From Camelus dromedarius (Eukaryota), in the NCBI RefSeq assembly GCF_036321535.1, contig NC_087446.1:56110001-56174000 (forward strand): a DNA stretch of 64,000 nt, given 5' to 3'. A program made the translations under genes and the position numbers. Below are positions 1-64,000 of this stretch, piece after piece (position 1 is the first letter of the stretch; each line of letters starts with the position of its first letter). The notes beneath the pieces were generated by a model. That model saw only the letters and a list, made by a program, of their open reading frames with translations, ran no database searches and was not told the origin of the DNA.

Positions 1-720
1 ACATGTTCTCACTCCAGCCGCCACCTCTTCACAGCCAACCTTCTAAAAGGAGTTGTCTCCACTCCACCTTCACTTCCTCTCCTCTCACACTTTCCTCAGC
101 CCATCACCATGTAGCTTCCATCTTCAAGGCCACCAGGAAAGTCCTTGCCTCCAAATTCAATGGACACATATCATCCTTACCCTGCTTGACCCCTCTAGAG
201 TCATCACACATAGTTTGCCATCCCATCTTAAAACATTTTCTTTCGCTGGCTTCCAGATGACTACCCCTGACCATTTCTTAGTTTCCTTTGCATTTTCACC
301 TTCCTCTGGCCCTCCCTCAGATGCTAAAGTCCCTCAGGGGTCTATTCCAGGGCCTCTTTCATTTGTGTTCTGCAACTCTCCCTGGACAATCTCACCGTTT
401 CCAAGGCTACATGTTGCTGACTCCTCCATCCCAGACCTCTCTCCTGAGCCCAGATCCATGCAACCACCTGCCTAATCTGGAAGTCTCACAGGACTTCACA
501 CTCAACAGGTCCAAAACTCAACAGGTCATGATCAGCCTCTCAAATGAGCTTTTCTTGTGTTCCCTGACTAGGTGAATGGCACCATCTCCTCAAACCTGAT
601 TCTAACTGATCTCCTGCCTCCTCATTCTTGATTTCTTGACTGATTTTTCTCCTTTTTATTTAATCTTCAAATGCTGTTACATCTTTCTCTCTCACTCTAA
701 AACATCAGCACAACACTAAA
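1..720 (+). mobile_element. LINE-2 fragment (reverse-transcriptase remnant)
   Basis: Translation KVPQGSIPGPLSF...LHVADSSI resembles the L2 RT motifs GVPQGSVLGPLLF and YADD; pyrimidine-rich L2-like flanks. Confidence 0.75.
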
Positions 721-789
721 ATCTGGATAAAGCTTCACTTTTTTCCTCTGGGCTATGTTGTAAAATTCTTTTCCTTAAAAACACTTTTA

Positions 790-1340
790 AGGGGAAGTGG
801 TATCTTTACAATGGAGAAACAAAGTGGATACCATCTTACTCAAGTGCTCAAAGCTAACATCACTAGTAATGGGGCAGACAGATATTGTGGGCCTCCTCAC
901 ATGAGGCATGGAAAAGCGCTCAACATCACTTATGTGATATTTCTACCCAAAATGCATAACCGGAATTTAATCATGAGGAAAAGATACACCTAAATTGAGG
1001 ATCATTCTACAAAACCGTGTAATCTGTCATTTTTTAAAATGTCAGTGTCAGAAAATTAAACAAAGACCAAGAAACTGTTCCAGACTGAAGGAAACTAGAG
1101 ACATTATATCCAAAAGGAACATGTGAACTCAAATTGGTTCCAGGATACAGAAGAAAAAAACCTGCTACAAAGAACGTTATTGGAAGAACTGGTGTAATCT
1201 GACCATGAATGGCCTCGCAAACACTAGAATTCTTCTATCAGTGCTACAATTCCCAAATCTGAGCATCGCATCATAGTTATATAAGAGGATGTTCTTATTC
1301 TTAGAAAACCTATGCTGAAACATTTAGCAGTAAAGCAGCA
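790..1340 (+). mobile_element. Ancient L1M (L1ME/MC-like) 3' fragment
   Basis: Typical L1M 3' text (aacatcactagtaatggg...taatcatgaggaaa...attctacaaaa...gaaactgttccagactgaaggaaactagagac); boundaries approximate. Confidence 0.6.
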
Positions 1341-1399
1341 TGATATATGCACTCACTCTCAGCCAGAAGACAAGACGGTCTGTACCCATGAGCATTTTT

Positions 1400-1580
1400 A
1401 GAAAAATAACAGCTTTATTGAGGTATGATTCACATACCACAAAGCTCACCCTTTTAAAGTGTACAATTCAGTGGTTTTTAGTATCTTCATGAAGTTGTGC
1501 ATCGATCATAGTATTTAATTCCAGCACATTTTCATCACTCCAAAAAGAAACCCATACCTATTTGCAGTCACACCCCTTGC
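1400..1580 (-). mobile_element. L1MB-like 3' end
   Basis: ctttattgaggtatgattcacataccac...aaagtgtacaattcagtggtttttagtat is the reverse complement of an L1M 3' terminus. Confidence 0.65.
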
Positions 1581-2469
1581 AGTTTTTTAAAAACTGGAAA
1601 AGATGAAAAAAGTCTTCAAAATATTAAATGTGGTTATTTCTGGGTATTGGAATTATAGATGATTTTCACTTTCTTACTTATATACTTCCATATTTTTATA
1701 ATTGTATATAATTCCACTGACTCACGTAATTAAAATAAAGGTTATTTTCAAGCAACATAAAAGATTAAGGAGGAATGAAGGGGCAACAAGAACTCCAAAT
1801 TACAAATCGCCAGGTTTAAGGAGTGACCCTATTACATCCCATGGTTTTGCAAGGTCTCAATCCACCAACATCTAACAGGTTCTACCAGGTGACAAAGGTA
1901 GTCACAGACTGCTCATTTCTACCATGCAACCCAGTTGGCCCTCAGAGAAAGGAACTGGTTCGGTGAGTTCAGCACACACTGACCAGTAGCTGTTGCCTGG
2001 CACTACCCCACATGCTGTGTCTGACTTGTGAGCTCCAGCTAACAGGCCAGGAGGGAGGCCGGCATGTTAAATAAAGGCTAGTTAACTCTGCTCAACTGGC
2101 CCAGGGCAGCCTTCAAAGACAAAACACTCCAGATCTCCTTAAGGAGATACAGAGCTGGTGCAGGAAAAGACTAATCAGTAATCATTGCAATACTTTCTGA
2201 AGAAGTGATGGGGTGGGCCTGAGGGAAAAGTGTGCCTAGGAAACCCAGGAAGGTCACACAGGAGGAGGCCTGCCTGAGGGCAAAGGGATTAGGGCAGTCA
2301 CTTCTTAAAGCACTTCCAGCCAGGCTTATTGTTAGAAAGGGAAAATACTGACCTCCATGCTGTCTACCTATTAACAAACCCCACTGACTCACGATGAAAA
2401 TATTTTCCCATAGGGCATAACTTTTGCTCTAAAAAAAGTTGAACAATAAATGAAAAACTAAGAGAAAGT

Positions 2470-3260
2470 ATTTCAAAAGCATATGACAAGTGAAAAGTTA
2501 ATATAACATAAAGATTTCTATCAATCAAAACAGACAAATGATCTACTTTTTTCCTTAACAGGCAAAAGATGTGAACAGGCAGTTTATGAAAACAATTAAA
2601 ATGGTCAAAAAGCAAGAGATGCTCAACTTCACTATTAATGACATGCAAATTAAAATGATGAAATTACTATTTTTCACCTATCAAATTGGCAACTGTATAA
2701 AAAATTCATGGCATCCAGTATTGCCAAGGTTGTAGGAAATGGGGACATTCACACATGGCTCTGAGTGTGTAAATTGTTACAAACTTTAGAAATCAGATTT
2801 CAAAAAATCTATTAAAATTTAAAATGTACACATCCTATCTACAACTCTATATAAATACAAAAAGATAACTATATGAGGATGTTCATTACAGCATTGCTTA
2901 TGAAACAAACAAAAAAAACCCTGGAATTAACCTAAATGTTCATGAGGATGGGTCTAGATAAATTAAAATACAATAGATGGAATACCATACAACGATTTTT
3001 TAAACGTGAAATGACTTAGAAGATGTATAAAATACACTTGTGATATGCGCTGCTCAAAAATACGTTCTGGATGAAAAAAAATTTTTTAATGAACACAGAA
3101 AAAAGCCTGGAGGTATATACACCAAACTGATAAAAGTGAGGTATGATTCACTTCAGGAGCACGGAATAATAGATGGGGGAACTAAACATTTTTTGCTTAT
3201 TCTTTTGTATTGTGTGGATTTATTAAAAATAAGCATAAGCTAATTTTTTTTAATTAAAGA
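2470..3260 (+). mobile_element. L1ME-like ORF2 end / 3' UTR fragment
   Basis: AT-rich L1M text (aaaatgatgaaattactatttttcacctatcaaattggca; atgttcattacagcattgcttat); boundaries approximate. Confidence 0.6.
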
Positions 3261-4649
3261 TTTCTGATGCTCTGTCTCCATTTCCTCTGTTCAAGGACGA
3301 TCTTAAGAGCACAAGGAATTACTGTCAACTGCTCAAAAAATGGAGTGTTCAGGGAAATGAAATCTATGTACAAAAAGTGGCTGCGAATTCTTGTCTTCTT
3401 TCATAAATAAAGATTGTTTTTCTTTTGGTATCTCCATTAATCCCCTCAAACAACCTGACAGCACCAACAGAAGATGGAACCTAAATAGAATAGACATCTC
3501 TTTCCATCGAGTGCACTAATGTACATCCCATCATAAGCAGTACCCCTCCTTAATAGCTAAAGTTGAGAACAGAATTTAAAGAAAGGCTCAATTTAAAGAA
3601 AGGTGATGCAGCGTAGCCGGGCCCACGGGCCACGCTGCATCACCAAGTCTCCAATGAGACTAGTCTCCTACTGAGGGGAGTCCTATGGCTGTTTCCAGGC
3701 AAGGAGACCAACATTAGATGCTGGACTGTCTGGAAAAACAGCTGAAGCGACATAAAGAAACCAGATGGCTTCAGGGTACGCGGACCATGTCAGGGCATCT
3801 GTTTCCAGACTAGGGTTGAGTGGACACGGCAGGACCGTGCAAAAAAAGTTAACTCCCCTCCCCACGGACGCGGCGGCCCTCGCGCTCCGCAGATCTGGGC
3901 CTGATGGGAAAAGTCGGGTGAAGATGACCTCGACCGTTACGTGAAAAGGCCTGGTACGAACTGTTCTGGCTCTATTTAGGGCTCCAGACTAGAAGCGACA
4001 GGGAGAACATCTGGGAGGAACGGAGAGTGACGGCGCTTCTTCGGGTAGTCCTAACCAGCTCACATAGCAAAATTGGTCACCGAAAGTTCAGCCTAGAAAC
4101 ATAGGGCCCTAGTTCCTGCCCTCAACCAAGATGGCCGCTGGGGCGCGTGCGCATCACGGCGCAGGCGCCATGCCGCCGGCTTCCCCCCGCCCCCATCCCA
4201 TCCTTCCGCGCGCCGGACCGCCCACTCACCAGCTGCACTCCCTTGCTGCGCCCTCAGCCTCACCCCCCCCCGAGTCTAGGTGCCCCCGCCCGTCCAGGCT
4301 CCCGAGCCCGGAAGTGGATAGTACTGCTCAGGCGAGAGGGCTAGGGGGGGAGGGGGAAGTGCTTCCGGGGAAACGGGCCCCGGGTTGGTGTTTGTAAACT
4401 TGCCTCGGTCCCGGCGGGGGCAGCGGTGGCCACGGGGTTGGCACGGCGTGCTGGGGCCTGGAGGAGTCGCCGCGCGGCGAGAGAGACAGCGGAAGGCCGC
4501 GCCTGGCAGGTAGGAGCACGCCCCAGTGAGCGCAGCGTCGTCCGGGCAGACGGCAGCGCTTCAGCAGCCAGCAGGCCGTGGGGCGCCGAGCGGGAAGGGG
4601 GAGGGGAGGGGAGGAGGGGCTCGTGGCCAAGAGAAGGGGCTCGCGGGGA

Positions 4650-4768
4650 GGGGTAGGGGCCGCGCGCGCACCGCGGCCTGGCCGCGTCACCAGCAGGGTA
4701 GAGGGGGACTTGCTCGGAGGCGACGCGGGCGCGAGCACGCACCTTGCGCGCTCTTCTGCTCTCTCAGG
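4650..4768 (+). other. ZNF740: Probable ZNF740 non-coding exon 1 (5' end uncertain)
   Basis: Donor CAGG|GTGCGT at 4768/4769 inside the CpG island, upstream of the exon-2 acceptor at 5351. Confidence 0.45.
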
Positions 4769-4790
4769 GTGCGTGTGCGGCGGGCGCAGG

Positions 4791-4830
4791 GGCTGGCTGG
4801 CTGGCTGGCTGGCGGGCGGGCGGGCGGGAG
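4791..4830 (+). repeat. Compound tetranucleotide (GGCT)5(GGCG)4
   Basis: Read directly. Confidence 0.9.
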
Positions 4831-4902
4831 GGAAGGTGGGAGGGAACGCGCAACGCTGGGCTTCGCCTGTCTGCCTTCCACCTCCGGAGCGAGTTTACGT
4901 AC

Positions 4903-5000
4903 CTTCGGGCGGATTTGGAGAACGCGCACGTGTGGGCTGGCCCGGGCGCGTACTGCCAGTGCGGTTTCTGTCAGCTGCCCAAGCACCAGGCGATAGCTCC
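4903..5000 (-). other. CSAD: Candidate CSAD non-coding first exon (coding exons lie left of the window)
   Basis: Minus-strand donors AAG|GTACGT (4903/4902) and AAG|GTGCGT (4743/4742); gene identity comes only from conserved CSAD-ZNF740-ITGB7 order. Confidence 0.35.
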
Positions 5001-5351
5001 TGAGCTTTTCTCCACCCTACTTCTGGCATTCTTAATAGAGTGCGAGCTTCGCGGGCCGGCCCACTGGACACAAAAGCTCCAAAGGGCCTCCGCCCCCTTC
5101 CAGTTCTAAGATGGCATACCCAAGCAGTTGGCCTGGTGCGGTTCCTCCACCAGAGGCCCCAGTTACTTTTGCTCCTGTTGGCTACCTTGACACGTTTCTT
5201 CTCTTGACCTAGAAAGAAAACTCTACGGGACTGACGTCTTTCTGAGTGGCACAGAGAGCTCCTGGCAAAAAGAAAAAAAGTTCAGCCCACTACAGGTTGT
5301 ATGGCCTGAGGATGTTACATCTAACGGCCCCGTCTCCCTTTCTAGTTTCAG

Positions 5352-5657
5352 GTTTCCGAAACAGATCGTGAACTACATCCAGAGAATTCAGCTGGAAAAC
5401 CAAGACTGGCAGACTCTTTCTTTGAACAATAGGCAGGAGCCAGGCAGAGTCCAAGGATTCTTGGAACATCTATCTTACCTTTGGAGGACACTAAGTTCTA
5501 TTTGAAGACAAAGGCAGTTCAATATGGCAGCAGGACTGAAAGGACACGAAGGAGTTGTTGCGTTGATTTGGTGACAGTTCTTCAAACAACAGTGTCTTAA
5601 GGAAAGGTGGATCAAGAAACTCCTGAACTTTTGGGTTGCATTAAGTGAGAAGTCAGC
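5352..5657 (+). other. ZNF740: ZNF740 5' UTR part of exon 2
   Basis: Acceptor ctttctagtttcag|G at 5351/5352; runs into the ATG at 5658. Confidence 0.6.
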
Positions 5658-5666
5658 ATGGCTCAG
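5658..5666 (+). CDS. ZNF740: ZNF740 first coding segment (MAQ)
   Basis: agcATGGCTCAG|gtaaaa; matches the MAQ start of ZNF740. Confidence 0.75.
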
Positions 5667-5984
5667 GTAAAAAGCTCTAGAGTCCTCCTTCAAGNNNNNN
5701 NNNNNNNNNNNNNNNNNNNNNNNNNNNNNNNNNNNNNNNNNNNNNNNNNNNNNNNNNNNNNNNNNNNNNNNNNNNNNNNNNNNNNNNNNNNNNNNNNNNN
5801 NNNNNNNNNNNNNNNNNNNNNNNNNNNNNNNNNNNNNNNNNNNNNNNNNNNNNNNNNNNNNNNNNNNNNNNNNNNNNNNNNCAGGCCCTGATGGGACATT
5901 TGCAAAGCAACATGTACTCAGTTTACATTTGGTACATTAACTCAGTGACGGTCATGAGGGAGTGAACAGTTTGGTGAATGCTTC

Positions 5985-6720
5985 ATTTGTTTTTTTCAAC
6001 AGGAATTTATTGAGCTCCTGTTATCTGCAAGGCATTGTGCTGGGGATACAAAGATGAATAAAATTGTCCCTGTCCCCAGCAAGCTTCCAGGCTAGTTGGG
6101 GTGGAGTGGGGGGAGATGGAGAAACAGTCTATTATTTATCTTTATATTCAGAACACTTTGTGTAGTGTAGTGGCTGGCCAGTAGTAGAGACTCAGTGAAT
6201 CTGCTGATTGAAAGAATGTGCAATAATAGAGGTATGTATACATGTCAGAGGAGGGGATGAGCCTTCTGCCTGGACGAAAAAAGAAGATGAAATTTGGAAG
6301 GGTGCACAGGATTCTGCTAGATAACCAAGCAGAACAGAGAATTTGGACAAAAGAACTGCATAGGCAGAGGCTTAGGCATGGGAGAATGATGAGGTTAGGA
6401 GTACTGCAGGTAGTTTGCTAGTTAAGGAGGAAAGGATTTAAATAGGGGATGGTTAGGGGAATGTGATAGGTAATAATAGATGGGAACGTTAGGCTGAGGG
6501 AGTTGTTTCCTGGAGAAGTAAGCAGAGTGTGACTCAAGAACCTTTTATGCCTTGATGAGGAATTAGACTTTCTTCTATAGGGAATGGGAACTTTCTGAAG
6601 AATCTTAAGCAGTTGAGTGACGTCAGAACAGTGTATTTGGATGGTAATTACCATTGTAGGGATACAGGATGGATTGGAGAGACAGGACAACTTGATAGAT
6701 TATTGTTGTCATCTGGGTAA
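5985..6720 (-). mobile_element. LINE-2 3' fragment
   Basis: Reverse L2 tail (ttcaacaggaatttattgagctcc...gcattgtgctggggatac). Confidence 0.65.
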
Positions 6721-6969
6721 AAGAGCTATATGCATACATCCGCAGAACTTCTCCCAGCTTTCTTCCAGGGACCTTCCCCTACCAGTCTCACCAGGATGGC
6801 AGCTTGATTACAGTAGAACTGGCTTTCTTCCAGCTGCATGCATAGCTTCCTTCTTTCCAGGCAGAGTAGGAGCCCTTCAGTTTCTTCTTCCTTTATCTGT
6901 TTGCAACCCACTTCACAGCATCATGTTCACTCTTGCTCTGAGAAGATTGCCTTTTACTAATTGCTAACT

Positions 6970-7160
6970 TTGTACTGGACACTGCTAAGCATTTTATAAT
7001 CTTAGTTTCATTTTCATCAATCCTATGGGCATAGATACCATGATAAACATTTTGCATATGAGGAAACTGAGGCTTAAAGAGGTGATGTAATTTGCCCAAG
7101 GTTATACAATGCAAACAGCAGAATTAAGTTTTTTATCTGCAGACCTTTCAGTCCAAAGTT
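6970..7160 (-). mobile_element. MIR SINE
   Basis: MIR core atgaggaaactgaggcttaaagaggtgatgtaatttgcccaaggt. Confidence 0.8.
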
Positions 7161-8561
7161 CTGGAAGGTGAGAGAGGGGGCCCCAGGGGTCCCAGGATAT
7201 ACTGATCCCCTAAAAGGCATTTTTTTTATAAATTGCTTATGGAAGTTTGCTCACCAACTGTTTCTTAAAAGTGTTGTTTTTTTCAGCAAGAAAATTATAT
7301 TTTATAGTGCTGGCTAAACCAAGTCAGTTTGAAGAATGTAGCAGTGAAAAGAGGAAATTTTCCTAAAATCCCTTGCTTAAGTAATTTTTAAATTATGGAG
7401 CAGGGAATGTGGAAAAAGATGGGTATGCACATATATAAATGGCTGGGGGGAGAGAGTGTCAAAGAAAAATTGTATATTCAACTCCAGAATCCTTCGAAGT
7501 GGTTTAATTTTTATATCTTATAATTGACAACACTTAGGGAATTTAAAATCTAAAGGGAGAAGTGACCTAATTTTACTGATAAACATATTTATGGGAACTG
7601 GTAGAATATACATTTAGCACCAGTGAGGTCTGGCAACCAGAAGTGGGCTCTGTGATGCTGAGTGCCATTAAGAGAGGAAGAAGGAAGTTCCCCTGGAAAT
7701 CTCCCATTTCAGTAGTTCAACAGGACAGACCCTTGTGCCTGCATACAAGACCTAGAAATACTTCAGAGTAATATGTAGACACACACTCTGTAACTAGCAC
7801 AGTGCTAATGACAAAAGTGTCAATGACATTTGATTATTCACTTGATCTATATTTGAATGCTGACAGATGACAAAATGAGTAACTAGTTCCTGGTGAGATG
7901 AGTTGGGGAGGACTCTTGAAGGAAACAGGGTTTTTTGGTGAGGAGGGATGCTCCCTAGAGAGAAGCATTGTGTTCAAGCTGGGTGTGAANNNNNNNNNNN
8001 NNNNNNNNNNNNNNNNNNNNNNNNNNNNNNNNNNNNNNNNNNNNNNNNNNNNNNNNNNNNNNNNNNNNNNNNNNNNNNNNNNNNNNNNNNNNNNNNNNNN
8101 NNNNNNNNNNNNNNNNNNNNNNNNNNNNNNNNNNNNNNNNNNNNNNNNNNNNNNNNNNNNNNNNNNNNNNNNNNNNNNNNNNNNNNNNNNNNNNNNNNNN
8201 NNNNNNNNNNNNNNNNNNNNNNNNNCGCTGGAGTCCATTGCGGCACCTGGGGGTCGGGTGGCCCGAGCTCGCTGCCAGGAGATGCCAAGCTTTGATTCCT
8301 CAGTGCTTCTGTTTAGGGATGTGGGAAAAGGGGATCCAGCTGGGGAATGAATGAATGAATGAATGTGGGTCTTTTAGAGAATACAGAAAATACTTCAACT
8401 CCTTAAAATCAGGGTACTTGAAGAGGAAATGGCTGAGTATTTTCTCTAAACCTTTGGGCAGGTGGTTTATTCTCATTTATAAGTTGTCGCAAAGCAGCTT
8501 TCGGCCTCCTGTCTTGTGTTTGGAGATGGACTGGGAATTTAGGTTTGATTTGTATTCAAAG

Positions 8562-8651
8562 GGCCACCGAAAGGACAGCGATAAGTCCCGGAGCCGCAAA
8601 GACGATGACAGCTTGGCTGAGGCCTCTCATTCAAAAAAGACTGTTAAAAAG
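8562..8651 (+). CDS. ZNF740: ZNF740 coding exon (GHRKDSDKSRSRKDDDSLAEASHSKKTVKK)
   Basis: Peptide near-identical to human ZNF740; acceptor ttcaaag|; frame with next exon requires the GC donor at 8652. Confidence 0.9.
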
Positions 8652-9111
8652 GCAGGTAATGGGGTAATCCCCAAACTGGTACAGATTGGTAATAGGGTAA
8701 TCCTCCTCTTTCTTTCTTCTCTGGCCCAACTGGAGTTTTCCCTAGATGTTTTGCTCCCTCATAGCCATGAGTGTGTCACCCTTATTCCACTCAGAAACCA
8801 CTTTGGTAATTCATCTCTGCTCTCTCTGGAACATCCTTGTTAAGGGAAGGAGGGTTAGGGGAGCGTGAGGTCCTGTGGCAAAGGGGCAGGCAGACTACCT
8901 CTCAGGTGTATTCATAGTGTTGAGTTTGACACAGCAGACAGCTTACTCACCCCACCTCCTTCCTCAGAAGGTCTCTTAACTCGAAGAGATATGGGAGATG
9001 ATAGCAAAAGAGAGGTTAATTTGTCCAGCAGCTGAAAATAGACCCAGAGGAGAATGGGGCAAGAAGGAGCAGAGGGATGGCCTCATGACATACCTGACTC
9101 TTGCCCCCTAG

Positions 9112-9235
9112 GTGGTGGTAGTGGAACAAAATGGTTCCTTTCAAGTAAAGATTCCCAAAAATTTTGTTTGTGAACACTGCTTTGGAGCCTTTAGGAGCAG
9201 TTACCACCTCAAGAGGCACATCCTTATTCATACTG
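9112..9235 (+). CDS. ZNF740: ZNF740 coding exon, C2H2 finger 1 (VVVVEQNGSFQVKIPKNFVCEHCFGAFRSSYHLKRHILIHT)
   Basis: cccctag| acceptor, |gtaagt donor, CxxC...HxxxH finger. Confidence 0.95.
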
Positions 9236-9528
9236 GTAAGTCTTGCTTACATTCAAAGGGGGAGGATAGTCTATAGTTTGTATTATGTCTGTATAGCTCT
9301 TATTGGGTTTATTTTAAGGGATAAATACTGGAAATAGAGGAAGAAGGTAAGTGAATGAGGCAGAGAGAGTGTATGTATCTATTGTCACTGAGACCAGCAG
9401 CTTTGGGGACCCTTCCTCATTAGGTGTCTGCGCATTGCAAAAAGTTCCAAATTTCTGCGAAAATACTTGGAATGAGATCCCTGCCGTGTATACTCCCTGA
9501 CGTTAGCTTCTCTCTGCACCTGGGCCAG

Positions 9529-9647
9529 GTGAGAAGCCGTTTGAGTGTGATATATGTGATATGCGCTTCATCCAGAAGTATCACCTGGAGCGTCACAAGC
9601 GTGTGCACAGTGGTGAAAAGCCCTACCAGTGTGAACGGTGTCATCAG
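9529..9647 (+). CDS. ZNF740: ZNF740 coding exon, finger 2 and start of finger 3 ([40 protein letters not shown])
   Basis: ccag| acceptor, |gtaagc donor, phase matches the previous exon, GEKP linkers. Confidence 0.95.
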
Positions 9648-9834
9648 GTAAGCTCACATGTCATCCACTCACACCCACACACAAACTTTCTTCCCTGAGA
9701 ACCAGGGCCTGGCCCCACTCCCTGCCTGACGAGGGGCCGCCCTGCATTTCTGACCATAATGGAGTTAGTACTTCAGGGTGACGTGTATGTCTCTGGCCTT
9801 GTGCAGTTGATCATGGAGAGGGGCCATTAGAATA

Positions 9835-10040
9835 ATTGTAATAATGATAACAGCATTTCTTGAGTACTTACTCTGTGCCAGGCACAGTGAGAGCACATTT
9901 GACATTATTTTATTTCACCTTCACATTAACTCCATAAGGTAGCTGTGTTGTCCTCATTTCACACATGGGGAAATGGAGATTCAGAGAGGTTAAGTTTCCC
10001 AAGGACACAGCAGATCAGGGGCAGACGAGATTCAGTTGAA
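9835..10040 (-). mobile_element. MIR SINE
   Basis: gagtacttactctgtgccaggcac...gattcagagaggttaagtttcccaagg. Confidence 0.8.
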
Positions 10041-10359
10041 CATCAGAGCAGGTGCACTTTGGAGGAAGAGATACAATCTCTGCCCTGGGGGTCAGTATCT
10101 GATCTGATGAAAGTGTGAGAGCCAGGACCAAAACAAGACAAGAACAAGAGATGAGAAGTGATAATAACTAACACTTCCTGGATGCTTTGCTCTGTGCTCG
10201 TACATTGAATCTGCAAAACATTAGAATGAATGCTCCGTGAGACAGAGACTTTGTCCCTCTGGTCCTCCACTCCATCCTGCGCCTCAGGAACTGTACCTGT
10301 CTTGAGATAGATACTTAATAAACGTGTGATGAATGAAGCAGCCACTCTGTGAGTGGGTA

Positions 10360-10500
10360 CTTTAGCCCGTTTTACAGATGAGCATACAGATTCAGGACTG
10401 TTAGATAACTCGCTTAAGATCGCATAGCTACTCAGCACTTGAGCCAGGATTCAGACTTCAGAGCTTGCATTCTTAGCCCCTGTGCACTCATGTCATCTGT
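10360..10500 (-). mobile_element. MIR SINE
   Basis: cccgttttacagatgag...ttgagccaggattcagac. Confidence 0.6.
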
Positions 10501-12007
10501 GTCCATGCCAAGGGGATGTAGGATGGACATGTACCTCTCCTGTGTGAGGAAGACAGATCTAGTCAGTAGGTAANNNNNNNNNNNNNNNNNNNNNNNNNNN
10601 NNNNNNNNNNNNNNNNNNNNNNNNNNNNNNNNNNNNNNNNNNNNNNNNNNNNNNNNNNNNNNNNNNNNNNNNNNNNNNNNNNNNNNNNNNNNNNNNNNNN
10701 NNNNNNNNNNNNNNNNNNNNNNNNNNNNNAGTGATCAGAAGAATCTACCGAAGAGCGCACCCCCTCTGGTCTGATGGTCCCACCACCACCCCATCTGTAC
10801 CTGTCCCCCTCCTGGAGGAGTGGACCCAGGAAACCAGAAGAGTGCATCAGGGGACAGCGGGCCCTAGAGCTTCAGCTCTGTAAATAATCTGAGACTATGA
10901 GTATCTCGGGGAAGTTCCTCCAGCATTCCTGGGTAGGGAAGTTAGTCCCTGGACCCTTGGCTGAGGTCATAGGTGGGGACTCAAGGTACAGGACCAAGAC
11001 TGAAGTGTGGCTCCCACAACCTTGGACTCCAGCTGGCAGCTGAAATGGGAAAGATTGGGGAGAGGGATTTCTTTGTTCTGTTCTTGTTTTTGTTTATCCA
11101 AAAGCAGTTTCAGCAGGTGCAGTGTAGAAACAGGTAATATGGAAGTGTAGAGTCCTGGTCAAAGCAGGAGCTATGGCTGGTCCAGCCCTCCCCAAAATTG
11201 AGTTTTTAGTTGCAGTTGATCCTCAATGTTCCACAGCCCTGTACCTCACCTCCTGTTTGAAGGAGACTGGGATCAGGGATGGCAGCTGAGCTTACTTTGG
11301 CCTCCTTATACACTGTAGGGATAAAAAGAAGAACAGTGGGAGGAGCAGACAAGGGCTGGATCCAAGGAGAGTGGACAGGTACCTCTTATTTCCTTCGGGG
11401 AAGAGCAGGAGTTGTGGCCCTGGGTATTGTAATGGCCCATGCCACACTGGTACCTAATGGGGTCAGCTCAAGTGCCTTTTGGAGGAAACTTGGGTGTACA
11501 TGGCCCATGAAGCCCCTTTCCTTTCTCTCTCTGGGCAGTTGATCTTGGAGATAGTTTTTTGGCTACCTCGCTGATATGACTCCTAAGCTAGACAGAGATG
11601 TTGAGCAGGGAGTCATGGATGTCAAAGTGGGTTCTCTCCTTGTGCCCTCTTAGGAACAACCCAAGACTAGTCCCAAGCTGAGTAACAGCTGTTCAAGAAG
11701 CAAAGGAATTTGGTGTCCCCTGACATGACTGTTGAGCAGTGTGAGCTGTTCTCCCTGTCCAAGTCCTATCACTGTATTCAGGTAGAGGAGGTAGGGGTTT
11801 GGCCTTTGGTCCCAAAGAACAAGGTCTTGGCTTCCGTCTTGATGGCTGCCCCTACCCAACAAAGAACTGTTGGGGGCAGATGTGGGGGTGTGCTGCAGAG
11901 AAAAAACTGAGGAAGAAACCTAACATAGGTTTTATTCTTAACCAGATTCTTTGCTCCTCTCTGTTCCAACACCACCACCCTATCCGCCCCCAAGAAAGTG
12001 ATCAGGG

Positions 12008-12043
<36 letters not shown>

Positions 12044-12060
12044 GGTATGGTATGGTATGT
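12008..12060 (+). repeat. (GT)12 microsatellite followed by TATGG repeats
   Basis: Read directly. Confidence 0.9.
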
Positions 12061-12317
12061 GAGTGTTCACGTTTGTTTGCTTGAAGATGGCATATTATTG
12101 AGCCAACCCTTCTCCAGCCCTCAACTCGGGAGGATGAGCATACAACAGCTTCTTCCCACACCCCCAAACCTGAAGGGTGCTTGAAGTCCCAGCAGGAGCA
12201 GAAGAACTCAGTTTAGGGGACAAGCGGGCTTTGTTTTGGAGTGGTTTTTTAGATTGATTCGACAGGCCAGTGGCTGAGATGTTTCTAACCTAAGCCCCTA
12301 CGAATTTTCTATAGTGA

Positions 12318-12323
12318 AATAAA
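12318..12323 (+). terminator. ZNF740: Candidate ZNF740 proximal polyadenylation signal AATAAA
   Basis: AATAAA with downstream T-rich ccttgtttct in the presumed 3' UTR. Confidence 0.45.
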
Positions 12324-14378
12324 AACCTTGTTTCTCCTGCTAAGGAAAGGATCCTCATGAGAGGGTCTGGGGTTTGGTTGATCCCCAGGTTGTGGCCGGC
12401 CCCAACCTAGAGGGCGTGAGTAATCATGGAGTAATCATGGAGACTTGGTGAACCTGACCAAGCTGTCAGTGGGGGTCTGAGATGTGATTTCATTTTCCAG
12501 AAGATGTAGGGAATAGCAGCAGCAGACTCCTAGCTGCTACCTACTCTAGAGGTGATAACGGGGTGGGAGTGAGGGCAGGGGGGTCTCCATACCTCTTGGG
12601 TGTGAGGATTTCAGGGAAAAAGAAAAGAGGTGTAGCACCCTTTAGATCTTCCCTGACCGCATTGCATCGGAGATCCTGTGGGGGAGATGCTGGGAATGTG
12701 TGTGCTGCCTGTGCTTTTCTGGTTTTATGTTGGCACTCCCATTTGATCGTCCAGAGACCAGACCTCAAGTCCTTGGACATATCCTTGGTCCCTGCAAGTA
12801 GGGCATCTTTCTGCATGTGAGCCAGCCCCCTCCCTGTTAGAGGGCTCTGCTGGGGGCTGGGCTTTGTCTGGATACATTTAGAAAACTCTTGTCTTTTCAA
12901 GAGCGCTTTGGAAAATGGGAGGCTTTGCTCCCTGCCACTTGCCGCTAATTTGTTTAGGGTTGGGGTGGGTTGGGAGTATGTGTGGAGAGAATCACACGAG
13001 TGATCTGTGCCCCTGCATGTACGAATGTATGTTTAGGTCAGAATGTGCCCTGGCCTGCTGCAGGCCTAGGCATCCTGCCTGGGTGGGTGTGAGAAAGGGA
13101 ATTTCTAAGTGTATGTGCAGAGAGCTATACCAGAACCACCCCTGCTGAGGGTGGGTGAGGGGGAAACTTGGGACCGATGGTTAGCTCAGTTGTCCAGGTG
13201 CAGATGATCGGGGGCCATGGACGTGTAAGGAGAGGAGCAAAGATGTGAAAGGAGTGATTTAGCACCCAGAGGGCCCAGGAGTCTCACACCCCAGGGAAAC
13301 CACAGACTAAGACCGCTGCAAAGGCTTCTGGACCCAGTGTCCCACCCCTTCTGTGCGGGGGTGGGGGTGGGGGCGTCTAGCACTGGAAAGATGCCTCAGG
13401 TGTGTTTGGAGTGAAGGGAAAGGGAGGTAGGGCCGGCTCTCTGAGACCAGGACGTGGGATTTGGGGACCTGGGAAAGAGTAGCACCAGTTCCTGGGTGGG
13501 TTGCTGTTCCAGGCCCCAACAGCCCTGCCCTTCCCAGCACCCCAGGTCTTTTCCGTCCACCCCCCAACAGCCTCTTGTCATCACTTAGCTACTGATTGTG
13601 CCCCATGGCTTGACTTAGGAGGGTTACTTGAGGTGCGGAGTCCCGCCACAGCTTTTAATCCTCTCCCCAGATGTTCTTTGCCTCTGTGTGGCCCTGGGGC
13701 TTTTATCATAACAACCCCTCCTACCCTTCCTCTCCACCCTTTTTTTTTTTTTTTAATATACTTATTTTGCTATTGGGGGAGGGGANNNNNNNNNNNNNNN
13801 NNNNNNNNNNNNNNNNNNNNNNNNNNNNNNNNNNNNNNNNNNNNNNNNNNNNNNNNNNNNNNNNNNNNNNNNNNNNNNNNNNNNNNNNNNNNNNNNNNNN
13901 NNNNNNNNNNNNNNNNNGCTTTTGTACATACTATCTCCTCCTTGGGAAGAATATCCTTGCAGGGAAGGTTTTCATGCGGCCAAAATGGTTTTCCTTTTTT
14001 TCCACCAACTGTAACCACCCTACAACTTCTAGCATCATATAAACTCCTCCTCTCCACAGAGTAGCAACCAGTAGAAGTAAAACACGATTATCAGTTCTGA
14101 ATAAGAAAAACACACATGGCAGGACAGAAGGAGGTTAGACACTAGCAAAGACAGCGTTTCTCCTGCGTCAGCATCACCTGCAGATTCACTAGTCCACCCC
14201 AGGCAGCTGCTTCCCAGGTGGTGCATACTGACTTCTGCACTTTCAAGTTTGAGAACCTCTCCCTACCCTCAGGTGGCAGAATGTGGGACGCATGTGAGCT
14301 TTCCTGAGGCCCAGGCTCCACAATCTGCTTTGGCCTTGGGGTAAAGCAAACTGACAGCTGTGCTCTAAGGTAAGGCAC

Positions 14379-14384
14379 TTTATT
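14379..14384 (-). terminator. ITGB7: ITGB7 polyadenylation signal AATAAA
   Basis: tttatt on +, about 210 nt after the stop codon. Confidence 0.75.
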
Positions 14385-14595
14385 GTACACCTGGGTGGGA
14401 TAGCCCGGCTCCTTGTGAGGTAGGGAAGCAAGGTTGCAGCCATAGGCCGCCCACTAAGTTGTCACTCTGAGAGTGAAGTTGACTGTGACCGTTCAGCAGT
14501 GGATTAACACCCTACCAGGCTGCTGCCTGATAGACCCCTGGCTTCAGTTCCCTCCATCCCAGAGAAGAGCCCTGCGGTGAGCATCCCTACCCACT

Positions 14596-14676
14596 TCAGA
14601 GAGGGGAACTGTCTGTCTCTTGAAAGCGGGGGTTGACAGTGGTAGTGATGGCGCTTTTGTAGAGAGGATTGCTGTC
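14596..14676 (-). CDS. ITGB7: ITGB7 last coding exon ([26 protein letters not shown])
   Basis: Acceptor tttccccag|, NPLY motif, TGA at 14598-14596. Confidence 0.95.
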   Translation of the reverse strand, partial: DSNPLYKSAITTTVNPRFQETDSSPL

Positions 14677-17600
14677 CTGGGGAAAGAAATTGGTAATGAT
14701 GAGGAAAAGTTCCAGGACTCCTCTTTTATCTAGTCCTAGGAGGCCGGCCTAGAACTTGGGCAGGCCCCCAGGAGCTGATGAAGTAGCAGAGGAACCAGGG
14801 TACGAGAGCGGAGGAGGCGCAGACCTAGTGAGGGGGCGTGGCCTGGGTGGGGTGGGGGTGAGGGCAGGAGGGTGAAGCTGAAAGCTGAGCCCACGTAGTA
14901 GCTCGGGACGGAAGGAAAGCCCCGCCCAGTGGGGTAGGAGGCGGAGTACCCTCACCTGCTTCCAGCTGAGCTGCTGCCGCTCTTTCTCAAAACGTCTGTA
15001 TTCTCGGCGGTCGTAGATTTCTACTGAGAGTCGATACGCCAGGACCAACCCCAGTCCCACTGCCACGATGCCCCCAACGCAGCCCAGCACAATGATTTGG
15101 GTGTGGTCTGCTCCCTCTGTGGGGAAGAAACAACAGACTTCTGGGGGCTGGGGCCTGGGGATTGATCATTGGTCGCCCACAAGGCGTCCAGTGGCATCTA
15201 GCCTCCCCAGCCCTGCCTATCATTGAAAACAAAGGGACCTGCACAGAGTCTAAGGTTATCCTGGGTGCCTACGGCCTTAACCTTGTCCACTTGGTCCAGC
15301 ACCTGCATTTTGCCTGCATTCATAGCTCTGCTTCAACCCACTGCGTGGTTTCCCACTTCCTTTACGTTGCAGCCCCAGAGTTCTGAGGCCCTACCCATCA
15401 AACTTCAGGGCTTCATTTGGCACACCCACAGCATTGCTGCCCACTTACTCTCTGGGGGTTTCACTCTCAACACGACCCTGCCTTCAGCTTCATCCTCTGC
15501 TAAGAAGAAGAAGAGCCGGTTGTCTTGGGTCCTCTCTTTGCACCAGCCGTCATCCAGGATAGGGGCCAGAGCCAGAGTCACGTTGGCATGGGCACAAGCC
15601 ATGCTGCAATTCGTGGCCAGGGGACCAGTCCCAAAAGCCCCACACTCTGCACAGTCCCTGTCCAACGGGTGCCAACAAGTTACCAGCTGGGCAGTTGTCA
15701 CCCACACCACAGGAAAGAAAGAGCAGGTGGTGGGAGTGGCTCAGCAAGCCCCGCTGTGCCCCTGTTCCCAAAGTGCAAGGCCTGAGAACTCACCTGTGTC
15801 TCTCGCAAGGCGTCTTGCAGCCTGAGCACTGATCACAGAGGGTGCCGTAGTAGCCGTCCGAGCACTGGCAGCGGTTGCATTTGCAGCGTCCATGCCCACT
15901 GCAGAGCCCTCCCTCGGGGCTGACACAGCCGTCCGTGTCCCCACTGCATTCGCATGCTCTGCCCGTGCGGTTAGCATGACAGTGACACACTCCACATTGG
16001 CAGCGGCCAAAGCCTGAGGCAGAGCCACACACATGGTGATAACCATATGCAGCGGACATCACATGCCACCACAGGCTAACCTGTTCCTCTGCATCCAGTT
16101 CCCTTCCCCGTGTACCAGACACCCTCCCAGCCCTACACTTGAATCTTTGATTCTTGCCCTTAGTGCCATGAGGTTTCTAGAGCCTAGATACCTTGGGGGA
16201 GCCACTCTAACCCCGTCCTTCTCCCCAAAGTCCCCAGGTACCTCCACAGAGGATGCCTTCATGTCGCTCACAGCTGGCATCATCACACTCGCACAGACGC
16301 CCAGAGCTCTGTCCGCTGCAGGTGCAGCGTCCACACTGGCACCGTCCCCTCCCGCTGCACAGGGGCCATGTGCCATTGGGGGCCCGGCACCCAGATTCCA
16401 GATCTGGGGAGGACAGCTCAGCCTCAGAGCACTCACAGAGTCGACCCAGGCGGCCGGGGACACAGCTGGGAGGGGAAGGCGGGGAAGGAAAGGGGTGTCA
16501 GAGAGCTTGACCATCCCTTAAGCTGTCTTTCCCAGAATCCTATAAACCCAAGATCTTGTGAGAGTTGGAGAGAGATGAGTGGCTGAAAGGAGGCCAGAGT
16601 ACAATGGAGCATGGAGGAGTAGGAGAGCAGAGGGAGGGTTTGGTATACCTAGGAAGCTTCAGGAGGTGAAAATCAGGGTGGAGTCTCGGGATGTCTATGA
16701 AAAAGATGTCTAGGGACACCAGTGGGAGGATGGAAGGCAAGAGAGGAGGAATACAGAGGCTGGCCATTTGTGGGGAGCCACATGGGTGAGGGGGAGCAGG
16801 AGGCCCTCACCTGCACACCCCACATTGTAGGTGCCCCCTGTCACTGCAGTGAGGAGCTTGGAGCTGGGTGTCGGTGCAATTACAATCACACAGTGTGTGC
16901 AACTCCACAGTCAGCTCCTCTGAGAAGCCACGGGCTCGGAACCTCAGCAGATGGGGCTCTGGGAGGCAGTGGGTAGCTTGGAGAGTAACCAAAAAATTCA
17001 CCTGTGGACAGGGTGGGCAGAAATCAGATGAAGATCATTTGCATGTTCGTACACACCAAACCCACTGGTCACCCAGAACCTTACTCCTTAGTAAATTAAG
17101 GGATAGGGTCATGTTAACACCCATCTCCTAAAAACACGCTTGAGGAAGCTGCTCATTAAACCTCCTCAGAAAGGATGGATGGAGAGCTACCCATGCTTTT
17201 TACATTGTTTCCTGTGCCTGCCCTTGTCTCCTGCTACCTGCTCAATTTCCCACTGCCACCCCACGCCCTTCCTTCTGCCTATCCCAGCTGGCTCTCACCG
17301 TCTGGTTGATTCGGACATGGTTGCACTGGCCCCGGTCACCTGCCTCACCCTCTGTCTTCTCAGGACCTCCACACTGAGATTCGTAGGAGATGTGGACCCC
17401 AGAAGGAAGTAGAGAGTGTTCGTGTTCAAGGGTCACAGTGGATGACAGGCTCTGTGGAAAAAGAGAGCAAGTAACCACATGAAGGCAGGACTCCAACCCT
17501 GCCCTCTCCAGCTGTTCCAAATTCTGCCAGAACCCTGCCCTCAGCCCATCTGGGAGCTCCTTCCATTCTGCCTGGCCCAGAGGAGTTTCTGCAGGAAGGA

Positions 17601-20600
17601 CCGGTGATAACCTTGAGTGAGAACACACGATCCAGAGGCCTCTAACCCTGCATCTCAATGCAGCTGCAGCGAGGGCCTGCCAGGGGTCAGGGGCTGGCCA
17701 GGTGCTGTAAATAGCCAGTGCTGTTGTTCAAAACCCAAATCAGGACATGCAACCTGTGTGCATACAAGTTCTAAAGGAGGGTGGATTCTTTCAACTAAGT
17801 TTGTCCTGGGAAATTTGATATTGTCTCACATTTTCTCACCATGAGTTTAGACCATGATCCCTGTCACCAAAAAGCCTTTAGTCTAGTGGCAGAAATAAAA
17901 CCTAAACCCAAGAAACACTTCAAAATTTGTGTGGTTGCTTCTACCTGTAAAATTCTACGGCTCCTGTGAAGAATACCTCTGAATTATTTATAAGCTTAGT
18001 GAAAGCAGGCTCCAGATGTCACACGCTTTATGTCCAGACTGACTGGAGGACAAGTGCCAGCCCTTCCATCTGTTATCTGTGAGACCTTGAGCAAGTCACT
18101 TAGCCTTCCTGGGTCTGTATCCCCATTAATAAAATAGGAATAATAGTTTCCAAGTAGGGGTTTTAGTGGAGTAAATGAGACAGCACACAGTACGTGTACT
18201 CGGGACAGTACTTGGCATGAAATAAAAGCTCAATCAATGTTCATTCCCTTCCTTGCCCAGAGCAGGGCTCCATGCTCTGCACAAATCAGGCACTTAAGGT
18301 TTATGAATGAAGGACTGAAGAAATGAGCTGTTAATGATGGCCAAAAGCAACATGTAGGTAGGAGCTGTGCAGTGTTACACCAAAAAGTGATCATTCCCTT
18401 AGTTCTGCCACCCCACCTGAGGGTCCCTTTCCACCTTTCCCCAGTGCCCACCCTCAATCCTCTCCCCCAGCCCTGGCCCCTCACATTATAAGCGTCCATG
18501 ATGAGCTGTACCACATTGCTGGAGTCCTCGCTCAGCTCCCCCACCGCGGACTTGGGAATCAGCTTACTCAGCTCCTGCGAGGTGAGGAGTTGAGGGGACT
18601 GGTGGGTCACAGCTCTAGGGAAATAGCTTCTAGGGGTCTAGAAGAGGGGTACACATGGGGGAGGAGACTGTGTCTTTGAGGAAATTGAGAAAGGTTGGGG
18701 GTTGGAGGTTGCATTCAGGTAGCTCTCACCTGGTAGACAGGCAGCGTGGCACTGGTGACAGCAAAGATGGGCTGGATGTTTGCTGCAGAAAGGGCCTGGG
18801 CTACCTGACCCACAGAGGGGTAGTCCTGGAGCAGGGAGTGGGGACAAGGTGAGCGCCCCAGGCCCCCTTCACAACATGCAAGGGGCCCTCATCCCAGGAA
18901 ATGCAGGAACCAGGGTTCCACCAGCTAGAGGGAGGGGTTGGGGAGTGGAGCGACCTGGGATTGTCTGAGTGGTGGGAGGACATGGAGAGGAGGAACTGCT
19001 GGGGAAGATGGCAGGGTGGTCTCTGGTCAGGATAGTGAGGCTGGGGGTGGGGTCCTGGGAGGAGAGGAGGTGTGGCGCCAATGGGGCGGGCGGGTGAGAG
19101 TGGCAACTTACAAACTCCGGGCTTCGGCTATAGAGGCCATTGCTGTCCAAGTGGCAGTGCCCATCACTGGGCATGAAAATGCCACCCAGCTTCCCATCCC
19201 CAGCTGTGTGGAATGTGTCATCTGAAGTGAACACCAGTAGCCGGGACACATTTCTCCAGCCAATCTGCTCCTGGAGTGGGGTGGGGGGCTAGGCTGTGCA
19301 TCCAGGCTTGGATGGCCCTTGAGCCACCCCAGCCAGATCTATGAATCAAGGATTTGGCCAGCCTTGTTCTGAGTCAGTTTGTCCATCCCCCTGTCTCCAG
19401 CTCTCTCCTTCTCCCTAGCCCCCTAAACCGGGTTGCCCTAAACACATGGAGGCTTTCTTGTGAATTAGGAAAAAAAAAACACTTCTTCCTCAAGACATTT
19501 TACTCCAATGTACCAGGAAGTTGTCAAAATAAATATGCAGACTACAGGGACTATGATACAAAGGGCACCCCCTAGAATTGTGCACTGCACAACCACAGAT
19601 GGCTGTTCTGGCCCTAAGCAGCCCTTCTGACTCAGAGCCTATCCCCGCCCCCTCACCTGGCAGAGGGCAGCCTGCAGAATGGCATCGAAGCCACCTTCGG
19701 GCAAGTCCAGGTTGCCAGACACACTCTGACGGCCCACCTCCTGCTCGAAGGCTTTAGCATCCCCGGTGAGGGACAGCACATGGTGAAAGCTGAAGGGCGG
19801 CTGGCAGCGCTCCAGCCGGGTGGGGCAGGGGTGGCGAAGCTTGGAGGGCACTGTGCTCACAAAGGGCAGCACTGTTTTGTCCACGAAGGAGCCAAAGCCT
19901 GGGAAGGGGGAGGCATGAAGGCGGTGCCAGAAGTCACTGGACAGCAGCAGGATGTGGGGAGTGGGGGCCACTGCCGAGGACTCAGGAGGGGAGTCCAAGG
20001 GAAGTGGGGGGGAGGACAGTCATAGAGGCAATGAAAGAGGGTGCTCCCAGAGGGCAGGGACCCAGGACCCAGGGGGGGCAAAGGAGTGAGACCACTGACT
20101 CAGGGAAGTAGGGGATGGAGATAAAGAGGAGGACACAGTGGTGGGCAGGCAGGGGTTTCTAGAAGGCTGGGGAAGAAAGCACGGCTGTGCACAGTATAGC
20201 AGCAGCATAAGATGAAAGGGGATCTTGAACAGGGGAGGGATGAGAGAAGAACGTGCAGCAGGGATGATGGCATTTTGACCTTGTCCAGGGGACACAGGCC
20301 TGAGACAATGGCATTAGAGCAGTGTCCGGGTGGCTAGGTCTATCTGACCCTGGGAGCTGTCTGAACATGGCCTCTCCAGACTCTGGGCCTCAGTTGGCCT
20401 TCGTGTGAAATGAGTGGTCTTACTGGACAGTCTCTTAAACACCCTCCAGCTCTGACCTAAAAGATAGATGTCTTGGGGGAGATAAGCCAGGAACCTGTGG
20501 CCTGGTCAAGCCCATTAAAAACCGGGAGAGGGCAGGTGGGGCTCATGTGCGTCCAGGATATCGGCAGAGGCAGGGCGGCGGCTGGTTAGAGGCGGAGGGC

Positions 20601-22998
20601 CGGCAGGTGCTCTGCTCGCTCACCGATGCGCACGGAGTGGGTGACCTCCTGCAGCCGCACCAGCAGCGCGTGCCCGAGCTGGCGCACGCGCTCCAGGTCG
20701 TCCTTCATGGAGTAGCTCAGGTCCATAAGGTAGTACAGATCCACCGGGTATCCCTCGGCTCGGAGGAAGCGGACCCGGATTTTCTGGGGCTCCCCTGGAG
20801 GGGTGGCGGCGGGATCAGCGGGACGGGGTGGAATCCCAGCCCCCAGCCCAGACCCCCCGGCCCGCCGCCCCGTCACTCACCCGGCCGAAGTGTGACCCGG
20901 ACCCGCTGCGGCGCCAGCTGGGTGGCCCCCTCGCCGCGGGTGCCCTGGCTGAGCGGCTCATCCTGCAGCACCTCCTGCCGACCGCGGGGCTCCTCCAGCT
21001 CCCCCGGCGGGCAGCCCCGGGCCAGCAGCTCCTCTCGCCGGGCGCAGCGCCGCGCCTCCGCCTCCCCCGTCGCCGTGAAGTTCTGCGCCGCAAGGCCAGG
21101 CGCGTCGGGACCCTAGCCGCCCAGACTCCTCGGCCCTGCTCCCAGAACCACCCTGCCCACCCAGGACACTCCCAAGCCCTTCCCCCGCAAGTCAGCCCCC
21201 TGAGCCCCTCTGGTTCCCTCCCCTCCCCCCTTCCACAGCACACTTGAACATCGTCCTTTCTTCCTTGGCAGAGCCCACTTCCTAGAGCACCCCTCCATCT
21301 CCTCCCCTATCTCGACGCCCCCTTTCCTCAGACACCTACCTCTCCCCTCCCCCTAGCGCCGCAGACTTCCTGCTGAGATCTCAGGGACCTCACCACCACT
21401 GAAAAAGGAGGAGCCTGACCTCCTAGCCCAACCCCCTCTATGTGTTCAGGCCAAAATCGGAAGGGGTCAGACTAAGCCCCACAGCTCCTGGAAAGGGGAA
21501 AAATAGGGACAGAAGTGGAGACGCTCCCCCCCAACCCACGTGTGTCTAGTACCCCTGGGACTGGCTAGGAAGCCACAGGGGAAGGAAATGGTTAGAGTGG
21601 CTGTTCAGCTGGCCCAGGTGCCAGCCTCTCGTCTGGAGATTGGAGGAGATACACCTATACCCAATTGTCCCAAGAGCCCCGCCCAGCACCTCTGGCCTAG
21701 CACCTCCACTCTATGCCTCTAGCTGACTCTGAGTCTTCCCTTCCATCCGCCAGATTCACTATGTGCCTTTCTCCTGGATCCACTTAGCTCTAGAGCTCTG
21801 CCTCCTAGTGCCTTTGCCCTCATTTCTTATCTCATCTAACTCTCCATCTTCCTGTGAGAGAGACAGTTCTGCCCCCACCCCCAGCTCAGGCACCCCTAAT
21901 GTTCTGCCACACCATGAGCCCTGTCTCTTTAAGGCATAAACAAAGAACAGCCTTGTTTGACCAGCCAGGGAGACCCCTGCTCCCCAGCATCCTTCTTGCC
22001 ACTTAAAGGGTAGCTCAAGCCTTACCCCCAAAGCCCACTGATTTCCAACTCCTTCCCTTCTACCCTTCCAGCCACAGGCTGCTACATTCCTAGGAAGATA
22101 CCCCCAACCCCAACAGACTCAGAAACCCAATCACACACATTCTGCAGTGGACTGACCCCCCACCATGATAGTGTTTGGACATGGGGCCTTTGGGAAGGAA
22201 TTGGGATTAGATGAGGTCATAAGGGTAGAACCCTCATGATGGGATTAGGGCCCTAGAGGAAGAGAAGCCCACCAGAGAGTTTGTCTGCAGCCCATCTGCA
22301 AGCCAGGAAGAGACCTCTCACCAGGAACTGAATCAGCTGGCCCCTTGACCTTGGATTTCACAACCTCCAGAACTGTGACAAATGAACTCTTGTTTCAACC
22401 ACCCAGTCTATGGTATTTTGTTATGGCAGCCCAAGCTGACAAATACATCTTCTCACATGTGTACACCCACAATAGATCCCTCTCCCTATATACAAGGATG
22501 AGTTCCAACAAGAATGTACTTCCTCCAAATTCCTGGGCATGAGTCTTCTCCATATATACACAAACACACAAATGCAGACATAAACTTACATGCACAGGAG
22601 CAGCCTTGTGTGCATATATATGCACACACACATATATATGCACAAGCACAGACAGGAGTCCTACATGCACAAACTCAGTCACACAAAGGACCGCAGAGTG
22701 CACGCAGAAATCACACATGTCCTCACATAGTCACACACATAGATCCAGGCTGCGCATACACAATCGCATGGTTCAAAGGCCACAGGCCCATCTTTACCAG
22801 TTGCTTGCACCAAGCACAGCTTGGGTGTGAGAGGATGCACTTCTGGCAGGAGGGAGCTGGCTGGCAGGACCCTGGCAAGGACAGATCAGGATCCACCCAT
22901 CCTGTGGCCTCCGGCGGAGATGAGGTCTTGGCGTCCAACTCACTCTCACCTCTGCTCAGGGCCAGCAGGAAAACAAGGGCCATTGACAAAGCCACCAT
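14596..22998 (-). CDS. ITGB7: Integrin beta-7, 14 coding exons, 2400 nt, 799 aa (whole span)
   Basis: All exons have GT-AG ends and consistent phases; MIDAS DLSYSM, Cys-rich I-EGF repeats, TM helix, NPLY and NPRF tail motifs. Confidence 0.97.
14956..15116 (-). CDS. ITGB7: ITGB7 transmembrane exon
   Basis: [39 protein letters not shown]; 161 nt. Confidence 0.95.
15449..15657 (-). CDS. ITGB7: ITGB7 beta-tail exon
   Basis: [18 protein letters not shown]...VKPPE; 209 nt, GT-AG. Confidence 0.95.
15794..16013 (-). CDS. ITGB7: ITGB7 I-EGF3/4 exon
   Basis: [22 protein letters not shown]...TPCERH; 220 nt. Confidence 0.95.
16242..16465 (-). CDS. ITGB7: ITGB7 I-EGF2 exon
   Basis: [26 protein letters not shown]...ILCG; 224 nt. 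Confidence 0.95.
16811..17001 (-). CDS. ITGB7: ITGB7 hybrid / I-EGF1 exon
   Basis: [19 protein letters not shown]...HLQCGVC; 191 nt. Confidence 0.95.
17299..17451 (-). CDS. ITGB7: ITGB7 hybrid-domain exon
   Basis: [27 protein letters not shown]...INQT; 153 nt. Confidence 0.95.
18065..18235 (+). mobile_element. MIR SINE
   Basis: gaccttgagcaagtcacttagcc...aaaataggaataatag. Confidence 0.7.
18485..18574 (-). CDS. ITGB7: ITGB7 beta-I exon
   Basis: [30 protein letters not shown]; 90 nt. Confidence 0.95.
18730..18825 (-). CDS. ITGB7: ITGB7 beta-I exon
   Basis: [32 protein letters not shown]; 96 nt. Confidence 0.95.
19112..19270 (-). CDS. ITGB7: ITGB7 beta-I exon
   Basis: [30 protein letters not shown]...SPEF; 159 nt. 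Confidence 0.95.
19490..19615. mobile_element. Possible hAT (MER91-like) MITE fragment
   Basis: aagggcacccc...ttgtgcactgcacaacc motif; family from memory only. Confidence 0.35.
19657..19898 (-). CDS. ITGB7: ITGB7 beta-I exon
   Basis: [16 protein letters not shown]...[19 protein letters not shown]; 242 nt. Confidence 0.95.
20624..20794 (-). CDS. ITGB7: ITGB7 MIDAS exon
   Basis: [24 protein letters not shown]; 171 nt. Confidence 0.95.
20881..21082 (-). CDS. ITGB7: ITGB7 PSI/hybrid exon
   Basis: [24 protein letters not shown]...TLRP; 202 nt. Confidence 0.95.
22143..22447 (+). mobile_element. MaLR MLT1 solo LTR
   Basis: TG...CA termini; gattagatgaggtcataagggt, gcaagccaggaagag, tatggtattttgttatggcagccc. 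Confidence 0.85.
22798..22998 (-). CDS. ITGB7: ITGB7 first coding exon (signal peptide, PSI start)
   Basis: cag|ACCATGG; [21 protein letters not shown]...CAWCKQL; 201 nt. Confidence 0.95.
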
Positions 22999-23322
22999 GG
23001 TCTGTAATAGGATATAAAGGGGGACATGTGGGTCCTCAGAGAGGGTCCTCAAGTTTTTGACCCTCTGATCTTAGCCTGTGGTTGTCCCTCTCAAAACTCT
23101 ACCCCAACTCTATCTCCCCGTGCAGTTTTACTTCCTCCTGTGGATTCAGCAGTTTCTTCAAAATGGCAGGAAGGGGCAGATGCCAGGCTTGGGTAGGGGT
23201 CTTGGAGAAGAGCTGTCCCTCCTGTGTGCAGACTTCATAAGGCCAGAGTGGGCAAAATGGCCTAACCAAGAGTCTGGAGAGTAGACCTGGAGGCACTATG
23301 GTCTGCACACAGGTCTATTCAC

Positions 23323-23437
23323 CAAGGTTCCAAACCACAGTGGAGAGAGCCAAACAGGAAGCAGACTATGTCTGGTCCTGCCTCAGTCACTTACTGGCTG
23401 GTATCAAGTCAGACTTTCTGGGCCTTAGTCACCACAA
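23323..23437 (-). other. ITGB7: ITGB7 non-coding exon 2 (partly MIR-derived)
   Basis: Acceptor ctttacag| and donor TTG|gtgaat; resembles my recollection of the human ITGB7 5' UTR. Confidence 0.7.
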
Positions 23438-24171
23438 CTGTAAAGTAAGGGGGTTGAAAGAATAATCTGACAGCCCTTGTAGCTTTCATAATCTTGGACT
23501 CGAAATAAGGGAAGAGAATCAGGGGCCCTAAATAAAGGGGGAAATCAGGGATTAGGAATGAGAGGAAAGAAAGCTGGAGCAGATGAGGGAGTGTGTGAAA
23601 CAGGCAGGGAAAGTTAGCTGTACTTGATTGACCTGGTAGCAAGAGGAATAAAGATTAGACCATAAGAATAACTGTCTAAAGGTCTAGGATAATAGAGGAA
23701 GGAAAGTCAGGGTTGGTAAAATTTTCTCTTTCCTGTACTTTACACAAAGGGGTTCTAGATTGGAGAAAGAGCCTGAAGTCAGGGTAATTCCTTGAATGGT
23801 CTCTAGGGAACCCCAGGCAAATCTCAGAATTTTTAAAACTTATTAATTAAAAATGTGAATAGGCAACCCATTACCATATTTCAAAAACCAAAAAGTTAAA
23901 TCCCAATGGCCTTTTNNNNNNNNNNNNNNNNNNNNNNNNNNNNNNNNNNNNNNNNNNNNNNNNNNNNNNNNNNNNNNNNNNNNNNNNNNNNNNNNNNNNN
24001 NNNNNNNNNNNNNNNNNNNNNNNNNNNNNNNNNNNNNNNNNNNNNNNNNNNNNNNNNNNNNNNNNNNNNNNNNNNNNNNNNNNNNNNNNNNNNNNNNNNN
24101 NNNNNNNNNNNNNNNNNNNNNNNNNNNNNNNNNNNNNNNNNNNNNNNNNNNNNNNNNNNNNNNNNNNNNNN

Positions 24172-25437
24172 GAAGGAATAGTCTTCAACAAATGGTTCTG
24201 GGCTGACTGGCTATCCACATACAAGAGAATGAAGTTAGACTCCTACCTCACAACATGTACAAAAGTTAGCTGAAAATGGACCAAAGACCTAAATATAAGT
24301 TCTTAAACTGTTAACTCTTAGAAGAAAATATAGGTATAAATCTTCATGATTTTGGATTTGAATTCTTAGCTATGATGTCAAAAGCACAAGCAATGAAAGA
24401 AAATAGATAAATTGAACTTCATCAAAATTAAAAACTTTTGTACATTAAAGGACACTATGAAGAGACTGAAAAGACAGGCCACAGGATGGGAGAAAATATT
24501 TGTAAATCATGTATCTGTCAGGTACACAAAATACATAAAGAAACCTTCCAACTCAACAACAAAAAAAGAAACAACACAATTTTTAAATGGGCAAAGGATC
24601 TAAATAGACGTTTCTTTAAAGAAGATAGACAAGTGGCTAACAACGGATAAAAAGATGCTCAGCACAATTAGTCATCAGGGAAATGCAAATCAAAACCACA
24701 GTGAGATACCACTTCACACCCACGGGGATGNNNNNNNNNNNNNNNNNNNNNNNNNNNNNNNNNNNNNNNNNNNNNNNNNNNNNNNNNNNNNNNNNNNNNN
24801 NNNNNNNNNNNNNNNNNNNNNNNNNNNNNNNNNNNNNNNNNNNNNNNNNNNNNNNNNNNNAACACAGAATGACCCTAGGAAAATTTCACCTCTAGGTATA
24901 TCCCTAAAAGAATTGAAAACAGGTGTTTAAACAAACGCAAACTTGGGCAGGAATGTTCTCAGCAGGACCATTCACAATATCTAAAAGTTAGAAACAACCC
25001 AAAAGTCCACCAACTGATGAAAGAATAAACAGAATGTGGCACATACATACAATGAAATATTATTTGGCCGTAAAAAGGAATGAAGTACCGATACATGCTA
25101 CAGCATCAATGAACCTTGAAAACATTATGTTAAACGAACAAAACCAGTCATGAACAATCACATATTATACAATTCCACCGATATGAAATAGCCTGACTAG
25201 ACAACTCCATAGAGACAGAAAGTGGATTAGTGGTTGCTGGCAGTTGGGAAGGAAGGTAGGATGAGTGACTACTTAACGGGCAGTTTTCTTTTGGGGTGAA
25301 GAAACAGTTCTGGAACCTGGTAGTGGTTATGGTTGCACAACATTGTGTGTGAATGTGCTTAATACTACTGAACTGTACACTTAAAGTGGTGTAAAATGAT
25401 AAATTTGATGTGCATTTCACCACAATAAAAAAAAAAT
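24172..25437 (+). mobile_element. 5'-truncated L1MB-like LINE-1 (ORF2 C-terminal remnants, 3' UTR, A tail)
   Basis: [23 protein letters not shown] and [13 protein letters not shown] are L1 ORF2 motifs; poly-A ending 25436; candidate 13-bp TSD caaaaagttaaat at 23889-23901 and 25438-25450. Confidence 0.9.
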
Positions 25438-25449
25438 CAAAAAGTTAAA

Positions 25450-26010
25450 TAAGAGTGAGAAATCTCTCGTTCCCATCCACCCATCCACCCCAGTTTCCAC
25501 ACCTACTTGAAATAACCACTGTTTATTATTATCTTTTGTTGCTTATCATCTTTCTAGAGATTTTTTATGTATATACAAACTAATAAAAACACATACATAC
25601 TCTTCAAAAGATAGAATCAAATGATAGAATTCTACAAATGATAGAAAACTTCACACCCAGTTTTGCATCTTGTTTTAACTACTTTTCTTGGAGAACCTGC
25701 TACCCAAGAAAATAAAGAACTCCCTTGTTCATTTTTACAGCCATACAGATTTCCATTGCATGGATGCATCACGTTATAGTTAGTCTCTTAGGATGGGAAT
25801 TTACGTTGTTTCCAATTGTTCACTATTAGAAACAGTGCTGCAATGAAAATTCAGGTATTTATCATTTCACGTGCTTGCAAGTGAATCTGCAGGATAAATT
25901 CCTGGAAGAGGATTTGTAGAGTTAATAAATAGGTATTATCTCTAATACTGGCAAGCAGTGTCGACATAACCTCTTGAGGGGCTGCACCAGTTTACATCCT
26001 CATCAGCAGG
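25450..26010 (-). mobile_element. Older L1ME-like fragment
   Basis: Reverse L1M text (ttgtttccaattgttcactattagaaacagtgctgcaatgaa; accagtttacatcctcatcagca). Confidence 0.65.
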
Positions 26011-27445
26011 GAATCTGAAAGGCCAGCTGACTCGTTGTCGGGAAGCATCTGCATCCTTCTCAGCCTGAGACTCAGTTTTAGATGCTCTGCGTGGAGTGAA
26101 GGGGTGGGGTGCCGAGTCGCTGACCACCGCCATCCTGCTCCCCACCATCTGTGACCCCAGGCTAAGTAGATCTATATTTAACGGAGCCTCCACCCTCCTG
26201 CGAGAGTCTGGCCCAGGGCTCAGCCTCTGCGTAACCTCAGCCTTGCTCGCTCTGCACGCCGGTGGTCAGGGGGGCTGGGGATGCCACAGCACAAAGCCCA
26301 GTTTGACTCATCTCTCACAGGTGGGGCTCCAGGCCACACTGCTTCCCCAGGATGCGACAGTCCCAGAGAGTCACTCAGCTCCCCTAAAGGGGGCCCTTGG
26401 TCTCCCCTCCCCAAACCCCTTCTCCCAGCTCTCTCACGTCTCCTCTCCTCGAGATACATGACCTACCACTTGCTTCTCTTAATCTGTCTCACCCTCTGTC
26501 TCCCTTGCTATTCAAAAATCTGATTACATCTCTTGGCGGCTTTTCTCTCCTCCCTTTCTTGACTGTTCTTTGTTTTACTTCCTTTCCCCCTCTGACCCTA
26601 ACCATAGAATGGCAGAATCTTCCATTCCAGCCCCTTATTTTTGCAAATGGAAACCTGAATCCCAGAGAGGTGAGTGACTTGCTCAAGGGCCCCCAGCGAA
26701 CTAAAGCAGAGTAGGGGCGGATGCAGGCCAGGCCTCTTCCTCTGTTCCAACCCAGGCACTATCTCCATGGAAAGTTGTGCCTTCTCCTCATTAGCCCCAG
26801 CGGGCTCTGCGTAATCCCCTTCTCTTTCCTCTGAGTCTGCTCCAGTCTTCCCTTCTCTCCCTCTGGGGGTGTCCATTTTCCTGGACTTAATTCTGACTTC
26901 AACACACACTTTATTGCCCCCTCAGCAGCTGAGGAACAGAGCATCTTCCCAACCCATCCAGATCTCCCAAGAGGTGGAACTCTTTGCTGCCCACTCAGAG
27001 TCACAAGGAGGGGACAGAACTGAGCTGCTGGGCCACAGGCTCCCAGGAGTGTAGGGTCTGTGGGAGAGGTTGGTGCCAGGCACAAGGCATTTAGCAGCGA
27101 TAAAGCTAGGGATTAATATTGGGAGACCCCTACCTTGTCATAATCCTTGGCACCTGGCTGGCAAGCAAATGACAGCACTCACACATCCCCCACCTGCTTT
27201 TTCTCTCTCCAGACCCACTCTTGGGAAAGTGATGCAAGAAAGATGGGTGGGGGAAGGGAGGGCTTGTGAAATGGGAAAAGGGACAGGGGATCTTGGGAAT
27301 GCAGAAAGGACTTCAGAGCCTTTCTCAAGTCTCAACTGAACCCTGGGTGTCTTCAGGTCAGAGCCCTCTTCCCAGGAGGTTGGGACCAGGTAGGGCCTGG
27401 GCCGGTAAAAAGAGGAGGCGGGAGGGCTGCTGCCCTGGTACTCAC

Positions 27446-27550
27446 AGGTGCGTGCGGAGCAGCCTTTCCTTCCTCCGGCGGTAGCAGCAGTAGCAGCAGC
27501 CTTTGTGTACTGATCTGGGAGGCTGCAGAGGAGGAAGTGACACGCCCCGG
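27446..27550 (-). other. ITGB7: ITGB7 non-coding exon 1 and TSS region
   Basis: Donor ACCT|gtgagt; text gtgtcacttcctcctctg...cagatcagtacacaaaggctgctgct resembles the human 5' end; ETS/PU.1-type GAGGAAGTGA at 27531-27540. Confidence 0.75.
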
Positions 27551-27699
27551 GGTGGGGGAGACTTGGGGGTGGTGGGGGTGACTGATCTAGGAGAAGGTGG
27601 AGCAGATAAGGGTGAAACTGGGCCAAGGAAGTTGATGCTACAGGGACCTGGAAGAAGGAAGCAACGGAGCTCATCTATTGAGTCCCTGTTACAGGCTGG

Positions 27700-27900
27700 G
27701 TGTGTCATGTTAAAATTAATTCTCACAACAACCTCAAGACACAGGTGTTAACATTCCCCCCAGCCCTCTGATTTTAGAGATGGAGAGGCTTTGGGGTAAG
27801 AAGTAAAGAATTTTGCCCAAGGTCACATAATTAGCAACTAGCTGTTCCAGGTTGAAATCCAGGTCTGCCTGCCTCCCAAATTGATGAGCTCTCCACTTCC
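27700..27900 (-). mobile_element. MIR SINE
   Basis: ttgcccaaggtcacataattagc...tccaggtctgcct. Confidence 0.7.
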
Positions 27901-27999
27901 TCATAGAAGAACATGTTAGAAAGACATATGGAGGCAATAAGTACTGGAGAGAGGAGGGAATTCGTGACTTGCTGATAACCCAGTGCCCACTGTATTACA

Positions 28000-28215
28000 G
28001 TAGGTGCTTAACTACATGGACTCTGGAGCCAGACTGCCCACGTTCAAATCCCAGCTCTGTTGCTTACTAGTAGTGCGACCCTAGGGTAAGTTACTTACTC
28101 TTCCCGTGGCTGTTTTCTCATCTGTTAAGTGGAACTCCTAGGATTGCCGTGAGCATTAAATGAGATTATTTCTACCAGTTGCTTAGAAGAGGACGGGCAC
28201 TTACTAAGAGCTGGA
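28000..28215 (+). mobile_element. MIR SINE
   Basis: ctctggagccagactgcc...ttcaaatcccagctctg; near consensus. Confidence 0.85.
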
Positions 28216-28276
28216 TAAGAGAATCAGTGGATGAGAAGTCCTGGGGGTGGAGAGGCTTTGAGAATTCAAGGTCCAG

Positions 28277-28414
28277 GAGTAGAGAGTATAGCTCAAGTGA
28301 TAGAGCACATGCTTGGCATACACAAGGTCCTGGGTTCAATCCCCAGTACCTCCTCTAAAAATAAATAAATAAATAAACCTAATTCCCATCCCACCCCCAC
28401 CCCCAAAAAAAAGA
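28277..28414 (+). mobile_element. tRNA-Ala-derived SINE (camelid vic-1-like)
   Basis: A box TAGCTCAAGTG, B box GGTTCAATCC, (AAAT)n tail; 14-bp TSD aattcaaggtccag at 28263-28276 and 28415-28428. Confidence 0.85.
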
Positions 28415-28820
28415 AATTCAAGGTCCAGAGAGCTGAGAATTTGGAGAGAGAGAGGCACAGGGCAAGGCTCAGAGGATGAGACTAGGAGGCCAAGGAGCCC
28501 GGGACAGGGGTAGAGGACACGAAATGGGCGAAGCTGGAGCAGGGCAAAAACGAGGCCCTCCGGCAGGGAGAAGAAGTTGAGGCCCACACTTGACCACAGG
28601 GATTTTTGAGAAGGAACTGGTTGTGATGTCTGTGTTCACAGGTCTGTCTTCTCTACAGGGACTGACTGAAGCCACAGTGCCTGTCTCCAAGCAGGTGTCC
28701 AGTGAACATCAGATGGGCTGGAGGAGTCCAGTTGCTGGAGGAGCAACTGGGGAGAAGAGGGCTCCTCTTCTGGGTGGGCTTCAGCTGGCTGAGACCTCTT
28801 GCCCTTCCCCCACAACCATG

Positions 28821-28834
28821 GTTGCCATGGCAAC
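28821..28834. promoter_or_regulatory. Perfect RFX X-box GTTGCCATGGCAAC
   Basis: 14-bp palindrome identical to the canonical RFX site; binding not shown. Confidence 0.7.
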
Positions 28835-29709
28835 GACCCCTCCTTCCCCATAGGCCCTGTGGTTTCCTCTAGAGCTTCTTTCACTTTCTTCTTCTGCTTT
28901 TCCTCTCTCCTCTCCTCCCCTACTCCCACATCCTCAACCTCTCCCCCATATGCACAGGTCATTGGTGAAGACAGCCAGGCTCGAGGTAAGCAAGGCCCTG
29001 GGCAGGGGGTGGCTGTTGAGGAGGTCACAGAGGGCAAGGGGAAGAGTCCAGGGGCGCAGTGATAGAGGCCAAAGGAAGCGGGGCTGAGGCTGGGGTGTTG
29101 CAGGGGTTAAGGCATGCAGGGGCATGGAGAGATATTAGGACAGATGGTAACAGAGGGGGTCCTGGAGGGCAATTGGGTCATGGGGAGGGGGTGGGGTCAG
29201 AAGGAGCAGGGGCAGTGACTCAGAAGGTAACAGTGGGGTCACAGAGGGTGGGCGCCTCATGGGGTGAGGGGTTGGCACCAAACAGAAACACTGTAACTTA
29301 GATGCACATTGTGGTTCTTGTCTTCTGGGGCCAGGGACCCTCATGAGAACCAAATGAAACTTCAATGACCACCCCCCCACCCCACCTCCCAAGAGAAGGG
29401 CAGATATGCAGAATACATAACTGGGGTTGGGACAGCCGAAAGACCTTTGAGGCCCAGTCATACCTTCCCAGAGGTCCACAGGGTCCAATCCAAGCACCCA
29501 TACCTGGTGGCTGTGGGAGGCCCAGACACTCAGGGTGGGCCCGTGTGGGCTCCTTTCCCCCACCCAGGTACGTTTCATCCTATTTCTTTAGTTCCCCTAA
29601 ACTAAAAAAGCTGCAAAACCCACCCTCCTCACCCAGTCCCTCTCCAGGTCAGCTGGTCATTTCCACTACTTCCTCCTAGAGGGAGCCACATGATGTGAGT
29701 TTCCATCAC

Positions 29710-29715
29710 TTTATT
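29710..29715 (-). terminator. RARG: RARG polyadenylation signal AATAAA
   Basis: tttatt on +, about 1.1 kb after the stop codon. Confidence 0.75.
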
Positions 29716-30798
29716 TTGCAAAAATAGAAAACTCAGCAATATGCAATACAGCGGGGTGGAGGGGCGATGTAAACAGAGGGGAGGGGACAGCACCCTGACC
29801 CCCCCAGAGAAAAAGGGGAGCCAGTGGGAATCTTATTTGGCAGCTAAATACAAACTGGGGATTGGAGGAAGAAGGGAGGGGTCATAGGGGCCCTGGGCTC
29901 CCCCTCCCAAGACCCCTGGAGGAAGGGGTCAATTCCAGGGTGTAAACAAAAGCTAATAAATAAATAGAGGCTTCCTCTGGGTCAGGGTGGGATCAGCTAA
30001 GCAGTGCCCACCCCCCTCTCCCTGGGCCAAGCTGCTCTGGGGGTCAAGGGGGGAAGGCACTAGGGGGAGAGGGATCCCTTGGCCCCTCTGTAGTGTAAGA
30101 GGGTCCCTGCCCCATGGCTGAGATGAGGGGCAGGGGGAGCCCAAGGCACATGACAGGGCTGGGGGCAGGGCCTGTAACGCAGGGCAGAGGGTAAACTCTG
30201 GGCCCAAGCAAAGAGGTGCAGAATGGACCTACATCTGTCCCTTTCACCCTCTGACCCCCCCCACAGAAATGCAGGGCCCAGCCTGCCCCACTCTGACCTG
30301 GCACGAGAATGGGGCACAGTGGGCAGCGTGCACCTGGCTGGTGCCTTACGCAGCATGAGGCACCAAGGGCGGGGGCAAGAGGGTGGGCTCAGCCCTCCCG
30401 CTATGCCCCACTTTTGGTCTCTAGTGTTCCTGTTTGCTCCCAGAAGCCTAAGCACCGGGCAGAGGAAGGGGCTGTGGAAGGGCAGGGTTTTCCTCCTGCC
30501 CTGGGGAGCCTGGGACCCTGGTGTCTAGGGGCAGTGCTGAGGTTTTAGAGTCCAAACCCAGGCTCACCCCTCTGCCCTCTGTCCTGGAAGGAACAGGGTA
30601 GGCCCCCAAGACTGGGGAGGGAGCCGGTTAGAGCAGGAAGGGGATGAACACAGAGGCACCCCTGGAAACTTTGGCAAAAACAAGGAGCTCATTGGAAGGG
30701 ATGGGGAGAGGGCAGAGCAGGTCCTCCCCCAGTCACTGGTGGTGTCTGAGAGATGGTCAGTCTGCTGCCTGGAACCCCAACCCCCACAGCAGGGGAAG

Positions 30799-45930
<15,132 letters not shown>

Positions 45931-46329
45931 GGCAGCTGCAGTGTGGGAGGCTGAATTCCCTGGGGTCTGCAGTGGGCGGGGGACTTCTTCAGCCACAGCC
46001 CCCGCCCATGCCCACTGCCCTGGCCTGGGAGGCTCCGTGCCCGCCCTGCCTGGCCTGCTCACTGGGTCTCCAAGAGTCCTAAGGAGAAAGAGAGGAAAAG
46101 GAGGGATCAGAGAACGATCACGCTGAGGTTCCAAGCCCCATTGCCCTCTCCCAGGTGCAGTCTTTTTCCTCTTTGCTGCTGGGGTCTGGACTGCCCAGGC
46201 TCAGGCCTGTAGGGGAGGCAGGACAGATGCTTATGCAGGCTCAGAGAAACTTTCCCCGAAGGGTAAATTGAGTTTCTAAGGTGAATGATAGTCTTCAGAC
46301 TCCTGGCAGATAGGACTCCTAAGCTGAGA

Positions 46330-46500
46330 AGTGATCATTAAGTATCACCATGGGGCTGGACAACTGATTTAACCCTGACATCAATCCTGTGAAGTTGGAA
46401 TTATGATCCCATTTCACAGATGAGTAAACTGAGGTTAAGTGACTGGTTTAAGGTTGCATGGCTGTAAATGGTGGAGCCAAGTTTCACACTCTATCAACCT
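46330..46500 (-). mobile_element. MIR SINE
   Basis: cccatttcacagatgagtaaactgaggttaagtgac. Confidence 0.75.
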
Positions 46501-46549
46501 GGAGAAAGCAAACATATCTCTGTTGTAGCTTGAGGGCACTACACCTCTC

Positions 46550-46770
46550 TGAAACACAGGCTCTGGAGCCAGATGACCTGAATTGATCCCCACCACTCGC
46601 CAGCTGCAGGACCTTGGGCATATTAATCTCTCTGTGCCTCAATTCCCTCATTTGTCAGTTGGGAATAATAATAGGGGCACCTCCTAAGGTTGTTTTGAGG
46701 ATTAAATAATTTAACATATGTAAAATGTTTAGGATAATATAGGGCACGTGCTAAATGCTATATGTGTTTC
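46550..46770 (+). mobile_element. MIR SINE
   Basis: ggctctggagccaga...ctctgtgcctcaattccctcatttgt...gaggattaaat. Confidence 0.85.
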
Positions 46771-46811
46771 ACCCTATTTGTCTTGGTACCTTCTCTTCCT
46801 CCATACTTCTC

Positions 46812-46926
46812 TTTTTTTCATTTTTAATTAATTAATTAATTAATTTTTAAACGGAGGTACTGGGGATTGAACCCGGGACCTTGCACATGCTAAGCATGCG
46901 CTCTACCGCTGAGCTATACCCTCCCC
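46812..46926 (-). mobile_element. Young tRNA-derived vic-1-like SINE
   Basis: CpGs retained; intact A and B boxes; (AATT)n tail. Confidence 0.85.
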
Positions 46927-49900
46927 ACAATACCTTTCTTAATTTGCATTTCCTTCTCTTTCCATCTTCCTCAGTACTCCCTCTACCAGTTTCCTTTTCC
47001 AATTCTGTCTGTCTCCAATTACCTCTCTTCAAATCCACAGATGTTGATGGAAGCCCCTCTGTGTGCCAGGTAGGAAGGATGCTAGGAAACTCCTCTCCCT
47101 GTCCTCTGCTTACTTTGCTTCTCCATTTCTTCTGTCTCTTCTAGGAAGCCCTCCTGCATCCTGCCTGCCCTCAAATGTAGCATGCCACCAGGGATTTTTA
47201 ACCTGAGTTTAGGGGAATGGGAGGGGGAGGGGAAGGAAGAAGAAAGGAAGTGGGAATCCTAGAGCCAGGCAGGAGGTCTCTCTCCTGATGCTCTGACAAG
47301 GGAAAGGTTGGCTTTCCCAGGAGCCTCAGAACCACCCAGCACTCTAGGAAGTTAGGGGCTGGGGAAGGAGAGTCACCCCAGCCTGGGCACCTCCTCTACC
47401 CACCAGAACCTTAATGGACTGAGATGAAAAAGGTCAGAAAAGAACCAAGAGAAAGTGAAACACATAGTGTCCTGGGGGTGGGCAGGCCCAGAGGTAGGTA
47501 ATGGGTATTTCTGCATCTCTTTCCATCAGTCTTTGCTTCTAAGATCAGTATCTCTCAATCTTTGTACCTCTGCTTTTTTTTTCTTCCTTTCTTTTCTATC
47601 TCTCATCTTCCTTGGCCTTCAAGCTCCTGAGGGTAAATTGTCCTGCAGGTTACAGGAACTCTGACACCAAACCACCATCCTTCACCCAGTCCCAATGCAT
47701 GAAATAGCCCCTGCCCCTCACTAGGCACCACCCACATCCACAGCACCCTGACTCTTCAGCCCAGTGTCTCCCCAAGCCCTAAAAGCTTCAGCTCCGAGCC
47801 CCCAGGGTCCCTCTCCTTTTCCTTCCCCTATTCCCTAAAGTCCTCATCCCTGGTTAAACCCAGGTAGAGCCAGGAGTTCGGGGCCCCTGAGGCCCCTGGG
47901 CCATAGCTCAACAGGCTGGGCCACATTCCAGGTGGATTAACCCCTCCAATGCCAAGGGTGAGAAGCTACTAGAGGTCCCCCCCATCCTCCCCAGACTGGC
48001 TTAGACTGGGAACCTGGCTCTGCACTCCAGCATTTGTTGTCTTTGCTTCTCACCTGTAGGTGGGAAACAGAGACCTGAGGGTGGGGCAGGAGTACTTTGG
48101 GGGTCCCAGAAAAGGATGCTCAGGCTCCTGGTCCTTACCGAGGAATGAAGTTGGAAGTGAGCAAAGGACAGCCCAGGTCTCTCTGGCCTTCCTCCTATTT
48201 TGCCTCAGAGAAGGGACTTGAGAATTGAGTGAAGAGAGAAAGGGGACAGATTCATCCCAGTTCTGAGCCTTGGTTTCTCTGCCTTGGCTGTGAAGGGGAC
48301 AGCCTGAAGTCCAGATTAGAGGAAGGGACCAAGTAATTGAACACAATGGCACAGAGAGTAAAAGAAAATCCTAAAGTAGGGACACAGAGGCCTGGGTTCT
48401 TTAGGGGACCTATGGAAGGGAGAATACACTTCTCTCCTCTCAAGATGCCCCCTCAGATGGAGGGGGGCTGACTGGGGGAAAGGGGCCCTTACAAAGCTGT
48501 CTCTTAGAGCTGAGGTGGAGTTGAGGGGAAGGCATGGATGAAGGGGGCTGCCGGATGGGGGGGNNNNNNNNNNNNNNNNNNNNNNNNNNNNNNNNNNNNN
48601 NNNNNNNNNNNNNNNNNNNNNNNNNNNNNNNNNNNNNNNNNNNNNNNNNNNNNNNNNNNNNNNNNNNNNNNNNNNNNNNNNNNNNNNNNNNNNNNNNNNN
48701 NNNNNNNNNNNNNNNNNNNNNNNNNNNNNNNNNNNNNNNNNNNNNNNNNNNTAGTGGTGGCCCCGGTTTTCCTGGCCTTGTGCCACCCTTGGGGGAGTCC
48801 AGACCCTTGAGTCTCCACCTCCCATCCCCAGGTGCCCTCCCTCTACCTCACTGGCCCCAGGGAGGGGCAGTGCCCAGGAGGTAGGCAGGCAGGCAGGCAG
48901 TGCCAGTGGAATGTGTGTGGGCATCAGAGGGCACGGGTAGGGTGGGGCAGAGGGGGGAACTGGAGGTGCCAGTTAGGTGGCTTTCTGAGCCAGGGGTGGG
49001 GGGGGGTGCCCTGTGCTGCCTACTAGGCTCTAAGCCACAGCATGTGTATGCATGTGTGTGTGTGTTTCTCTATTTGGGATACCCAGGCTCCAGGCACCCT
49101 GCACACACTGCCTCCTGCCCCCTCCCCTGCCCTGTCTTTTCTTGCCTCAAAGATATGGGACACCACCTGTGGTCATCAACCCCAAGTCAGCATCTGAGGA
49201 GTGACAGAAGTAAGGGCAGGAGCCTCAGACTTGAAGACCGGGATTGCAGCTGCCCTTGGACGTGGGCCTTGAAGGGGCACAGTCATCTCAGCTTCTTGTC
49301 CTACAGACCCCTCCTCAGGCTCCCCTGCTCCCCTAACCTTGCACACTCTTACTCCCTGGCCACCTGCAGAGATTCCCTCCTACACACTGAGTCAGGCTGA
49401 GGGAACTGAACTGTAAGTGCTGGAGGCAGAGAGGCAGCGTCCGCGGGGCTCCGGGACTGGGACTCCTGGATCCCCGCCCCAGTCTCCCTGATCTTCTTTT
49501 GTTGCATTCAGACTCCCCTCAAGAATACTCCCGAGGAGCCCCCCACCTTGGCTGGAGGGAGCCAAGACTCACACCCAAGGTTGGGGATATGAGAGAGGGA
49601 ATCCTGACTGCGCTTCAAGGGAACTTCATAGACCCCTATCCTATCCACTTGTCTCTCCAAACTTCTGGACCCAGAGGGCCAGGATCACTTGCCTCTTGGA
49701 CCTTTTCCTTGCCCTTTTGATGTCCGAGCTGTGCCATTCCACTAGGGAAGGAGGAACTTGAACCAGCGTGGACCAAAAATCCTCCCCTCAGATTCTCCAG
49801 GGGAAGCCTGAAGAAAGGCGAGTGGTAGACTTTCCCCGCAGGAGGAAACCCTGTCTCCCCTCCCACTCCAGGCACAAAAGTAGGGTAGAAGCCCCCTGGC

Positions 49901-50182
49901 TGAAGACTTCCCCCACAGCTCTTCCCCGACTCCTCACCGCAAAAAAAAGGGTGGATAAAGCCCAGCTCTGGCCAGTCTGTCTAAAATCTTCCCCATTCCC
50001 TTCCCACATCAGGGCTGACCCCCAAGTCGGGGCCAGGAAGCCCCCCTCCACCCCCGCGGACGGCCGGACCAGTCCGGGGAGGGACTGACCCGCGTCGCTC
50101 CCCGGCGCCCCCGCCCCCGGCCCATCTCACCGGAGGACCCGGGCGTCCGCGGCGGCCGAGCCTGCTTCCCCGCCTGACTCAC

Positions 50183-50560
50183 CTGGAGGGGGAGGGAGGG
50201 GGAAGGGAGGCCGCCGAGCCCCGAGGTCCCGGCGTCGGGCGGTCGCGGGGATGGAGCGTCGCAGTGGCAGGGGCTGGCGGTGATGGGGGGCTCTGGGGGG
50301 GCACGGGCTCTAGGCNNNNNNNNNNNNNNNNNNNNNNNNNNNNNNNNNNNNNNNNNNNNNNNNNNNNNNNNNNNNNNNNNNNNNNNNNNNNNNNNNNNNN
50401 NNNNNNNNNNNNNNNNNNNNNNNNNNNNNNNNNNNNNNNNNNNNNNNNNNNNNNNNNNNNNNNNNNNNNNNCAGCCTGGCTCCCTCCTCCCCCTCCCGCC
50501 CTCGCTCCTCCCTCCCCTGCCGCCTGCCCCTGCCCGGCTCCCTCCTCGGTGCCCTGGGGC
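50183..50560 (-). other. RARG: Probable RAR-gamma1 non-coding exon 1 in a CpG island (about 50000-50650), interrupted by an N gap
   Basis: Consensus donor CAG|GTGAGT at 50183/50182 in a CpG-rich region; 5' end uncertain. Confidence 0.6.
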
Positions 50561-51252
50561 TGGGGGGCGGGGGTGAGGGTTGGGGGGTGGACTGGGCGGG
50601 GCGGCCCAGGACGCCTGGGTCTCTGCCCCTCCCATTCGCTGGGCTTCCGTGGCTCCGTACCCGGGAGGCCGGGCAAGGATGGCAGAAGAGGTCAGTGTCC
50701 TGGGCCCATGATGCCACCCTTTCTGTCTGGCACTTTTCCCTGTCTTGCCATTCGGGGGCACTGGTTGAGTTCTCCAGCCAGGCTGTGGTTCAGGGAGGCC
50801 AGTCTCTGCACCTCCCCAGGGTAGGCAGTGGGGGCTGTATCCACGTCCTCCCCGGGGTGGAGTGACTGCGCAGGGATAAGCCAGGGCAGATGCGACTGCC
50901 TTTACCCTTCGCTTAGCCTTCACCTGCAAGTCAAAGTAGTATCTACTTCCCCTTGCCTACCCAGGGAGCTCCTTTGGTCCCAGGAGCAAACTGGTTTAAC
51001 TAGTGGAGTTTGTCGGGGGTGTTAAGGCCTGCGTTTAAGGACCTCCTCCCTCTCACCCTGCCTTGAGTAAGCTGTGGGAGTTAGGGCTCCTGGGTCCCTG
51101 GCTGACGATGCCGTCCCCACCTTTAGGCTTGGGTCTGGAGGGGAGAGGCTGGAGAGGAGGGCAGGAGGAACTGTAGCTGGGAGTGGGAGGAGCCTTGGGC
51201 TGGGTGTGAGGGAGAAAGCCCCAGCCCAGGGTGTGTGTCTGCCTTAACTAGC

Positions 51253-51280
51253 GCCTGCCTGCCTGCCTGCCTGCCTGCCT
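51253..51280 (+). repeat. (GCCT)7 microsatellite
   Basis: Read directly. Confidence 0.95.
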
Positions 51281-53554
51281 GGTGGATGCGCCACGAATGT
51301 TGTTGACTCTGGGTCTGTGTAAATATGTGCATGCGTGCGCCCAGAGTGTCAGTGTCTGATGGGGACATTCTCTGACTTCAACGTGACTGCTGCAGAGTGG
51401 GAACCCTGGGGTGTCAGTGTCCATTCTACTGGGGACAGAGAGAGAAGAGAAGGAGCCTGAAGTACAAATTCTGTGCACCCACAGGGACTAGGTGGGAGTG
51501 AGAAAGTGAAGGGCAGCAGGAGTAGAGGGGGCTGGGCTAGGCTGGAGAGATGCACCCAAAGGACCTTCCCCAGCAACAGTCCCGGGACCAGCTCCTGGTC
51601 ATGTCACATTTTCCATACTGGAGAATACCACCCTGGGGGCTAGGTATCCTCCTCCCGGGAATGGCCACTTTGGGTAGCCAGAGTCAGGTGAAGGGGAGGG
51701 GGAAAGAAGCGGCATGCTGTGGCTCTCTCTGGAGAACAGGAGATGTTGATGGGGTGCAGACAAGGCCCTCCCTTTCACTCTAGGGGTGGGAAGAGCTGGG
51801 AATAGGTACTCCAGGGTCCCGTCCCCAGGTGGCCTGGCTGCTGTTGACTTAGCTTGGTTACCCTGGGAGCAGTTCTCAGCAGTGTGGGAGGGGCGGGTGT
51901 CGGGGAGTTGGACCCAGGCGTCCAGGCTGGGGTGGGATGGCACTCTGCCTGTGTGGCAGGGATCCTGCCAGGAGACTGCCAAGTTAACCCCTCCTTCCCT
52001 GGTGGTGGTGGCTGGCAGAAGAAGGGCGGGCCCCGCTGTGGTTTGTGAATGTGGCCCTAATTCCCCCTCCCCCTCCCAGCACATCTGTACTTGGTTTACA
52101 GTGAATGAGTCTCCTGTCCTCATGAACCGGGCGAGGGCACCACTCCCTCCCTGGGCCCTGGCTGGGCATCCTGACACAGAACCAGACACCACCCACCCCT
52201 GAAATGCTCCCCCTGCTGGGTTGCCCTTTCTCAGCTCTTCGCCTTCTCCTTAGAGGGGCTCAGGGGCTGGCCCCCAGAGCTAAAGCTCTAAGACTGTGCA
52301 GCTAAGGTAGCAGATGGGGACAGAGAGGCTAAAACGGAGAACAAAGTCTTGAGTAACCTGGAAAGAAAGAGTGGGTCTGTCTCTGCCCTCTTTGTCTTGG
52401 TTTGTCTGTCTGTCTTTGTCTCTGCTGGGTGTTTGTCCATCCATCTGTCTTCGTAAATGTGGCTCCGCCCTTCTGGCAGCCTCTAAGGTCCCCAGCCAAC
52501 GACAGCAGCCAGGGGGCGATGCCCAGGAAGATCCGCCCCATGCCGGCCCTTCCCCTTGGGATTGCCGCGCCTCCGCCCCCGCCCCTCCCCAGGACCCACT
52601 GACTGGGGTCTGTTGGCTGCAGTGGTTTGGAAGTCAAACCAAACAGCCCAGGCAGATTAGGGAGCAGAGAAGAGAGGCATTGTGAGGGGTTCAGATGCTT
52701 CTCCTCTCCGTCTTGCATCCGAGCCTGTGTTCTGTCCAAAGATTCCAGGAGGAAGCTTGAGAAGGGGGTCTCCCACTCTGGAAACTGGTGGCGAGAGCTC
52801 CCCTCATTTCTCTTTCTCTTGGGTCATCTCTCCTTCTAGGCTCTGCTCTGTTTTGTAGTTGCTCCCCTTAGCCACCCGGGCAACTTGGAGAAATGATGTC
52901 TTGGGAGCCTGAGGACCAGGCTTCCCTTGCTCCCTTCATCACGAAGACCAAAAGGACAGGAAAAGGATCCAGACCTGTCTCACCTACCCCGACTTTGCTT
53001 TATCACCCACCTTTAATTGTCACTCTTGCCCCCTCCCCACCAGCATCCAGATATAGAATAGGTAATTTCCCCATACCCAGTCCAGTATTGGGGGGTGTCC
53101 TATGCCAGGCTCAGAGGTGGCTAGCAGATGTCTGCAGGAGGTGGAGGAGCTATGTTACAACCCCCAAGGACATCATTAAGGCACGGAAGTGCCATCGGGG
53201 CTTGGAGACCAGGGCACCCAGGGAGAGCATGATGAAAACATGTTTTGTACAACACGTGTCTTCTTCCCCTTCCTCCCCTAATCTTCCACTTCCTCCCCCT
53301 CAGCCTTCTCTGTGATGAGGCTGGTGCCAACCTTGCCCCGGGTGCTTGCTCAATTCTACCCCTAGTATCAGGCCTATTCTGCTGCCTGCTGGCTTGTTGG
53401 CTCTCCTGGTGAGTGAGTTTGTGTGTGGAAGGTCCTTACCAGCCTCAGAGCTGCCCAGGTCCTCACATAGAATAAGGCCTTGATTTTGAAACACAGGATT
53501 TGAGGATTAGCCTAAACAACTCTAGGAATTTCTCCCCTGAACATGCACTACTCA

Positions 53555-53860
53555 CCTGTTCAACAAGTCTTTATTCAGCATCCACTGTGTGCCAAGCACT
53601 GTGCTGGGCCATAGGAATCCCAAGGTGTGGTCCCTGCTCATAGTCTGTGGAGGAGTCAGATACTAACCACATAACCCACAAAAGCACAAGTGATAACCAA
53701 TGTGGAGAGGCATAAGGTACTGTGAGAAGGGATAGTAGGAGGATTTCCCCTCTAGCCAAGGAGATCAGGAAAGGCTTTTGGGGGAAAGAGTGAGAAGGAG
53801 AATGGAGAGAAGGGAGGGCAGCAGAAAAGTATGTGCAAAGGCCCTGGAATCAGGGTCCTG
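53555..53860 (-). mobile_element. LINE-2 3' fragment
   Basis: ttcaacaagtctttattcagcatccactgtgtgccaagcactgtgctggg. Confidence 0.65.
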
Positions 53861-54939
53861 GCTCCCAGCCACCCTGCTCCCCCAGAAAGAAGAGGTTCCC
53901 TCCATTCCTGCTTCTCACCTGGATTTGATATGCTGCAAGGGAGGGACGGTAAGTACCTCTTAATGGCCCAAGGGGGACCCTGGCACACCTGGTGACCCTT
54001 CCCTGGAATGATTCCACCCATGTTTTCATCTCTTCCTCCAGAAAGGGAAACAGAGGCACAGATAGGGAAGAGGAGTCCACAGGCTTAGGCCTGGGATTAT
54101 ACACAGAAGACAAGGCCTCACGTTGTTGGCAAATCCCTCAGGGGGAGGGATTCCTGAGTTTGCCCAGCTGGAGCCATGCCAGACAGAAAAGCCTTCTCCT
54201 CTATGCTGTTTGACCATGCACCCTTCCTCTCTCCGATCCAGCCCTGACCTGTCCCGGTCCCTGGAACGAGGAGCATGTCTGCCTCCACGGTTGCCCGAAG
54301 TGTGTGTGAGGTCAGTGCTCCAGGTGTCTGCCAGTCCCTGTGTGGGTGGGTGGAGCCGTCTGTTCTGTATCGAACCTCCATCAGGGATTACGGTGTTATC
54401 TCTCCTCTGTCCACTGGGAGGCTTCCAGCTTCTCCTGCCCAGACACCAAGGTTCCAAGTTTCTTCCTTTCTGAAGAAAAGGGATGGAGGGTCCTTTGGAG
54501 GAGGGAGCAGGCTTCTTTGGGGCTGTGCCTCCTCCAGAGCTGGCAAAGAGGTCATGGGACCAATGGGGTTATGTTCCAGCCCTGCTCTGACCCATTTTCC
54601 TCCCTGAGCCCACATCCCCTGGGGCCAGGGTGTTGGGTGGGGCCAGCCTGGCACCCCCGCACCCACACCTGGGACTTCCCTTGGATGGAAACTCCCAGAA
54701 CCCTGGTATCCTACCTCCTCTGCCAGCTCCCACCAACCGCCTGGTTCACCTTCAGTCGATCTCCCTGTCTGCCAGCTCTCTACCAGACTACTACTCTCTA
54801 CTACTACATCTCTGCTTTAGCCCTGAGGGGCCTGGAGGATGTGGGCCCACTCTGGGGCCATCTTTGGTGTCTGGCTGTCCTTTCTAATGGACTCCTTTGA
54901 ATAAAAGATTTGGAGCTGGGGGAGGAAGTTGGGAAGCTT

Positions 54940-55150
54940 TCCTTTGTTGAGCACCTACTCTGTGCCAGGCAGTGTGCTAGGCATTTACATTCCTCACTTA
55001 ATCCACACAGCAGTCCAAAGAGGCAGCAGTTATTATCATCCCCATTTCATAGAGGAGGAAACTGCGAACCAGAGAGGTTAAGTGGCTTGCCCAATATCAT
55101 ACAGCGAGGAAGCAGCAGAGTTAACGGGGGAACCCAGGTCTTGGTGGTCC
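54940..55150 (-). mobile_element. MIR SINE
   Basis: ttgagcacctactctgtgccaggc...cccatttcatagaggaggaaactg. Confidence 0.85.
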
Positions 55151-55234
55151 TGAGCTCTCTTCACCACGGCAGGCTTCCTCCTCTTCTGCAGCTGCCCATC
55201 TCTCTGTGGGATGAGATACATGGGAAACTCACTT

Positions 55235-56095
55235 CAGTCCAATTCAGAAAACAGTTATTGAGCATCTGCTATATGCCAGGAACTGACTGGTGGCAGACCA
55301 GAAATACAAGGTAGGTCACTGTCCTCGAGATCTGGTGGGAAATGTAGGTGTACAGACTGGGGAGTATGTAACTTCAGCATAACGATTTGAACAAGGTGGC
55401 ACGGAGCAGAGAGAGAAGTACTTTTCTCTTTCTGAAAGAGTACATAAATATATCATGAACAGTGTACAGAATAAATTGGAATAAAGTGAATACCTATTCA
55501 ACTGCCATCTGGATCAAGAAAGAGTACTTCCTGCTCTGCAGAAGTTCCCAGGTGTCCCTCCCACAAAACCTCCCTTCCTTAAGAAGTAACCACCATCCTG
55601 ACTTTTGTGATAATTATTTCCTTCTTTCCCTTTAGGGTATTAGCACCTAGGTATGCATCCCTAAACAGTATTGCTTAACTTTGTCTGTCTTTGAGGTTTA
55701 TTTAAATGGAATGACACTGGATTACCCTTTTGTATCTTACTTAATTTGTTCAACTTCTTGTTTGTGAGAGAGAGATCCAAATTTTTGCCCATAACTGTCT
55801 TTTTTTTTTTTAATTGTGGTAGAGTATTTGGTTGTGTGAATATACCACAATGTATTTTTTTAAAATTCTATTGCTGGTGAATGTTTGAGTTGTTTCCAGT
55901 TTGGGCCATCATAATGCCACTAAGAACATTCTGGTACATGTTTCACAGTACCTACATGCAAGAGTTTTTCTGGGCTATAAAACTGAGTCAAAGTGCACAT
56001 ACAGGCAATCTCAATTTTATCAGATGATACCAAACTGTTTTCCAAAATGGTTGTACCACTTCCACGGGAAGTGGAACATTCTAACCTGGGGCAGG
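55235..56095 (-). mobile_element. L2 tail (about 55235-55440) followed by an L1M fragment (about 55440-56095)
   Basis: ttattgagcatctgctatatgccagg; tgtgtgaatataccacaatg...ttgagttgtttccagtttggg. Confidence 0.65.
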
Positions 56096-56109
56096 TATAA
56101 GACCAGGAA

Positions 56110-56780
56110 GACCCAGGTACTTCCTTCCCTAAAACCCTCAGTGGTTTTCCCTTTTCCTTGGAATAAGACCCAAGTCCCTACCATGGCTCCCAGGGCCCCT
56201 GCCTTGCTCTCTACCTGTGTCATCATGACCCTCCTCCTTGCTCTTTGTACTTGCTGCACCCCCCTTTCTGGAATGTTCTTCCGTCAGATATCGCCAAAGC
56301 TCTTTCCCTTGCCTTCTTCAGGTCCTTGCTAAAATATCACTTCTCAGCGGCATTTTCCCTGACCACTGAATTTTCGATGGCAGCCTCCAGCCCTCCTTAT
56401 CCCCTTCTCAGCTTTAGTTGTCTCCACAGTCCAGCCACTTGGGTTCCCTTCAGCCTCGGGCAGCTCTCCTCTGATCTGCCAGGGCTTAACCGACTGTCTC
56501 CCCCCCGGACCTTTAAGGGCTATCAGACCTGACTGTTTCAGGGCTGTCTAGCTGCCCCTTCTGCCGGACCCACCTCTGAGTCACCTTTTATCACACCACC
56601 CTGGTTTTCCCCATGGTCATTTTCATGCTCTGAAATAAGCTAATGTATGTGTTTGTTTACCTCTTTGGTTTTTGTCTCCACCCTGCCCCACCCCTCACTT
56701 TCATGGGAGCTCCACAGGAGAGCAAATGCTGCCGCTTTCTTGCTCTGTCCCATGGCCAGCACCAGCTGCGTGTTAGATCC
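56110..56780 (+). mobile_element. LINE-2 3' region
   Basis: aaaaccctcagtggttttccc...ttcttcaggtccttgctaaaatatcacttctcag...ttccctgaccac. Confidence 0.7.
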
Positions 56781-57481
56781 TCCAATAATAATTGTCAGGC
56801 TGGTTGTCAGTCTTGCGGAGACAGCCAGACACCCCCACCCCCACACCTGGGACTTGTCCTGTCCGGAAACTCCCAGAACCTCGGCCTCCTCCCTCTGCTG
56901 TCAGCTCCCACCAACATCACAGGCTCAGTCTCAGAGTATCTGTTGCTGCTGCCGCTGCCGCCACCACCCTCTGTCTCCTCTGGGGACTGTTTGGGAGCCT
57001 GAAGCAGCTGTTCTGGCCATCAGGGCTGGTGAGTGATGGGCAGGGGTCCTTACCCAGGCAGGTGTCAGGTGCCTGGAGCTCAAGAAATACTTTTTGATTG
57101 AATAAAGGGGAAGGCTTCAGAGTTGATCAGACCTCACCAGGTAGAGAAAAGAGAAAGGGCGCTCAGAGCAGAAGGAATGGTGTAAACAAAGGACTAGAGG
57201 TACAAAAGTGCACATCATATTGGGAGAACATGTTCTGGTCTGCTGCCCTTGGAGGGTTTTCAGTGGAGGGGAGGGGGTCAGGAGAGCACTGCCAGGCAGG
57301 CCTGAGAGGGAGGTCTAGATGGGAGGGTGGGGGGTGGATCTGAGCTCCTACAGGATCAGCAAGGCTCAGCAGTGTCTTAAGTTTAATCCTGTCCCCACCC
57401 CTGCTCCCCACAGTCTGCCCCTTTGACTCCACCCCTGCCTCCCCTTCACCCAATCCCCAGCCTGGCTGTTCCTGCAGCTGA

Positions 57482-57994
57482 ATGGACTTCTCTCTGGGCC
57501 TACGACTGGGGCCTCGGAACAAGAAGGCCAGCCACCAACAGCCCCTTCCACCCTCTGGGCACGGTCCACCAGCTGCCTCTCCTTGTCTGTCCTGTCCACC
57601 CTCCACCTGTGCCTGCCCCTGCCCTGGCTGCCCCCCTCCCACCTGCTCCTGCACAGCCCACCCATCTCATGCAGCTACCTGTCCCTCTTGTCCCGGCCTC
57701 CTTGGCCCACCGTGTACCTGCTCCTGCCCTCCCTGCCCTGCTTGTCCTCCCTTGACTTGTCCCCACAGTTCCTGCATCCCATGCTGTGGTCCCCACTTGA
57801 CCTGCTGCCACCCCTCTCCTTGCCCCATGTACGTGTGCTCTAAGGGTCGAGCCCCCTGTTCCAGCTCCTGCTTGGGCTGCAGTGACAGCTATGGCTGTGT
57901 CCGAGGTGCTGCCTGGGGACCTCTAGGCTCCACTGGCCGCTGCAGCTGCTGCTTCAGGGGACAGCGCACCTCTCGGCACTGTCTGATAGTCTAG
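57482..57994 (+). CDS. Uncharacterised Cys/Pro-rich protein, 170 aa, with C-terminal CaaX (CLIV)
   Basis: Intact ATG-TAG ORF with 31 Cys and 32 Pro; Cys codons concentrated in this frame (overlapping listed + ORFs have 1 and 3 Cys); acceptor ttcctgcag| 4 nt before the ATG. Confidence 0.65.
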   Translation: MDFSLGLRLGPRNKKASHQQPLPPSGHGPPAASPCLSCPPSTCACPCPGCPPPTCSCTAHPSHAATCPSCPGLLGPPCTCSCPPCPACPPLTCPHSSCIPCCGPHLTCCHPSPCPMYVCSKGRAPCSSSCLGCSDSYGCVRGAAWGPLGSTGRCSCCFRGQRTSRHCLIV

Positions 57995-59749
57995 CTTGGC
58001 TGTTGCCCCACTGAGAGATTAGAAGTCTCCCAGATCTCTCCTGCAGCTGCTTCCTCAGCGGGGAGGCAGATGCTCTGGGGGGTGGATCAGCTGGACCCTT
58101 CACCCAGGCCGGTGAGACAGCGGCTGGCCACCCAGAGCCCCGGTCTCTTCCTCAGTCCTGAGAGAGAGAGTGGACCACCTGCTTTGAAGTTAGTTTCTGG
58201 GCATGCTCCCGTTGGTTCCAGAACCTCCTCTTCTGCAACTTCTGGAATAGAAAGTCTTCTTCTCAGAGCCTGCCCCATGGCCCCTGAAGGTGAGCAAGTT
58301 GGCCATTTTCCCCTCTAGTCTGCCTCCCCTGCAGACCCTTCGTGGCTCATCTCTGCAGTGTGCATGGATAAGATGGGTCCTTCCTCTAGAGGTGATAGGA
58401 GATCCTTTGTCCAGGGGCCACTTTTCTTGCCCCATGGACCTCCACCCATCTCCTTGACTGACCTATGAGTCTCTGGACCCCTTACCTCTCATTGTGAGTA
58501 TGGTAAAGAAAGTCAGTGGCTCTTGGACCAAAAGAAGAGGCTGAGCAGAGGATTCCTGGTTAAACCCTCCCTTGGATATCATGACATCTTTCATGGTCCT
58601 TTGCTTCCAGGAACCTGGCACTCTCTACCTGGATGTCTTATCTTTCAAATCTTTCAGTGCTCGCCCAGCCTCATGACCTCAATCTTCCAGCAGTAATCCC
58701 ATCTGTTACATCCATGCTCATCTGGCAGGGGGCTGCCGAAGCAGGGAGCCCTTGACTCAGGCGCCAGTGATCCCATCCATGCATAACTAGTTGCTAGATG
58801 TAAGTCCCCTGTCCCTGAGGGTGGGGCTGGGGGTTTGGAGAAGCCACCAAGAGGAAGCCGGAAGTGATAGGCCTACGTATCTGCCCAGGACTGGACCCTA
58901 AGCTGAGAGGCCCTAAGCACCCCTCCACATTTCCCAAGACTTCTGAGGCTAGCCTGCTTCAATCTTCTCTTTCTCGCTCCTTCTCTGGGACCCTTTGTTC
59001 TTTCCTTTCTGTCTCTGTTTCTCCTTCTGCTTATCCTTCCTTCTAGCTTTTTATACCACTCTCTCCATTTCTATTTCCTTCTTTCTGTCACCTGGACATT
59101 CTGCCTTCACCTCACTTGTGTCTCTGTATCTGTCTTCCCCACTCTATGTCCCTCTCTTTCCCCATCTAATTTAAAATCTATTTAATGTATCTATCTTTTT
59201 CCTTCCCCCTTCCCTGTCTCAGTCCATGACTTTGTGTTTGTTTTCTTCCTCCTCCTATCTCTCTCTTTTCTGTCCTATTCTGCTTCTGGGTGCAAGTCAT
59301 TCTCGAACTCTTCTATTTTTATGTCCCTTTCTGTCTTTGTCTCTCTTCCTGTCTTCTGGGTCTAGCTGTTTTTTCATTACCTATCTCTCTTTCTGCCTCC
59401 CCACTATCTAGCTTTCTCTCTCTCTGTCTCCCTAGGTCCTGCAGCTGCCTGCACACTAGGTCTCCGGTGTGCCCATCTCACTGCTGCCCAAGGGCCAGGA
59501 GGACACCAAGTCCTCCATTGTCTCGCTGTCCCTCACACCCCCATGCCCTGGAGTGAGTGAGGGCTGGACACAGCTACCAGAACAGTCCCTTCTTCCCCTA
59601 CTCACTGTCCTGGCCATCCATTCCTACTCAGCTCTAAGCCCAAACCTTTTCAAAAATGATGTTTTTCTCTCAACTTCTTATTCTGAAAATTGACAACTGA
59701 AGAGAAAAAGAGTTACACACTTACGCTGCCTGTCCTGTATAAACTATAT

Positions 59750-60640
59750 TTCAGGGTAGCCAAATAGCTCTACGTGGCGAAGAAAACTTATTTACAGAAC
59801 TCCAGCTAATGTAGGGGGAATATGCAATTAGAAAAATCACCATTTTGCAACGGTTAATGAAATAAGGGATCAAAGCAAGAATTAACAATGGATGCAGCCA
59901 AGGATGATAGTTGATGGAGAACTTTACTATGGAGGAATCAAGCTATCGCTCCCTGAGCCAACTGATGAATCTTAGTTTCACTAAATCATGTACCATGTAC
60001 CTCCTGATATGATGCAATCTGATGCACTCAGCACCACCTTTGAAGGATTCTTACCAAAGAAACAAACCAAAAAACTGAACATGATTCTAATCAAACCTCT
60101 AGAGCTAACCTCTATTTATTTAATGGGAAATGTGGTGGATGGAGGAACAAATTAAATGACATAACAAAGAAGTAAGGAAATATACCAGAACGTGGGACAT
60201 TCCAAAGGAAAACTGAGCTGCTTTCTTCAACTAGTCAATGGCTGGGGAGAAAAGTGAGTGCAGACAAGAAGACAACTACTACATGGAATATGTGGGCCTT
60301 CTTTGGTTCCTGACTGGGACCACCCAATTGAAAAAAAAGATGTTTTTAGACAGTTGGAGACATTTAATTATGAACTGGGTATTCATGATGCCAAGGAATC
60401 AGTGTGGATTTTGTAAAAATGGCTTTGAGGTTATGTAAGAAAAGGTCCTTATTTTCTGGAGATGGATTGAAGTGATGTATTGAATTTTTAAGTGTTTTGT
60501 CAAATAAAAAAAGGACAGAAAGAAACGAGTAGAAGGAATGAAGGGACAAAACCAATATTGTTGAATTAAGTATATAGGATTTCATAGAACTATGATCTCT
60601 ACCTTTGTGTATGTTTGAACATTTTTGTAATAAAAGTTTT
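59750..60640 (+). mobile_element. Ancient L1M (L1ME/MC-like) 3' fragment
   Basis: aaaatcaccattttgcaa; tacctcctgatatgatgcaat; aatcaaacctctagagcta. Confidence 0.65.
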
Positions 60641-61099
60641 AAATGATACGCCTTGGGTAGCACGGTCCTAGTAACTCCCAGAGCATCCTCTCCACCTGCC
60701 CCAAAAGCCAGGACTTCCTCTGGAACTCCCCACACACAGACCCCAGCCCTCCTTGCCCTCTATTAGAAGTGTGTCCTAGAGATGGATTTGCACTCCCAAG
60801 CTGTCCTTTATCCCCTCCAGCCCTCTGCTGGCACATTTCCCATGTTTCAGGTCTTTCCCAGCTGTGTTTCAGAGCTCTAAGGGGCCAAGGGAACCTTAAA
60901 GAGTAAATATATTTTAAATAGGTCCCACAATAAAAACAATCCAAAATAATGTAATCTTCAAGTCTTCTTTTGTCAGGTGCTTCTGAGCAAAAGGCAACTC
61001 AGTAATGGAAGAACTCTGGCCTCCATCCTAGGAAAACAGAAGGCAAGGCACATAAGGCCATCCTGTCCCAGTCCCTGCCTTCATTCAGCATGACCTCCT

Positions 61100-61104
<5 letters not shown>

Positions 61105-61130
<26 letters not shown>
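61105..61130 (+). repeat. Poly(A)26 tract
   Basis: Read directly. Confidence 0.9.
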
Positions 61131-61429
61131 GACCACCAGAAACTGAAAGACAGGGTGTCATGAGTTCAGGAGATTTCAGTCCAGGACCAGGATGGAGGGC
61201 GTTTGGGTTTCCCACCCCCTCACTCACTGAATGACCTTGGGGAAATCATGATGTTTGAGTCTTCGTGTTTCTAGACAAATGCATGGGAACCAATATCCCT
61301 TTCTACTCTCTAGAAGTATGCCAGTTAGGGATAAAGGCACTTTGGAACTTGTAGGATATAAATCTTAGTTGTTTACTTTATCGTAAGAAAGTATTTCTCA
61401 AGATGTAATTCCAGACTGTCCCACCCTCT

Positions 61430-61690
61430 ACCCTCCAAGCTTTAGTATAAAGAAAACCAACATTTACTAATCACCTGTGCAGATGGGTGAACTCATTTAA
61501 TCTTCTCAGAAATCATGTGAATGTGGGATTGGAAGATCTGGGTCCCAGTTGACTCTACCTATTACCATGTGACTCTGGCCATGTTACTTAACCTTTCCAG
61601 CTCTGAAGGATAATAATAGTACCTACCTTACAGGTTGTTGTGACAATTAAACAATTCATCTATAGCAGCTGGCCTGGGACTTCTTAAAAT
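61430..61690. mobile_element. MIR fragments
   Basis: atgtgactctggccatgttacttaacc...aataatagtacctaccttacaggttgttgtga. Confidence 0.7.
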
Positions 61691-61774
61691 AGACCTTAAG
61701 TACATAATAACTGTTTCATAAGTGTTACCAGCTAATAGAGGCCAGCACTTTCACAGTAATTTACATGGATTAAC

Positions 61775-62310
61775 TTATTCACTCATTTATTCATCAAATT
61801 ATTTTTTGATTGTTTTTTATGTACCAAAAAGTGTTTTAAATACTGGGAATACAAGAGAACAAAACATAAAAATCTGTAGGGAGAAGAGATAGCAAATAAG
61901 TAAAATAAATAGTGTGCCAGATGTGTTAGGTGCCTTGGAGAAAATGGAGCAAAAGAGAATAGAGATTTGGAAGGCAAGCAGGTAGGTTGTTGTGGGGAGG
62001 TGGTGTTGCTACTTCAAACGAGATGGCCAAGGAAGGTCTCTCTGATAAGGTGACACTTAAACAGAGAACTGGAGGAGCTGAGGAAAGGAAGCATGTTGAT
62101 ATGGAGGAGAACCAGAACTTACAGGGCACCGTGTGCAAAGGCATTGGTGCTAGCCAGTATAGATGGTGTAAAAGGAGCTGGGGGGGAGAATGGAGGGAGG
62201 TGAGGTCAGAGAAGCAGCAAAGGAACAGAGGACAGAGGGTTTTACAAACCTTTATAAAGATTTTGGCTTTGACGCTTAGTGACATGGGAAGCTATTGGAG
62301 GGTTTTAAGT
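61775..62310 (-). mobile_element. LINE-2 3' fragment
   Basis: attcactcatttattcatcaa...ggccaaggaaggtctctctgataaggtgacacttaaacagaga. Confidence 0.8.
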
Positions 62311-62439
62311 AGATAATACTAAGGCTGGAGAAAGAGGTTAAATAATCTTTCCAATATAACACAGCTGGTAAGTGGCAGAGGGTGGGCATTCAGCTCCAAG
62401 GATGAAGTTAACCCTTAACTGCCACTGACCTTTAGCTGT

Positions 62440-62600
62440 TTTTATTTGGACACTGCTCTCCTATGACTGCAGACAAAGAAACTGGGACACTGAGCAGTCA
62501 TGTGGCCAGACCGAGGTCACACAGCTAAGTGACAGAGGTGGGATTTGAGCTTTAGCCTGTCTGCAAGCCAGAGTCCAAGTCCTTTACACCACACTGCCTC
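62440..62600 (-). mobile_element. MIR SINE
   Basis: gaggtcacacagctaagtgacagaggtgggatttga. Confidence 0.65.
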
Positions 62601-62689
62601 CCTCAGGTGTCTGGGCCATGCTGACTTCTGGCCTGGAGGTCACTACAGTGGGAGCGGAGGGAAAGCGAGGAGCCCATCATCGGCTTAGG

Positions 62690-63310
62690 GCAGCGGTGTT
62701 CCTTAGGAAGCTCAAGCCCGGGCTCTGCGGGACTGCTGGCATTTTCCCAAGCACAGCTGTGCTCCCTAACCCATGGCACGGAAATGGGTCTTTATTTCCA
62801 GGTGACCCGGCAGGTATCCGGGAGTCGAAGGAGCGGGTGTCACGCTAGAGCAGCGGACGGGACCGAACCGAGAGCAGCGACCGCCACGGCTTCCAGTCGA
62901 GCCCCTGCCGGCACCCGAGTGGGGGCAAGAGGGCGGGGCGGGGGCGGGGCTTGAGCGCCGCGCCCCCGTCACGTGACGGGGCCAGCATGGCGGCGGCCAG
63001 AGGCCTACCGTGCTCCCGGAAGCAGGCCGTGAGGGGCGGGCGTGCTGCTGGAACCCGACCTGGAACCGGAGACAGAGGTAGAGCGGGCAGGGCGGCCGGG
63101 CGGCCTGGAGCCGGACGTGTCCGGAGCGTCCCCGCAGACCGGGGCAGCAGGTGAGACGGGGTCTGGGCGAGGCGCGAGCGAGTGTGGCGGCGCTGGGCGG
63201 GGGCTAGGGGGCGCAGGGGGGTGCCCTGACCTGGAGGATGGGGGAGACGCGCGCGCGTGACCCTGAAGCAACTGGAGAGGCCCGCCCCGGCGGGAGGGAT
63301 ACCCGGGACA
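62690..63310. promoter_or_regulatory. MFSD5: CpG island / MFSD5 promoter
   Basis: CpG-dense; GC boxes 62931-62950; palindromic GTCACGTGAC 62968-62977. Confidence 0.85.
62985..63150 (+). other. MFSD5: MFSD5 5' exon (start uncertain)
   Basis: Donor CAG|GTGAGA at 63150/63151; acceptor ctctccccag| at 63729/63730. Confidence 0.7.
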
Positions 63311-63747
63311 GATGACGAGACACAGAGGGCAAAACAGGCTCCCCAAAGAGGATGGGAGGTAACACAAGGAAGTACTATATGCAGACGCTGTTATGGGAGA
63401 GGGCAGCAGCCCCTTAACTCGCAGGGCTGGGATTAGTGAAGGAATTCTCTTTGCTGTGCCAGGCCTGGGTGGGGCGAATACTCAGTCTTCTCCCCTCTCC
63501 TCTTACCCCTCCCTGTCCCATAATGTCCTAGGAGCCCGCTCTGGCGGGCCACTCCTCCCACCCACCCAACTGGTCCCTCCGGTCTGAGTTCTGGGGGAGT
63601 GGAGTTGAGGGGTGGGGAAGTGCAGTTGTCAGGGGTGTTGGGTGGAGCTGCATTCTGCTTAGACACCCAGCCCCTTGACAGTGCTACTGGGACAATGGAT
63701 GTGACTCTGAAACCTCCCCCTCTCCCCAGGTCGTCCGGGGGCCGGCC

Positions 63748-64000
63748 ATGCTGGTGACTGCCTACCTTGCCTTTGTGGTCCTCCTGGCCTCCTGCCTGGG
63801 GTTAGAGCTGTCAAGATGCCGGGCTAAGCCCTCTGGAAGGGCCTGCAGCAACCCCTCCTTCCTTCGGTTTCAACTGGACTTCTATCAGGTCTACTTCCTG
63901 GCCCTGGCAGCTGACTGGCTTCAGGCCCCCTACCTCTATAAACTCTATCAGCATTACCACTTCCTGGAGGGACAAATTGCCATTCTCTATGTCTGTGGCC
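63748..64000 (+). CDS. MFSD5: MFSD5 (major facilitator superfamily, putative molybdate transporter), N-terminal 84 codons, runs off the window
   Basis: gccATG; MLVTAYLAFVVLLASCLGLELSRCRAKP...DFYQVYFLALAADWLQAPYLYKLYQHY matches MFSD5. Confidence 0.95.
   Translation, partial: MLVTAYLAFVVLLASCLGLELSRCRAKPSGRACSNPSFLRFQLDFYQVYFLALAADWLQAPYLYKLYQHYHFLEGQIAILYVCG

Follow-up and report, generated by a model that had tools for sequence, protein, structure and literature searches.

The open reading frame (ORF) at positions 57482–57994 (+ strand) of the dromedary window, by which we mean the whole 64,000-nucleotide stretch of DNA analysed here, is the camelid orthologue of an uncharacterised single-copy gene with annotated orthologues only in placental mammals. 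Codon-level comparison strongly supports a protein-coding gene under purifying selection in the ORF frame. Taken as a whole, we read its product, with moderate confidence, as a disordered, geranylgeranylated, Cys-rich, membrane-associated protein of placental mammals that is likely to be expressed in the eye.

The ORF and its genomic setting

57482..57994, + strand: complete coding sequence (CDS), a single exon of 170 codons plus TAG, running from ATG to TAG.

A first-pass annotation of this DNA had described an intact 170-residue ORF with 31 Cys and 32 Pro, and our recount returned the same figures, which together make up 37% of the product. The motifs it had listed were all found in the translation, with CxxC occurring eight times, CxC six times and CC three times, the basic patch RLGPRNKK at residues 8–15, CSCC at residues 154–157 and CLIV at the C-terminus. 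Cys codons pile up in the ORF frame across this stretch (31, vs 3 and 7 in the other two frames), and the overlapping + strand ORFs hold 1 and 3 Cys, again as counted earlier. Long ORFs are present in all three + frames and on the minus strand here, and an ATG-initiated ORF of at least 170 codons arose in 1.65% of 2000 dinucleotide shuffles; length alone is therefore only mildly unusual, because the region is A-poor. At least 31 Cys within the longest ORF were reached in 0 of the 2000 shuffles.

The RARG A1 exon (MATNKERLF...) occupies approximately 45.6–46.1 kb of the minus strand, upstream of the ORF. On the other side, the MFSD5 CDS begins at 63748, the start of the pangolin MFS_5 gene aligning to 63748–64000 with 93% identity. 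These positions put the ORF between RARG and MFSD5, the location originally claimed for it. In pangolin, the orthologue and MFSD5 share a strand, with the orthologue approximately 5.7 kb upstream, and the window ORF is placed likewise. Elsewhere in the window, both alternative RARG N-terminal exons are readable on the minus strand, at 38724–39713 (gamma-2 type) and 45628–46134 (gamma-1 type), and a CpG-rich region at approximately 50.2–50.7 kb is N-masked in part.

Orthologues in placental mammals

In a word-indexed search of 5.8 billion proteins, full-length orthologues, 62–99% identical, made up 28 clusters that cover all four placental superorders (Afrotheria, Xenarthra, Laurasiatheria and Euarchontoglires). 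Their sources include camel, pig, donkey, beaked whale, meerkat, bats, pangolin, mole, manatee, tenrec and anteater, together with lemurs, a colobine monkey and many rodents; extra members in three of the listed clusters come from ruminants, gorilla, orangutan, macaques, marmoset, squirrel and owl monkeys and slow loris. Intact copies are thus found in apes, Old and New World monkeys, loris and lemurs, contrary to the earlier suggestion that the gene was possibly lost in primates. Across 29 aligned sequences, the start and end are shared and length differences consist of in-frame indels only; for 12 of the CDSs this comparison extended to the DNA level.

One database protein, P0056, recorded in NCBI and UniRef, is identical to the product of the window ORF, which is therefore an already deposited protein and neither unannotated nor without a named gene, as had been proposed. 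Orthologues are named 'uncharacterized LOC122455340 homolog', and in mouse 'Predicted gene 9918' (Gm9918, UniProt Q8BUR5, BAC38644.1, the last an accession of a type that we take to be cDNA-derived); some species carry the automatic NCBI names 'keratin-associated protein 9-8', 'SMCP' or 'SPRR 2H-like'. NCBI orthologue names usually follow the human gene, and LOC122455340 is therefore probably its human counterpart. Comparison of the mouse Gm9918 and 'LOC122455340 homolog' models with the window ORF gave a full-length match that shares both its start and its C-x-I-[V/I] end; they are the window gene in other species, with no structural difference and no described function. A study of eye genes records one human orthologue for Gm9918 (PMC6951830).

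The gene is accordingly already known, with RefSeq, Ensembl and UniProt entries in dozens of mammals, including this genome. In the literature searched, no papers were found for LOC122455340, Q8BUR5, EG432988 or BAC38644, and Gm9918 appeared only as an entry in two published gene lists; the protein itself is without description there and constitutes an orphan family. The sequence-only call of 'coding' was thus correct, in contrast to those of 'unannotated' and 'lost in primates'.

Purifying selection in the ORF frame

To measure selection on the reading frame, we built a 12-species codon alignment from orthologous DNA of nine chromosome-level genomes and three Logan contigs. The CDS forms one contiguous block in all nine chromosome-level genomes. 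Median NG86 dN/dS across the 12 species was 0.33 in frame, compared to 1.24 and 1.09 after shifting the reading by one and two bases. Maximum-likelihood estimation (GY94+F3X4) gave an omega of 0.43, and fixing omega at 1 cost 44.5 log-likelihood units (likelihood-ratio test, 2dlnL = 88.9, p = 4e-21). Invariant columns amounted to 38% within the ORF vs 5.6% outside it, distributed as 77, 75 and 40 over codon positions 1, 2 and 3, so that third positions vary most. The frame-specific dN/dS, the likelihood-ratio test and the codon-position pattern together indicate translated-type sequence under moderate purifying selection, in agreement with the coding selection that had been proposed from the Cys codons; an omega of 0.33–0.43 is moderate constraint only.

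The ORF is also the conservation peak of a 5.5-kb alignment of 10 species, with 0.72–0.88 identity to the camelid sequence, compared to about 0.5–0.75 over most of the flanks. Two lineage-specific insertions of several hundred bases, in Mesoplodon (contig L002) and Saccopteryx (contig L010), fall upstream of the ORF relative to window positions 57083–57260; they are SINE-like with poly-A or poly-T tails, and leave the ORF and the conserved block upstream of it (described below) uninterrupted.

Transcript structure

57475..57477, + strand: CAG that follows a run of pyrimidines and resembles a splice acceptor, 5 nt upstream of the ATG; candidate only.
58287..58296, + strand: donor-like AAG/GTGAGCA (boundary 58289/58290), 295 nt after the stop, present in 10 species.

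The CAG before the ATG is kept in nine of 12 species, reading TAG in Saccopteryx and AAG in Manis and being lost in Tamandua. A two-exon layout with a donor near 57030 is unsupported at that donor, since the camelid GT is not conserved: CTG/GTGAGT (window 57020–57040) is camelid-specific, with GGAGAG or a variant in eight of nine others and a gap in manatee. At the donor-like site downstream of the stop, none of the 10 species departs from AAGGT or AGCA; intron position +3 is G in nine of them and A in Rattus. This site ends a conserved non-coding block (58182–58296) in which indels are not multiples of three. It could possibly belong to a 3'UTR intron of the ORF gene, or to an upstream alternative exon of MFSD5 or another transcript; the stop codon would look premature if the donor were used in the same mRNA.

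No AATAAA occurs on the + strand between 57995 and 60502, approximately 2.5 kb after the stop. Three Logan contigs (L001, L011 and L012) were considered as transcript evidence and rejected; they are colinear with genomic DNA over 1–3 kb and therefore uninformative on splicing. Several species have three to four RefSeq protein accessions of identical sequence, which fits alternative UTR exons.

Anatomy of the protein

57482..57529, + strand: residues 1–16, MDFSLGLRLGPRNKKA, the best-conserved segment and not a signal peptide; mean column identity 0.95 (29 sequences).
57584..57841, + strand: Cys/Pro-rich core, residues 35–120, in which 23 of the 31 Cys form CxC, CxxC and CP(x)CP patterns.
57941..57952, + strand: CSCC, residues 154–157, candidate palmitoyl second membrane signal, 10–13 residues before the CaaX Cys.
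57980..57991, + strand: CLIV, residues 167–170, CaaX box with predicted geranylgeranylation site C167; a C-[L/Q/M]-I-[V/I] end is common to all 29 aligned sequences.

Seven residues of the N-terminal segment (M1, D2, F3, S4, G6, L7 and G10) are invariant in the 29 sequences, and the Kyte-Doolittle hydropathy of residues 1–19 is −0.87. Cys is the best-kept residue class of the protein, with a mean column identity of 0.87 and 17 of 31 positions at 90% or above; residues 17–33 and 121–155 are the loosest segments. The conserved stretch C-A-C-P-C-P-G-C occurs in the protein, as do two related C-x-C-x-C-P-x-C-P modules spaced 35 residues apart. Internal duplication is weak, consisting of direct repeats 105 and 75 nt apart in the Cys/Pro-rich core. 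No tandem array was detected in the ORF, TRF returning only two to five copies of short, low-scoring units, and an Rfam scan of 55–61 kb gave no match; a repeat origin of the ORF was rejected, the internal similarity being weak and a tandem array absent.

By a simple hydropathy test the protein has no hydrophobic segment, the highest 19-residue Kyte-Doolittle window reaching 0.71. AlphaFold2, run with the 29-sequence alignment, returned a pLDDT of 40 and no secondary structure, with values of 34–39 in the core. Cys makes up 18% of the chain, which also contains 2 F, 2 Y, 1 W and 8 H. The orthologue of the mole Talpa occidentalis (P0027), at 164 residues, lacks part of the CPPPTC segment and is the most diverged laurasiatherian orthologue (p-distance 0.347 vs 0.24–0.30); this divergence, seen at the protein level only, hints weakly at relaxed constraint in a species that lives underground.

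A conserved C-terminal CaaX box

The terminal CaaX box noted in the first-pass annotation turned out to be the most strictly kept feature of the protein. The C-terminus reads C-[L/Q/M]-I-[V/I] in 29 of 29 sequences, with C167 and I169 invariant, and the stop falls directly after X, three codons past the Cys, in every sequence, despite in-frame indels a few residues upstream. Residue X is V in 19 sequences and I in 10, and a2 is Ile in all; at a1, mouse, rat and tenrec have Q, and guinea pig and gundi have M.

Such an end fits the consensus of geranylgeranyltransferase I (GGTase-I), Cxa[L/F/I/M/V], which comes from a yeast screen in which CAIV gave a strong prenylation gel shift, and an Ile or Val at a2 is suited to Rce1 cleavage (PMC11304957). 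Valine or isoleucine at X is a secondary rather than an optimal GGTase-I choice. The features expected of a GGTase-I substrate are present, namely a Cys four residues from the end, an aliphatic a2 and an X within L/F/I/M/V, and the C-terminus appears cytosol-exposed as judged by hydropathy alone (maximum window 0.71, N-terminus −0.87). Upstream of the box, C157 and S164 are invariant and R159 is present in at least 90% of orthologues. From these motifs, the protein may be prenylated at C167, palmitoylated at CSCC and capable of binding metal.

Known GGTase-I substrates, such as Rho/Rap GTPases and G-gamma subunits, resemble the protein in having a Cys at −4, a branched aliphatic a2 and an X within the accepted set, as well as in being cytosolic with upstream Cys and basic residues, features that are predicted from sequence here. 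Unlike these substrates, the protein has no folded domain, and is instead a disordered Cys/Pro-rich chain. CNP, which ends in CTII, is an example of a GGTase-I CaaX substrate that is processed by RCE1 and ICMT.

Relationship to known Cys-rich families

None of the 29 orthologues matched any Pfam-A model at E ≤ 1, and the KRTAP, LCE and metallothionein models therefore all miss the protein; the models without a match at this threshold include Keratin_B2, Keratin_B2_2, Keratin_matx, PMG, LCE and NICE-1. A profile search of the PDB gave no match either. When 1.84 billion cluster representatives were searched exhaustively with an HMMER profile, only two clusters were retrieved, both of them the protein's own orthologues, so that this search found no paralogues, no tie to KRTAP, LCE, SPRR, SMCP or metallothionein, and no annotated non-placental relative. 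On these profile comparisons, the protein is an orphan family, seen only in placentals. Together with the lack of a tandem array, they speak against the kinship with KRTAP, LCE, SPRR and SMCP proteins that had been suggested.

A language-model search did retrieve KRTAP, LCE and CRCT1 clusters as look-alikes, with scores of 0.72–0.82 that the tool rates as leads only; at scores below 0.9, the resemblance is compositional only. High-sulfur KRTAP, SMCP, LCE, SPRR and CRCT1 proteins are, like this one, small, cytosolic, of low complexity and rich in Cys, Pro, Ser and Gly. Unlike them, the protein has no detectable homology to these families and no tandem repeats, combines a conserved CaaX end with a unique conserved N-terminal 16-mer, and is encoded by a single-copy gene, a singleton between RARG and MFSD5 that lies outside the KRTAP and epidermal-differentiation clusters. 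Its expression lead is also the eye, in contrast to the skin, hair and testis of KRTAP-type proteins.

Metallothioneins contain approximately 30% Cys and are devoid of aromatic and His residues; MT3 has a CPCP motif, which the stretch C-A-C-P-C-P-G-C resembles. Dense CxC, CxxC and CC motifs are a further likeness; however, the protein has only 18% Cys, is rich in Pro, contains F, Y, W and H, and matches no metallothionein model. The plant HIPPs (heavy-metal-associated isoprenylated proteins) provide a precedent for metal-binding proteins with a CaaX prenylation box. This box is shared; unlike the HIPPs, the protein has no HMA domain, and metal binding is here suggested by Cys spacing alone.

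Expression lead and conserved non-coding elements

57335..57391, + strand: conserved upstream block of approximately 55 nt, candidate proximal promoter element, seen in alignments of 10–12 placentals.

One study assigned mouse Gm9918 to an eye co-expression module as a 'high-confidence' gene, beside crystallin and photoreceptor genes (PMC6951830). This module is the sole published lead on expression, and no support was found for the testis or skin expression that had been envisaged. Upstream of the ORF, the block at 57335–57391 ends in an invariant TAATCC (57384–57389), 93–98 nt before the ATG, also contains TCAGCA-like half sites, and is the most conserved non-coding element near the ORF. We take this TAATCC to be the core of CRX/OTX-type homeodomain sites, and the block is suggestive of a photoreceptor-type (CRX/OTX plus MAF-like) proximal promoter. 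Approximately 700 nt downstream, a second conserved block (58650–58720) carries an invariant TGACCT(C) half site (58674–58680), a TAATCC (58694–58699) in six of 10 species and a CATCTG E-box (58700–58705), making it a candidate enhancer.

Because of the one mouse co-expression study and the invariant upstream TAATCC, the eye (retina or lens) is the likely site of expression. The module listing, the TAATCC elements and the divergence in Talpa, taken together, are suggestive only of eye expression.

Alternative readings

We weighed three other explanations of these data. The ORF might be a chance one in C/T-rich, A-poor regulatory or lncRNA sequence between two divergent promoters, as could be supposed from the long ORFs in all three + frames and on the minus strand, from the approximately 1.65% of shuffles that attain 170 codons, from flanks that are fairly conserved too (0.55–0.75) over approximately 4 kb, and from the conserved donor-like site after the stop, which suggests an NMD-prone or non-coding transcript layout. 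We consider this very improbable, given that dN/dS is 0.33 in frame and above 1 in the other frames (p = 4e-21), that variation is concentrated at third codon positions, that the ORF is intact with a shared start and end in 29 sequences as well as in further primate and ruminant cluster members, and that no shuffle reached 31 Cys. If the ORF is coding, its product could still be a structural protein of hair, skin or sperm that is crosslinked by disulfides, like KRTAP, SMCP, LCE or SPRR proteins, and in which CLIV has no lipid role. The similar composition, the language-model look-alikes and the automatic NCBI names all point this way; against it stand the Pfam and profile searches, the absence of a tandem peptide repeat array, the singleton locus outside the KRTAP and epidermal-differentiation clusters and the eye as sole expression lead, and it leaves unexplained why the Cys at −4 never varies and why the stop always follows three codons later. 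We regard it as improbable.

The invariant C-terminus could also be accommodated by a cytosolic Cys-rich protein that is not lipidated, its end acting as a PDZ or other docking motif or as a degron and its core as a soluble metal or redox buffer. Ends in -L-I-V or -L-I-I do resemble class II PDZ ligands, and basic and Ser residues precede them (R159 and S164). A class II ligand, however, needs a hydrophobic residue at −2, where mouse, rat and tenrec have Q, and guinea pig and gundi M, substitutions that the permissive a1 position of a CaaX box would tolerate; moreover, a PDZ ligand has no need of a Cys at −4, the one absolutely invariant feature. Because these two features go unexplained, a class II PDZ ligand is the weaker reading of the C-terminus, and we judge the non-lipidated protein unlikely without being negligible. 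A geranylgeranylated, membrane-associated protein thus remains our preferred reading.

Proposed mechanism and significance

According to our preferred reading, the intrinsically disordered Cys/Pro-rich chain would be synthesised in the cytosol, since it has no signal peptide or hydrophobic segment. GGTase-I would add a geranylgeranyl group to C167, after which RCE1 would cut off -LIV and ICMT would methylate the new end. The lipidated chain would then be held on the cytoplasmic face of a membrane, with the CSCC cluster and the basic residues R159 and R162 providing a putative second membrane signal. Its approximately 30 thiols might form a membrane-bound metal-thiolate (Zn/Cu) scaffold or a redox or acylation scaffold, and would not be part of a secreted or cornified disulfide-crosslinked matrix; as far as motif spacing only can suggest, they could serve in metal-thiolate binding, redox buffering or multiple acylation.

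A more far-reaching version, which we think distinctly unlikely, is that a gene born in the placental ancestor, with no recognisable relatives, encodes a geranylgeranylated, possibly multiply palmitoylated, metallothionein-like chain on photoreceptor or lens membranes, under a CRX/OTX-type promoter. If true, the protein would be an animal counterpart of the plant prenylated metal-binding proteins, and a possible new cargo of PDE6-delta-type lipid-binding chaperones or a retinal disease candidate.

If the lipid anchor and eye expression are both true, the visual system would have a prenylated membrane protein that is so far uncharacterised, and the gene would be worth considering as a candidate at 12q13 for retinal or lens disease loci still unsolved, as well as a clean case of a lineage-specific gene under selection.
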